NCBI RefSeq assembly: GCF_004010195.1
Contig: NC_057717.1
Span: forward strand, 73,726,399-73,790,398
Origin: Chiloscyllium plagiosum
Taxonomy: Eukaryota
Length of the DNA: 64,000 bases
Direction: 5' to 3'
Each line of letters starts with the position of its first letter. Positions within the stretch are counted from its first letter, which is position 1. The position numbers and the translations under genes were made by a program. Under the pieces are notes generated by a model. The model did no database searches. It saw nothing but the letters and a program-made list of their open reading frames with translations, and was not told the origin of the DNA. Of this stretch, positions 1 through 64,000 are shown one piece after another.

Positions 1-1368
1 GAGCAGGTGTGCATGCTGGAATGATTAGAGATAGAGGAGGCTGATGTGCTGAAAATTTTGTCGATCATTAAGATTGACAAGTCGCCAGGCCCGGACCAGA
101 TTTGTCCTCGTGTGCTTTGGGAAACGAGAAATGCAATTGCTTCGCCACTTGCGAAGATCTTTGCATCCTCGCTCTCCAGTGGAGTCATACCTGAGGACTG
201 GAGAGAGGCAAATATAATTCCTCTCTTCAAGAAAGGAAAGAGGGAAATCTCCGGCAATTACAGACCAGCAAGTCTCACGTCTGTCGTCTGCAATTTGTTA
301 GAAAGGATTCTGAGGGATAGGATTTATGACCAAATGGAAGACCATGGCTTGATTAAATGCAGTCAACACGGCTTTGTGAGGGGCAGGTCATGCCTCACAA
401 AACTGATCGAGTTATTTGAGGATGTGACTAGAAAGGTTGATGAGGGTCGAGCTGTAGATGTGGTGTACATGGACTTCAGCAAGGCATTTGATAAAGTTCC
501 CCATGGTAGGCTCATTCAGAAGGTCAGGAGAAATGGGATACAGGGACATTGACAGGATGCAGAGATGGGCTGAGAGGTGGCAGATGGAGTTCAACCTGGA
601 TAAATGCGAGGTGATGCATTTTGGAAGGTCGAATTTGAAAGCTGAGTACAGGATTAAGGATAGGATTCTTGGCAGTGTGGAGGAACAGAGGGATCTTGGT
701 GTGCAGGTACATAGATCCCTTAAAATGGCCACCCAAGTGGACAGGGTTGTTAAGAAAGCATATGGTGTTTTGGCTTTCACTAACAGGGGGATTGAGTTTA
801 AGAGTCGTGAGTTCTTGTTGCAGCTCTATTAAACTTTGGTTAGACCGCACTTGGAATACTGCATCCAGTTCTGGTCGCCCTATTATAGGAAAGATGTGGA
901 TGCTTTGGAGAGGGTGCAGAGGAGGTTTACCAGGATGCTGCCTGGACTGGAGGGCTTATGTTAGGAATAGAGTTTGACTGAGCTCGGACTTTTTCATTGG
1001 AGATAAAGGAGGAGGAGAGGGGACCTAATTGAGGTATACAAGATAATGAGAGGCATAGACAGAGTCGATAGCCAGAGACCATTTCCCAGGGCAGAAATGA
1101 CTAACATGAGGGGTCATAGTTTTAAGCTGGTTGGAGGAAAGTATAGAGGGGATGTCAGAGGCGGATTCTTTACACAGAGAGTTGTGAGAGCATGTAGTGC
1201 GTTGCCAGCACCAGTTGTGGAAGCAAGGTCACTGGGGACATTTAAGAGACTACTGGACATGCATATGGTCACAGAAATTTGAGGGTGCATACATGAGGAT
1301 CAGTGGTCGGCACAACATCGTGGGCTCAAGGGCCTTTTCTGTGCTGCACTGTTCTATTTTCTATGTTC
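1..1368 (+). mobile_element. CR1-type LINE, 3' part of ORF2 (RT) and 3' tail, decayed, with an internal deletion
   Basis: ORFs 46-552, 458-832 and 1046-1282 carry CR1 RT motifs (KSPGPDQI.P, GNYRP.SLTS, SQHGF..GRSCLT, YMDFSKAFDKVPH, KCEVMHFG, RGHSFKL). TTCTAT-type tail at ~1351-1368. Confidence 0.93.
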
Positions 1369-4300
1369 AATGTAAGACAAGAAGGAGGGACCAAACAGAC
1401 CAGCCAGCAACACAGCATGTCAGCCAGTAGCTGGTTTATGACCAGCACTTGACTCCTGCAAGAGAACACTCAGAGCACTTCGCCAGCCAGGTTTCCTCAG
1501 TTGGGCTAAGGAAGACCCTCAGATAGAGGAGATGGGTGGTAATCCAGCTGAATCGTCGTAACTCCTCTGACATAGAATCCACCCAACACGAACTGACCAG
1601 TAGTCTGGAATACCTTGCTCAGTTGATCCTGGCGGAACACACTGCTGACTACATCATCTGGCACTCGCACATCCTCAGTAGGTCAGCCGGATCAGTGAAA
1701 GTGAGTAGCAGATCACGCCATGAGCCAAGATGACCAGTCAGTGTCTGTGCGACGCAGAACCAGCCCTGACAACCTCCTCCTCAGAGGGACTTAAAAAGGT
1801 TCCATGCTTATGGAATGCAGTTAGCCGAGTAGGGGGCAGCCTTGACTCCTTTAGTACTCCCCTTCCCAAATGAAGGGGCATTGTTGAGAACTCAATAAAT
1901 TTAACCAGCACTCTGCGGTGATGTGCAAAAGTCAGATCCGGTCAACGGACTGCATCACAACCAGAATCCCGAGCACATACTCGTGATCAACCCTACCAAA
2001 CGTCTTCTCCTGATCAAGAGAAAGGATGGCATTCAGCAGACCAGCCGTCATCAGAAATGGTTTAAGTCACGAACCAGATAGACATTGTCATCTATCCTCC
2101 TGCCCGGGAGCGTGTAGGACTGCTCTGTGTGAATCATGTGGTCCAGCATGGAAGCAAAGTGAGAAGCCAACATCCTGGCAAAAATGTTATAGTCCGTACT
2201 GAAGAGGGAGAAAGGACGCCAGTTCTTTAGAGAACGAAGGTCCCCGTTCATTGGCAACAGGGAGACGAATGGCCTGCGCCAGGAAAGGGGCAGCTCTCTT
2301 GCACTAAGACATTCCCAAGGACCTGTACGTGGTCACTCCACAAGACGGCCAAGAAAGCCCCAAAGGACTCCACAGTGAGTCCCCCGTGCCCCGGGGACTT
2401 GCTCATCGAGAGTCGGTCGAGAGCACCGCTCAGCTCCTCTGAAGTTACGGGAATGTCGAGCCTAATGGCGTACTCTGAGCTGAGCTGTGGCAGGTGCTAC
2501 CAAAGAGCTCTGTGAGCACCCTCACTGGATAGATAAGGAGAGAACAGAGCCGTACAATAGGAGTGAATTTGGGCACTAATACTCTCTGGATTCGAGACAA
2601 GGGACCCGTCGTAGGCCAGCAGCACAGGTTGGCCTTACTTCAAGAGAGTCAAAGAAGGGAAGCTGCGGTCCTGGTCCTGGAGGAGCCAGGTCCACGATCT
2701 CACGTACACACCACGAGACCTATTGAGCTGCAAGTCTTGAATCGTGGCCTTTGTTTCTTCGTACATCCCCCACAGGGCTGAGTCCACATCGGGCTGCCCA
2801 AGACATGACTCCAGATCAAACACCTCCTTTGCCAATTCCTCAATCCTGGATTTCCGCCACTTTGTCGACTCCTTCACGTACTCCTGACAGAAAATGCGGA
2901 CTTAAACCTTACACACGTCCCACCATAGCCTCAGGGAGGGAAAGCCTCCGGCTTTCTTCCCAGCCAGCCCAGAGCCAACAAAACGAGTCCTGCAATCACT
3001 TGTTCTTTAACAGGTTGCTAAGGTGCCATTATGTAGACCCGATCTAGCCGCAGAACAGAATGAGTTCCATCCACAACAAGTGATGGTCAGGGCACGACAC
3101 TTGCCACTTAGAAACTGCAAAACAAAACAGCAGTTGTATGCCTAAAGAACACACAAACATTTGATTCTAGATGCTCTGACTCCAGGCCTCACAAAAGTGA
3201 AGACGATGGAGCCAGAATGGAGATTCCGTGAATTGTCTACCAGGCCAAAAGACTTACACAAGACCCCCAATCTCCTCTCTGACGCGAAACCAGACCAGGA
3301 ATCGTGTGGTCCCTGTCCTCGAGGATGCAGTTAAAATCTTCCCTGAGAACAACACATTGGGCTTTGTCGATAGAAGCAGGATGAGTGGATTCTTCTCCAT
3401 AGAAATGTATTTGCCTCAGTCAGACTACGGGAATGCAAATATAAACAAACTGAAGCACCGCGCCCTCACCAACCGAAACATCAGGTGACACAAACAGCTT
3501 GGCACAGGCTCCCTGACCCTCAAGATCTCCAGCTGAAAATGCAGGGCTAACAAGAAAGCTACTCCGCCAGATCTGCTGGGGTAGTGTGGGTTTCTTGCAG
3601 AAAGAACGTTGCATACTTCCCATCGTGAAAGACCAACTAGGTCTGGACTCTGTGCTGTGACTCCCTGTTGCCGTTAATGTTGAGGCTGGTTGTGGCAGTC
3701 TTCAGTAAAGTGCAATAACCAACAATACAATTAAAAACATATGAATTTATTGGGAGGTCGAGTGAGGGGCGCAAAAATCCCTCGCCCTCACCAGGAGTGC
3801 ACTGAGAAGTTTTCTGATATGTTTTCGCTTGTTTGCATCAATCCAGTTGTTTGGCGAGCAGCCTGGGCCATACAATACAGTAGCTGAAAAGAGCTCCAGC
3901 GGTTGAGCACCAGCTGGGCTCCATCTCATTGACTGCAAAATCCTTGACAAATTCCCAAAGTTCCCAGAGGCTGATCAGGGATCTCGATGGGTACATCCAG
4001 TGTCAAAAACTTCACCGGAGACAGAGTCCATGTCGATCCAATGCCCACCATCGATCTTTGACACTCCCCTATACAGTCATCCACTGTCACCGACCCTTTC
4101 CCCAATGTGAGACTGTGCGCTGGTCCAGCACCACCATCTGGCCTCAAATCCCCATCAACCTCACCTGCAGGGTCAAATAGGTGCCCCAAGGTCGGTTCAT
4201 CGAGCGGCAGGGTCTCGAGTCCACTCTTCTCTCCCAAAACCGGGACATCCGACTCCTCAGGGAAGAGGTCCCCCCAGGGACAAGGCATCCAGAAAAACAG

Positions 4301-6425
4301 TCTGGGAGGGAGGAATGAAGACAACACCTTCCTCCGCTCCACCTCGTGATGACTCACTGGTGCTGAAAATGTTGCAGACAGCACCGTAGCCTACATGGAG
4401 GTCTGGCTGTGCCACTGGAGTTTGTGGAGTGGTGGCTGCAGGGATGCCCACTAAATCCGCCAGGGGCTCTGAGTAATTCAGGCCTCATTGCGAAAAAGGC
4501 AGGAGGTGCCGCCGGCTCACCCACTGGGGGAGGGCAGTGCTGTCAGCATGCCATGTGGAATCCCTCCCACTCCAGGGGGCAGTGTCTCTTCCTCAAGAAA
4601 ACGGTAACCTTTGTGGCATGTCCCCTTTCTCCGTCCTACTTGGTAGTCATGGGACACGATGCTCCTCCCCACAGCTTCCCCGAAAAACGAATGGCTGGGG
4701 AAGACATTGGGTGTGATGAGATGGGGAAAGTAAGACATGCAACCCCTTGTCCCAACCTGTGGCACCAGGTGGCGTTGAGGGGGACAAGTGTACAACTTCG
4801 TGACCAGGATCCAGAGGCATAGCTATTGCAGGATGGAGGGCAACAGCAGAGTCCTCAAGATCATGAGCTGTGAGCCTGGAGGATTAGGAAAGGGTTCAGG
4901 CACAGGGATGTCGGGATTGAGTGGCACAGGACGACGTTCAGGCATGAGTTCCCACAGGTCGCTGGATGGTATCAGTGGCAACGGATATCCTCGGGGTCGC
5001 CACAATGTAATGGGGTTAGGGCACATAATCGAGGGGCTGGGATTTAGGATTCCCACGCCAGGAAAATACTGGCGCTTTCACAGAGGTATTTTCGCGCTCG
5101 GGTGGGAGAGGGTCTGATCCCGAGGGGCGCATGCAGTTCCATCCACGGGCCAGGCTTGATATGGCATGGCTTTCTCTGCGCCTTCTCTCCAGCTGTTTGC
5201 TGACCCACCTCCCAGCCAGAGGCATTGACTCCACTAATGTGGCATTTGGTGTTGCATTAGGGTAAGGGAAGGAAGCGTGGGTGCTTTAGCAGCACCTGTG
5301 ACTGCCAGTGTAAGCTGGGTTGGCTTCTGGGTGGGACGTTCCTTCTTAGATGCCCCACCGCATGGCACACCATCACTATCCAGAAGACACGATAAGCTCC
5401 ACACTCATGGAGTAGGGTAAAGCAGCCCTCAGTGACTTGATCCAATGACTGGCAAATGAACACCTGGCGCCAAAAGGATTAGACATGTTTTAGGACATGG
5501 TCCTTACGATTAAGCAGGAACAGTTAGACACCTGACAGATCAAAACCCCAACGTTGGAAATGGAGGAGAAGGAGCTTACTGGGAATAAAGGGGGCTGTCA
5601 GTAGAGATCTTGACCCTCCTGACCGTGACCTGCAATACATCCACAGGAAGAAATGTCCTGCTCACAGTGAGCCTCTTCTGCACGGCAGAGTATACCACCT
5701 GCTCTGTCCTCAGGAAGAATGTGGACTTTGCATTCATGCGGGCTGTGGCTTCATGCCCAGTTGGCCGACCAAATTAGCCATGGCGTTACTGTAGGCCTCA
5801 ATGGTCATGCTTGGTTAGGGAAAAATCTTCACCCCATGCATTTCATTAGGTGCCTAAAGGGTGTTGGGGTTGCAGTCGGGGCTGGAGCAGCCAAAGCTAA
5901 GGCAATGGCTACCTTGGCATATGTGCTGCTACCGCCTACTGCCTTTGGTTTTGCCATCACGTGTTGCTCGTAGGTCATAGATGGTTCCCCTTTTCGTAGC
6001 CCTTACGCAATGTCAATTTTCACTGGCTGGTACACCCAGGCAGCAGTAGTGTCAGTCTCATATGTTAGTGGGCTCCAGGCTATGGCAGTCGAGTTAATCA
6101 GGGCAGCAGAAACGGACTTTGAGTCTGGTCGGTGTCCAGGCACCAGTTGTGGAGACAGGCCTAGGCAGCAGTCACAGTCCTTGAGTCTGGGCGTCCCAGG
6201 CAGCAGCAGTGAAGGCAAACCCAGGAAATGGTGTGGCCCAGCGAAGGCAGGACCAGGCAGCAGCAGTGGAGACAGGCCCAGGCAGCAACAGCAACAACAG
6301 GAACAGAAGAGTCCAAAACCCAACAAAAATACAGCAGTCTTCACCTTCACAGAAGGAGCACACACACTGGATGTGGCCAGCTAGTTGGGATTCAGTCACC
6401 TGAACTAAGGAGATTGTAAGTTCCC
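1369..6425 (-). mobile_element. Tx1-clade (L1-like) non-LTR retrotransposon, copy B, decayed (ORF1, APE endonuclease and RT remnants)
   Basis: Minus-strand peptides GDLRSLKNWRPFSLFSTDYNIFARMLA (2051-2257), RIEELAKEVFDLES (2635-2877) and an endonuclease start T.SLNING at ~3700. Colinear with copy A. Cut off at ~1369 by the CR1 tail. Confidence 0.85.
6020..6310. repeat. Degenerate CCAGGCAGCAG(T)-type repeats in the Tx1 5' region (also at 13600-14030)
   Basis: Repeated caggcagcagcagtggagacaggccc units at the same relative position in both Tx1 copies. Confidence 0.7.
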
Positions 6426-6429
6426 TATT

Positions 6430-7380
6430 TATTTATTTTTTATTTTGTTGTGTATGTGCGAAAAATAGTGAAAGAAAACAGGAGTATATTAATTTTCCAC
6501 CATCAGGGATGAAAGGAAACACCAGCATGACCAGTGACAAGCAATGTGCTTCTCATGAAAAAGGAATCAAAAAAGTGAAGGGATGGCAGGGATGAAACCA
6601 AAATAGAGTTGGAGGAAGGAATAGAGCACTCCAATCACTCCGGTGCCCACCTCTCCCTGAAGTCCGCGAGGGTGTTGGTAGACGCCACGTGCTTCTTCTC
6701 CAGGGACGTCCAGGCATGGACGTAACCACAGAAGCGGGGCAGGCAACTGGTCATAACGCACCCATCGACGGCCCACTGCATGGACCTGTTCGTGGCCATT
6801 TGGGACAGGAATTCCCTGCATTCATTTTATATTTTACTTTTTACATTTTTTCTCTTTTATTTGTTTTGTTTTCCTTTCTTCTTTTTTTCTTTTTTTTCTT
6901 TTTCTCTACACTACCACCTAACAGCGGCAGTGGTTATATTTTCCCCAGCACCCATATTGTGTGTGTGCAGGTGTAGGACACTGAGAAGAACAACAGGTGT
7001 ATAATCTTGTATTCATTTTCCACCACCACGAAGAAAGGAAACACCAGAGTGGCCAGTAATAAACAACAATGCCCTTCCAATCAAAGGGCAATGCGATGTG
7101 ATGAAAAAGGTGAAGGGGCAGGGCATTGTTTATCATTGTCCACTCTGATGTTTCCTTTCTTTGTGGTGGTGGATTAAGTCAAAATGAAGTTGGTCGGGAA
7201 AATATAGCACTCCACTCCCTACGGTGTGCACCTCTCCCTAAAATGTTCAAGGCTCTTGGTAGACACCGCATGCTACTTCTCTAGAGACACCTGGGCTCGG
7301 ACATAGCCATGAAAGAAGGGCAGGCAATCAATCATAATGACCCCCTTCGTGGCCTGCTGCATGCACCTAAATTCCCCTCT
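6430..7380 (-). repeat. Two extra copies of the Tx1 3' end (ORF2 C-terminus, 3' UTR, A-rich tail) directly upstream of copy B
   Basis: Same unit as 14300-18980 (ttccaccac..gaaaggaaacacc..gtggccagtgacaagc..aaatagagttggagg), separated by T-rich tracts. Confidence 0.85.
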
Positions 7381-7449
7381 ATATTTTTATTACAGAGTCA
7401 GTCCATTTCGTGGTATTGTTATGCTTTTTTTTCCAAATCGCCTGGTGAT

Positions 7450-10400
7450 TTTTTTTCTTTTTCTTCTTTTGTTTTCTTTGTTATTCTTAACCCCACATTA
7501 CCGACTAACTGCAGTAGTGCTTATTTTTCCCAGCACACATGTTGTGTGTGTGTGTGTGTGTGCAGGGGTAGGACACAGTGAAGAACAACAAGTGTGCAAA
7601 TCGTTATTTGTATTCCACCACCATGAAGAAAGAAAACACCTGAGTGGCCAATGACAAGCAATACCCTTCTCATCAAAAGGCAATGCTGCGTGATTAAAAA
7701 CAAAGGTGAAGGGGAGGGCCGAGATTAATTCTAAATAGAGTTGGAGGGGAAAATAAAACACTCCAATCCCTGCGGTACCCACATCTCCTGAACAGCTCCT
7801 GGGGGTTCATTGACACCACATGCTCCTTCTCCAGGGCACCTGGGCTCTGACATAACTGCAGATGAGAGTCAAGCAATTGGCCATAACGACCCCTTCCTCG
7901 GCCCGCTGTCTGCACCTGTTTATGGACAGTTTGGCCAGACCCAGGATCAGATCCACTCGGAGATTCTGTGACTCACCCTCTGCACCAGGTGCTCAAAGAT
8001 CAGGAGCGTGGGTCTAAAGTGCAGTCACCAACAGAGGAGAAGGTTCTCCAGAAAACTGAAAAGGGAATCAAAATGCCTGCACCCCATATATATGTGTTGC
8101 ATGGTCTCCACAGAACGACAGAGCAAGCCGTTGGGTTGAGAGCCCATGACCCACTGCAATCTGTGGTTGCAGGGGACTGCTGCGTGTACCATTCTCCACC
8201 CAGATCACCAAGAGAAAGGGGGGAGGACTCCGACATAGAGAGACGTCCACTGGGGATCCTCACTGCCTGGTGGCAAATGGGCATGCCGTGTTGTGGATGA
8301 GAGAAAAGAGGTGGATGTTGTACAGCAGCATCTGTATAATTCCCACCGTGATATGTCCCTGAAGGAGACAAAACTAAAGTTCCAGAGTCAGCTCAGGTTG
8401 TGTGGGGCACAGGCTCCCGCGGGATGTGATATTGCATCCAGGCAGAGGTAAACGCGGACGGGATTCCACTGCACACCTGAACATCCTCCAACTGGTGCAT
8501 TATGTCGGGTTTGGGCACCACCATTCTACAGCGTCGAATAGCAGTGGACACGAATGGCAGTGGACATCTACTGCTGCCCTGCTTGCTATATCCTGTGACA
8601 ACATCCAGCCCAGACACCCGCCACCCAGCATGTCCCCGACCCTGGTCAGCCTCGCCGCCATGGCTCTGCCCTCCTACAAACCAATCGTACCCACAAGTAC
8701 GGAGGTGAACATTCCTGAGCAATGGCTCCCTGTCGACAGCCACTAATCCTGCCGGAAGGTAGGTCCGACGCGATTCGACCATGTTTCAGACAGTGATCAG
8801 GTCGAGGTAAAAGACACACAAAATTCTGAGAGCAAACTCCAAGCCATCACAGTCAGTGAACAGAAGCTGCATGTCTTAGTTGAGGTTACACACCTGGTGG
8901 AAAAATATTCATTACCAGGGTGCACGACCGACGAGGAGACCCAACATAAAGATATCACTGCAAGGCCTGAAGTGAAAAGTCACCACCTGGGTGCAAATGC
9001 ACACCAGCGACTGACCGGCCTCCTCAGAAGGGAGACTCAGAGCCTGTGGGGGTGACCCAGTGCGTCTTTTTGTCAAAGTCGAAGTGAACCAACATTCATT
9101 AGATGTCAGCGACAAAACCAAGATCAGGGCCCAAAGGGGCGAGCTGCTACCACAGTATGGTGGCCACCAGCTGGTTTATGACAAGCACTCGAGTTCTGTA
9201 AGACAGGACTTGGAGCAGTCCTGTCCAGCGGCCTAGGTAAACCGAGACATCAGTCTCCAGCCACGCTGAGGTAGACACCAAGGTAGAGAAGATCAGTGCT
9301 ACTCCAGCTTAAACTCCGTAACATCTCTGGCAAAAATTTCATCCACCACGGACCGACCAGAGGTCTGGAACCTTTGGCCCGGATGATCCTGGCGGAAGAT
9401 GCCGCCGAGTTCGCCGCCTGGCACTCATGAATCCTCCCGAGGTCAGCCGGGTCAGTGAAAGTGAGGAGCACGTCAGCAGCATAAGCCGAGAGGACCACCC
9501 TTGTGCCTGCGCTGTGCAGAACCAGCCCGGACATCCTCCTCCACAAAAGGAACATGAAAGGCTCCACGCACAGAGAACACAGTTGGGCAGACAGTGGGCA
9601 GCCTCTTCTCCCAAAGTGAAGGAGCGCTCTCAGGGTCCCGTTAACTTTAACTAGATACTCTGCAATGGTGTACAAAAGTCCAAGCTGGACGGCGAAGTGC
9701 GTCCTGAGCCCGAATGCCCGCAGAGTCCCAAGCAGGGAGTCGTGATCGACCCTGTCGAATGCATTCTCCTGGACGAGAGGCAGTAAGGCACTCGGCAGAG
9801 CAGCCGGTCAACAGAAATGAATCAGGTTTCGAATGAGATGGACATTGTCGTGTATCCATCGGCTCGGGACCGTGTAGGACGGGTCTGGGTAAATCATGTG
9901 GGACAGCACGGAAACCAGATGAGAAACCAACACGATGGTGAACATTTTGTAATCCGTGCTAAGAAGGGAGACTAGACGCCAGTTCGTTAAGGAACGAATA
10001 TTCCCCTTCTTCAGCAACAACACGATGACTGTCCTGCACCAAGGAAGGTACAGCTCTCCGGCAGTTAGACATTCCCCAGGAACTGTGCGTAGTCGCTCCC
10101 CAGGACGTCCCAGAATGCCCTGAAGAACTCTACAGTCAGCCCATCCGGTCTATCTAACCCTGAGAGCAGGTCGAAGGTGTCAGTCAACTCCTTTAAGGTA
10201 ACGGGGTTGTTGAGCCTTCCTGCATCCTCCAGGCTGAGCTGCAGCATGTCCTCCTACAGAACTCTGTGAGCATCCTTGCTCTACGGATCTGGAGAGAACT
10301 GACCCATGTAAGAGGAGTGGATTTGGAGCCTGACACACTTCGGATCCGAGTTGAGGGACTCGTTATCGGCAAGCAGCACAAAGAGATACTGACGGGTGGC

Positions 10401-13400
10401 ACACATTTTTTTACCAGAGGGTAGAAAGTGGAGCCGCAGTCGTGGTCCTGGAGTAACTGGATCCGTGACGTCACGTAAGCCCCCCGGGACCCAACGAGCT
10501 GCAGGTCTCAGAGCGCAACTTTCTTCATTAAGTGCAACACCCGCAGGGCCGGGTCCACATCGGGCTGACTGAGATATAACTCCAAATCGAACACCTCCTT
10601 CTCCAACTCCGCGTTCCTGGATTTCCACCTCTTTGTCGACCCCTCTCGTACTCCTGACAGAGAACACGAATGTCAGCCTAGACCAAGTCCCACCATAGTC
10701 ACAGGGAGGGTAACCTTCCATTCTTCCTTCTCCAGCCGGGCTAGAGCCAATGAAACAAGTCCCAGGACCATTCATCCTCCGTCAGAAGGTTGTTAAAGTG
10801 CCAGTTCGTAGACCCGAGCCAGGTGCAGAATGGAAGGAGTTCCACCCACACCAGGTGATTGTCCGTGCATGGCACGTGCTGCAGGGAGGCCACCAGAATG
10901 CAGGATGTGTATGCTCGTAAAACATACAAGCGGTTGAATCTGGATGCTCCAACTCCAGGTCTCACGTAGGTGAAGGCGATGGAGTCAGGATGGAGATTCC
11001 GCCGGACGCCCACCAGGTCGAAGGACTTGACCAAATCACCCACACTCCTCCCTGACACCAAACCAGACCAGGCAGCGCCGTGCTCCCTGTCCTCCAGGAT
11101 GCATTTAAAATATCCCCCGAGGACAACGCATTGGCCTTGGTCGATGGAGGCAAGATGAACGGACACTTCTCTGTAGAAACGTGTCTGCCTTGGTCCAACT
11201 ACCCGAGTGTAGACGCTCATAAAGTGAAGCACCGTGGTCCCCAGCTGAACCGTCATGTGAAACAAAGAGCCTGGCACAGGGTCGCTGAACCCCAAGATCT
11301 CCAGCTGAAAATGCACGGCCAACAAGGCAGCCACTCCACCAAATCTGTTGGTGAGATGACTCGTGTAGAAGCCACCCCACCCTTGCCATTCCAGGAGACA
11401 AGTTAATTCGTCTCGCAGGCTGGTGTGGGTTTCTTGCAGGAAGAACACTGTATACTTGCTGTCTGGAAGGGCCCAGAAGGTCCGTAATCTGCGTTGTGAC
11501 TCCCTGCTGCCGTTGATGTTGAGGCTGGCTATGGCTGTCTTCATGTCAGCAGTCTTGTGCAGCCTCCACAAGTACAATTAAAACTGCATACATTTACTGG
11601 GAGGATAAAGGAGGGACACAAAACTCCCTCGCCCTCACCAGTACGGCACCCAGGAGGTTCCTGAGCGCTTTCACGCAGTTGAATGCAACCCAGGTGTTTG
11701 GAGAGCAGCCTGAGCCGACCAGTGCACTTTTTATAGGAGCTCCATGGGTCGGGTGCCAGTTGGGCTCTATCTCGGCGATTGCGAGGTTCCTCAGCAATTC
11801 CCGGGGTTCCAGTAGTGGGATGAGGGCGAGCACCATGGATGGGGCACCTGGAACTTAAACAGCCCGCTGGAGACAGATTCTGCATCATCCCCAGTGTCCA
11901 CCACCAAACCTGAACCCTCCTCCGCATAGTTGCCAACAGTCGTTGGCCCCTCCCCCACCGAGAGAATGGGGGCTGGTCTGGCACTGCCAACTGTCTTCAA
12001 ACCCCCTGCGACCCTACCCTAGGGTCATCAGTGGAAACTTCCTCAATGCACCCCTTCTTAGAGTGTTTTGAGTCGGGTCATCGAGCGGTGCAGGCCTGGA
12101 ACCCTGCTCCTCTCCCGACATTAGGATGCCTGGCTCCTCGGGAAAACGGGCCCCGCCAGGGCCAAGGCATCGGACAATACAGTCTGGAAGGAAAGAGTGA
12201 GGGTCAGACCTTCCTCCCCTCTGCCCCTTGTTGACCCAGCGGTATTTAAAATACTATGACCCGTGTCGTGACCCAAGTTGATTTCTGGATCATCCCCAGG
12301 TGCTCGTAGAATGGCAGCAGCAGAAGGGCCTGTTACAGACCATGGAAGTTCAGGCAGTTTGGACTGCGCGGGACAGTCTGTGCACTCAACTCTGGAGAGA
12401 GATAGCACCACCAACGTGACACTGGAAGTGCATCCCGTCCAGGGGTTGGGGCCTCTTCCCCAGGGAGACAGGGGGGTACTTTATGGGCCATCCCGTCCCT
12501 GGCCACCTTGGTGGTCTTGGGACCCGAGGCTCCGCCTCCAGGGTCTCCAGGAACACTATTGGCAGGAGGAAAGCAAGAGGAGCCTGTTGTGTCAATTCCT
12601 GTCCTGCACTGGCAATGTCACGGTGGTGGGGGCAGGGCAGAGGACCCACTTCCTGCCCAGGATCCAGAGAGTCAGCAACAGCAGCAGCTGAGTCCCCAAG
12701 GTCCGAGCCAGTTTCCAGCTGAATGGAGCAGAGCTCAGTAACCTCAGAGCCAGGTGTTATGGGGTGTTTTAACATGTACAGGCTCCACAGGAGTTCTCAC
12801 CATGGGACATGTGTCAGTCACGGGGTCGGGGGCATAATTATCCCGGAATTGATACCACGAGGTGAGATTCAGGGACTGAGTTAAGGGGTACGGATATTCC
12901 GGTGAGGGGAGGATGAACGTGGCAAGGTACAGGCACAGGAGCGGGAGTGTAGGGGTCATGTTTCCCGCACTGCCGTGATGCTGTTGCAGCCATAGAGGCA
13001 CCTTCGCGATGTGCTGGGCAGCCTCCTAGGTAGGGCAATTCTTTCTGATGTATCCGATCTCGTGGCACAAGTCGCACTGCAGGCTGTCCATATCCTTGAA
13101 GGCGCAGTAGGCCTCACCCCCGTGGATGAGGGCAAATGAGCAATCGTGACCTCCACCCAGGCCAGTCAAATGAATACCTAGCGTCAGAAGGAGGATATGT
13201 GTCAGTGGGTGGGGTCCTTCAGACCGAGCAAGAACGGTTGGACACTTGACCGGATTTCGTCCATTGTTTGAAGATGGGGGAGAAGAAGCTCACTGGCAAT
13301 AAAGTGTGGGACGTTGGAGATCATGACCGTCTGTGCCATGACCTCCAAAGGGTCGATAGGTAGGTATGTCCCACCCACAGTGAGCCCCTTCTCCACGGCT

Positions 13401-14290
13401 AGGTGGACTGCCTGCTCAGTCTTCAGGAAAAATAATGCCTTTCTGTACATTGAGGCTGCAGCGATAATGACTAGCAGACCGACCACACTAACATGGCCTT
13501 ACTGTAAGCCTCGGTGGTCATGTTCGGATGCGGGTAGCCTTGACCCCAGGCATTTAGTCAGGTGCCTGGGGCAGCAGTGGTTTTTTGTCCGGCGCGGGAT
13601 CAGGCAAGTCCCAGGCAGCAGTGTTGGAGGCAGCACCCAGGCAACAGTGGTGTTCTTAACTCCTTGGGAGGGAATCAACGCAAGTTCCAGGCAGTAGCGT
13701 GAAACGTACACCCTACACTGCAGTGGCAAAGACAGGCCTCAGGCAGCAGCGGTGGTCTTAGGACATGGGGTGGTTGGACAAGGCAAGTCCCAAACAGCAG
13801 TGACGCAGGCAGGCCCTAGGCAGCAGCAATGGAGGCAGGCCCCAGGCATGGTTGGGGCCAGGTAACAGCAACAGGCCCAGGCAGGACCAGCAAAAGGCCC
13901 AGGTGTAGGTGGGGACCAGGCACCAGCAGTGCAGGCAGGACCCAGGTGGCAGCAGTTGTGCTGAAGTGTAGACAAGTCCCAGGCTGCAGCAATCGGAGTA
14001 GGCCCGGGCTTCAGCAGCAGCAGTGTTAGCGGTAATCGCTTGTTAAGCTGAGTGCAGTTCCACAATGGAAAAAAAACAAACACAACAAAAAACAAAAAAT
14101 AAAACAAAAGAGCAAATGTGTTCGCTAAATAAGGGGAAAGAAAAATAAAACGCTCCTCCTTAGAAACAAGCAGAAACCAAAAGCAGCGGTAACACCGACT
14201 GTGGACAAGCCAGCACATAATCAGTCCCCTAAACTGAACTGATTCTTGATATCCTGGTTATTTTTTAAGACTTTAAATCTCCTGGTTATA
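7450..14290 (-). mobile_element. Tx1-clade non-LTR retrotransposon, copy A, near full length, decayed
   Basis: ORF1 remnants at 13500-11594 (ALFFLKTEQAVHLAVEKGL...ISNVPHFI). ORF2 ATG at 11544: MKTAIASLNINGSRE, FLQETH, SRFNRLY, PCTDNHLV, WHFNN (APE). RT: NWRLVSLLSTDYK, GCPLSAQL, SAYAADV. C-terminus runs into the 3' UTR at ~7730-7450. Confidence 0.9.
10741..11544 (-). pseudogene. Tx1 ORF2 apurinic-like endonuclease domain (pseudogenic)
   Basis: SLNING, LQETH, GGYFKC (normally GDFN) and TDNH (normally SDH) motifs; premature stop at 10741. Confidence 0.85.
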
Positions 14291-14299
14291 TATTTTTTC

Positions 14300-17200
14300 T
14301 TTCTTCCTCCCACACTACCGCCCAACTGCAGTAGTGCTTATATGTTCCCCAGCACCCATGTTGTGTGTCCAAGTGTGAGACACAGTGAAAGACAAAAGAT
14401 GTACAAGTTTGTTATTCAGTTTACACAGCCATGAAGAAAGGAAACACCAGGATGTCCAGTGACAAGCAAAGCCCTTCTCATCAAAAGGTAATGTTGCATA
14501 ATCAAATAAAAAGTGAAGGGGCGGGCAGGGATTAATTCAAAATAGAGTTGGAGCGAGAAACAAAATGCTCCACTGCGGTGATCACCTGTACCTGAACAGA
14601 TCGAAGGCGTTAGTAGATACCATGTGCTCCTTCTCAAGGGACACCCGGGTTCTGACATAACCCTTGAAGACCGGCAGGCAATCGGCCATAACGACCCCCT
14701 TCATGGCCGACTGCTTCGACTTGAATTGCCTGTCCTTTATTTATATTTTTCTTTTATTTCCATTTGCCCCACACTACCACCGAACGGCAGTAGTGCTTGT
14801 ATTTTCCCCAGCACCCATGTTGTGTGTGTGCAGTTGTTAGAACAGTGAAAGACAACAGGTGTACAAATCTTTATCCAATTTCCACCACGAGGAAGAAAAG
14901 AAATACCCGCGTCACCAGTGACAAACAATGCCCTTCTCGCCAAAGGGCAATGCTGCGTGATCAAAAATGTGAAGGGGAGGGTAGGGATTAAATCAAAATA
15001 GAGATGGAGGGGGAAATAAAGCACTATTTCCCTGTGGTGCACACCTCTCCCTGAACAGCTCGAGGGAGGTGGTCGACACTGCGTGCTCCTTCTTCAGGGA
15101 AACCTGGGCTCTGACAGAACCATGGAAGAGTAGCAGGCAATCGGCCGTAACGACCCACTTCACGGGCCGTTGCTGGGGACATGAATTGTCTGTCTATTTT
15201 TTTCTCCACACTGCTGCCTAACAGCAGTAGTGCTTATTTCTCCCCAGCACCCATGTCGTGCATGTTCAGGTGAAGGACACATTGAAAACAACAAGTGTGC
15301 AAAAGTTTATTTATATTCCACCACCAGGAAGATAAGAAACACCCGAGTGGCCACGGACAAGCAATTCCCTTCTCATCAAAGGGCAATACTGCGCGATTCT
15401 AAAGCGCCTGATATATTTTTATTTTCTTTCTGTGGAGTCAGTCACCTAAACTGAGGAGATTGCAAATCTCCCGGTTATATTTTCAATTTTTTTAAATTTT
15501 ATTTTTACCCCCACACTACCACCTAAATGCGTCAGTGCTTATTTTCCCCCCAGCATCCATGATGGTTGTGTGCAGGTGTGAGATAAAATGAAAGATAACA
15601 GGTGTACAACTCACTATTCAATTTCCACCACCAGGGAGAAAGTAAACACCCTATTGGCTAATGACAAAAAAATGCCCTACACTTCATAAAGTAATGTGCA
15701 TGATCAAAAAAGTGAAGGGGAGGGCAGGGATTAAATTAAAATAGATTTGGAGCGGGAAATAAAATACACCACTCCCTGCGATTCCCACCTCCCCCCGAAC
15801 GGCTAGAAGGAGTTGTTAGAGACCGCATACTCCTTCTGTAGGGACACCTGGGCTCTGACATAACCACAGAAGTGGGACAGGCAAGCGGCTATAACGACCC
15901 TCTTCACTGTCCACTGCTTGGACATGAATTGTCCGTCTATTTTTCTTTAAGGAAATCCAGAAAGCAAACAATCTCAATAAACAATAAAGTGGAAACAAAG
16001 TACTTCAAAATAAACTCCTCCTTAGTGCGAGGACATGAAGAAAAATCAGTCTCCTCTCCTCTCTTCTTTAAAGAGCAGAGTCATTCCCTGCACACTGATA
16101 ATGCCCCGTTTATTTCATTTTTATTTCCCCCACACTACCACCTAACTGCAGTAGTGCTTATTTTTCCCTAGCACCCATGTTGCGTGCATGCTGGCGTGAA
16201 ACACAGTGAAAGACACAAGGAGAACAATTCTTTATTCAAATCCCCTTCTGCCGAGACACCCGGGCTCGAACGTACCCACCGAAGTGGTGCAGGCAATTAT
16301 CCATAATGTCCCTCTTCACAGCCCACTGCTTGGACCTGAATTGCTTGTCTTTCTTAAAATTTCTTTTGCTTTCCCCACCCGACCACCTAACTGCGGTAGT
16401 GCTTATTTTGTTTTTTTCCCCAGCGACGCAGTGAAAGACACAAGGTACACGAATCTTTACTCAGTTTCTACCATCAGGAAAAAAGAAAACACTCGAGTGG
16501 CCAGTGACGAGTAGTGCCCTTCTTAGACTGCAATGCTGCGTGATCAAACAGTGAGGGGGAGGGCAGGGAATAAATCAAAATAGACGTGGACGGGGGAATA
16601 ATACACTCCACTCCCAGCGGTGCCTTCCTCTCGCTGAACAGCATTAGGACACTGCGTGCCCTTTCTCCAGAGACACCCGGGCTCGAACGTACCAACTGAA
16701 GTGGTGCAGGAAATCATCCATAATGACCCTCTTTACCGCCCACTGCCTGGACCTGAATTGCTTGCCTTTTTTTTCCTTTGAGTGACACTTTTGTTTTCTT
16801 ATATTTTCCCCAGCGCCCATGTTGAATTTCCTGTTTACTTTTTGTTTGTTTGTTTTTTCTTTTTCCTCCCCCAGCACCCATGTTGTGTGTGTTCAGCTGT
16901 GAGACATTGTGAAAGACACAAGGTGTACAAATCTTTATTCAATTTCCACCACCAGAAAGAAAACAAAACCCGAGTGGCCAGTGACAAGCAGTGCCCTTCA
17001 CAGCAAAAGGCAATGCTGTGTACTCAAACAGTGAATAGGAGGGCAGGCATTAAATCAAAATGGAGTTGGAGGGTGAAGTAATGCACTCCACTCCCTGCAG
17101 TGCCCATCTCTCCCTGAACAGCTCACTGGTGTTGGTGGGCACCGTGTACCTATTCTGCAGAGACACCCGGGCTCGAACACACCCACCGAAGTGGGGCAGG

Positions 17201-18980
17201 AAATTGGCTATGAAGACTCTCTTCACTGCCCGCTGCCTGGACCGGAATTGCTTGTCTATTTTTTTATTACCCCGACACTACGGCCTAATTGCGATAGTGC
17301 TAATTATTTTTTTCCGCAGCACCCATGTTGTGTGTATGCAGGTGTGAGACACAGTGAAAGGCAAAGGTGTACGAATCTTTATTCAGTTTCCAGAACCAGG
17401 AAGAAAGGAAGCACCCGTGTGGCCAGTGACAAGCAGTGCCCTTCACATCAAAAGGCAATGCTGCGTCATCAAACAGTGAAGGTCAGGACAGGTGTTACAT
17501 CGAAATAGATTTGGAGGGGGAATTAATGCACTCCACTCCCTGTGGTGCCCATGTCTCCCTGAACAGCTCAAGGGTGCTGGTGGGCACTGTGTGCCCCTTC
17601 TGCAGAGACACCCAGCCCCGAACGGACCCACTGAAGCAGGACAGACGAGTGGGCATAATGACCCTCTTCATTGCCCGCTGCCTGGACCTGAATTGCTTGT
17701 CTTTTTTTTTGTTTATTTCACAATCCTGTTCATTTTTCTTTCCTTTTTTACCCCCTTTCCCCAGCACCCAAGTTGTGTGTGTGCAGGTGTGAGACACAGT
17801 GAAAGACACAAGGTGCACGAATCTATATTCAATTTCCACCACCAGGAAGAACGGAAACACCCAAGTGGCCTGTGACAATCAGTCCCCTTCACATCAAAGG
17901 ACAATGGTGCGTGATCAAACAGTGAAGTGGAGGGCAGGGATTAAATCAAAATAGATTTGGAGGGGGAAATAATGCACTCCACTCCCTGGAGCGCCCATCT
18001 CTCCCTGAACAGCTCAAGGATGTTGGTGGGCACCGTGTGCTCCTTCTGCAGAGACACCCGGGCTAGAACGCACCCAGTGAAGCGGGGCAGGAAATCGGCC
18101 ATAATGACCCACTTCACTGCGCGGTGGCTGGACCTGAATTGCTTCTCTATTTTTTTCCCCAGCAGCCATGTTGTGCGTGTGCAGATGTGAGACACTGTGA
18201 AAGACACAACGTGCACGTATCTATATTCAATTTCCACCACTAGGAAGAAAGAAAACACCCAACTGGCCAGTGACAAGCAGTGCCCTTCACATCAAAGAAC
18301 ATCACATGCGTGATCAAACAGTGAAGGGAGGGTAGGGATTAAATCAAAATAGAGTTGGAGGGGGAAAAATGCACTCCAATCCCCGCAGCGCCCACCACTC
18401 CCTGAACAGTTCAAGAGTGTTGGTGGGCACCGTGTGCCCCTTCTGCAGAGACACCAGGCCTTGAACGCACCCACCAAAGCGGGCAGGCAATCGGCCATTC
18501 TGACCCATTTCACTGCCGGCTGCTTGGACCTGAATTGCTTGTCTTTCTTTAAAGAGTGAACAAAACCTCTCGCATTCTTGTTCATTTTTTTAGAATTGGT
18601 TGTCTTTCGTTTTTCTATGTACAAGTGTAAGGCACAGTGAAACACACAAGGTGCACGAATCTTTATTCAGTTTCCACCAACAGGAAGCAAAGAAACATCC
18701 GAGTAGCCAGTAACAAGCAGTGCCCTTCATATCAAAGAGCGATGCTGCGTGATAAAGCAGTGAAGGGGAGGGCAGGGATTAAATCGAAATAGAGTTGGAG
18801 GGGGAAATAATTCACTCCACTCGCTGCAGCGTCCACCTCTCCCTGAACAGTTCAAGGGTGTTGGTGGGCACCGTGTGCCACTTCTGCAGAGACACCCGGG
18901 CTCGAATGCACCCACCGAAGCGGGGAAGGCAATCGGTCATAATGACCCTCTTCACTGCCAGCTGCCTGGACCTGAATTGC
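14300..18980 (-). repeat. Tandem array of ~10-11 units (~400-460 bp) of the Tx1 3' end
   Basis: Units end on the + strand at a GGACCTG|AATTGC-like junction near 14729, 15189, 15932, 16344, 16761, 17251, 17696, 18142, 18538 and 18980. The minus strand encodes RARVSLQKEHTVPTNILELFRERWALQGVECIISPSKSILI*, matching copy A's ORF2 end, followed by AATAAA and an A-rich tail. Confidence 0.92.
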
Positions 18981-19649
18981 TTGTGTATTTTTTTAAAGTG
19001 AACAGAAACTCTAGCATTCCTGTTATTTTTTTTTTCGATTTTTTTCTTTTTTTTACCTTTATAATTGCTTGTCTATATTGGTCAGCTGGCCTTCCTGATT
19101 GGGTGGGATTAACAGATCGAATCAAGTGTGTCATAGTAAACAGGATCCACTTGGTTCTAATCAGTACAGGACCCAACATGAAATTTCATTTGCCTCCATT
19201 ACAATTAGAATAATTCTCTATTTTAAATAATTCTTCTCACATAACCCACCCTCTGAAACTATTCACCATACCTCTCAGGAGCTCTCGCAATAGTGCAGCT
19301 GTACATCACCTTTCTCGAAATGTAAGCGTAATGAGGATATATTTGACCTGGAGGGAATGGAGACTTCATTCATCAGGACGTAGTCTGCATTAGAGCAGTT
19401 TAGCTATGAAAAGAGTCTGGATAGGTTTTGATTGCTTTCTTTGAAGCAGAGAAACCAGCAAGAAAACCTGATTGAGGTGCAAAAGAATACCAGGGTTATG
19501 GACAGGATATGAAGCAGCGTTTCCCCTTAGGTGATGATGCATGATTTTTAAAATATTGGGCATGAGAGGTGGGTTTCCGGATTTTCTTTCAACCAGACAG
19601 TGGTTGGAAGATGGCCTGAGGGCTCTCTGATTCTTCACAAAGAGAACTG

Positions 19650-20750
19650 TTCATTTGAACAACTTCACCTTTATTTCCTCTCATTTGTTAAGCACAAACA
19701 TGTGTGTATAAATATCTGCATGGGCACCAGTTTGTTTGTTGCTTTGTGAGTTAGCTCGAACACTCGATGACCTAGGTCCTACTCCCAAAAGCTCTTTCTG
19801 TAGCACATCGATTACATTATTACTACTGCTTTCCACTCTCGTGCAGAATTTGAAAAAAAATATAAATATTGCTTCCAATTTCTATCCTTTATGCACATTC
19901 ACCTAATATGTCTCTGAGACCACACGCCCCATTCTTGTTTCCATTTCTAGAGGTAAGGAGGCCACTGATATTCATTACAAACCAACCAAATCCCAGAGTT
20001 GCCTTGGCTACATAGCCGCATACGCTACTTCCTATATTGATAAACATTGCATTGTCCCAGATCCTCCATCTCCGACATATCTGTTCTGTCAATGCTACTT
20101 TCTGAAAGGGAGTCTCAAAAAAATTTTATCATTTCCCTCAACTGAGGATTCCATGCTTGAGAGTGCCCTGAGCCATAGCCAACCCATTTCCTGTACTACT
20201 GCCCTTACGCCATCCACACCACCACAAAGAAAGAGTTTCCTCTGTTTCCACACCAGCAGCCTCCATATTCAAAGGATCATTAGCTGCCACCTTTGGCAAG
20301 AACCCACCATCAGAATTTTTTTTAACTTGTGTCCCTTAACAGCATTTACAGGCACCATTTCCTCTGGAACATGGTGCTCCAATCGTAAACCATCGTCACA
20401 CACCCAGAACAACTTCACATGCAATTGCAGATGGTCTAACACTTGTCAATTTACCTGCTCCCTTCACATGATCGAAGACCCAAGTTCACTTTTCAATTGA
20501 AGCAGCGATTAACCTTTACCTAAATCGATTAGCATTCACTGCTCACAATACGTTCTCCTTTACATGCAGAAAAGAAATGCAGGTTGGCTAATAGCTTTGT
20601 CGAACATCTGTGCCATGTCTGTAAAAATTACCCCGCGCTTCCAGTTGCCAACCTGCTTCAATACAGTCGTAGGCCGGCAGTAGTGCTCCAGAAAAAATCA
20701 AAATGTGCTGAAGGAATAGCGCATTATCTTGCAGATAGATAAAAATTTAA
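19650..20750 (+). mobile_element. Highly decayed Penelope-like element (RT / GIY-YIG region) fragment
   Basis: Degenerate similarity to PLE RT (aacttcacctttatt..atgggcacc..gcacatcgatt) and to a downstream endonuclease-like segment. No intact ORF. Confidence 0.5.
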
Positions 20751-22599
20751 TGTAATTGGCAAAGAACGTAAACAAACTCCTCCAGATTTTTTCAACTCCT
20801 AACCTGAAATCTCTTTTGCATGAAGTATTCTCAGCACAGTCAAGATATATTTTTAACATCCCGTAAGGCCTCCTAACAGGCTTTTGTTGCCTTTACGTTT
20901 ATATTTGATCATAGCATTCTTCATTGTGCTTTAATTTCTACCAGTTCTCATAGTGGTGTAATAAACATAAGCCTTCAGATGATTTTGCATGGAGTGCAGG
21001 GTTAATAACACATGGCGTCATCACGAATTTATTCGAAATAACTCATTTTAACATTTATAAGCAGTAACGCAAATTCTCTTAGCATTTGTTTCAGCATTAC
21101 CTAAGAATATACTATGGGATTTGTATACCACTATGGCTTTTCCTTTTATTGCTTTGGATGGTCCATTTGAGAGTTCACTGTAAAATTCTTAGACAATGTA
21201 GCTAATTATCTGGTTAATTTTGAACTTGTTACACCTATGACGTCAATGCCCTAGAACTCATGAGCAAAGAAAATGTGCATAGTTTATTGTTAATATTGAA
21301 TTAACCAATGATGGGTATCTTTATGGGTTTGTGCCTGTACTTACATGATTTCTTTTGAATAGTTAATAATATCTATGCAGCTGTTCCTCAGTATTATATT
21401 TGCCAAGATCAAGTGAAGCCTTTTTTGTCATTTTCAACGTAAGCTATAAATTAAATGACTCTACCTTCATGTAATAGATATATTCTAATGTACAACCAAT
21501 TGTGAATAAGTATCCTAATTATGAGTTATTTGTGCCCTCTTAACACTCAGGTGTAACATTGTTCACTTGTGTACGACTATCATATTGATTCAAAAAATGC
21601 CTTGTAAACATATTCTAACTTATTCTCCCGATTGATTATATCAATCGAAGCATAACAATTATTTGCAAAAATATTTGCTGGCATATTATTTTTCATATCA
21701 TAATTAGCTCAGATTCAAATAAACGCTAATTGTAAATACATTCCTTATCTATGTGTAATATATCTGTGTTTGAGATCTAATTAAACATGATTGTTAGAAT
21801 ATAATTGATGACATGATACAGATTGATTTAGATAATTATTTTTGTCCACCAAATGCTTTCAGAATATACAAAAAGGGATAAAAATTTGCAGTTGCTGGTG
21901 CATGGCGTGCACAATTCTACTGAATAGTTCAAGTCGAATCGAGTTTGAGCGTCTTACTATACAGTATCAATCAATCTGAGGGTTGTTGATATAAATGTTT
22001 AACAGCAGAAAGGAGAGAAACACAGTTGAAAGTTAACACATATTCATGCAGGAAGGACATTGCAAACTACTTGCATGACAAGTTTTTAAGATTTGAAAAT
22101 GTTGTCAAGGTCTAATGGACTGCGTCAGGATTTGCTATAAAGCAGTCTTGCAGAAAAGTAATGCAACAAAAAGTAAGTTGGAGATGATTCGTCTAAGACT
22201 GACAGGGTAATTCACCTCGACCTCTTGATAAAGTCTGGCAAGATAATGCTTCTGATCTCTTGTAAGAACAAAAGTTGCCTTCGTTTAAGATCTCATTCGA
22301 AAGGCTATCTCAGAGTGTACAGTATTTAGTTAACACAGACACTGCTACTGCCTCTGACTTCTGTGCTTCAATTAATGGAAGGGTGAATTTACAATGTCCT
22401 CTTGCTTCGGAAAGGAGCTGACACCCACCCAGTGATAGATATTTGATGATGAATAGGAGCAAAACCAAGAGGGAATGAAACAGACAGAAGGTTGATTTAT
22501 GATGATAAGTTGGTGGCAGAAAAAAAAAGCTTTTTTTTTTCTTTTAGCAAACTGCATGGTGATCGAATGACCTTTGCAAACGGGGATGGTTAACATGTA

Positions 22600-22720
22600 A
22601 ACAGGAAACCCACAATGATCATGTAAATGATTCTGTACTTTCCATCAGCTACTTTTCAATGCTGAAGATAATTGCTACAGCTGTGCATTTTAGTTTGTAT
22701 TGCCTCAAGGCTGTGGTCCA
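22600..22720 (+). promoter_or_regulatory. Candidate proximal promoter motifs of the IgSF gene (ETS, RUNX-like, E-box)
   Basis: ACAGGAAA at 22601-22608 abutting CCCACA, CAGCTG at 22678-22683, TGTGGT at 22712-22717; all 55-175 bp upstream of the ATG. Confidence 0.35.
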
Positions 22721-22772
22721 CAAAGAAAATAAGCCATTTTAAATGTCACAGTGAGAACTTCACCGACAGGCA

Positions 22773-22815
22773 ATGAATATCTTACCTCTCTGCACGCTGC
22801 TTCAGCTTTTGGCAG
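22773..22815 (+). CDS. IgSF VJ-C1 receptor exon 1: leader peptide MNILPLCTLLQLLA(V)
   Basis: ATG, short hydrophobic run, CAG|GTTTGA donor in phase 1 that matches the V exon. Confidence 0.75.
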
Positions 22816-23372
22816 GTTTGACTGACTTACTTTAAAATTTCAGTGTACTTCTGGTGAACGATGAAAGAGAAATTTGGTCAAGAGAATTCTTAAGTGCTGA
22901 ATTATTTGTGACGAAGAACTCTACTCTCAAATGACTGTAAATTAAACAGTTTTAGCATATTTCGTGGGTTGTAAAAGGGGAACCGGGTGAAAAGTCAATT
23001 TACAGCTCTGGGTCAGTATTCAGTCTTCCATCAAAGTGATGGAAACAGTAATTACGTTAATTATAGAATTGCTATTTGCCAGATCATCCTCTGCCCCTCT
23101 GTGCAAACTTATTTTTTCCACTTTGAATTTATGACCGTAGTTATAAGTATTTTCATTGCTGGTATAGGTTCTTTCTATCGTTCCTTCGTTCTTTATTTCT
23201 TTCTCCTCCTATTGATTCAAGTTTCTCAATTATCGATTTATATAATTCGTTATTTTGATTTATAGTCATTCCGGAAAAATGATGCTTTCCACACTTCAAC
23301 CATAAAATCTGTGCTAAGCAGGCAATTTTGTGAAGCTCATCAGAATTGTTTGTAATACACTCTGTTTTATAG

Positions 23373-23711
23373 TTACTGTCCCTCAGAAAACGTTCCCGCA
23401 GATGCCAGCGCATCAGATGGTCTCAATTGGAAACACAGTTAAATTGCATTGTCATACGGGTCAGTTGATTTATGATGCCGTTCTATGGTATAAACAACAG
23501 CTGCGAGAACGTTTGCAATTCGTTTACACCGTGGGCAAGCACTTACCTCCAGATGGAAGATTTTCTGGAGAAGTGAACAACAAATCCACTGAGTATTCGC
23601 TTGTGATTCGCAATATCCAGAGAAATGATTCTGGTATATATTACTGCTCCAATAGGAAATCGTACCTTAACCCCTTAGTATTCGGAAATGGATCAAAAGT
23701 CCTCATAACAG
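23373..23711 (+). CDS. IgSF VJ-C1 receptor exon 2: V-set domain with germline-joined J segment
   Basis: Acceptor ttttatag. Motifs G.TVKLHC, WYKQQ, RFSG, YSLVIRNIQRNDSGIYYC and J motif FGNGSKVLIT. Donor G|GTAAGA. Phase 1 at both ends. Confidence 0.95.
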
Positions 23712-23798
23712 GTAAGAATAGCAACAGACTTACAGATTTCACTATCAATAATCAACAACGTTAACTCATATTTTTATGTTATCTCCCAAAATCATCAG

Positions 23799-24101
23799 GC
23801 CGACCCAAAATAATCATTTTGTCTACACCGCTGGATGAAATGTTTCCTTTGGAATTTGTCCCATTGATGTGTTTAGTGAGCAACGTGATATCCGATACTG
23901 CTGTCATCGACTGGAATATATCCACTTGGGATGCTAAGGGTTGGTCAGATTTTGTGACAATGAATTCTGCCACGGCATACAGTATCATAAGTCACATCAG
24001 AGTTCCAGCAGAAGCGTGGAAATATGATACTGTCTGTACTTGCTCAGTTCAAATCAACTCAACTGCAATTCTTGTCAGTGAAAAGCTCTTATATCAGAGA
24101 G
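23799..24101 (+). CDS. IgSF VJ-C1 receptor exon 3: C1-set-like constant domain
   Basis: Follows an 87-nt intron. GRPKIIIL...LMCLVSN...VIDWN...YSIISHIRVPAEAWKYDTVCTCSV. Donor G|GTAAAT. Phase 1 at both ends. Confidence 0.9.
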
Positions 24102-25479
24102 GTAAATATTGGACATCACAGTTGATCTTTCGGGTTAATTTGAATATTAGATTTTATTGTGAATAATACGTGCTTTCATCCATTAACGGTGCTCCCTTTC
24201 TTTGCATCAATGTCTGAATTTTCAAACAATTACCTCCTTCAGATAACTCAATCGAAATTTAACTTATTGAATGATTATGAGAATCCGTTGAAGTAATGCA
24301 TGGTCTGACCGTCTTCTGCTTAAAATGGAAAAAGAATGATCTAATTCGAGTTCACTACGTTCTCTGATAATATTTCTGAATTGTTCTCTGTGTTTCATAG
24401 CATTCATATCACAGAAATACATAATGTAGCTAAAAACAATCAGTGATTAAAACGAAATTAACATTTATTTAACTGTTCGTTCAAGGATCTTCCAAAATAT
24501 TTATTTTGATGAAGCTATCACAATATTTGGCTGTCTTTATCCCACGAGTATTTAAGAAATCTGAGTGCTTCATGTCCACGTCAAAAGATGTTGTCCAATA
24601 CTATCCTATCAAATTATTTCACAAGCCGAGTTCCTCTTTCAGAGCAACAACAAAAGATAGGTTTTTCAATTATTTTAATTGGTTCAAACATTATCTTCTC
24701 GTCTCACTACAGTAAATCATTTTCTTGAATGTTCTCCACTGCATGTATATACATTTGCAATTGAGCAGCATATCGGTCCATCATGCTTAAAGTTTGAGTA
24801 AATCAATATTCGTTTGGCGTAATCCATCACTTGTTATATTGCTTTGCAACTCTGTGTTTGCTGATGTAAACTTTTATCCTTCACTTTGGTCCTTATCAGC
24901 CTATGTGAATTTACATAATTTGAACTTTTTTTCCACATAGCGCCAATCACCTGCTATTGGGAAAAAAAGAGTCCACAAAATATTTCATCCAACAGAGATA
25001 ATTAAGGATTATTTAGTTGAATATAGTTGTGGAAAGCAAAATGGGTTTTGGATAAAGATTTTGACTTCAAATCACCATTCAAGTCATGAAAAGTTATAAA
25101 TTGGGGCGAGGACTGGTTGTGAGGGATGTAAATATTTATGGAACTGATGTCAAAAATATTTCAGATAGCATTTCTAAGCGAACACTTTAAGATTAAATGA
25201 TGAAAGGCGATGTGAACTTTATGTAATTCAATAAATTTGTGCCTCACACATCAATATCTTCACACTTCAAAATCTTCACCCTTCTCAACAGACACAAATT
25301 ATTGTTTGTTACGGAAAATATAAAACTGGCAATATGGATGAAACGATGTGCAACAGAAACGAGAAAAGCAGCTGTTGTTTGGAACAGATAAACAGATGTA
25401 GAAGTACAAACAGACGTTTAGATTTTGCGTTAATACAGCAATTTGTAGAAATTTGCAAATGTACATTCTGCCGAACAGG

Positions 25480-26660
25480 ATGATACTTGCAAAGTTCTGT
25501 TGTTCTATAAAACGGACACCAGTAAGATCACATGGAATGCAGGGAGAGTTAGACATTTGGAAACATAATTGGCCTGAATGTAGAAAAGAGAGTCTCGCGG
25601 TGGATGGTTGATTTTTGAATTGAAGGCCTGTGACAATTGGTGTGCCACAAGGATTGGTGCTATGTCCCCTGCTTTTTTTCCATTTAGGTAAATGATTTGG
25701 ATGCGAACATAGGAGGCATGATTAGTAGATGTTCAGATGTCACCAAAGTTGTTGGTGTAGTGGACAACCAAGAAGGTTAACTCAATGTACAATTGGACGT
25801 TGGTCAAATGGGCTAATGGGTTAAGGAGTGGCAGATGGAGTTCAATTTAGATAAAGATGACGTGCTGCATTTTTGTAGGCAAACCAGGGAGGGACTTATA
25901 CAGATAATGGTAAGGTCCTGTGAGTGTTGCTGAACAAAGAACGTTGAAGTGCAGGTTCACAACTACTGAAAATGGGAATCGTGCATAGAGAGGATTGTAA
26001 AGAAGGCTTTTGATCTACTTGTGAGTTAGTACACTGCGTCTAGTAATTGAAAATAATATTGCACCTGTACACGACATTGTTTAGGCCACATTTGGAATAC
26101 TCCCTTCTATTCTGATCTCTCTGATGAAGAGAGGCTGTGCGAAACTTTAAAAAGTTCAGAAAAGATTTGCAAGGAAGGTTCGAAACTTTAAAAAGTTCAG
26201 AAAAGATTTGCAAGGAAGGTTCCGTGTTTGAAGAGTTTGAGCTATAGGTAAAGTATTAATGGTTGTGGTTGATGTTGCCTGGAGTGTCCGAGGTAGAGAG
26301 GTGATCATTCAGAAGTTTATAAAATCATGAAGGACATGTGGCGAGTGAAGACCCAAGGTCTTTTCTACAGAGTAGGGGAAAAGGTTTAAGTTGAGAGGGG
26401 ATAGATTGAAAAGGGACTGAGAGGTAACTTATTCATGCAGAGGATCATGGGTATATGGAGTGAGTTACCCGAGGAAATGGTGGACGCTGCTACAATTACA
26501 ATATCTAAAAGCCATCATGAGGGTTATATGAATAGCAACGTTTAGAGGGATATGGGCCAGATGCTGGCAAAATAAGACTGGATTAAAGTGGGTGTATGGA
26601 TAGCATGGACAAGTTCGAAAGAACGGCCTCTTTATGTGTTGTACATCTGTATGACTCTAC
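25480..26660 (+). mobile_element. Old CR1 3' fragment in intron 3
   Basis: Degenerate RT/3' sequence (gtgccacaaggattggtgct, gagtggcagatggagttcaat) with a tatgactcta-type tail. Confidence 0.8.
26140..26221. repeat. Perfect 41-bp tandem duplication
   Basis: cgaaactttaaaaagttcagaaaagatttgcaaggaaggtt occurs twice. Confidence 0.9.
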
Positions 26661-26871
26661 GATTCTGCGATTGTTTCTTTCCAGGCATGCCTCTCCTTCC
26701 TTTTTTCTCTCTCCATGTTTCCGTCTGTCTTCGATTTAATTTAATTCAGGACAAATATGAGTTGCACAATCGAGCCAGAATCGCCAGCTATTTTTGCATT
26801 GATGCGTCTCCTGAGCTGTCATTCGCATCCGTTGTTAATGTGCATTTTAGCTGTATCTCTGTCTTCCTTAG

Positions 26872-26985
26872 AACCACCACACATCACTTGCCTTTTGATG
26901 TTTCCTGGGGCTATAATGGTGATGCTTGTCCTTGTCGTGATGCTTACTGTTTTCATGGGATGCCGCTGCAGGAATTGTGACTTAG
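26872..26985 (+). CDS. IgSF VJ-C1 receptor exon 4: stalk and transmembrane (EPPHITCLLMFPGAIMVMLVLVVMLTVFMGCRCRNCDL)
   Basis: Pyrimidine-rich acceptor ctctgtcttccttag, ~22-aa hydrophobic helix, donor G|GTAGGA, phase 1/1. An alternative in-frame acceptor would start the exon at 26851. Confidence 0.85.
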
Positions 26986-27106
26986 GTAGGATGTGTCCTT
27001 TAATGCTACAAATTATTCATGTTCTTGTGTTCTTCTATTCTTACCTCAAGGAACCTAATTAGTGCAATGTAATTTTAAAATGATCTAACTGATTTCGTTA
27101 CATCAG

Positions 27107-27162
27107 GTAACTGGAACACCAGTGAGAAATCAGAATTTCGAATACATGTTGCAAAGCAAGAG
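27107..27162 (+). CDS. IgSF VJ-C1 receptor exon 5: cytoplasmic (GNWNTSEKSEFRIHVAKQE)
   Basis: Branch point CTAAC at ~27085, acceptor catcag, perfect donor GAG|GTAAGT, phase 1/0. Confidence 0.8.
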
Positions 27163-27299
27163 GTAAGTGCATGAAAATTGATTTTCGTTTTCTCATCAAA
27201 ATGTGTAAATCCTTACACTAGTTTTATGGAACTTTTGACAGAAACGATTATCGTGATAGATTTATAATCAATGCAAGATGCCACTATTTATCATTTTAC

Positions 27300-28425
27300 A
27301 AAGGGACAAATAAGCTGAAGAGCAGGGCTAAGAGGTGGCAAATGGAGGTTAATGCAGAAAAGTGTGAAGTGATTCACATTGGAAAGAGCAAAAGACGTGC
27401 AGAGTACTGGACTAATTATAAGACTCGTGGTAGTGTGGGCGAGCAGAGAGACCTCGGAGTCCATGCACATAGATCCCTGGAAGTTGCAACCCAGATTGAT
27501 CGGGTTTTTAAGACGGCATACGGTGTGTTAGCCTTTATTAGTAGACCATTGGGTTATAGAACCATGAGTTCATGCTGCAGCTGCGTAAAACTCTGATGCG
27601 GCAGCACTTGGAGGATTGTGGACAGTTCTGGTCGCCTCATTATAGGAAGGATGTGGAAGCTTTAGAAAGGTTTCAGAGGAGATTTACTCGGCTGTTGTCT
27701 AGAACAAAGAGAAGTTCTTACGATGAAAGACTGAGGAATTTGAAGCTGTTTTCGTTGGAGAGAAGAAGGTTGAGAGGTGACTTAATTGAGACATATAAAA
27801 TAATGAGAGGGTAAGACAGGGTGGACAGTGAGAGCTATTTTCCTCAGATGGTGATTTAGATTAGATTACAGTGTGGAAACAGACCCTTCGGCCCAACAAT
27901 TCCACACCGACCCGCCGAAGCGAAACCCACCCATATCCCTACATTTACCCCTTACCTAACACTACAGGCAATTTAGTACGGCCAATTTACCTGACCCTGC
28001 ACATCTTTGGTGGGAGGAAACCCATGCAGACACGGGGAGAACGTGCAAACTCCAGTCAGTCGCCTGAGGCGGGAATTGAACCCGAGTCTCTGGCGCTGTG
28101 AGGCAGCAGTGCTAACCACTGTGCCACCATGCCGTGATGGCTAGCATGACGGTGCAGAGATTTAAATTCTGGGTTGGCAGATATAGGACAGATATCAGAG
28201 TTAGTTTATTTATTCAGAGACTAAATAGGGGCATGGAATACATTGCCTTGCAACAGTAGTAAACTCGCCATCTTTATTGGCATTTCAATGTTCATTGGAT
28301 AGTCATATGGATGAAAATGGAATAGCGTAGCTTAGGTGGACTTCAGAAACGTTTCACAGATCAGTGCAGCATCAAAGTTCAAAGGGACTGTACTGCGTTG
28401 TAATGTTCTGTGTTCTATGTTCTCA
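27300..28425 (+). mobile_element. CR1 3' fragment in intron 5, interrupted by an HE1 SINE
   Basis: KCEVIHIG, QFWSPHYRKDVEALE and RLRGDLIETYKIM; tgttctatgttct tail at ~28410. Confidence 0.9.
27856..28133 (-). mobile_element. HE1-type tRNA-derived SINE, full length
   Basis: The minus strand starts ggcatggtggcacagtggttagcactgctgcctcacagcgcc with A box and B box (GGTTCAATTCC) and ends in a (TAATC)n tail. Flanking GTGAT duplication at 27851 and 28134. Confidence 0.9.
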
Positions 28426-28902
28426 GTGAAAGCAAATGAAAATGGAAATTTTAATATTTAATATCTGCAGTTATATATAATTACAATATGTATATTCTAT
28501 GCAAAGACTGCAGGATAAAAAGAAATTGTATTCTGAGAACAGCCAATACAGATATCGAGATCATGTACGGAAGAACAATAGATCTAGCTGTAATGATTGG
28601 TTTGTTTAAAACATGTCTATGGATAGAAGTGAGAATCATTTGCTCTGTTCTGGGTTTGTGCCAAGCGGTAAAAAGGCTTAAAATAAGCTCATGCATGAGT
28701 ACAGACATGACACATTGAGCGGCATGGATATCTGGAAAATACTCATCCATTTCTTCTTATCTGTTGAAATTAATTGGAAATAACAACGGCTGTATGGAGA
28801 TAAAGATACTTCCAACTGAAGGGTTATAAGGTGGAATTGTGGTATTGCTGCGCACTGTTCATTTATTTCTCAGATAATAACCGTTTTTGATTTATTCCCC
28901 AG

Positions 28903-28947
28903 ACTCTTTATGCTCACTTGGCTTTTACTGAAGATCCAATACTTTGA
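28903..28947 (+). CDS. IgSF VJ-C1 receptor exon 6: TLYAHLAFTEDPIL* (tyrosine motif)
   Basis: Acceptor tttattccccag in phase 0; gives a TxYxxL motif then TGA. The spliced CDS totals 900 nt (299 aa). Confidence 0.72.
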   Translation, partial: TLYAHLAFTEDPIL

Positions 28948-30044
28948 TAGGACGAATACTCGTGAATTGAAGCACATGCACGTTGATTTCTGACATTGCA
29001 CTTCAGTGAGACACGCTTTTCACCCATAAGTGAATAAGCCATTTCTCGAATCTGTGCTGTGTCCATTTGCCCGGAAATGGAACTTTAATTTAGAAGAGCG
29101 ACTGACACAGTGAAACCTGAAGCATGAATCCATACTCCCTCCAGAAGATTTCATTACCTCTGCCCAATGCAATACACAATTGCCATTAGTGACTTACCAA
29201 TTTGAGGCTGGAATGACCAAAATAGAAAAGATTCAGCCACTACTGAGAAAGGTTTTGTTTTGTGTTATTAGATTCTTTAACCTTTGCTGGTAAGACGACC
29301 ATTTATTAAGAATCCAAAATGGCTAATCAGAAAGTGAGCCCATGTTTCTTGTATGTGCTGTAGCTTTTGCGATGAAGATGCTGTCAAAGTGCCATTAAAG
29401 CGTATGTTGAATGCATTGAGTGTTAAACTGACGGTAGTGGGAAGAATAACAGTATATTTCCAGGTTATTGCTAACAGAAATTTGGACTGAGCGCCCAAAT
29501 TCTTGTGCCTCTCAGCTTTTATTCTTTTTATTGGGTAGAAATTGCGATTTGGGTTTTTTTTAATGACGTTGGCGAGAGATTTCTGTATATGCTTTCGATA
29601 CCTTGCTGCCTTTATCATGGTGATAGAGGAGTGCATTTAAAATATGCACGTTAATCAAACGATTTTCTTAAGCATAAACACAACCTGTCCAATAACATCT
29701 TTGGAGAATGAAGCAGAATTAACTTTTCGAATCGGTTATGAATTCCTTTTTTCCAGGACTCACAGAGGTTAATGAATATTTATTTTTTGAGCTGTTGATG
29801 GAGGCAAAAGAGGCGCAACATCAACAGTTTTCAGAAAAAAAGATAAAAAAAAAATACTCATAGCGAAGTAGGAATGGAGAGGGAAATTCGGTATAAATAA
29901 GGTATGATAAAGCGAAAATAGGTTCTGTCTGTGATAAGCAAAGTCAAAAAGGTACACACAAGATGCAACTATTCTGCCTGTAAGAAAGTCCCCAACTTTC
30001 CAGTTACTTGTCACAAACTCTCTTCCCAGTCAAACAGATTCTTT

Positions 30045-30063
30045 AATAAATACAATAAATAAA
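30045..30063 (+). promoter_or_regulatory. Candidate polyadenylation signal cluster
   Basis: AATAAA at 30045, 30054 and 30058, ~1.1 kb after the stop codon. Confidence 0.35.
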
Positions 30064-31409
30064 ACTGTAAGCAGCAGAATGTAAACCAACAAAATTTATG
30101 TGCTATATTCCATAGCATAAAATTCATTTATGTAACATTATTATGTGTATGCCACATTTTTAAAACATTAACAAGTGAGTACATACTGCCTGATATCCCC
30201 CAATATAATCTCCAGTTCTGTATGGAATAACCAGTAAAATGTTTGCTTGAGGAGAATGGTAGACTGAAGAATATATGAGAGTATGAATTGTGGTTTAATG
30301 CATTCTGACACTGTGGCCAACAACATCTAATTGACACGCATTCAACGTCTGGGTAACAGTTTTCACCTTGATCTATCATCATTAAAGTAAAGCTAATACT
30401 GAAAATATGAGAATTTTCTCAGCTATAATCTATTCCATATTTACTGTTTTGACAAACTACACTGTGACAGCTAGGCTGGTGCAAACCAATTCAAGATTAT
30501 TATCATGTTCCCTCCTCCTCCCCTTAATGACACTCAGCTTTGGTGTTTATATCAACAAGTGCCACAATCTGACTTTTGCAGTTACATAATTCAGAACGAA
30601 GCAGACCACTTAGTTCTGGTCCTAAAGATACGTCTGATAACAACTATTGCATTCCCTTCCGCAAAGCATTTTCTGTGCTGTTGCTCACTTCAAAGTTTCT
30701 TCCAAGCATTCAACACTTGTGATTCAATTTCATGTGCAATTTACAAATCAGAACTTGAATCTGATGGGAAAGTTATTCACTATTTGTTCAAATTCAAACT
30801 TGCCATTATAAAACGTTATTGAGACAGATGCAGACCATTGGTCTTTTCATTTATGTGTTGGATGGCAAAGGCTTTCATTGCTTCTTTGTAACTTCCTTTA
30901 AAATTGTTTTTTTTTTTAACTTTAAAGATTCGCATGCATTTTATCCTCTCTGTTAATTGTCATGATGCTGTGGCTTTGAGAGGTTATTATTATAGTTGAA
31001 GACATCTTTTTCACCGTCCAACGTTGAATCTATATGATTAACATCAATTACAAAAAGCAAGTGGTATGATGATGGCCCTAAAAGTTCACGACTATTATCA
31101 AGCTCTGATGGTCAATAAAAAATGTTTCGACACATATCAACTGCTTCCACCAACTAAATAATTGTTGAATAAAAAATGTTATAATGTCTTGGATTATATC
31201 GTTTGCTTTTATTGGGATGCATCGTCCAACTAAAACTATCAAATCATTTCCCCACATACCACTTTTATTAAATCAGCCATCTTTCAAAACATTCAATTCA
31301 GTTCACTGAAGTATCTCTTGTATTAAGTACTCAATTGAGATTAACACCTGCAGTTGCAAATTTCCCTGAAATAAGATTTACCTGAATTGTAAATGAATGG
31401 GCCATTATC

Positions 31410-31535
31410 GATTAAGAGAAATCACAGTTTATTCTTCGGGTAGGGTGACCCTTCCTAGGTTCTAAGGTTGGGTCACTGAATCCGAAATGTGAACTCTGAT
31501 TCCTCTTCACAAATGTTTCCAGAGCTGCTGAGCTG
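31410..31535. mobile_element. Inverted pair of degenerate Penelope-type ends (decayed hammerhead region)
   Basis: ttcgggtagggtgacccttcc followed by gggtcactgaatccgaaatgtgaactctgatt; mutually complementary arms. Confidence 0.45.
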
Positions 31536-31539
31536 GAGT

Positions 31540-33350
31540 GTGAAAAATGCAGTGTAGTTGCGGTTGGTGACTTCAACTTTCCTCAGAGACTCAGGTGAAG
31601 AGCATTTTTTATATGCGTAAAGGAGGGTATTTCAGACATATCTTCAGAATCCATTCAGACAGGAGACCACACTACACTTGGTGATAGGGAATGAGCCGGA
31701 CTTAGTGACCATAACTCCATTATATTTCGAGTATTCATGGAAAAAGACAAGAGTAGTGCTCGGGTTAGGTTGTTTAAATGGGAAAGGAACTGGGTAAGTG
31801 GATTGGAAGAAGTTATAGAACATATAACATTCGAACATATAACATTACAGTGCAGTACTGGCTCTTCAGCCTCGATGTTGCGCTGATGTGTGAAATCAAT
31901 CCGAAGCCTATCTAAACTCCACTAGTCCATAAGTCTATCCAAAGACCATTTAAATACTGTTAAATTTGGCGATTTGGCCACTGTGGCAGGCAGTACCTTC
32001 CACGCTCCAGTACTCTCTGATTAAACACACTAACTCTGACATCTGTCCTATATCTATCACTCCTCAATTTAAAGCTATGTCCCCTCGTGCTAGCCATCAG
32101 CATCCGAGGATAAAAGCTCTCACAGTCCATCCTATCTAACCTTCTGATTACCTTTTATACATCAATTAAATTACCTTTCAACCTTATTCTCTCTAACAAA
32201 AGCAACCTCACTCCCTCAGCCATTCCTCATATGACCTTTCTTCCATACCAGGTAACATCTGAGCAAATATCCTCTGAAACCTTTACAAAGCTTCCATATC
32301 CTGCCTATAATACCATGAGCAGAACTGTAAGCAATACACCAAGTGTGGCCACACCAGTGATTTATACAGTTGCAGCATGATCTCATGGTTCCGAGACCCA
32401 TCCCTCTAACAATAAAAGCTAAAACACTGTATACCTTCTTAATAACCCGATCAACCTGGTTGGCAACGTTCAGGGATCTATGTACATGGACACCGAGATC
32501 TCTCTGCTCATCTACACTACCAAGAATCTTACCATTAGACCAGCGCTTTGCATTCCTGTTCCTCTGTCCAAAAATGAATCACCTCACATGTTACTGCGTT
32601 GCATTCCATTTGCCACCTCTCAACCTATCTCTGCATCTTATCAATATCCATCTGTAACCTACAACATCCTACAACACTATTCACATCTCTCCGGACCTTA
32701 GCACTATCCGCAAAATTTACTAACCCATCCTTGTGTGCCCTCATCTGGTCACTTAAAAATTGACAAACAGCAGTGGACCCAAAACAGGTCCTTGCGGTCC
32801 ACCACTAGTAACTAAACTCCAGGATGAACATTTCCCACCAACCACTACCCTCTGTCTTCTTTCCGCTCGCCAATTTCTGATCCAAACCACTAAATCGCTC
32901 ACAATCCCACGCCTCCATTTTTTGTGCAATAGCCTACGTTGGGCTTATCAAACACCTTCATGAAATACATATGCAGCACATCATCCGCTACCCTCTTCCA
33001 CCTGTTTGGTCACGTTCTTAAAGAACACAATAATATTTGTGAGGCACGACCTACCCTCACAAAACTGTGTTGACTATCCCTAATCAACTTATTCCTTTTT
33101 TGATGATTGCAAATCCTATCTCTTATAAATTTTCCAACACTTTACAAATAACCTAAGGCTCACTGGTCTACAATTACCAGTTTTGTCTCTCCTCCCCTTT
33201 TGGAACAACACTTATTTGAGAGCAAATCTATATCTGGTATGTGGAAGGCTTTTAAAGACCAGTTGATTAAAGTGCAGGACATGCGTGACCCCGCAAGAAT
33301 GAAGACTGGCAGGATTCAGGAACATTGGATGACAAGGGACATCGCAGCAT
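31540..33350 (+). mobile_element. Old CR1 endonuclease/linker fragment split by a minus-strand CR1
   Basis: ggtgacttcaactttcc (GDFNF) at ~31567 and agtgaccataac (SDHN); resumes at ~33210. Confidence 0.6.
31817..33207 (-). mobile_element. CR1 3' fragment
   Basis: Reverse-complement RT/3' UTR with a GAACATA tail at 31817. Confidence 0.85.
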
Positions 33351-34545
33351 GAAGGAAGGGGGATAGGAATGGAGATTATTTTAAATTGAAGAGCTCAATG
33401 TTGAATCGTCTAGGCTCTAAACTGCTTAGTTGCAAGAGCAGATGCTGTTACTCCAGTTGTTATCTGATTCACTGTGGCATTTGAAGAGTGAGATAATTCA
33501 CATGACGGAGAGTGAATGGGCAGGATATTTTAAATGGGAGCTAACTGGAAGGTCAGGCTGGTCCTTGAGTGCCCAAAGCGGGTCAAGGCAAATAGTAAGG
33601 TGACAGTTGGGCAGAGGTAGGAGGTTATATTGATAGATCGTTGAGAAGTTCAGAGCGGACAGGTGGGAAGGAAGTTGGAAATCTACGTCAGGTTAAGATG
33701 GCAGACTGAGCCAGAGGGCTGTATCTGGGATGGGGTGAGTGGAGGAGAGACTTGGAAGCTGGCAAATTCAGTGTGGAACCAAGTGATTATAGGCTCCTGA
33801 GACGGAATATATGTATTCCTTCTTCAGTCTGCAGTTGGTCTTCTGCATGCGATGGAGGAGGTCCAGGATGGACATGTCATCGGGGTGGGGGGGGGGGGGG
33901 GGGGGGGGTGGGAGTGCGAGTTGAAGTGGCCACAGGAAGGTGAGGTTGGTTGGTGTGCATGGACCACAGATGTTCTCTGAATTGTTTTGTAAATTTGTGC
34001 TCTGTCCCTCTGAAGTAGAGGAGATCACATCAACAGCAGTGGATGCAATAGACAAGGTCTGATGATATACTGGTAAATCTCAGCCAGATTTGGAATCATC
34101 TTCTAGGGTCCCGAACTGAGTTGACGGGTAAGGTGTGTGCGCAGGTTTTGCACCCCTTACAGCGGCAGAGGAAGGTGCCAAGTGTGGAGAGAGGGTAGGT
34201 GGGGAGTGTGGACTTAATGAGAAAGTCATGGAGGGAACGGTTCCTAAGGAATGTAGATGCAGTTGAGAGGGAAATATAGTTATGGTAGTGAGCCCTCAGA
34301 GTAGGTGGTGAAAATTGTAGTTGATGATACTTTGCAAATGGAGATCGGTGGTGTGGAATGTGAGAACCAAGGGCAATCTATCCTTGTTAGTATGGGGAGA
34401 GGGGTTTGATGGGAATAATGCGGGAAATGTTGGTGATGCGATTGAGGGTACAACTGATCACATTAGGGGGAAATTACAGTCCTTAAATTACGAGGACATC
34501 TGAGATTTTCTGTGGTGGAATCGCTCATCCTGAGAGCAGATATTG
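33350..34545 (-). mobile_element. Penelope-like element 3' fragments (GIY-YIG region)
   Basis: Two decayed segments resembling shark PLE ends (gctcaatgttgaa..., aggctcctgagacggaatat..., cgctcatcctgagagcagat). Poly-G at 33882-33910. Confidence 0.55.
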
Positions 34546-34569
34546 GCAGAGACAGTTTATTATGTGAGT

Positions 34570-35420
34570 AGCAGGATGGTATCAACGATTATGAAAGGAT
34601 ATAATAGGACATAGATCGTATGGCGACGTTGACATGGAAATGGGAAATGGAGTTTACTCCAGACAAATGTGAGGTGATGCATTTTGGAGGATCAAATATA
34701 AGTGTGCATTATGGTGTACATGGCAGAACCCTGAGGCATATCAATGTGCAGACGGATCTGGCCATGCATGTTCCCCGTTCCCTAAAAGTGCCAACACGGG
34801 TAGCCAAAGTGATTAAGAATGCATATGACATGCTTGCCTCCATCTGCCAGGGCATAGAAACAAAAGTTGGCCAATCATGTGTCAGGTATATTAACCTTGC
34901 TTTGCTGCATTTGGAGTATTGTGTGCAGGTTTGGTCGCCACACACCCAAAAGGACGTGGGATATTTGGGAGAGTGCAGAGAGGGTTCATCAGGATGTTGT
35001 TGGGTTTCGAAGGCATTTGCTGTGAGGAAAGTTTAGTCAGACTAGGATTGCTTTCACTGGAAAGATGGCAGCTGAGAGGAGACCTGATGGAGGTTACAAA
35101 ATTATGAGAGGCACAGATGGGATGGATAGCCAGAGGCTTTATCCCAGGATTGAAGGTTCGATTACAAGGCAGCACAGTTCCAAGTTAAAAGTACAAAAGT
35201 TTAAGGAAGATTTTCGAGGTAAGTTTTTTCACACAGAGATTGATAGAAGCCTGGAAGGTACTGCCAGAAGAGGTGGTAGAAGCAGGCACATTGGTTATAA
35301 TAAAGAGGCATCTGGATTGTTACGTGAATAGGGAGGGAACATCGGGATATGTACCGAATACAGGCAGAAGGTTTGCTAAAGTAGTTTAGTTCGGGCATGA
35401 TGATCGGCAGAGCGTTGAAG
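34570..35420 (+). mobile_element. CR1 3' fragment
   Basis: WEMEFTPDKCEVMHFG, LEYCVQVWSP and LRGDLMEVTK. Confidence 0.85.
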
Positions 35421-35430
35421 TGACATCAGC

Positions 35431-35464
35431 ATCCTGATGAAGGGCGTTTGCCCGAAACATCGAT
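35431..35464 (+). ncRNA. Minimal type I hammerhead ribozyme-like motif (Penelope end)
   Basis: atc CTGATGA a gggc gttt gccc GAAA ca TC gat: core, 4-bp stem II and 3-bp stem I. Confidence 0.55.
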
Positions 35465-35794
35465 TTTCCTGCTCCTCGGAATGTGTTAACTCTCAACGAA
35501 ATTTACAAGTTAAATAAAGCAAGAATTAGAATTAAATAGTTTTTGCTTTTCAATGAAATTTCATTCATCATAGGGAGTTATAGAAAATTAACGCTAATGT
35601 ATTGTAATCACATGGAGAAAGAAAGTTGGCCAAAATCTGAATTCTGCCTCTGGAATCGAAACACAGTAAATTTAAAATCGTTAAAGGCACTCAAAAATAA
35701 CTCCAATAGTTGTACCAGAATTTCTAATTGACGAATTCCAGAGTGTGCACAGAACCGTCTATGGACCTGGTCTGAAAATTAAACCAAAACAAGT

Positions 35795-35910
35795 TGCCCA
35801 AAACATCGATTTTCCTGCTCCTCAGATGCTGCCTGACCTGCTGTGCTTTTCCAGCACCACTCTAATCTTAATTCTAATCTCCAGCATCTGCAGTACACAC
35901 CTCCGCCTGA
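35795..35910 (+). mobile_element. Penelope-type terminal fragment
   Basis: gcccaaaacatcgattttcctgctcctcagatgctgcctgacctgctgtgcttttccagc; homologous to 50260-50320. Confidence 0.7.
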
Positions 35911-37084
35911 CATCAAATATTGGCTTATCCTGTAATTAGCACCTTAACAAGTTTTCGTGAAGAGCAATTCAGGGAAAAGTACTGCAGCAGGCTATTAGTG
36001 GCAGATATGTATCGGTAAATCTTCTCCCCTTGCCATAAACAAGCACATCAGTGGAAGCAAGGAGCTCGTGTCATTATCGCTAGGCTATTAATTGTGAACC
36101 ACAGTTGGGCTTGAAGACTGCCATGGCAGCTGGTTGAATTTGAATTTGAATTGATGTTTTTAAACAATCTGGAAAAAAGAAACTACTGATGACCAAGAGA
36201 CTATTGACAAATATCGGATATTCCCATCTGCTTAACTAATGGAAGTAAACGTGTATTCCTTATCCGGTCTGCCAAATCTAACTCCACACCTTCATGCAGT
36301 TGACGCTCAGACACCCTCCGGCCAACCAGGAATGAGCAATGAATGCTGGCCTAGCTAGCGTTACGAACTCACCTTGCATTCATTTTTTTTTTGAAATCCT
36401 TTCTATACATCTATGCTTTTAGGGTAATTCATTGGTTTTCTAAATTTTGTTAACTGCTCGTGCATAATACAGGGAAAAAATTGATTATGATTATCTTACC
36501 TATGCTTCTTAACGCAATTTATAAATTAAATAAAGTAAGGTTAGAATTAAATACTTTTTTTTTGTTTTTTGAACTACTTCTAACGTTAGCCTGGATACAC
36601 TTTATCCATTCTCAACCAACATAACATTCCATAATACTGAAAGTAATATATTTGCAGTTTACAAGTAATGACACTGACCGACAATTCAAACAGATTACTG
36701 ACAGAAATGAAGTCAAAAAAATAAATTGCAGGCAATGACGCATCTTTGTCTCTATGAGTGATGTTAATGCTTCCAAAAAGTCTAATTCAATGATAAAGCA
36801 TGATATGCTATTCACTACCCCATGGACAGTCTTGTAGAATACCTGTGGTGTGCAGCTGTAACCTCTTTATTAGCGGGTTCCGCTGACTTCTTTGTGCTAC
36901 TAGCTAACTTTCATGACTTCACATTATATCCCTTTCTCCTTCTTGAATCCCCTTCTTATATCATCTTCTCCTCCTCCTTATTATGTTTGCTGCTTACCAG
37001 CTTGATCAAATTTCATTAATCACAGGAGTTATGGAAAATTAACGCTAATGTATTGTTCCAGCACGAAGAAAGAAAGTTGGCCGA

Positions 37085-37255
37085 AATCTGACTTCATAAG
37101 ATAAGCTCTCCAGTCCAGGCAGCATCCTGGTAAGCCTCCTCTGAACCCTCTCCAAAGCATATTTCGTTTAATAGGGCGACTAGAACTGGACTCAGTATTC
37201 CAGGTGCAGTCTAACCAAAGTTTTATAGAGCTGCACAAAGATCTCACGAATCTTA
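37085..37255 (-). mobile_element. Short CR1 fragment
   Basis: Homologous in reverse to 805-965. Confidence 0.8.
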
Positions 37256-37563
37256 AATGTTGGTCAAATACAGAGGTCTAGGAACAGCTGCACTTTTTTA
37301 AAAATATGTATACATTTGCGTGCATCAACAATTATCCACCTCCTATTGTGAAGGCAGTTTGAAGCTTATTTCCTCACCTTACTACAGAAACAGTAACGAT
37401 GAAATAAAGATCATGCACTTTTTCATACATTTTACAATAGTCGAGAAATAGAAATATTTATTTCAACGAAGTAAAAACAATGACTGCAGATGTTGGAAAC
37501 CAGATTCTGGATTAGTGGTGCTGAAAGAGCACAGCAGTTCAGGCAGCATCCAAGGGACTTCGA

Positions 37564-37599
37564 AATCGACGTTTCGGGCAAACGCCCTTCATCAGGAAT
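37564..37599 (-). ncRNA. Minimal hammerhead ribozyme-like motif
   Basis: The minus strand reads attc CTGATGA a gggc gttt gccc GAAA cg TC gatt. Confidence 0.6.
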
Positions 37600-38332
37600 A
37601 AAGGCAGTGAGCCTGGAGCGTGGAGAGATAAGCTAGAAGAGGGTGGGGGTGGGGAGAAAGTAGCATAGAGTACAATAGGTGAGTGGGGGAGGGGATAAAG
37701 GTGATAGGTCAGGGAGAAGAGGGTGGAGTGGATAGGTGGAAAAGGAAATAGGCAGGTAGGACAAGTCTGGACAAGTCATGGGGACAGTGCTGAGCTGGCA
37801 TGGTTGAAGAGCTTCAGGACAGAGGAAATGACCTGAGAGTTGCAGTGGGAGACGGACTCCATGAGATTCTTGTAGAGAGAGGAGGAAAGCTTCTTCAAGG
37901 CAGGCATCCTTGCAAGAGGATTCGCAGTAGGGATAAAATCAACGAGGTAAAAACAATGACTGCAGATGCTGGAAACAAGATTCTGGATTAGTGGTGCTGG
38001 AAGAGCACAGCAGTTCAGGCAGAGGGTGGAGTGGATAGGTGGAAAAGGAGATAGGGAGGTAGGACAAGTCCGGACAAGTCATGGGGACAGTGCTGAGCTG
38101 ACATGGTTGAAGAGCTTCAGGGCAGAGGAAATGACCTGGAAGTTGCAGTGGGAGAGGGACTCACTGAGATTCTTGTAGAGAGAGGAGAAAAAGACAGGCA
38201 TCCTTGGAAGAGGATTCGCAGTAGGGTTAAAATTGACGAGGTAAAAGCAATGACTGCAGATGCTGTAAACCAGATTCTTGATTAGTGGTGCTGGACGAGC
38301 ACAGCAGTTCAGGCAGCATCCAAGGAGCTTCC

Positions 38333-38370
38333 AAATCGACGTTTCTGGCAAAAGCCATTCATCAGGAATT
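38333..38370 (-). ncRNA. Minimal hammerhead ribozyme-like motif (variant stem II)
   Basis: The minus strand reads aattc CTGATGA a tggc tttt gcca GAAA cg TC gattt. Confidence 0.5.
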
Positions 38371-40874
38371 AAGGCAGTGAGCCTGGAGCGTGGAGAGATA
38401 AGCTAGAGGAGGGTGGGGGTGGGGAGAAAGTAGCATAGAGTACAATAGGTGAGTGGGAGAGGGAATGAAATGATAGGTCAGGGAGAAGAAGATGGAGTGG
38501 ATAGGTGGAAAAGGAGATAGGCAGGTAGGACAAGTCCGGACAAGTCATGGGGACAGTGCTGAGCTGGCATGTTTGAAGAGCTTCAGGGAAGAAGAAATGA
38601 CCTGGGAGTTGCAGTGGGAGAGGGACTCCCTGAGATTCTTGTGGAGAGAGGAGGAAAACTTCTTCAAGGCAGGCATCCTTGCAAGAGGATTCGCAGTAGG
38701 GGTTAAAATCAACGAGGTAAAAACAATGACTGCAGATGCTGGAAACAAGATTCTGCATTCGTGGTGCTGAAAGAGCACAGCAGTTCAGGCTTTTGAGGGA
38801 AACGTCGATTTCGAACCTCCTTGGATGCTGCCTGAACTGCTGAGCTCTTCCAGTACCAATAATCCAGAATCTGATTTCCAGCATCTGCAGTCATTGTTTT
38901 TACCTCGTTGATTTTAACCCTACTGCGAATCCTCTTGCAAGGATGCCTGCCTTGAAGAAGTTTTCCTCCTCTCTCTACAAAAATCTCAGGGAGTCCCTCT
39001 CCCACTGCAACTCCCAGGTCATTTCCTCTGCCTTGAAGCTCTTCAACCATGCCAGCTCAGCACTGTCCCCATGACCTAGGCTATCTCCACCCCCACCCTC
39101 CTCTAGCTTATCCCTCCACGCTTCAGGCTCTCTGCCTTTATTCCTGATGAAGGGCTTTCACCTATTGTACTCTATGCTACTTTCTCCCCGCCCCCACCCT
39201 CCTCTCGCTTATCTCTCTCCACGCTCCAGGCTCAATGCCTTTATTCCTGATGAAGGACGTTTGCCGGAAACGTCGATTTCGCAGCTCCTTGGATGCTGCC
39301 TGAACTGCTATGCTCTTCCAGCACCACTAATCCAGAATATTTATTTCATGCTAGATTGGTTTGCGATTTAGAAGAGACGTACTTGTGACAGTCTTCCTAT
39401 TCAACTACTGAATATTTTTTTTCTTGGAGATTACAAACATTTAGCAGAAGCTGCCCAGGGAGCTTTGGAGAATTGACATAGTGCATTTTATGCAGCACTA
39501 CTCTTCTTGTGAAAAGGGATTGCAAATTTTAAGTGGCGGACAGCATACTGATCAAGCTGGTTTTTCTTAGATAGTATGGGAAGTCTTGCGCATTATACAA
39601 CCACTTTCATTAACGCAAATCTTGGCCTATGCTTTTTATGTGTGACTAGATTTTGGAAGTTAAAAAATATGTTTCTCACTTCAGAATTTATTGTCATGCA
39701 CTTTCTCATGATCTGCTGCAGTGTTTTTAAGTTTGTTCACATCAGTTCCTCATTACCTCCAAAATGATAATCATTTTGGATTCATTAATGTTTGTTTATT
39801 CTTGTAATGGATAACGCCATCATTGAAAAGACCATTCTTGAGAGCAAGGAAAAGTCAAAGACATTTTTGTGTTTGGATTGTGATACACGCCAGCAATTGT
39901 ACCAATGGAATATCGCCTTCCCATTCGATATGAGTAAATCATTTTATACTTACCAGTGATAATTTCGCCCTCAATGTTAAGGAAAATAGCTTCCGATTCG
40001 AAATTTCAATTCTTACCTCTATCTCATCAGCTAATGGTTAACTGTTACCCCAAAATATTAGCTGAGATTGAGGTTAAGTTGTCCTGAAGCGTTATTAGTG
40101 ACAGATTATCTTTCTTACAGCAACAGTTAATGTCATTGCTTGTCAAGTGGAGATAGATCAGTCAGTTTTGTTGAAGATTTTCATTCATTTTCACTTCTGT
40201 AGCCTGACCTGTAGCATGTCCTTATCTGTCCAAAACCGTAAATCTTTCTCAAGACTACTGAAAATTGGCACACCCAGTTTTAAGCTCTGAGGAGTGGACA
40301 TTGTTGTGGACATTTGCAATCATAACTTAACTTCCCCATGTCTGATCCTGAAATGGTCGGAAAGTCAATGAGAAAACGGTTGAAGTTGATAGCATTATTG
40401 TATCATAATGTACTCGAGCATTGATGAACACAACCGACAGAACTGGGTTCAAATGTTCACTTCAACTGTGTCATTGCTTTTTCATGTTCAAGCTGCTCTA
40501 CTTGCAATTGAATTCCAGTCATTTCCAAAGATTCTGATGGCATTGCCAGTAATTTTAAATGCCGAGATATTGCTCAAAGTATCTCTCTTTTTCTCACAGA
40601 CTCAGGCAACCCTAACTCCAGCTTGCCTGCCAATCCAAACAGCTTTGCCTTGTGCCTATTTTTTGTTAAATCCACGAAGTCACTTCTTCCACCTCCAGAA
40701 ATCTCTTAGTCACCAAACAAACCACTACTCGAAAACGTGCACCCTGTTTAAAACATCCAAAATCAACACTCGAAACAAAAGGCACTAACAGTTCCCATTT
40801 GCCACCTTTGAGTCTAATAAAACCTTACCTAACTTGGAAGAATAAATATTTAAGGTGTACAAGGGGCCAAAAAT

Positions 40875-41497
40875 TATTATGGACCAGATTTCCTCAAGAT
40901 ATTTTAATAAGGTAGCCCAGAAACTAACGTTTGTTTATTTTAAAGTTAGATGCATCGTGTGCATTCCGGATATGATATGACTGGTGATAATACTCGACGT
41001 TAAGCAAAACAACTTACTTAATCGCTATAGTTACAGCACAAACTAAAGAAAGATGAATTAAGAATAACTTAGCTATTGAAAGGCTTATGCAAATAACAAA
41101 TAAAATGTCCATTATTAATTAATTATTCCAATATGGTAACATCCCGCAAACACCGCCATGGCAGAAAGGCAAATTCAGTTATAGATTCTTACATTCAGTT
41201 TTCTAATCCAGGAGGAGGGAAAAATCAAGAGAACTTGCACAGAAATTAAGAATCATTCACGAAAATTCCTACTCTTCTGAGACCCCAAACAGCTGACTGC
41301 TACAGCTAAAAATAAACGAGAAAGCCTGATTTGTGAGAGCTGGTCATTCCCAATCCAACTGATTCCATTCTTCTAATTAAAAAAAAAGTCACATAAGTTG
41401 TTTATTTAAGCCATCTTCATTAGATATTTTTTCACGTCTTCCTTTACAACTGCTCTTCAAAAGAAACCCAGGACAGTTTAACCTTTTTAAAGTTACA
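40875..41497. mobile_element. Degenerate LTR related to 54229-54870
   Basis: Shares ttatggaccaga..tcaaga.at..aaggtagcc, gacgttaagcaaaac and ctg(g)atttgtgagag with the Gypsy-associated LTR. Confidence 0.65.
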
Positions 41498-41798
41498 GCA
41501 TCGTCCCGATAAGCTGCATTTTGTTTTTGAAGTAAATGATTGTCATGTCATTTATTGCAACCGATGTTGTATGCAACCATTGTGACACAAAAATGTTGAG
41601 ATGTTTTGAGCTGTTACCAGCAGAGAGTCTTGCTGTTTGACTCTGAAGACTCTCCCGCACCGTATTGGCAACGACCAACTTGTTATGATTTACTCAGATT
41701 TAAGAATCGATTTAAGGTACTCCCTTCAATACTCTGCGAGGGCAGGGAACAGGAATATGTAGATTTCCAAATGTGCATATAAATTTGGCCTGATACAG

Positions 41799-42829
41799 TG
41801 TTATAACACGAAGGCGAACCCCTCTGTTAATTTAGCCAAACACCCAGAAAAGCTCAAACCGTCTCATAATCTGTTAAAATATGAGAGACAGAGAACTCCA
41901 AATTTCCACTATTTAACGAAAATAATATCAATTTATTCATTGACTCTAAAAGTGTACATTAAAGAACAACTATTCAAAACTCTCTGACCCTATTTCTCTT
42001 AACTACTCATAAACTGCCCCCAACTCTCTAACAATACGCTGTTTCAATAAACACTTACTAAAATTACATCAACTTAATTTCAAAACGATCTGTCGTCTCT
42101 GGTGGCTTTCTTCATTCAGCTGAGGATCGCCCTGGGTCTCGTTCTTTCTCTTACTGCGAATATGTTTCAGACAGAAAGGTATTTTTGATACAGAATGTTT
42201 CAAACTCTTGGATCTTTGTTGTGGTTCTGTTCGCCGAGCTGTGGCATTCGTGTAGGAACCGGAGTTGTTCGTATGTGGCGCTTAGTCGGTTAACGCAGGA
42301 TTCCCATTTCCTGGCTTGTCTCAGCGTCTCTCGCCCGTAAGTGTTCAAAGTTTGTGCGAAGATTTGTAGCTCGGGTGCTCGGCGAACAGAACCACAACAA
42401 CGAGCACCCGAGCTACAAATCTTCGCACAAACTTTGAACACTTACGGTCTTGGATCTTTCTCGATGGCAGTTAGTCTCTCGATAGCAGGTATCTGTCAAT
42501 AGCAGGTACTCTCTCTGACTTCCCAAATACTTGTCTTTTTGTTTATATCCCCATAGTCTCATTGGTTCCGCGTTGGCAAAAAAAAAATTCAAACTCGATT
42601 GGCTTTCAGTATCCTGGGGCATAATTTAAACTGATTGGATGAATTCGAACTGTTGTCAAAACAGCAACCAACTCAGGTTCGATTTTACAGCCAATTGTTA
42701 CGCATTTTCAATTTTCCAGTACAGTCTGAGACTGCCAGCTAGTCATTTGACAGGTGCTTGTAAGGTCTCAGTGCAAACCAGCTTTCACGCTGTCTCAAAT
42801 GTACAGTATATGCCTTCAACTTCATAACA
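41799..42829. mobile_element. Solo LTR (Gypsy-like) with a 4-bp TSD
   Basis: Termini TGTTAT...ATAACA (inverted), flanked by ACAG at 41795-41798 and 42830-42833. Confidence 0.8.
42218..42447. mobile_element. Rearranged, inverted retroelement-end insertion (likely Penelope-type) inside the solo LTR, 12-bp TSD
   Basis: TCTTGGATCTTT at 42206-42217 and 42448-42459; perfect 47-bp inverted repeat 42335-42381 / 42401-42447. Confidence 0.75.
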
Positions 42830-43699
42830 ACAGCATAGAGAGGTTTGGAATGACGGAAATGATTTGTAGCTTTTTATGATGTTGGATTTTAGAAGATCAT
42901 AGTTTAATGTGTTCGATTCAAGCAAATTTCATGTTTTCAAAAAAGACGTGAATGTGAGAACAGAAAGATATAAGAGGCACATCAACAGACTGATGCTGAA
43001 TGGATGAACCGAAAGTGTAAAATGGCAGAGGCTGACCTCAAGATTGAATACTTATATGCTCAAGGAGAGCATAAAAATTGTTTTTTCTGTGCAAAGGTGG
43101 TGCATGGGATATGTCTACCAAAATAGAACTAAGACTGGAGAAGGTAATGTCAAACATTTGAAAGGTCCAATGGCATAAAATTGTTGCGTTCCCAGTTACG
43201 TTTCCTGAAGGATGCGAGCGTATGAAAATGTATTAAGGCGAGGAAAGGGAGGGATTTTCCAGAAGATGGCAATCGCACATTTAATAAATATACATGCATG
43301 AAAATGTGCCTGTTTCTATGTTGGGATTGTAGGAGAAGGGATGTGGTTTGGAACAAATGTTGGTGCATTTAAGTTGATCTACAAAAGAGAGGATTGTTGC
43401 AGTTGGATATGGACAGGTTATACCATGGTTCAAGTGTCTACTACGCCTCATAGGAAGATTTACTTTAAGCAGAATCCTTAAGGATAACGAAACAGCTACT
43501 AAGCTTCTTTAGGTGAACTGAAACGGTTCAAAAATGCAGACAACCATCACGTTCTCATGGGCAACTCTGGACGGCAATAAATGCTGGTCAGCGACCGACG
43601 CCCACATCCCACAAAAATGAAGTAAAAAGGTCATTTAAACCATTAGTAAATACAATAGGGCAGTGCTCAGTGTCCGTCTGCAATGCGATCTAAAGGGGA

Positions 43700-44030
43700 G
43701 GCGACGGACGACTTGTATTATAGCTGGAATGCTAATTGAGGGACCCAGGAAATTTCTGGGGACTCAAGTTCGAATTCTGCCGTGGCAGATGGTGGAATGT
43801 AAATTCAATAAGAAATCTGGATATATGACGAATATGCCGGTTGTCAGGAAAGATCAATCTGATTCACTATTGTTCTTAAGGGAAGGAACCTGTTATCGTT
43901 ACGTGGTCTGCTCTACATATGACTTCAGACCCACACCAATGTCGTTGACTCTCAAATGGGTAATTAGGAATGAGTAATAAATGCTGGCCTGGTCAGCGAT
44001 GCCTACATCCTGTAAATGAATAATAAATTC
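43700..44030 (+). mobile_element. tRNA-derived SINE (non-HE1 family), degenerate; a related copy lies at ~36100-36390
   Basis: B-box-like AGTTCGAATTC and tail gggtaattaggaatgagtaataaatgctggcc...cctacatcc. Confidence 0.6.
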
Positions 44031-44639
44031 AAAAATGCTCACATTCACATTCATTTTGGCAATGCTTCTTCCAATTTTATCTGAACAATTGAAACCCATC
44101 GTGTTCTATCCATGAATTCAATATTCACTGCAGTTAAAGTAGACAACTTAATGACGAAAGAGCAGCAAAGGTAATCGCAAATACAAATTAATATGAACTG
44201 CAATCGCATCAAATCATGTTTATTGGATGAGTAATGTATTGCATTGTCGCTTCATTCCTGGAATGATGTAGTGCATGCCACTTAAAGAATGCTGTATTTC
44301 ATCCAATGCACTATTCATTTCAAAGTCAAAATTACTCATGCAACTTGTGTGATAGTCAGATTCTTTTTCGACACGTCGAAGTGACAAATGCAAAATGCTA
44401 TAAGTTGTGAAGAGGCAAAGTGTAAATAAGTATGAGAGACACAGAAGGTTCTCAGTGCCTGGAAAGCAGTGCCATGGCAGTGTTACATCTAGCACCATAG
44501 CAACGATTCACAGGCATTAAGATAGACACGTGAACAATAACAAAAACGGATCATGATCAGGCAGTTGGACTTTATTTCGAATGGCATATGGTCAGCCATG
44601 ACACTGTAGTCGAAGGACTTTTTCCAGTGTTGATCTTTT

Positions 44640-45100
44640 CCATGCTCCATGTCGCTTGGGTTGAAGCAATTTGTTATGAAGAGAGACTGGATAGCCTTGG
44701 AATGATACCTTTGGAGCAGAGAAGGATGAAAGTGGGACATCCCAATGTGTATAAAATTATGAGGGTCACGGACAGGATTGAAGCGATTTACCTGTTCCCC
44801 TGAATTGAAAAGTCCATAATAAGGGGTTGGGGATATACGTTTACGTTGAAGGACATAAGTCTTAGAGAGGTTTCAGGATGTTCGTTCACCAGAAGGTGGT
44901 GAGATTCTGAAATAAACTTTCGGGAACGTAGTAAAGCGGGAAACCTCAGAACTTTACAACAGTACGTGAATGAGCACTTGCAATGTTATAACCCAATTTT
45001 TGGACCAAATGTTGGGAAGTGGGATTCGTTCAGATAGGTCAGCACATGCTCAATGCACCGAGGGCCTCTTCTCTGCTGTGTGTCCCCTATAACTCTATGA
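44640..45100 (+). mobile_element. Decayed CR1/L2 3' end
   Basis: CYEERLDSLGMIPLEQRRMK..VYKIMR; tataactctatga tail. Confidence 0.7.
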
Positions 45101-46704
45101 TTATGCTATCATGCAATGGCTCCCAAAACTGACTTAGCCAGATTAGCAACTGTTCTATAATATAATTGGTATTTATCGCCCATCAACTAAATAGGTAGAG
45201 ATGGCACAATATCTAAAGTAATAACAAGACACAATGAAATATAGAATAAAAGGACAGGGGAGAATCCTGCTTCTGATACACTCTGGATAATGTATAGAGG
45301 ACAAGAAGTGCCATATTATTCAGAATTTTAGAAAGTGTGATAAACAGTCAGTTTGTCTGCAAACATTGTGTAAACAGGAAATAGTTAAGATTTCTCTTCA
45401 TTAGAAATTGTAGAGGGCAGAGACTTCATGAATTTTGTAACATTTGCTATTTGCCCGGAAAAAAAGAAACATAATTTCAAGATTGGGTAGAGTATACGCA
45501 ACATTTTAAATAGGAGATAGACGTATGGGCAACAAGTGGAGTATAGTTCTAGTAAAAGGGGATGCATTTATCCAACGTGAAGTTAAATACCATGAACATA
45601 AATAGCTCTTCACAAAATTTTAAAAATCAATAAGAAAAACACAAAAAGTCCAAAGGTTGAGCAGCGGGTGTGAATCTCGATTTTTTTAACTCAGCGTTGA
45701 ATCCAGAAGGCATTAGGTTACCTAGTTTGAAAAACTGCTGTTTTTCAAGGTTCCAAATGTGCTTCAAAGGAATACTTCAGTCGAATGATGTTCGACACGT
45801 GACCATGATAAAAGGTGGTAAATAAAATGCGAAGCAAGCTGAACGTTTCATGCTTGCAGAATGATTGGAGACTTTTCACAAAGCGTTATTACAATCTGGG
45901 GTTTGTGTCCACACTGAACAATAGAAAAAAAATGTGATGTGACAAAGCAGCCATAGGAAGACAGTGTTTGCACATGAAGAGATTGACTAAATGGAGAAAG
46001 TTCAGGAGTAACATCTGTGGCATTTTTTTTCAAGACAGCATCTTAGTTCCATACTTTCAAGTGCAATTAAGAATGGGAATAAATACTGGCATAACCAGGA
46101 TTATTCACATGTCATGACTCAATGAAACAAAATAAAACGCAATGGGGACTGCAGTATGCTGGAGTCAAGTAAAACATTTAGATTTATTCTGCATCCCTTG
46201 CTTCGCATTTATCTGTAGCATGAAGTACTCGGACAGAATTCCCAACACCAAAACTCTTCTGCCGAAAAGCTTCGTATTGTCAGTTCGCACAACTCCCTTG
46301 CATCCATCTTACAAATAAAATATTGCATTTCGCACACTATCATCCTCAACATCGTGTGCACCAGCTGTTTTGATGAGCAGATATAATCATATTCTACAAT
46401 ATATTTCTCAAGATATTTTGAAATTTAATGTTTGGGATTCAGAGGGGCCCATTGCACCTTAATATATCCAAATAAGGAAGACAGTTTCAAACAGTGATCC
46501 CCACATATACGGATGTTGGGAATAACATGTCTAGGCGGCAAGTGAGAATAACATTCAGCCAATGCCAGGACCATACTTGTCGATAGCGACTTCACATTTA
46601 ATATGTGCACTTCAAGTTGCAAATCATGAATTGGCCGAACATCATATATTAGAAATAAGCATAAAACTGAGAAATTTGTCCTCTTGGTGAACACGTAAAG
46701 ATAA

Positions 46705-47480
46705 GAACATAAGATCAAAGACAAAGAACAGAATTAGGCCATTCTGTCAATCGAGTCTGCTCTGGCTTTCGTTCTTGGCTGACATATTGCTTCATCGCAA
46801 TCTTCTGCCTTCTGTGTGACACCACTGATAGCTGTAGCTATCAAGAATCCACTTTTGTGTATTACTTACACTCAACGACTTGACCTCAGTAGTATAAGCA
46901 GCAATTAATCACCATGCATCTGAGAAGACTCCCCCTCATCTCAGTTTTAAGGGGTCATCAGTTTACTCAGAGGCTGCGCTGTCGGGTTGAATCTCTCTTG
47001 CCTGTGGAAATATGTTCTATACATTCATTCTATCCATTCTCTCAGTATTCTGTAAATTTCAATCAGACTACAACACACTTCCCCACCATTCTTCTAAACT
47101 CCATCATATACAAACCCAGAGACAACAATCACTGCTCGTATGACAAACCCTTCACTTCTTGGATCATTCCTGAAGATCAACCCCGGATCGGCTCCAACAC
47201 TATCAAATGGGCTGAAACTGCTTAAAGTTTTCCAAATATGGCCTGACCAGAGACTTTTGCATCCTCAGCAGTATAACTCTTCTTTTGTAATCTTGTCTTT
47301 ATAAAATTAATTATAACTTTGCATTATAACAGCCAACTGATTCTGAGTGTTAACTTGAAAAGAATCCTGAACTATTACTCCAATGTCCTTTTGTATTTCA
47401 GATTTCTGAAGCCTTTCCCCACTGAAAAAGTAATCGACACATCTATTCTCCCGAACAAAGTGCGTCACATTTGGCACATC
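46705..47480 (-). mobile_element. Decayed CR1/L2-type 3' end
   Basis: ataagaacataaga tail and reverse-complement RT C-terminal sequence. Confidence 0.6.
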
Positions 47481-47539
47481 TAGATAATCCCTCTAGTATG
47501 TGACATTATTTTCCTGCATGAACCAGTCTAACACAAATT

Positions 47540-48950
47540 ACTGTCAACCCCATGCCTCCAATTATTTTTCAATGTCCTACTGTGGGGAACCTTATCAAAC
47601 GCCTTCCTGAAAATCATATACACTACATCAACCGCTTTACCCTAATCCAACTGGTTGTGCACCGCCTCAAAGAACTCAATACAGTTTGTGAGGCACGACC
47701 TACTCTTTATAAAACCGTGTTGACTATCCCTAAACAATTTAATCCTTTCTAGATGATTATAAATCCTATCCGTTATAATGATTTTTTAACACTTTACCCA
47801 CAACCAAAGTTACGCTTACTGGTCTGTAATTACTCGAATTGTCTCTACTCCCCTTCTTGTACAAGGGTTCAACATTTGTGATCCTCCAGTCTTCTGGCAC
47901 AATTCTTGTAGGCAATGATGACATAAATATCAAAGCCAAAAGCTCTGCAATCTCCTCCTTGCCATCCCAGAGAATCCAAGAAGTCCCATACAGTCAAGGG
48001 GATTTATCTATTTTCACACTTTCCAGAATAACTTAATCTGGTTAGTCTAGTAGCCTGTATCTCTGTATTCTCCTCGACAACGATGTTTTTTTTCCAGTGT
48101 GAATACCAACGAAAAATATTCATTCATCGCTTCTCCTATCTCCTCAGAATCCATACGCAACCTCCCACTATTTTTCTTGGGTGGCCATTATCTTAATCTA
48201 GTCATTCTTTTATTCCTGATATAACTGTAGAAAGCTTTCATATTTTGGTTGATCCTATCTGCCAATGAATTCTCTTGTCGGTTACTGTTTCTTCTTTGTT
48301 CCACTTTCGGTGTTTCCCGGCTAGCTCGTAATTCCCAAGCAACCTATCTGAGACTTCATGTCTCATCCTGACATCAACCTTCTTCTTTTTCTTGACAAGA
48401 TATTGAACTTCCTTAATAAACCACGGTTTCCCCAAAGGACCACTTCTTCCCTCACTAACAGGTGCATACTTATCAAGGACAGGCCGTAGCTGTTCTTTGA
48501 ATAAGCTCCCTATCTCAATTGCACAAGTTTCCTTCGCCATCCTATGCGAACTAAATTTCGCCTAGTTTCATCATAATTGCCTTCCCCGCAGTTATAACTC
48601 TTCCCTTATGGTTTTATGCCTATCCCTTTCCATCGCTAAAGTAAACATTATCAAACTGTGGTCACTATTACTGAAGTGCTCACCTAACTCCATATCTAAC
48701 AAATGTCCGGGTACTTTACCCAGTACCAAATCCAATATGGTAAAAACAATGACTGCAGATGCCGCAAACTAGATTCTGGATTAGCGTGGTGCTGGAAGAG
48801 CACAGCAGTTCAGGCAGCCTCGGCTCTTGTTGGCCTATCTACAAACTGTATCAGCAAAGCCGCCTACGCACTTTGACCCATATAAAGTAATCAAAATACA
48901 GCATTTTCACTCAATATTTGAAAAATTAAAGCCACCATAACAGGGTAGCT
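47540..48950 (-). mobile_element. CR1 ORF2 internal fragment, containing a Penelope-end insert at 48740-48818
   Basis: Colinear with 60700-61990; the insert is homologous to 37471-37548. Confidence 0.8.
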
Positions 48951-49339
48951 GTTACTCTCGTTCCCGAGGCTAGAATCGAACCTGGGACCCTGGTACTGTG
49001 AGGCAGCAGCGCTAACCTTCAAACTTCTGTCTTCCAGTGAAGGATTTTAGGAAGAGAATACCAGGATTTTGACTCAATGGTACTGAATCAAAAACTGTAT
49101 TTTCCAAATGATGGTTCATTACTTGCTGTGGGAGTGGATGGGTGTGGCAGTTGATGGTTCTTGCTGGTGGTGATCTCCTACTAAATGGAAGAGCTTGTTA
49201 GTGTGCAGAGTGCTGTTTAAGGTATCATAGTAATTTCTGCAGTGCTTCTGAGATGTTACAATTGTTGTTACTGACCCTTTGCGATAGAATGACTGCATGT
49301 TTTGGGGCATGTGGTGAGTTGCACTATTCTTATCTTCTC

Positions 49340-50470
49340 CCTTGTTTTCCCATGACTCTAGTATTGCCAGACGAATGGATTCTGCATTTATCCCTCTGCT
49401 GTTCGTGGTCTCGGTACATGATTTGAAGGAAAACTTGCCAGGTCAAATGAGTAAGTTTGTGGACGTTACAAAAATTGATGAGTTTGTGGATAATCGGAAG
49501 GACTGTCAAAGGATGCAACAGGGTATGGATCAGTTGGACCCAAGGGCAGGAACATAGCAGTTGCCGTTTAATCCGGACAAAGGGGGGTGACACATTTTGG
49601 AAGGTCAATACAGTTGGAAATTATGCCGTGAATGACGGTACCCTGAGGAGTTCTGATATGCAGACGGTTCTGATTGCGCACTTCCACAGGCCACAAAGGG
49701 TGTCAGCAGTCGATGAGGTAGTGAAATAGATCTCTGGCTTGCTTGCTTTAATTGGAAAGGGAATTGAGTATAAGGATAGACAAGTTATGCTGCAATTTTA
49801 TAGGACTTTAGTTAAGCCACACTTGGAATATTGCGTACATCTTTTTTGTTACCACACAACAAGAAGTGTCTGAATGGATTGGAAAGGGTAAAGAGAAAAT
49901 TTACCAGCAGGTGTGGGGTGGGATTTTAGCGATGAAGTACTGTTGGGTAGACTGATTTTCTTTTCACTGGAAGACAGAAGTTTGAAGGATAATCTGGTAG
50001 AATTTTCTCAGTTTTTGAATGACATGGATACAATGCAAACCACAAGACATTTTCGCAGTGTGCAGGGCTACCAGAGAACACACCTTCAAGGAGCGGGGGC
50101 AGGTAGGAGTTGAAGAGAGACATGTGAGCACATTTTTCACGGAAAGGGTGGTGAATGTGTCGAACGCACCGACAGAGGAGGTGGTAGAAGCGGACCCAAC
50201 AACAACATTTAAGAAGAGCCTGGGCAAAATCATGAAGAGGTTCCTGAAGAAGGGCCTGTGCCCGAAACGTCGAATCTCCTGTTCCCTGGATGCTGCCTGA
50301 CCTGCTGTGCTGTTCCAGCAATAAAGTTTCAACCAAAATCATGAAGAGGAAGTGTAAAAATGGAAATGTATCCTATAGGTAAAGACATCTTTCGTACGGA
50401 AGGCAAAGTTGTGTCGACGCAGGCTTGGAGGACCGAAGGGCCTGCTCTCGTCCTGTATTGTTCATCGTTC
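49340..50470 (+). mobile_element. Old CR1 3' fragment
   Basis: SKFVDVTKI and FFTERVVNVSNA..EEVVEA. Confidence 0.8.
50237..50278 (+). ncRNA. Minimal type I hammerhead ribozyme in a 93-bp TSD-flanked insertion (50241-50333)
   Basis: gaggttc CTGAAGA a gggc ctgt gccc GAAA cg TC gaatctc: 7-bp stem I and 4-bp stem II. TSD CAAAATCATGAAGAGG at 50225-50240 and 50334-50349. Confidence 0.7.
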
Positions 50471-51728
50471 TTCGTCAAATTTGGTCTTTACATCGACAAC
50501 AATCAGCTTTGCCTCCTTCTTGATGATGGCTATTTTTTTGGCTAAGCTTCAACGAAGCCTGATATGAGGTCAGGTGCTGAGTGGCCCTGCTAGAATACAA
50601 GTTTGTTGTCAGTGAACACTTTATGACTGAAGAGTTGCTGCTTTCCTGCAGTATTCAACATCTTCCATTACTTAACTATGATCGAAAATAGATTGATGTG
50701 CAACAAATGATCATGTTGGATTTGCCCTGGTTTTTGAGAACAGAATATACCTAGCAAACTTTCGCCATTGTCAGGAGGATGCCAGTGTTATATCTCTACT
50801 TGAACAGCTTGGCAAGGTATGAAGCAGTACCTGAACCACAGGCCTTCATTACCACCGCTGAACTTGCGTTAGGAGCCCAAAGTCTTTTCGGTATCCAATT
50901 CCTTGAACTATTAAGGATATCACGTGAAATAAATTAAATTGATTTAAGACTGGCATCTGTAATGCTGACAACGGCTGGAGGCGACAGAGGTGGATTATCC
51001 ACGCAGCATTTCCAATGGAATATTGTTCTGAATCCTTAATGTTTCTACTTCACAATGATACGCTAAGCTCAATTTCATTGAGGATGTGTTAGTCTAATTA
51101 CTGACCAACTTTCACAACTAGATGTGGTAAGACTGCAAAACTTGGATCTGATCTGTTGATTACACTAAGCGTATTGCTTGCACTTAATTAATGAGATGCA
51201 AGTAGTCTTGTTTCGTTGCTTCACCAGGTTGTTGTGAAACTATTTTTATTTATGACAAGGGCTGCTCCTGACGTGCTCATGTACACTACCCATTGATTTA
51301 TTAATATAACATATGCCAAGCCACAATTAAAAATATTATTATGTGCACTGGAGACATTTACAAAGCATTCCTTACGTAATTACTTCACGTTAATAGAACA
51401 GAATGCAGACTTTAATGTTACAGCTACAGAGAAGCTGCAGAAAATAATCAACTTTAATGTATGAGAGGGCCATTCACAGGTGTGATAATAGCCAAGAAGA
51501 AGCTGTTCTTCACTCTGTTGAAACAGATTACTTAACAATGACTTTTTTTAACATTCACAAGATGATTTTCAAACATCTTCTTTGACCAAAGCCCTCTCCA
51601 GTAGGAAAAACACAAAAAAAATTATAAAGGGTAGGAATGGGTATACTTTCGCATACCCTATTTCTAAAGGGTAGGAACGGGTATACTTTAGCACTGCCTG
51701 TTATACAATCAGATACTTCAAATCAGGT

Positions 51729-51837
51729 ATTCCTGATGAAGGGCTTTTGCTCCTCGGATGCTGCATGCACTGCTGTGCTTTTCCAGCACCTCTAATCCAG
51801 AATCCGGTTTCCAGCATCTGCTGACATTGTTTTTACC
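51729..51837 (+). mobile_element. Penelope-type end with half of the hammerhead deleted
   Basis: attcctgatgaagggcttttgc|tcctcggatgctgc...cagcatctg...cattgtttttacc; same family as the 37466-39335 unit. Confidence 0.75.
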
Positions 51838-52578
51838 GACTTGAAAGAAAAGCACTATCAATATTCCAATAATTAAATTTGTCCAGCCAACTGAGCGCTC
51901 CTTGACATATACTTAGATGGTTAAGGGCTCCTACCCTCTGATGTGCAGAATCCCATTCATCCTCAAAGTCCAAGCTAAACAAATATGCACCATCTCAGGT
52001 TTTGATGTTTTATTGTTCTGAGATAATGACTCTTTGTCTTTGGTTCCCCATCTGAGGAAACATTCGCCTAGCATGGTCATGATTTGTTTCTTATGAATTG
52101 TGCATGTTTAAGTGAGACCTCATCTCATTCTTCTCACTCAAAAGGAAGATGGGTCCATTCAAGTGACTACCGTTTCATAGAACAGTTTTGCATGCTGGGG
52201 TTCTATCCGTGAATCAATTTGACAATCACGGTAGGGCAGGTATGTTCTCCCTTTGGCAAGCAATATAAAGATGCACACCATGCTCCAGGCGTTGCCTCAC
52301 AGAGCCGTTTTCTAATTTAGTTAGTCTCATTTAGTTAGTGGCTGGATGGCTGCTTTACAATGGACAATAATTGCAACAGAGCGCATTCCATTCACACACT
52401 GGCTGAAATTACCATGATGGTTTCCTCTTCTCAACCTTTCTCTCGCCTCAGGTTAAACCACAAGAAATCTTCCATCTTTGCCTATTAGGGCTATAGGAAC
52501 ATTACACTTTTACCAAATCACAATTCATTTTGTAACACAATCTGAAATCCGTTTACCTTTGATCTCCTTAGACTGATA

Positions 52579-52603
52579 AATGAATGAATGAATGAATGAA
52601 TGA
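52579..52603. repeat. (GAAT)n microsatellite
   Basis: Direct reading. Confidence 0.85.
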
Positions 52604-52993
52604 AGAAAAGGTTGAACGGTTTTGCCCAACGAACAATCCAAAAAGGGTCCTGCTTTCTTTGGACTGTGCTTAACACAAGTAAAAAAGCAAGCATTAATAA
52701 CGACTGACAGCATAACAATGAACATGACAAAATAACATCAGGACCATTTCTGGTCACAGTGGAATTGCATATGGCCTACATTGGGCAACGCTTGTTTTCT
52801 TTCCCAAAACTGATTTTGTTTTTGCATCTGGTGTTTGATCATTTTGAGTTGGCTGTTGCAGGATTCATTCAACGATAGTATGAGAAGCAAATTGATTAAG
52901 GCTTCCTCTTCCCCCAGCTTACTCTGCAGGTAATTTGTTTTGAGCGGAACTGGGTTTGTGTTTGCCCTGTCACTTGCAGTATTCACAGATGAT

Positions 52994-53062
52994 CTCTCTC
53001 TCTATCTCTCTCACACACACGCATACACACACACACAAACACACACACACAAACACACGCAC
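52994..53062. repeat. (CT)n(CA)n compound microsatellite
   Basis: Direct reading. Confidence 0.9.
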
Positions 53063-53699
53063 CTTCCTATCCACATACAATGACATTGTTACCCACAAAC
53101 ATATATGGCAAAGATAGAAGACTTATTCTGGTTTAACCTAAGGTTCACAACACTGCAGGTGAGAGAACCGTGTCTAACGTCCAAGTCCAAACGTGCACTC
53201 TAGACAATGCATGTCGTCCAGACACACAGATGTACACATACACATGCTCAAGCAATTTTCATTATATAATTGTACTGCTTCACACCATCATATCTACCTC
53301 TCTCACATGTTCACACAACGACAGTCCCTCTCATTTCATTGCATCCACATAAAGCTCGCCCTCAATAACATTAAACTTTGACACACATGCACTCCCGAAT
53401 AATTTAAAGCCTGTGCAGTTTTGCAACCCTTACTCTACCAGATTGACTCCAAGTTCTTGTTCCAGAGTTATATTTATTCTGGGCTCCTACCACTGGATTG
53501 TAAATTGCACATGCCAATCCCTCTTTCTAATATGTGTAAAAGAGGAACACCGGAGAATTACATATGACTCAGTATGACATCTGTGTTGAGGCAATTGTTG
53601 GAGTCTATTATCAAGGGTGGCGTAGGTGAACATCTCAATATGTTGCAAACAATCATGGAAAGCCAGCATGGACGCATATCAGGTAACTCCTGAGACATT

Positions 53700-54130
53700 C
53701 TTTTGAGATTTATTTAAGAGGTGACGAAGGTAAGTAGACAGGGAACCCTGAAGACCTCCGGACTTGAATAATTTTAGAACTGGAACGCCCTCCTGTCCAG
53801 GCCCCTATCACACAGACACAACAGTCCATGTCATCAGACAGTTCTCAACTGCATATTGTTAGCCGTTAACAGTGCCGATTAACAACTATTTATTCTCCCA
53901 GCCTGATTATTATCGAGTCGTTTGGCTGTCGAACTTTTCGCTCTGATTGGGGTCTATCCTGTTGACTCCTGACCCCCACTTTCTGCATATGAACTGATAT
54001 TTGCTTGGAAACCATCACATCTAAGGAAGCGTCACCGGACCCAGAACATTAACTTTGATTTCGCTTCACACATGCTGTCAGACCTGCTGAGCTTTTCAGG
54101 TAACCTCCGCTTTTGTTTTTGAATTTCAGT
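53700..54130 (+). mobile_element. Decayed Penelope-type 3' end
   Basis: ctaaggaagcgtcaccggacccagaacattaactttgatt...gacctgctgagctttt; eroded hammerhead region. Confidence 0.5.
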
Positions 54131-54228
54131 CGATGTTGTTCACATGGAAGGCATCTGACCAATCCCTGCATTCGTAAAGGTCATTAATTAAGAAAGAATC
54201 CCACAAAGTGAATGAATAATTGCTGACA

Positions 54229-56425
54229 TGTTTTATGGACCAGAACATTTCAAGAATATTTCAAGAAGGTAGCCTAGTCCCTAGGTTAGGTTACCTCATT
54301 TCAGGCTAGGTGTAAAGCACAATTTTCCAAATGTTCTACAAATGGTCAACAAATTTGACGTTAAGCAAAACACATTTTATTCAAACACTTTAGTTAAAAT
54401 GCCAATAAAAGAATGAGAATTACAATAAATTTTTGGAACACATAACCAAAGAACAGATCATGTAATTATTACTAATTAACTGTTTCAATGTGGTAACATT
54501 GGATAAGCCCACTCCTTCGCGAAAAGGGAATTCAAACACAGATTTTCACATGCAGTTCTCCAATCCGAAAAGGCAAATTCAGAGATGGTGGGATCTCGGA
54601 AACACTCACTGAAACTTCCCACTGTTTTGAGATCCAAATATCTGCTTATGCCATTGAAAAACAAAAATACAGAAATCTGGATTTGTGAGAGTGGGCCACA
54701 CTCATTCAGGCTGTTACAAAATGGACTCCTCAGTTGTCTAACCTTGTGGTTCTGGCGGCTTGCTCTGCGCCTCTGCCTTACAATATGTCTTCAAAAAAGC
54801 ACAAAATAAGTTCTTATGGTAATAGTATCAGCATGTCTCTGCACCTAAAAAAGAATGAATCGTTAACATACAAAGATGGCTTCATTCAAAAACATTTTTT
54901 CTTACTCTATTCGTGCACTTTGCATTACGATGACTCTTAACAAATATTCACTACGAAAATCTATTTCATTCCATTTACTGCCACCGCTGATTGCCTCCAG
55001 ATTGGTTTGTCAGAGTCATGACAATGCATCAACAAATAAGTCTTCATATACTGCCGCATATATATATATATATTTTTTTTTTTAATTCAATGGCTACAAT
55101 AATAAGCTGCATCTCAACAGTCTGGAACTTTTATCCATAAATTTCTCCGTACTTTTATTGGATTATAATCAGTACATATAATTGTCACAGGCACATTTCT
55201 GGCATTATAAATGTTGAAATATTGCAATGCCAATATCAAGCTCAAGGTTTCGTTCTCAATCGTGGAATATTCTGTTGATGAATATTTAATTTTCTTGGAA
55301 AATGCCCAATTGGTATTTCTTTCTTCTGGTCATCTTCATGCAATAGCACAATATCGACACCCGCATCACATGCTTAGATATCCGCCTTGAATGGAACAGC
55401 GCAATTAGGAGTGCCGAACACTAGGTGAGTGATTAACACAGCATCCAGGTTGTGAAATGGCTTTTCACGGTCTGCACTCAACTGACATGTCCTGCACTTC
55501 CTCACTAAGTCAGTCAGTGAAGCAACGACTCTGCTAAACTTCAGCGTGGTGTTAAGATATAAAAGTGACTTGAGAGTACTAAAAATGGTAAGTATGGCTT
55601 TTAGATTATCAAATGCTCCTGGCATTGTTCTGTTAACCGAAAAACTGTGTTCTTTAGTAAGTCTGTTAACGCTGCTGAAGTTTGCAAAAACTTCCCGATA
55701 GAATCTGCTTAGTCCCAAAAATCCAAGCACATCTTTCTTGGAGGATGCTCGTGGAAAATCCGCGAAGGTCTTCATCTTCGCATTCTTGGAGATCATCCTT
55801 CCATATCCGATGTTATGTCCCAAGAATGTCACCTCTGCCTTTGCGAATTCTGTTTTCTTAAAGTTTATTACAAGATTTACTCCTCGTTATCATTCAAACA
55901 GCTCTGACAAATATACAATTTGATATTTCCATGATTCGCTAAAAATCACTGCTTCATCCAGATAAACTGCACAATTTATTAATACGGCCACAATTTTATG
56001 CATGCGTCTTTGGAATGTGGCTGGTGCACTCCAGTTCAAAAGGGCATCACGGTGAATTAATACAACTCATTTATGGTAACAAATGCAGAAACTTCTTTCC
56101 TTTGCCACCGTTCTTCCTGACTAAACTTTTCCAACAGACATGAAGTGATTATAGAGATCAGACACTAACTCAATACCCAGCCCCTGCTCAGGCTGTGCAA
56201 TCTCCTGCAGCTCCTCAACTTTTCTGAGGGTTTCCTTTATTATATCAACTAATCCCACTGGTTTAGTCTCCCTTATCCATCTTTTCCAACAGTGCCTTTC
56301 TTCAACGACGAGTACTGTGACTTTACAAGTCCCATCTCACGACAGTGGAATCACCTGAGGCCTTTTCACCTCATTTTCAACCGCTTGGGCTTCTTTTATC
56401 ACCTGTGGTAAACTATTACCAGTGT
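54229..56425 (-). mobile_element. Gypsy/Ty3 LTR retrotransposon remnant (LTR ~54229-54870, decayed pol RT-RNaseH ~55180-56100)
   Basis: Minus strand: APATFQRRM, VYLDEAVIFS, VTFLGHNIG, VLGFLGLSRFYR, PFKAD and YSTIENETL. Confidence 0.8.
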
Positions 56426-56427
56426 CA

Positions 56428-56668
56428 TTAGATTAGATTCCCTACAGTGCGGAAACAGGTCCTTCCGGCCCCATCAGTCCACACCGACCTTACGAAGAGT
56501 AACCCACCCAGACCCGTTTCCCTCTGACTAATTCACCGAACACTATGGGCAATTTAGCATGGTTAATTCAACTGATCTGCACATCTTTGGATTGTGGGAG
56601 GAAAAGGGAGCACCCAGAGCAAACCCACGCAGACACGGGGAGAATATGCAAACTCCATCCAGGCAGTA
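56428..56668 (-). mobile_element. HE1-type SINE, 5'-truncated
   Basis: Homologous to 27856-28060, including the (TAATC) tail. Confidence 0.85.
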
Positions 56669-56886
56669 TTTGTTTTGTCGTGAAGGACTTTCTCTTCTCC
56701 CAGTTTCTGTCTGTCACTAGACGAAATTACTGTCGCAAACTAAATTTCACGTTACACACTAATACATATCCGTAGAACATAGAATACAGAAGATAGAAAC
56801 TTATAATGCAGTACAGGCGATTTGGCCCTCGATGTTGTATCAACCTGTGGAACCAATCTCAAGCCTATCTGTCTGACACTATTCCA

Positions 56887-59738
56887 TCCAGATACCATCC
56901 AGAGGGTGGTTAGTGGTTAAAAAAGGAGGGGGTGTGGCGTTGCTAATTAGAAATGGTGTAATGGCTGCAGAAAGCCAGTTCGAGGGGCATCTGCTTTTGG
57001 AGGTAGTATGGGCTGAAGTCAGAAATAGGAAAGGAGCAGTCACCTTGTTGGGGGTTTACTATAGGCCCCCCAATAGCAGCGGAGATGTGAAGAAACAGAT
57101 TGGGAAACAGATTTTGGACTGGTGCAGAAGCCACAGGGTAGTAGTCATGGGCGATTTCAACTTCCCAAATATTGATTGGAAGCTCTTTAGATCAAGTAGA
57201 TTGGATGGGGCAGTGTTTGTGCAGTGTTTCCAGGAAGCTTTTCTAACCCAGTATGTAGATTGTCCGACCAGAGGGGAGGCCATTTTGGATTTGGTACTCT
57301 GTAATGAACCGGGACAAGTGATGNNNNNNNNNNNNNNNNNNNNNNNNNNNNNNNNNNNNNNNNNNNNNNNNNNNNNNNNNNNNNNNNNNNNNNNNNNNNN
57401 NNNNNNNNNNNNNNNNNNNNNNNNNNNNNNNNNNNNNNNNNNNNNNNNNNNNNNNNNNNNNNNNNNNNNNNNNNNNNNNNNNNNNNNNNNNNNNNNNNNN
57501 NNNNNNNNNNNNNNNNNNNNNNNNNNNNNNNNNNNNNNNNNNNNNNNNNNNNNNNNNNNNNNNNNNNNNNNNNNNNNNNNNNNNNNNNNNNNNNNNNNNN
57601 NNNNNNNNNNNNNNNNNNNNNNNNNNNNNNNNNNNNNNNNNNNNNNNNNNNNNNNNNNNNNNNNNNNNNNNNNNNNNNNNNNNNNNNNNNNNNNNNNNNN
57701 NNNNNNNNNNNNNNNNNNNNNNNNNNNNNNNNNNNNNNNNNNNNNNNNNNNNNNNNNNNNNNNNCCTTGGTTGACGAGGGAGGTTGAATGTCTTGTAAGG
57801 AGAAAGAAGGAGTCTTACATAAGGTTGAGGAAACAAGATTCAGACAGAGCGTTGGAGGGATACAGGATAGCCAGAAGGGACCTGAAGAAAGGGATTAGGA
57901 GAGCTAAGAGAGGGCATGAAAAATCGTTGGCGGATAGGATCAAGGATAACCCCAAGGCATTTTATGCGTATGTGAGAAACATGAGAATGACAAGAACGAG
58001 TGTAGGTCCGATCAAGGACAGTAGTGGGAGACTGTGTTTTGAGTCGGAAGAGATAGGAGAGGTCTTGAACAAGTACTTCTCTTCAGTATTTACGAACGGG
58101 AGGGACCGTATTGTAGAAGAGGAGAGTGTGAAATGGACTGGTAAGCTAGAAGAGATACCTGTTAGGAAGGAAGATGTGTTGGACATTTTGAACAACTTGA
58201 GGATAGACAAGTCCCCCGGGCCTGACGGGATATATGCTAGGATTATGTGGGAAGCAAGAGAGGAAATTTCAGTGCCGTTGGCAATGATCTTCTCGTCTTC
58301 ACTGGCAACGGGGGTGGTACCAGGGGACTGGAGAGTAGCGAATGTTGTGCCTCTGTTCAAAAAAGGGAATAGGGATAACCCCGGGAATTACAGGCCTGTT
58401 AGTCTTACTTCTGTGGTAGGCAAAGTAATGGAAAGGGTACTGAGGGATAGGATTTATGAGTATCTGGAAGGTCACTGCTTGATTAGGGACAGCCAGCATG
58501 GATTTGTGAGGGGTAGGTCTTGCCTTACAAGTCTTATTGAATTCTTCGAGGAGGTGACCAAGCATGTGGATGAGGGTAGAGCAGTATACATGGATTTTCG
58601 TCAGGCATTTGATAAGGTTCCCCATGGTAGGCTTATGTGGAAAGTCAGGAGGCATGGGATAGAGGGAAATTTGGCCAATTGGATAGAAAACTGGCTAACT
58701 GGTCGAAGTCGGAGAGTGGTGGTAGATGGTAAATATTCAGCCTGGAGCCCAGTTACAAGTGGAGTTCCGCAGGGATCAGTTCTGGGTCCTCTGCTGTTTG
58801 TAATTTTTATTAATGACTTAGATGAGGGAGTCGAAGGGTGGGTCAGTAAATTTGGAGATGATACGAAGATAGGTGGAGTTGTGGACAGTGAGGAGGGCTG
58901 TTGTCGGCTGCAGAGGGACTTAGATATGATGCAAAGTTGGGCTGAGGAGTGGCAGATGGAGTTCAACCCTGCCTAGTGTGAGGTTGTCCATTTTGGAAGA
59001 ACAAATAAGAATGCGGAATACAGGGTTAATGGTAGGGTTCTTAGTCAGGTGGAGGAACAGAGGGATCTTGGGGTCTATGTACATAGATCTTTGAAGGTTG
59101 CCACTCAGGTGGATAGAGTTTGTAAGAAGGTCTATGGAGTATTATCGTTCATTAGCAGAGGGATTGAATTCAAGAGTCGTGAAGTGATGTTGCAGCTGTA
59201 CAGGACTTTGGTTAGGCCACAGTTGGAGTACTGTGTGCAGTTCTGGTCGCCTCACTTTAGGAAAGATGTGGAAGCTTTGGAGAGGGTGCAGAGAAGGTTT
59301 ACCAGGATGTTGCCTGGAATGGAGAGGAAGTCGTACGGGGATAGGTTGAGAGTTCTCGGCCTTTTCTTGTTGGAACGGCGAAGGATGAGGGGTGACTTGC
59401 TAGAGGTTTATAAGATGATCAGAGGAATAGATAGAGTAGACAGTCAGAGACTTTTTTCCCGGGTACAACAGAGTGTTACAAGGGGACATAAATTTAAGGT
59501 GAAGGGTGGAAGGTATAGGGGGGATGTCAGGGGTATGTTCTTTACCCAGAGAGTGGTGGGGGCATGGAATGTGCTGCCTGTGGGAGTGGCAGAGTCAGAA
59601 TCATTGGTGACCTTTAAGTGGCAATTGGATAGGTACATGGATAGGTGCTTAAGCTAGGACAAATGTTCGGCACAACATCGTGGGCCAAAGGGCCTGTTCT
59701 GTGCTGTATTGTTCTATGTTCTATGTTCTATGTTCTAT
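56887..59738 (+). mobile_element. Young 5'-truncated CR1 LINE (EN-RT ORF2, one in-frame stop at 58974)
   Basis: ORFs 56913-58976 and 59049-59657 with [23 protein letters not shown] and FGDDTK; (TGTTCTA)4 tail at 59710-59737. Confidence 0.95.
57324..57764. other. Assembly gap (441 N)
   Basis: N run. Confidence 1.
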
Positions 59739-62700
59739 TTTAAGCCATATGACCCTTTAAATGCCCTTAAACTTGGCAAGTCTACTACCGTTGCAGGCCC
59801 AACTACTCTCTGACTAAAGATACTAACTCAAACGATTGTCCCATATCAATCTCTCCTCAATTTGAAGTTATGTCCAATCATGCTGGTCATCACCATTCGA
59901 GAAAAAATGTTCTCACTGTCCATCCCATCTAACCCTCTGATTATCTTTTCTGTCTCAATGAAGTCACCTCTCATCCTTCTTCTCTCGAACGAAAATAGCT
60001 TCATGTCCGCAGCGTTTCCTCATAAAACCCTCCCTCCATACGAGGCTATATCCTGGCAAACCTCCTCTGAATCATTTCCATAGCTTCTACGCACTTCCTG
60101 TAATGCCAGAACTGTATGTAATGCTCAAAATGCGGCCACACTAGAGTTACGGACTGCTGCAGCATGACCTCGTGGCTCTGAATCTCAATCACTCTACCAT
60201 TAAAAGTTATCCACTGTATGCCTACGTAACAAACCTACCAACCCAATGGCAACCTTCAGGAATCTATGTACATGGACATTGAGATCTCTCTGTTCACCTA
60301 CACTACCAAGAATCTTACGATTAACCCAGCACTTTTTATTCCTGTTACTTCTTTCAATGTGAATAATCTCCAATTAAACTCCAATTGCCACCTCTCAGCC
60401 CAGCTCTGCAGCTTACTTATGTTCCGCTGTAACCTGCAACATCCTTCAGCGCTATCCACAACTCCACCGACCTCAGTGTCATCCGCAAATTTAGTAACCA
60501 ATCTTTCTACACCCTCATCCAGCTCACTTATAAAAATGTGAAATGGCAGTGGACCCAAAACAGATCTTTACGACACACCACTCGTAACTGAACTCCAGGA
60601 TGAATATTTCCCATCAACCACCACCCTCTACATCTTTCAGCTAGCCAATTTCCTATCCAAACCATTAAATTGCCCTCAATCTCATTTCTCCATATTTTGT
60701 GCAATAGCCGACCATGGTAAACCTTATCAAACGCCATACGGAAATCCATATACACACATCAGCCGCTTTACCCTTATCCACCTGCATGTTCACCATCTCA
60801 AAGAACTCAAAAAGTTTTGTGAAGCATGACCAACCCTTCGCAAAATCGTGTTGACTATTTCTAATAAAATTATTCCTCTCTGGAATATAAATTCTATCTC
60901 TTATGAACTTTTCTGCCACTTTACATGCATTACATGCTCACTGGTCCATAATTATCTGCATTTTCTCTACTCACCTTCTTGTACAAAGGGACAACATTTG
61001 CTATCCTCCAGTCTGCTGGTACTACTCCTGTACACAATGACTGCATAAACATTAAAGCCAAAGACTTTCTAATCACGTCGCTGACATCCCAGTGAATCCT
61101 AGGGTAAATCTCATCCGGCCAAGGGGACATATATTTTAACACTTTCTAGAATTGCTAGCACCTCTTCCTTGTAAACCTCAACCCCACCTAGTCGAGTAGC
61201 ATGTATCTCAGAGTTCTCCTCGACAACATTGTCTTTTCTCCAGTGTGAATACCGACAAAAAACATTCATTTAAGGCTTCCCCTCTCTCCTCAGACTCCAC
61301 ACGAATATTCCCACTACTGTTCTTGATTGGTCTGAATCTTTCTCCAGTCATTCTTTTATACTGATATATCTATAGTAAGTTTTAAAGCTTTCCTTGAGCC
61401 AATCTGCCAAAGACATGGTCCGTCCTGTTTCTTCTTAGCTTTCTATTTTGGTCAGGGCTCTTTTGGAGCTCAGCTCCTTCAGCTGAAAGCTAATGCTTCC
61501 AAATAAATCTGTTGGACTATAGCCTATTGTTGTGAAATTTTTAGTTTTGTACACCCCAGTCCAACACCGGCACCTCCAAATCATCATTATCAAGGACACA
61601 GCAGCTTTTCCTTGAATAAGCACCACATTTCAATTGTCCCCATCCCCTGCTGTTTCCTTCCCCACCTAAATTTTGCCTAATTGCATCATAATTGGTTTTC
61701 CATCGGTTATAAATTTGGCCCTGTCTTATTTACCTATCCCTTTCCATCGCTAAAGTAAACATAACCAATTGTGGTCACTGTCACCAAAGTGCTCGCCTAC
61801 CTCCAAATCTTACACCTGGTCAGTTTCATTACTCAGTACCAAATTCAATGTGGCCTCGACTCATATTGGCTTGTCAACGTACTGTGTCAGGAAACCGACG
61901 TGCACATATTGGACAAAAACGGACCCACCAACATTACTAGAACTACAGTATTTCCAGTCAGTATTTGAAACATGAATGTCCCCCATAACAACTACCCTGT
62001 TCCTCTCGCTCCTATCCTGAGTTATCTTTACTATCCTTTCATCGGCATCTTTGGAACTATTAGGAGTCCGAAAGAAAACGCCCAACAGGCTGACCTCTCC
62101 TTTGCTGTTTCTAACTTCAGCCCTCACTACCTCAGTAGATGAGTCCTCAAACGTTCGTTCTGCCAGCCTAATATTGTCCAAAAAGACGACAACATCAAAG
62201 TCTCAGGTACCAATCTATGCTGCAAGCTCACCCGCCTTATTCCTGATGCTCCTGGCTATGAAGTAGACACACGTCAAGCCAGCATCCTGCTTGTCCGTGA
62301 ATTCTTGCCATCATTTTTGACCTCATTACTCTTAACCTCCTTGACGCTGGAACTGCAATTTAGGTTCCCATCCCCGTGCTGAATTAGTTTTAACCCTCCT
62401 GAAGAGCATTAGCAAACCACCCTCCTCCCCCAGGTTATTGGTACCCCTCTGGTTAAGACGTATACCATCCTGTTTGGAGAAGTCTCATTGACCACAGAAT
62501 GTTCTCCAGTTATCGAGGTTTCCTAAACTGTTCCTCCTGCACCATCCTTGTAGCCACGTGTTCAACTGCTCTCTTTCCTTGTTCCTCGAATCGATAGCAT
62601 GTGGCATGGGCAAAAAAAGCAGAGATAACAACTCTGTTTGTTCTCACACTAAACTTCCTCCCTCGCTCCCTGAATTGCTGTCTTAAATACCCATCCGTTT

Positions 62701-63554
62701 TCCTACCCATGTCGTTCGTGTATATGTGGACCATATGCACTAACGACTTGGGGCTGATCCACGTGCCATTCAAGGATCCCAAAAACACAATCAGAGACAT
62801 CAGAAACCCTGGCACCTGGGAGGCAACACACCAACCGTGAGACTATCGCGTTCCAATAGAACATCCTCTCTGTTCCCCCTAACTATGAAGTTCTCAATGA
62901 CTAATAATTTGCTCATTTCGCCCTTTCCCTCCTGAACAACAGGGACAGACTCTGTAACAAAGACCTGTAACCCATTGCTTGCCCCTGGATAGTGGTTCCC
63001 CCAACAGTATCCAAAACAGCATACTTACTGTTGAGGGGAACGGTCACAGGAGCTCCCTGCACAGCCTGTTGGTTCCCTTTCTGTCCCCGATTGTAACCCA
63101 TTTGCCTCGTTATTGCACCTTATGTGACCACCTTCTTGCAACTTCTCTCAATGTCTGCCTCAGCCTCCCGAATGATGCAATTTCAGACAGCTCCAGTTAC
63201 CTCACCCAGCTTTCGAGGAGCTGCAGTTGTGTGCACTTCCAGGAAATAAACTCAGCAGTGACACTGTTGGGGACAGTTACTCCGACATCGCGCAGAAGGA
63301 ACAATAAACTGCCCAAGCTGTCATTCACACAATTCCGAATTGCCAACAAGACAGCAGAAAAATAAAGAATATAAAAAGGAACTGATTACCCTACGACTCC
63401 AGCACACAGATCTTTATCTTGGTTAGAGGAGGTGGATGTGTGGAAGACGCAACCTAAGTAGTACTTTGGGTAATACAACCACTCAAATATGTTACTTCAC
63501 TTACTCAGTAATCCCGTGTCTGCTATTTCTCAACGTGCAATCCGCCTCTTCATG

Positions 63555-63830
63555 TGGTAAGTTTTTAAATCAGTGATTCACTGTCCCGCTCGTCCTGCTC
63601 CTGAAACAAAAATGGAAGGCACCGATGCTCAAGGTAATTTTTTAAAATCAGTGATTTGCCCTCCCGTCTGCCCGCTGGTCGACGCTTCCGCTCTTCCTGC
63701 TGCTGAAACCAAAATGGCGGGCCCGAACGTTCAAGGCAAGTTTTTAAATCAGTAATTCACCTTTCTGTCACCCCCCCACCCCACCCCCCGGTCAATGCTC
63801 CCGCTACCGTTGCTGAAACAAAAATGGAGC
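63555..63830 (-). promoter_or_regulatory. Three tandem CR1 5'-UTR monomers, CpG-containing, with YY1-like sites
   Basis: tttttaaatcagt..cccgct..ctgaaacaaaaatgg occurs three times; AAAATGGCGG at 63711-63720. Confidence 0.55.
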
Positions 63831-64000
63831 CTGTCCTCACCTGTTATCTCTGCCGCTCTTCTCACTTTTTGAACTTGCTGTTCATTCATATAATTTCTTC
63901 TTACCTCTGGAAGTGTGTTTTAAAACTCCTCCGACATAATTATCTCTGTTAAAGACTCAAATGCCTTATTTATTTTGAAGACCGCACCATCTATCAAAAT

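What the first reader, a model, noticed from the sequence alone, without database searches (positions are those of the whole stretch)
22773..28947. Non-rearranging VJ-C1 receptor gene: antigen-receptor architecture with its own signalling tail
Seen: leader, one exon containing V plus an 11-residue CDR3-like loop plus J motif (C-SNRKSYLNPLV-FGNGSKVLIT) with no RSS between, a C1-like exon 87 nt later, TM and two cytoplasmic exons; all splice phases are consistent (299 aa). Known: V(J)+C1 is the layout of TCR and Ig light chains; germline-joined VJ-C1 genes (PRARP / VJC1-type) are discussed as relics of the pre-RAG receptor; NITRs have V(J) but a V/C2-type second domain. The uncharged TM and long Tyr-bearing tail argue against a TCR chain or a germline-joined shark light chain. 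Inference: a cartilaginous-fish member of this little-studied class, possibly an inhibitory NK/T-cell receptor.
Basis: partly seen in the sequence, partly recalled or inferred. Interest (0 to 1): 0.88.

Follow-up and report, generated by a model that had tools for sequence, protein, structure and literature searches.

The report
Shark germline VJ-C1 inhibitory-type receptor gene
This is a real, intact bamboo-shark gene for a small membrane receptor built like half an antibody or T-cell receptor but fixed in the germline and carrying its own probable 'off-switch' tail; it is one of a large, unstudied shark and ray gene family rather than a one-off.

Summary
Six GT..AG-bounded exons (22773-28947, +) give 299 codons, and all six exon peptides are exact, ordered substrings of RefSeq XP_043550577.1, 'uncharacterized protein LOC122552145' of Chiloscyllium plagiosum. 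Exon 2 is a V-set domain with a fused J motif and no RSS. Exon 3 is C1-set, with no C2-set or I-set match.

It is not unique. It has 1:1 orthologues in C. punctatum, Hemiscyllium and Rhincodon. It belongs to a multigene family in at least 20 shark and ray species, with distant relatives in coelacanth, lungfish and turtles. A Cys just before the membrane and a tail Tyr (T-x-Y-A-x-L) are each kept in at least 90% of 44 aligned members.

Best reading: a disulfide-linked, non-rearranging, ITIM/ITSM-type inhibitory receptor, probably the cartilaginous-fish branch of the PRARP class. No named PRARP sequence was at hand, so that membership is untested.

Linkage to the MHC could not be tested.

This scan had already noted similar genes on other DNA of the same genome (s1-883826, s1-883833, s1-885754 and others).

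The parts
22773..22815 (+). Exon 1: start codon and most of a hydrophobic split leader (MNILPLCTLLQLLA plus 1 nt); donor GT, phase 1
   Evidence: identical to residues 1-14 of P0109
23373..23711 (+). Exon 2: end of the leader plus a V-set domain with the J segment fused in the germline (339 nt, phase 1 to 1)
   Evidence: Pfam V-set 7.5e-15. Best PDB matches are kappa VL-J. No RSS heptamer or nonamer. Equals residues 16-127 of P0109
23648..23680 (+). CDR3-like loop SNRKSYLNPLV (11 residues) between Cys106 and the J motif
   Evidence: Among the most variable ectodomain stretches across 28 group-A members (mean entropy 2.00 bits, against 0.94 for FR3)
23681..23710 (+). J motif FGNGSKVLIT (G strand); it contains an N-G-S glycosylation sequon
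   Evidence: G121 is kept in at least 90% of 44 members. The FG-N-G-[ST] form is in 38 of 54 aligned rows
23712..23798 (+). 87-nt J-C intron (GT..AG), with an in-frame stop, so read-through is not possible
23799..24101 (+). Exon 3: C1-set constant-type domain (303 nt, phase 1 to 1)
   Evidence: Pfam C1-set 1.6e-5, above cut-off, with no C2-set or I-set hit. PDB best matches are IgG CH1/CH3 and IgNAR C. C152, W166, S192 and C209 are invariant in the family
26872..26985 (+). Exon 4: short stalk, membrane-proximal Cys235 (26889-26891), uncharged TM segment, then the basic Cys-rich stop-transfer CRCRNCDL (114 nt, phase 1 to 1)
   Evidence: C235 is kept in at least 90% of 44 members
27107..27162 (+). 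Exon 5: cytoplasmic spacer (G)NWNTSEKSEFRIHVAKQE, ending in phase 0
   Evidence: 78% identical in Hemiscyllium P0083 and 79% in Rhincodon P0080
28903..28947 (+). Exon 6: TLYAHLAFTEDPIL plus stop. The ITIM/ITSM-like T-x-Y-x-x-L motif (28903-28920) starts at the exon 5/6 junction
   Evidence: 14 of 14 residues identical in P0083 and P0080. Y288 is kept in at least 90% of 44 members

Best explanation
The stretch is the intact gene LOC122552145 of the whitespotted bamboo shark. It encodes a 299-aa type I membrane protein: split leader, one germline-joined light-chain-like V-J domain, one C1 domain, a stalk with a single conserved Cys, an uncharged TM helix, and a tail of about 41 residues ending in ETLYAHLAF.

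It is one conserved orthogroup of an elasmobranch-wide multigene family of non-rearranging VJ-C1-TM receptors.

Inferred mechanism: two chains pair through their V and C1 faces, as Ig and TCR chains do, and are locked by the pre-membrane Cys. The V pair binds a germline-fixed ligand. On engagement a Src-family kinase phosphorylates Tyr288, and the T-x-Y-x-x-L motif recruits SH2 phosphatases (ITIM mode) or SAP-type adaptors (ITSM mode) to damp leukocyte activation.

What is shown: gene structure, domain types, family, and conservation of the Cys and the Tyr.

What is inferred: dimerisation, inhibitory signalling, the cell type, and membership of the PRARP class.
For: - Exon model and splice sites. 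It is identical to RefSeq XP_043550577.1.
- Domain types: V-set and C1-set for this gene. Across the family, V-set in 44 of 44 members and C1-set in 36 of 44, with no C2-set family listed.
- Family search with the C1 exon: 74 proteins at E <= 0.001 and 17 at E <= 1e-10. The single-domain hits are proteins of about 220-412 aa with V at the N-terminus and C1 at about residues 130-230.
- Orthologues: P0110 91%, P0083 92% and P0080 76% identical, all 299-300 aa. The clade support is 100 and 99 SH-aLRT.
- Several family members share one contig in Rhincodon, Heterodontus, Cetorhinus, Stegostoma and C. plagiosum.
- Invariant canonical Ig residues, plus C235 and Y288 in at least 90% of members.
- The V framework is light-chain-like (WYKQ, GRFSGE, DSGIYYC, FGNGS), with the best PDB alignments to V-kappa.
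- Coelacanth and turtle proteins have the same layout, pre-TM Cys and tail Tyr.
Against: - The runs guessed to be RNA hold only 0.13, 0.11 and 0.06 of the sampled words and were never laid.
- The motif has Thr at position -2 and Leu at +3, so it fits neither the strict ITIM nor the strict ITSM consensus (both recalled). YAHL also fits a Y-x-x-hydrophobic sorting signal.
- The conserved N-G-S sequon inside the J bulge (38 of 54 rows) could, if glycosylated, hinder Ig-type V-V pairing.
- C1-set reached threshold in only 36 of 44 members, and this gene's own C1 score is modest (25.5 bits).
- PRARP orthology rests on unnamed turtle and coelacanth homologues at 23-29% identity.
Confidence: 0.7

Rival explanations
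1. The protein is a surface or recycling binding protein, or a decoy, without inhibitory signalling. The conserved Y-A-x-L would then be a Y-x-x-hydrophobic endocytic or sorting signal, and soluble forms would act as secreted binders.
For: YAHL fits the sorting consensus (recalled). Predicted isoforms that skip the symmetric TM exon exist for a C. plagiosum paralogue (P0003) and a Cetorhinus gene (P0078). This gene's TM exon is also phase 1 to 1 and 114 nt long.
Against: Conservation extends beyond Y-x-x-L to E-T-L-Y-A-x-L-A-F, as is usual for SH2-docking motifs. Group-B relatives end in I/L-x-Y-A-S-L, which fits the classical ITIM pattern (recalled), and some have Arg-in-TM partners lacking the Tyr. 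That is the signature of paired inhibitory and activating receptors.
Confidence: 0.13
2. It is a member of another known non-rearranging IgSF receptor family (SIRP, NITR, NKp30) rather than a PRARP-type gene.
For: After three clusters of its own kind, the protein-language-model search lists SIRP-alpha-like and TAPBPL clusters at scores 0.94-0.95 (leads only). The layout of V with a J-like strand plus an inhibitory tail is shared with NITR and SIRP.
Against: It has one C1 domain, not two (SIRP). It has a C1 second domain, not an I/C2-type one (NITR). It has a C domain and an uncharged TM (NKp30 features recalled). None of these families is among the 60 chains shown from the PDB profile search, which are all antibody chains or antibody constructs.
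Confidence: 0.07
3. It is a germline-joined Ig light chain or a TCR-like chain that pairs with a rearranging partner.
For: The V framework and J motif are most like V-kappa. Automatic source names say 'kappa/lambda light chain-like'.
Against: The TM and cytoplasmic exons are conserved across species. The TM has no basic residue. C1 is only weakly similar to Ig C domains (19.6 bits to CH1). There is no RSS. Length and tail are conserved in 1:1 orthologues.
Confidence: 0.03
4. The gene is silent or decaying, or the two small 3' exons are a modelling artefact.
For: No RNA reads were laid. The gene sits alone among transposon debris. Exons 5 and 6 are only 56 and 45 nt.
Against: The frame is open, with canonical splice sites. 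Gene models of 299-300 aa with the same exon boundaries exist in four species. Exon 6 is 14 of 14 identical in Hemiscyllium and Rhincodon, and exon 5 is 78-79% identical.
Confidence: 0.05

Closest known systems
PRARP genes (Fu et al. 2019, J Immunol; I saw only the title, in the reference list of PMC10751288; the paper is not held; its content is recalled)
   Same: Non-rearranging single-exon VJ with a canonical J-like motif. A V-C1 ectodomain (in non-avian species, as recalled). A TM and a cytoplasmic ITIM-type tyrosine. A Cys that could give the disulfide-linked homo- or heterodimers reported for the chicken proteins (recalled). Linked gene copies.
   Different: As I recall, PRARP was described from bony fish to birds, not from cartilaginous fish. 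Here the family is expanded: at least six orectolobiform orthogroups, plus a linked second subgroup B with degenerate J motifs and some Arg-in-TM members. Orthology to a named PRARP was not tested.
UrIg / UrIg2 (Flajnik et al. 2023, not held; Flajnik et al. 2025, PMC12227049, passages and section 6 read)
   Same: Non-rearranging VJ exon with a split leader followed by C1-type domains, in elasmobranchs. The 2025 scheme postulates a two-domain VJ + C1 gene as the first step (Fig. 2 legend), which is the ectodomain layout seen here.
   Different: [quoted passage not shown] This gene has one C1 and an inhibitory-type tail. The words ITIM and PRARP do not occur in the 2025 main text.
NITR (novel immune-type receptors of bony fish; PMC7916673 passage)
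   Same: Germline VJ-continuous V domain, type I membrane protein, inhibitory or activating forms, multigene clusters.
   Different: The NITR second domain, when present, is not C1 (recalled). Here it is C1-set. CDR-like loops here are only moderately variable.
SIRP-alpha family
   Same: V domain with a J-like strand, C1-set domains, ITIM signalling. It is a near neighbour in the language-model search (lead only).
   Different: SIRP has V-C1-C1 and several tail tyrosines (recalled). Here there is one C1, one Tyr and a pre-membrane Cys.
TCR chains and Ig light chains
   Same: V-J + C1 layout, split leader, phase-1 introns, a connecting-peptide Cys next to the membrane (as in TCR), and a V-kappa-like framework.
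   Different: V and J are in one exon with no RSS. The J-C intron is 87 nt. The TM is uncharged and the protein has its own signalling tail.

Membership tests
PRARP (defining features recalled from the abstract of Fu et al. 2019) | V and J encoded in one exon, canonical J-like motif, no RSS | tested here: met
   A continuous 339-nt exon ends in FGNGSKVLIT. No heptamer or nonamer lies in 23300-24150.
PRARP | Second ectodomain of C1 type (non-avian members) | tested here: met
   Pfam C1-set at 1.6e-5, 25.5 bits against a cut-off of 21. C1-set matched in 36 of 44 family members.
PRARP | TM region and a cytoplasmic ITIM-type tyrosine | tested here: met
   Uncharged hydrophobic segment and TLYAHL. 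Y288 is kept in at least 90% of 44 members. Position -2 is Thr, so the motif is ITIM/ITSM-like, not strict ITIM.
PRARP | Sequence homology or orthology to a named PRARP protein | not testable with these tools
   No named PRARP sequence was returned by any search. Turtle homologues (E 1.1e-19 to 1.8e-16 against P0010) and coelacanth P0040 carry only automatic names.
PRARP | Disulfide-linked homo- or heterodimer at the cell surface | not testable with these tools
   The only support is a Cys just before the TM, kept in at least 90% of members.
PRARP | Expression in lymphocytes | not tested
No run was laid.
NITR | Second domain, where present, of I/C2 type; family confined to bony fish (recalled) | tested here: not met
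   Exon 3 hits C1-set only. The organism is a shark.
TCR chain / Ig light chain | Separate V and J segments flanked by RSS; a basic residue in the TM (TCR) or no TM (IgL) | tested here: not met
   V-J fused, no RSS. The TM is uncharged and followed by a 41-residue tail.
SIRP | V-C1-C1 ectodomain and several tail tyrosines (recalled) | tested here: not met
   One C1 exon and one tail Tyr. No further Ig exon in the window.
UrIg / UrIg2 | VJ followed by three or more C1 domains (PMC12227049) | tested here: not met
   A single C1 exon between VJ and TM.

The most novel reading that the evidence does not exclude
The family would be a living two-domain VJ-C1 form of the pre-RAG antigen-receptor precursor. 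That is the layout drawn as the first step in the 2025 UrIg2 scheme. It would be retained across jawed vertebrates (sharks, rays, coelacanth, lungfish, turtles). Its linked subgroup-A and subgroup-B genes would form TCR-like disulfide-bonded heterodimers that see a conserved self ligand, perhaps MHC-like. If so, the V-C1 heterodimer plus membrane-proximal Cys design would predate V(D)J recombination.
Probability: 0.12. Interest if true: 0.85.

Novelty: new member of a known kind. Interest (0 to 1): 0.55.

Why it matters
Non-rearranging VJ-C1 genes are the current handle on how Ig and TCR arose (PMC10751288 and PMC12227049). This gene shows three things about sharks and rays:

- Besides UrIg and UrIg2, they keep a whole family of two-domain VJ-C1 membrane receptors with a light-chain-like V.
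- The family carries a TCR-like pre-membrane Cys and a conserved inhibitory-type tail.
- It has recognisable relatives in coelacanth, lungfish and turtles.

That gives a cartilaginous-fish anchor for the PRARP class. It also gives a concrete set of genes, about 60 public models, all auto-named, for testing linkage to the MHC or the antigen-receptor complex. And it offers candidate inhibitory and activating leukocyte receptors in a group for which I recall few being described. I found no paper on such a shark family in the open library. Subscription papers and supplements were out of reach.

Tried and rejected
**Tried without result**
- The V exon alone in the search for homologous proteins found nothing. 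That tool only sees proteins of 62-196 aa for this query, so the blank says little.
- tblastn of the exon peptides against the window found no second family gene. The one V-like hit (8518-8571, E 0.002) has no Pfam support and is taken as chance.
- 24 other ORFs of at least 90 aa gave only one reverse transcriptase. Synteny therefore cannot be read from the window.
- The PDB profile search is swamped by antibodies: the 60 chains shown are all antibody chains or antibody constructs. It does not tell Ig C1 types from TCR C1 types.
- The 'PRARP' word search is mostly urology and Alzheimer-programme noise. Only 3 papers hold it together with 'antigen receptor', and one of those is an unrelated cancer review.
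- The NK-receptor review matched 'Sharkey', not sharks.

**Rejected readings**
- Germline-joined light chain, TCR chain, NITR, SIRP, NKp30 and UrIg membership: see the membership rows.
- A hypervariable, NITR-like diversified family. CDR2-like and CDR3-like loops have mean entropy 2.06 and 2.00 bits, no higher than the TM or tail, and the orthogroups are stable across genera.

**Rows dropped from the tree**
- 11 of 54 rows, as fragments or truncated models: P0094, P0025, P0078, P0029, P0012, P0019, P0026, P0027, P0103, P0060, P0065.

**Supplements**
- Supplements were not asked for. Table S1 of PMC12227049 (scaffold coordinates of the antigen-receptor complex) may bear on linkage.

Full report
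**Observation.**
I read 22500-29200 and translated each proposed exon in frame. The exons are:
- E1 22773-22815
- E2 23373-23711
- E3 23799-24101
- E4 26872-26985
- E5 27107-27162
- E6 28903-28947

They sum to 900 nt, which is 299 codons plus a stop. All five introns (557, 87, 2770, 121 and 1740 nt) are GT..AG, and the phases are 1-1-1-1-0. E2 carries the whole V domain. It has the pattern C...WYKQ...GRFSGE...DSGIYYC, then the 11-residue loop SNRKSYLNPLV, then FGNGSKVLIT, all in one exon. No RSS heptamer or nonamer lies in 23300-24150. Only the word 'long' for the tail is wrong: it is about 41 residues with one Tyr.

**Domain types, searched exon by exon.**
- E2: Pfam gives V-set at E 7.5e-15 (55.5 bits, cut-off 26).
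- E3: Pfam gives C1-set at E 1.6e-5 (25.5 bits, cut-off 21), with no C2-set or I-set hit.
- Against solved structures, E2 aligns best to kappa VL-J regions. An example is 4hjj_L, 43.0 bits for one domain, with the alignment running through FG-G-KV.
- E3 aligns best to IgG CH1 and CH3 (19.6 and 17.7 bits), and also to an IgNAR C domain, 4q97_A, at E 1.4e-5.

The joined spliced model was not searched by me; see the last paragraph.

**Identity of the gene.**
A whole-library HMMER search with the C1 exon found 74 proteins at E <= 0.001 and 17 at E <= 1e-10. The single-stretch hits are proteins of about 220-412 aa with C1 at about residues 130-230.

From these I reached Hemiscyllium ocellatum XP_060676706.1 (P0083). 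Its 90% cluster also holds C. punctatum XP_072404824.1 (P0110) and Chiloscyllium plagiosum XP_043550577.1, 'uncharacterized protein LOC122552145' (P0109), which lies on a contig of 107,641,581 bp.

All six exon peptides are exact substrings of P0109, in order. They are separated only by the residues V, G, E and G that the split codons predict. The window is therefore whitespotted bamboo shark DNA.

**Family.**
Searches with Scyliorhinus torazame P0010 found 34 proteins at E <= 1e-10 among 1026 candidates. The search with P0109 found 15 at E <= 1e-8 among 406 candidates. Together with three name look-ups they give members in these taxa:
- Sharks: Scyliorhinus torazame and S. canicula, Mustelus, Cetorhinus, Carcharodon, Rhincodon, Stegostoma, Hemiscyllium, two Chiloscyllium species, Heterodontus, Pristiophorus.
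- Rays: Leucoraja, Rhinoraja, Hypanus, Pristis, two Mobula species, Narcine.
- More distant proteins of the same layout: Latimeria, Protopterus and turtles (Pelodiscus, Pangshura, Gopherus, Chelonoidis).

Every source name is automatic and mutually inconsistent, for example 'kappa light chain-like', 'gamma-1 heavy chain-like', 'Mem5-like', 'lachesin-like', 'TCR alpha chain-like' and 'uncharacterized'.

Several members share one contig:
- Rhincodon: P0080, P0082, P0084, P0086, P0004.
- Heterodontus: P0088, P0089, P0091, P0092, P0014, P0015.
- Cetorhinus: P0077-P0079, P0019.
- C. plagiosum: P0109, P0104/P0003, P0081, P0094.

Unchecked notes of this scan report similar genes 146 kb and 35 kb before this window, 34 kb after it, and on other pieces. 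The 'PE|TLYADL' junction noted upstream matches the tail of P0094. I did not test those notes further.

**Conserved features.**
In a 44-sequence alignment, C41, W53, D100, G102, Y104, C106, C152, W166, S192 and C209 are invariant. G121 (J motif), C207, C235 (just before the TM), Y288 and L291 are kept in at least 90%. The same holds without P0109, except L291. Scanning the 44 members of that second alignment with Pfam gave V-set in 44 of 44 and C1-set in 36 of 44. No C2-set family was listed.

Across 28 group-A members, mean column entropy in bits is:

| Region | Entropy |
|---|---|
| FR3 | 0.94 |
| J | 0.96 |
| Last 14 residues | 1.24 |
| CDR2-like loop | 2.06 |
| CDR3-like loop | 2.00 |
| TM | 2.00 |

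. The loops are the most variable part of the ectodomain but are not hypervariable.

**Tree.**
A quick maximum-likelihood tree used 43 rows, after 11 fragment rows were dropped. It places P0109 with P0110 and P0083 (SH-aLRT 100) and then with Rhincodon P0080 (99). At least five further orectolobiform lineages are resolved. Three of them are supported pairs that join Rhincodon with Stegostoma or C. punctatum. The others are single rows: P0087, P0104, and P0081, which pairs with Cetorhinus P0079.

The elasmobranch J-bearing sequences form one group (support 85). A second elasmobranch subgroup B has a degenerate J (for example 'LQNGPTLLVG') and tails ending in Y-A-S-L-E-F, and it is separate (99). 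Turtles and coelacanth fall outside elasmobranch group A on long branches. The root is arbitrary and no named outgroups were available.

Subgroup B is linked to group A. Heterodontus P0015 is on the same contig as group-A members. Mobula birostris XP_072139900.1 (subgroup B) and XP_072139901.1 (group A) have consecutive accessions on one contig. Adjacency is my inference from the numbering.

Read by eye, P0015 and P0032/P0116 have an Arg inside the hydrophobic segment and no tail Tyr. That is the pattern expected of activating partners.

**Mechanism.**
Shown: a type I membrane protein with an Ig/TCR-like V-J + C1 ectodomain, a conserved pre-membrane Cys, an uncharged TM and a conserved C-terminal E-T-L-Y-A-x-L-A-F.

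Inferred from established knowledge of Ig/TCR chains and of ITIM/ITSM receptors:
- The chains dimerise through the V and C1 faces and are locked by Cys235.
- Ligand binding leads to phosphorylation of Tyr288.
- SH2 phosphatases or SAP-type adaptors are then recruited, giving inhibition.

Points against this reading:
- Thr at position -2 and Leu at +3 fit neither strict consensus.
- Y-A-H-L could be a sorting signal.
- The N-G-S sequon in the J bulge (38 of 54 rows) might interfere with V-V pairing.
- There are no RNA data.

**Comparison with what is known.**
- The Mol Biol Evol 2023 paper (PMC10751288; passages read) names NKp30, PRARP and UrIg as non-split VJ genes. It cites Fu et al. [quoted passage not shown] That paper is not held, so its features (VJ, C1 in non-avian species, TM, ITIM, disulfide-linked dimers, B and T cell expression, bony fish to birds) are recalled.
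- The CD28-family paper (PMC11599192; passages read) lists PRARP among joined-VJ genes.
- The Science Advances 2025 paper (PMC12227049; outline, passages and section 6 read) describes UrIg2 as a VJ plus nine C1 domains. It draws a two-domain VJ + C1 gene as the hypothetical first step. Its main text contains neither 'ITIM' nor 'PRARP'.
- I found no paper on a shark VJ-C1-TM-ITIM family in nine searches. This covers only the open library. Supplements were closed and not asked for.
- The language-model atlas lists three chordate clusters of 51-99 V-set + C1-set proteins of about 290 aa nearest to P0083, then SIRP-like and TAPBPL clusters (leads only).

**Surroundings.**
The gene stands alone in the window. 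Of 24 other ORFs of at least 90 aa, 23 had no Pfam match and one is a reverse transcriptase (57768-58973, E 7.1e-31). Scan notes describe LINE and Penelope arrays on either side.

**Verdict.**
It is unproven for PRARP membership, expression and cell type, and it is incomplete because the gene is one member of a large, conserved and already annotated family.
- Novelty: a new (cartilaginous-fish, expanded) member of a known kind.
- Interest is moderate, at 0.55. The class bears directly on the origin of antigen receptors and appears unstudied in sharks, but the architecture itself was already described in 2019 for other vertebrates.

**Method note.**
A public protein identical to the joined model (P0109) was returned by a look-up and then used by id and in scripts. 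This is flagged under Tried and rejected.

Noticed in passing
window 23681-23695 (FGNGS) and family alignment: The J-motif bulge carries a conserved N-glycosylation sequon, FG-N-G-[ST], in 38 of 54 aligned family rows, including coelacanth and some turtle proteins. If used, a glycan would sit at the strand that normally makes the V-V interface.
   Followed up: partly
P0003 (C. plagiosum LOC122552429 isoform X2) and P0078 (Cetorhinus); window exon 4, 26872-26985: Predicted isoforms in a paralogue and in another species skip the TM exon in frame, giving a soluble protein that keeps the tail peptide. This gene's TM exon is also symmetric (114 nt, phase 1 to 1), so the same skip would stay in frame.
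   Followed up: partly
P0015 (Heterodontus), P0032/P0116 (Rhinoraja), P0030/P0115 (Mobula), P0058 (Stegostoma): A second, linked elasmobranch subgroup has a degenerate J motif. Some members end in an ITIM-like x-Y-A-S-L-E-F. Others have an Arg in the TM and no tail Tyr, which suggests paired inhibitory and activating forms.
   Followed up: partly
window 57768-58973 (+) and N run 57324-57764: A reverse-transcriptase ORF (Pfam RVT_1, E 7.1e-31) lies directly after an assembly gap or masked run of 441 N. It is presumably a LINE.
   Followed up: partly
window 8518-8571 (-): An 18-residue tblastn match to the V-domain CDR1/FR2 region (E 0.002) lies in the GC-rich LINE cluster. The enclosing ORF has no Pfam match, so it is taken as chance.
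   Followed up: yes
window about 26141-26223, intron 3: A tandem duplication of roughly 41 nt ('...aaactttaaaaagttcagaaaagatttgcaaggaaggtt...' twice) lies inside transposon-derived intron sequence. I saw it by eye.
   Followed up: no
P0027 (Protopterus annectens XP_043935111.1): A lungfish relative appears to carry two V-like domains before the family-type C1 (a V-V-C1 layout).
   Followed up: no

What the first reader, a model, noticed from the sequence alone, without database searches (positions are those of the whole stretch)
37466..39335. Retrozyme-like multimer: a Penelope reduced to a hammerhead-bearing ~476-nt monomer, inserted as one concatemer
Seen: each unit is hammerhead, leader, the first ~36 codons of an ORF (MPALKKFSSSLHKNLRESLSHCNSQVISSSLKLF), the same junction (ttcaaccatg|ccagctcagcac), then a 3'-type region and the next hammerhead. 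About 3 direct units are followed by ~1 inverted unit, and the whole is bounded by a 13-bp TSD. Known: PLEs carry minimal type I hammerheads in their pseudo-LTRs, and retrozymes are non-autonomous hammerhead elements that spread as tandem copies via circular RNAs. Inference: an internally deleted PLE was reverse-transcribed from a circular or multimeric RNA with twin-priming-like inversion, giving a snapshot of retrozyme origin in a shark.
Basis: partly seen in the sequence, partly recalled or inferred. Interest (0 to 1): 0.75.

Follow-up and report, generated by a model that had tools for sequence, protein, structure and literature searches.

The report
Multimeric mini-Penelope insertion in shark
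This 1.9-kb insertion holds four copies of the same shortened jumping-gene unit with hammerhead-ribozyme motifs, likely copied in one event by a Penelope-like element's enzyme; the layout is the known Penelope one, and a circular RNA template is possible but not shown.

Summary
The insertion is real: 37466-39335, a 13-bp target duplication, and an empty site with one target copy in a related organism. Four copies of one junction join ORF codon 37 to the element's 3' end; a shark protein and parent-type contigs confirm it. Copies differ privately (3.6% each; 3 shared sites against 1.2 expected), so they were multiplied at about the same time. But this is no clean concatemer. Periods are 476 and 294 nt. 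There are three full hammerhead cores, two halves and three internal jumps, and no two full cores lie one unit apart. Head-to-head arms, a one-sided 41-nt tail and an AT-rich target are the published Penelope-like (PLE) insertion pattern. Best reading: a tandem template of an internally deleted PLE, copied in trans in one event. A hammerhead-made circle is not excluded (about 0.2). The junction at other loci could not be tested: no genome is held. A July 2026 preprint already derives animal retrozymes from PLE ends and includes a chondrichthyan. This scan has reported other shortened and palindromic PLE copies in this genome, not this unit. Interest 0.3.

The parts
37453..37465 (.). Left copy of the 13-bp target-site duplication (12 of 13 A/T); its last 3 bases also match unit positions 80-82
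   Evidence: empty site in organism B
37466..37544 (-). L0: 3' end of the left arm, unit positions 1-79 (leader); runs 41 nt further than the right arm (one-sided tail)
37545..38020 (-). L1: full 476-nt pass (leader, ORF start, junction, 3' region, hammerhead h1); used as the unit ruler, position 1 = 38020
37568..37595 (-). h1: minimal type I hammerhead core, helix II 4 of 4 pairs with G10.1-C11.1; helix I weak (2 pairs, then a U-U mismatch)
37776..37907 (-). ORF remnant in L1: ATG at 37907, 109 nt of the parent ORF, junction at 37799|37798, stop a few codons later
38021..38314 (-). L2: 294-nt pass, unit positions 1-303 with a 9-nt deletion in the ORF start; junction at 38102|38101; jumps to position 1 of L1 over a 2-nt microhomology and so lacks its hammerhead
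38315..38790 (-). L3: full pass, unit positions 1-476; junction at 38568|38567
38338..38365 (-). h2: minimal hammerhead core, helix II 4 of 4 pairs but with U-A in place of G10.1-C11.1
38788..38829 (+). Inversion centre: 3-nt microhomology (38788-38790) and a 39-nt loop holding the 3' half of a hammerhead (unit positions 435-476)
38830..39075 (+). R1: inverted pass, unit positions 1-246; ORF remnant 38943-39074 (43 codons); junction at 39051|39052
39076..39158 (+). R2: unit positions about 352-440, ending in the loop of a hammerhead 5' half (39145-39158)
39159..39297 (+). R3: unit positions 340-476, with hammerhead h5 (39247-39274; full core, helix II 2 of 4 pairs)
39298..39335 (+). R4: 3' end of the right arm, unit positions 1-38 (39-41 shared with the TSD)
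39336..39348 (.). Right copy of the 13-bp target-site duplication

Best explanation
This is one target-site-duplicated insertion holding four copies of a 476-nt internally deleted Penelope-like unit, likely reverse-transcribed in trans by the parent element's enzyme from an uncleaved tandem RNA. Shown: the unit keeps the hammerhead-bearing 3' end, the leader and 109 nt of the ORF; the empty site; head-to-head arms whose 3' ends lie 41 nt apart in the leader, each sharing 3 bases with the target; copies with almost only private changes. Inferred: (1) a deleted copy already sat in tandem somewhere in the genome, as PLE insertions naturally do, and was transcribed through its hammerheads; (2) the PLE protein cut an AT-rich site on both strands and started at two internal leader sites; (3) the mirror arm came from second-strand priming or from fold-back at the 3-nt microhomology in the centre; (4) the three internal jumps are template switches, or later deletions in an unstable long inverted repeat. 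The copy is now a decaying, non-coding relic.
For: Empty site with one target copy, (X9 record 19). Parent-type sequence stops at the junction from both sides: protein P0002 and contigs ending at 37798 and 39051 that go on in other sequence. Two junctions and the hammerhead between them lie on one unbroken 770-nt stretch, so the template held more than one unit. 65 differences from the majority in 1788 positions, 3 informative sites against 1.2 expected for independent decay (P=0.12), two of them mutually incompatible. Decay per copy (3.6%) is close to half the flank divergence from organism B (8.2%), which fits insertion near that split. The right arm's 3' end (position 38-41) is also where 64 contigs with unrelated flanks end in X9. 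Partial tandems, an inverted 5'-truncated copy, a one-sided 30-40-bp tail and 8-10-bp TSDs are described for PLEs. In vitro a PLE protein cut both strands at AT-rich sites, started internally at two sites and used uncleaved RNA. Non-autonomous PLEs with multicopy head-to-tail insertions are described (MRC1).
Against: No second locus with this junction was seen. 0 of 24 listed pieces cross a junction, while 6 of 24 come within 8 bases of one and go on in other sequence; 151,284 pieces were not shown, and the list favours long, diverged contigs. The parent's reverse transcriptase and endonuclease were not read: P0002, P0003 and P0005 have no significant Pfam match, and only a shifted-frame motif is compatible. 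Star-like decay fits a circle equally well. The internal junctions of the array were not verified by reads (no listed piece spans them), and the window has a gap of Ns elsewhere (441 N), so local misassembly is not excluded. The left-flank contigs of X1 and X5 differ from the window at 9 and 7 letters, so these samples are not the window's haplotype.
Confidence: 0.58

Rival explanations
1. Retrozyme route: a dimeric transcript of the deleted unit cut itself at two hammerheads, closed into a 476-nt circle, and the PLE enzyme rolled round the circle to make both arms.
For: Copies look identical at birth. If two jumps are read as skips, the arms span at least three units each. No breakpoint lies at the cleavage site (position 453), as a seamless circle would give. 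Circles were proposed as the source of PLE tandems, and retrozyme arrays are reported in a chondrichthyan genome.
Against: No two full cores lie one unit apart. The hammerhead is the minimal PLE type with a weak helix I, and the predicted fold hides the core by 3.7-5 kcal/mol in h1 and h2. Minimal PLE hammerheads cleave poorly, and 1 of 9 Xenopus dimers cleaved. At position 438 both 3'-terminal hammerheads have G and the three inner ones T, and both left-arm segments start at position 1 (about 1.5% by chance). Both hint at a linear template with non-identical units, but neither is decisive.
Confidence: 0.2
2. One-off circle without the ribozyme: unit positions 223-476 and 1-222 are contiguous across a normal PLE tandem boundary, so a 476-nt piece of parent RNA or cDNA could have been closed at 222|223 once and copied round in this single event.
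For: It explains four identical junctions with no master copy. The junction shows no shared letters: parent-type contigs end exactly on either side. No other junction locus was seen (limited).
Against: It needs an unobserved end-joining step. The parent sequence upstream of position 223 was not seen, so a splice-type joint could not be checked.
Confidence: 0.12
3. Local amplification: a short deleted copy inserted, and the array then grew in place by slippage or unequal exchange (or partly by misassembly).
For: L1 and L3 both start at position 1 and share T at position 44, while L0, L2 and R1 have G. A preprint favours local amplification for retrozyme arrays.
Against: Pairwise distances are 5-9% for 14 of 15 pairs (12% for one 75-nt pair), with no close pair; site 21 conflicts with site 44. 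The array holds no flank DNA and both outer ends are family-type 3' ends bounded by the TSD. Copies 5-9% apart are unlikely to be an assembler's duplicates.
Confidence: 0.1

Closest known systems
Insertion units of endonuclease-bearing Penelope-like elements (Arkhipova et al. 2013, PMC3846280; Craig et al. 2021, PMC8557442; Frangieh et al. 2024, PMC11167929)
   Same: Partial tandem, adjacent inverted 5'-truncated copy head to head, one-sided tail, TSD at an AT-rich site, minimal hammerhead in the terminal repeat; an internally deleted, TSD-flanked derivative is described in Adineta.
   Different: Here the repeated body is 476 nt, so one insertion holds four junction copies; the tail is 41 nt and the TSD 13 bp, slightly above the ranges in the passages read.
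Non-autonomous PLEs with multicopy head-to-tail insertions (Chlamydomonas MRC1 and relatives; PMC8557442, PMC9940879)
   Same: Non-coding, shares the 3' end of an autonomous family, inserted as several head-to-tail copies.
   Different: MRC1 is a shown, active family; here one locus only, about 3.6% decayed per copy, and it carries hammerheads, which most Chlamys elements lack.
Animal non-LTR retrozymes (de la Pena and colleagues 2020, PMC7229834; Li, Clavereau and Pollet, bioRxiv 10.64898/2026.07.22.740005)
   Same: A few-hundred-base non-coding unit with a type I hammerhead, in tandem, with a TSD over 4 bp, related to a PLE terminal repeat.
   Different: No two consecutive complete hammerhead units; minimal, not canonical, hammerhead; unit not self-paired (z = +0.34); includes an ORF start and a deletion junction; no circle or dispersed family shown.

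Membership tests
Penelope-like element (derivative) | Minimal type I hammerhead in the terminal repeat (one unpaired base after A9, G10.1-C11.1 pair, palindromic 15.2-16.2) | tested here: met
   h1 has all three features; h2 and h5 have drifted (features)
Penelope-like element (derivative) | Parent ORF with PLE reverse transcriptase and GIY-YIG endonuclease | tested here: inconclusive
   Only 36 codons remain. Three shark homologues have no significant Pfam match. A recalled KPADKG motif is compatible with a shifted frame at the end of P0002 (2 of 200 shuffles) but not found in P0003; 'DKG' is named as a PLE RT motif. No endonuclease seen.
Penelope-like element (derivative) | Partial tandem plus inverted 5'-truncated copy, head to head | tested here: met
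Penelope-like element (derivative) | One-sided 30-40-bp tail; 3' ends at internal start sites | tested here: met
   41 nt (positions 42-82); position 38 is a shared end point of 64 contigs
Penelope-like element (derivative) | Target-site duplication at an AT-rich site | tested here: met
   13 bp, 12 of 13 A/T, empty site in organism B
Non-LTR retrozyme | Tandem repeat with a complete type I hammerhead in at least two consecutive units | tested here: not met
   Full cores 770 nt apart on the left arm, one full core on the right; no TRF array (criterion)
Non-LTR retrozyme | Canonical type I hammerhead (helix I about 6 bp, loop contacts), as in the coral and axolotl families | tested here: not met
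   Helix I 2 pairs then a mismatch, no helix III loop; no Rfam hit. The 2026 preprint also admits minimal motifs.
Non-LTR retrozyme | Non-coding monomer of a few hundred bases | tested here: met
   476 nt, 43-codon remnant only; above 150-450 bp, within 51-972 bp
Non-LTR retrozyme | Highly self-paired monomer RNA | tested here: not met
   Unit folds no better than shuffles (59 of 100 fold as well); one decayed copy tested
Non-LTR retrozyme | Same unit dispersed at several loci | tested here: inconclusive
   No genome held; 0 of 24 listed pieces cross the junction, 151,284 not shown
Non-LTR retrozyme | Self-cleavage and accumulation as circular RNA | not testable with these tools
   Only a poly(A) single-cell run could be laid; circles and short RNAs are lost in such libraries

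The most novel reading that the evidence does not exclude
The 476-nt unit circulated as a circle (hammerhead-made from a deleted dimer, or closed once at the junction) and the Penelope enzyme copied it by rolling-circle reverse transcription into both arms of one dated insertion: a single-locus record, with empty site, of a PLE giving rise to a retrozyme-like replicon that keeps the ORF start as well as the terminal repeat.
Probability: 0.3. Interest if true: 0.6.

Novelty: new member of a known kind. Interest (0 to 1): 0.3.

Why it matters
How PLE tandems and animal retrozymes arise (circular template, linear read-through or local amplification) is open in the papers read. A TSD-bounded multimer with an empty site and star-like copies argues that several units can arrive in one event, against gradual local growth. 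That makes the locus a usable test case: one genome search and one cleavage assay would decide between the routes. On its own it is one decayed insertion of a very abundant family, in a known architecture.

Tried and rejected
No whole genome is held, so the junction search could not be run. Exact pattern scans found 0 matches for the junction in metagenome contigs and 0 for the ORF start in prokaryote genomes; a protein-alignment scan gave 126 pattern matches, none confirmed. These collections are not expected to hold shark DNA, so the blanks say nothing. A search for a full-length parent protein found none among proteins of 812-2315 residues and 2 among those of 254-811. P0004 and P0006 are repetitive proteins matching about 27 residues; I dropped them as chance. 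The ESM Atlas gave only helical-repeat look-alikes, with no family to name. Rfam: 5 weak matches, none a hammerhead. No RNA holder listed. In the one RNA run laid (X21, poly(A) single cell, about 2 in 100 read), depth was 90-143 over 37470-37657 and 1-4 in the four junction bins; reads lay on both strands and 95 in 100 ran on into unlike sequence. This looks like family stubs inside other transcripts and does not bear on circles. Rejected: that breakpoints mark the ribozyme cut (none of the segment ends is at position 453). Rejected: a hairpin stall as the cause of the position-1 breakpoints (the hairpin is predicted in 1 of 4 copies). Rejected: captured flank DNA (none). The joint table was dominated by other family copies and did not test the array's inner joints (15 shown, 732 not).

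Full report
OBSERVATION. The insertion spans 37466-39335 between two identical 13-bp repeats (37453-37465, 39336-39348). Public runs were laid on 37000-39800 (4 of the 24 runs listed). In organism B one contig joins the two flanks with the spacing expected for a single target copy, so the repeat is a true target-site duplication and no flank DNA was captured. Two samples of organism A hold the left junction, and one holds 5 bases of the right junction. The inner joints of the array were not verified by reads.

ANATOMY. I use L1 (38020 to 37545, minus strand) as a 476-nt ruler. Leader: 1-113. ORF start: 114-222. Junction: 222|223. 3' region: 223-425. Hammerhead core: 426-453, with the predicted cut after 453. 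The left arm reads 1-476, 1-303, then 1-476, 1-79. The right arm reads 435-476, 1-246, about 352-440, 340-476, 1-38. The arms are head to head, joined over 3 shared bases with a 39-nt loop, and fold as a DNA hairpin at the centre. Their 3' ends face the target, each sharing 3 bases with it, and lie 41 nt apart. There are four junction copies, three full hammerhead cores and two halves.

THE JUNCTION IS REAL. The ORF start is 35 of 36 identical to the N-terminus of a Chiloscyllium punctatum protein that continues in other sequence. Relatives in Hemiscyllium and Stegostoma are 75-78% identical, so the host is probably a bamboo shark or close kin (inference). Parent-type contigs end at 37798 and at 39051, on either side of the junction, and run on in other sequence. 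That the parent is a PLE rests on the hammerhead and the insertion pattern. Its RT and endonuclease were not read; a recalled RT motif is only compatible with a shifted frame of P0002 (2 of 200 shuffles; not found in P0003).

HAMMERHEAD. The core pattern occurs 4 times in the window and in none of 100 shuffles. h1 has the features listed for minimal PLE hammerheads: one unpaired base after A9, G10.1-C11.1, and a palindromic helix III. h2 has U-A at that pair, and h5 has lost two of four helix II pairs. Helix I is two pairs followed by a U-U mismatch. The predicted best fold hides the core; forcing the hammerhead shape costs 5.0 kcal/mol in h1, 3.7 in h2 and 19 in h5. A sister-family copy at 50244 folds into that shape unforced. 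Activity is untested.

ONE EVENT OR MANY. Over nine passes there are 65 differences from the majority in 1788 positions (3.6%). Only 3 sites are shared between copies, against 1.2 expected for independent decay (P=0.12), and sites 21 and 44 cannot sit on one tree. No pair of copies is closer than 5%. Flank divergence from organism B is 50 of 607 (8.2%), about 4% per lineage, close to the decay per copy. The copies were thus multiplied at about the time of insertion, near the A/B split (inference). The stretch 38790-38021 passes two junctions and one hammerhead without a break, so the template held the deleted unit at least 1.6 times, or was a circle.

MECHANISM. The outer features match published PLE insertions: partial tandems, an inverted 5'-truncated copy, a one-sided tail and a TSD. 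A purified PLE protein cut both strands at AT-rich sites, started at two internal RNA sites and did not need hammerhead cleavage. Here the right arm's end is also an end point of 64 contigs with unrelated flanks, and 333-351 contigs per DNA run begin 4 bases before the hammerhead core rather than at the cut site, which fits uncleaved templates in this family. I therefore favour an uncleaved tandem transcript of a deleted copy, mobilised in trans (0.58). Two weak hints favour a linear template: both left-arm segments start at position 1 (about 1.5% by chance), and position 438 separates terminal from inner hammerheads. Neither excludes a circle. A hammerhead-made circle gets 0.2, a one-off circle closed at the junction 0.12, and local amplification or misassembly 0.1.

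WHAT COULD NOT BE TESTED. No genome is held. In one search, 6 of 24 listed pieces come within 8 bases of a junction and none crosses, but 151,284 pieces were not shown and the list favours long, diverged contigs. This is weak evidence against old, numerous junction-bearing copies and none about young ones.

KNOWN WORK. Read: bioRxiv 10.64898/2026.07.22.740005, parts 1-3 of 5, supplements not seen and possibly relevant; PMC11167929, parts 1-2 of 4; PMC4209133, parts 1-2 of 4; passages only of PMC3846280, PMC8557442, PMC7229834, PMC9940879, PMC6155905 and PMC8969392. The preprint derives animal retrozymes from PLE terminal repeats and finds them in its one chondrichthyan genome. Multicopy non-autonomous PLEs are known from Chlamydomonas. 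Six searches listed no paper on this shark unit; the library lacks most subscription journals and Repbase was not searched. Earlier notes of this scan describe many truncated, palindromic and internally deleted PLE copies in this genome; look-ups by sequence found no match to this unit. They are unchecked and are not counted as support.

VERDICT. Real, well bounded and datable. It works like a PLE insertion of a non-autonomous multimer and resembles a retrozyme, but fails three retrozyme membership tests. New member of a known kind; interest 0.3, rising to about 0.6 if a circular template were shown.

Noticed in passing
window 23318-24166 (+): Two adjacent open frames encode an immunoglobulin V-set domain (E 1.6e-14) with an apparently joined J-like FGxG motif and a C1-set domain (E 3.4e-05): a possible shark immune-receptor gene.
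   Followed up: partly
window 16869-19032: Two adjoining tandem arrays of about 440-445-nt units (2.9 and 1.9 copies) with no hammerhead core on either strand.
   Followed up: no
window 35432-35491, 35794-35894, 48728-48821, 50241-50324, 51749-51850: Five further short stubs of the same or a sister hammerhead-bearing terminal repeat. The one at 50244 has a 7-pair helix I and folds unforced into the hammerhead shape.
   Followed up: partly
window 37599 (unit position 422): Hundreds of contigs per run with unrelated flanks begin 4 bases before the hammerhead core: a family-wide 5' boundary that is not the cleavage site.
   Followed up: partly
window 19907-20700 (+): A decayed frame that by recalled motifs looks like the RT end and endonuclease of another Penelope-like element; no Pfam match.
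   Followed up: partly
window 35491-35644 against 36507-36559 and 37005-37095: An old local duplication (about 85% identity, two pieces) in the left flank.
   Followed up: no
window 39052-39074 and its three sister copies: The deletion leaves the ORF start open for seven more codons up to a stop; whether that stop is the parent ORF's own end was not seen.
   Followed up: no
window about 57320-57760: A run of Ns (441 in the window) inside a long LINE-like reading frame marks a scaffold gap.
   Followed up: no
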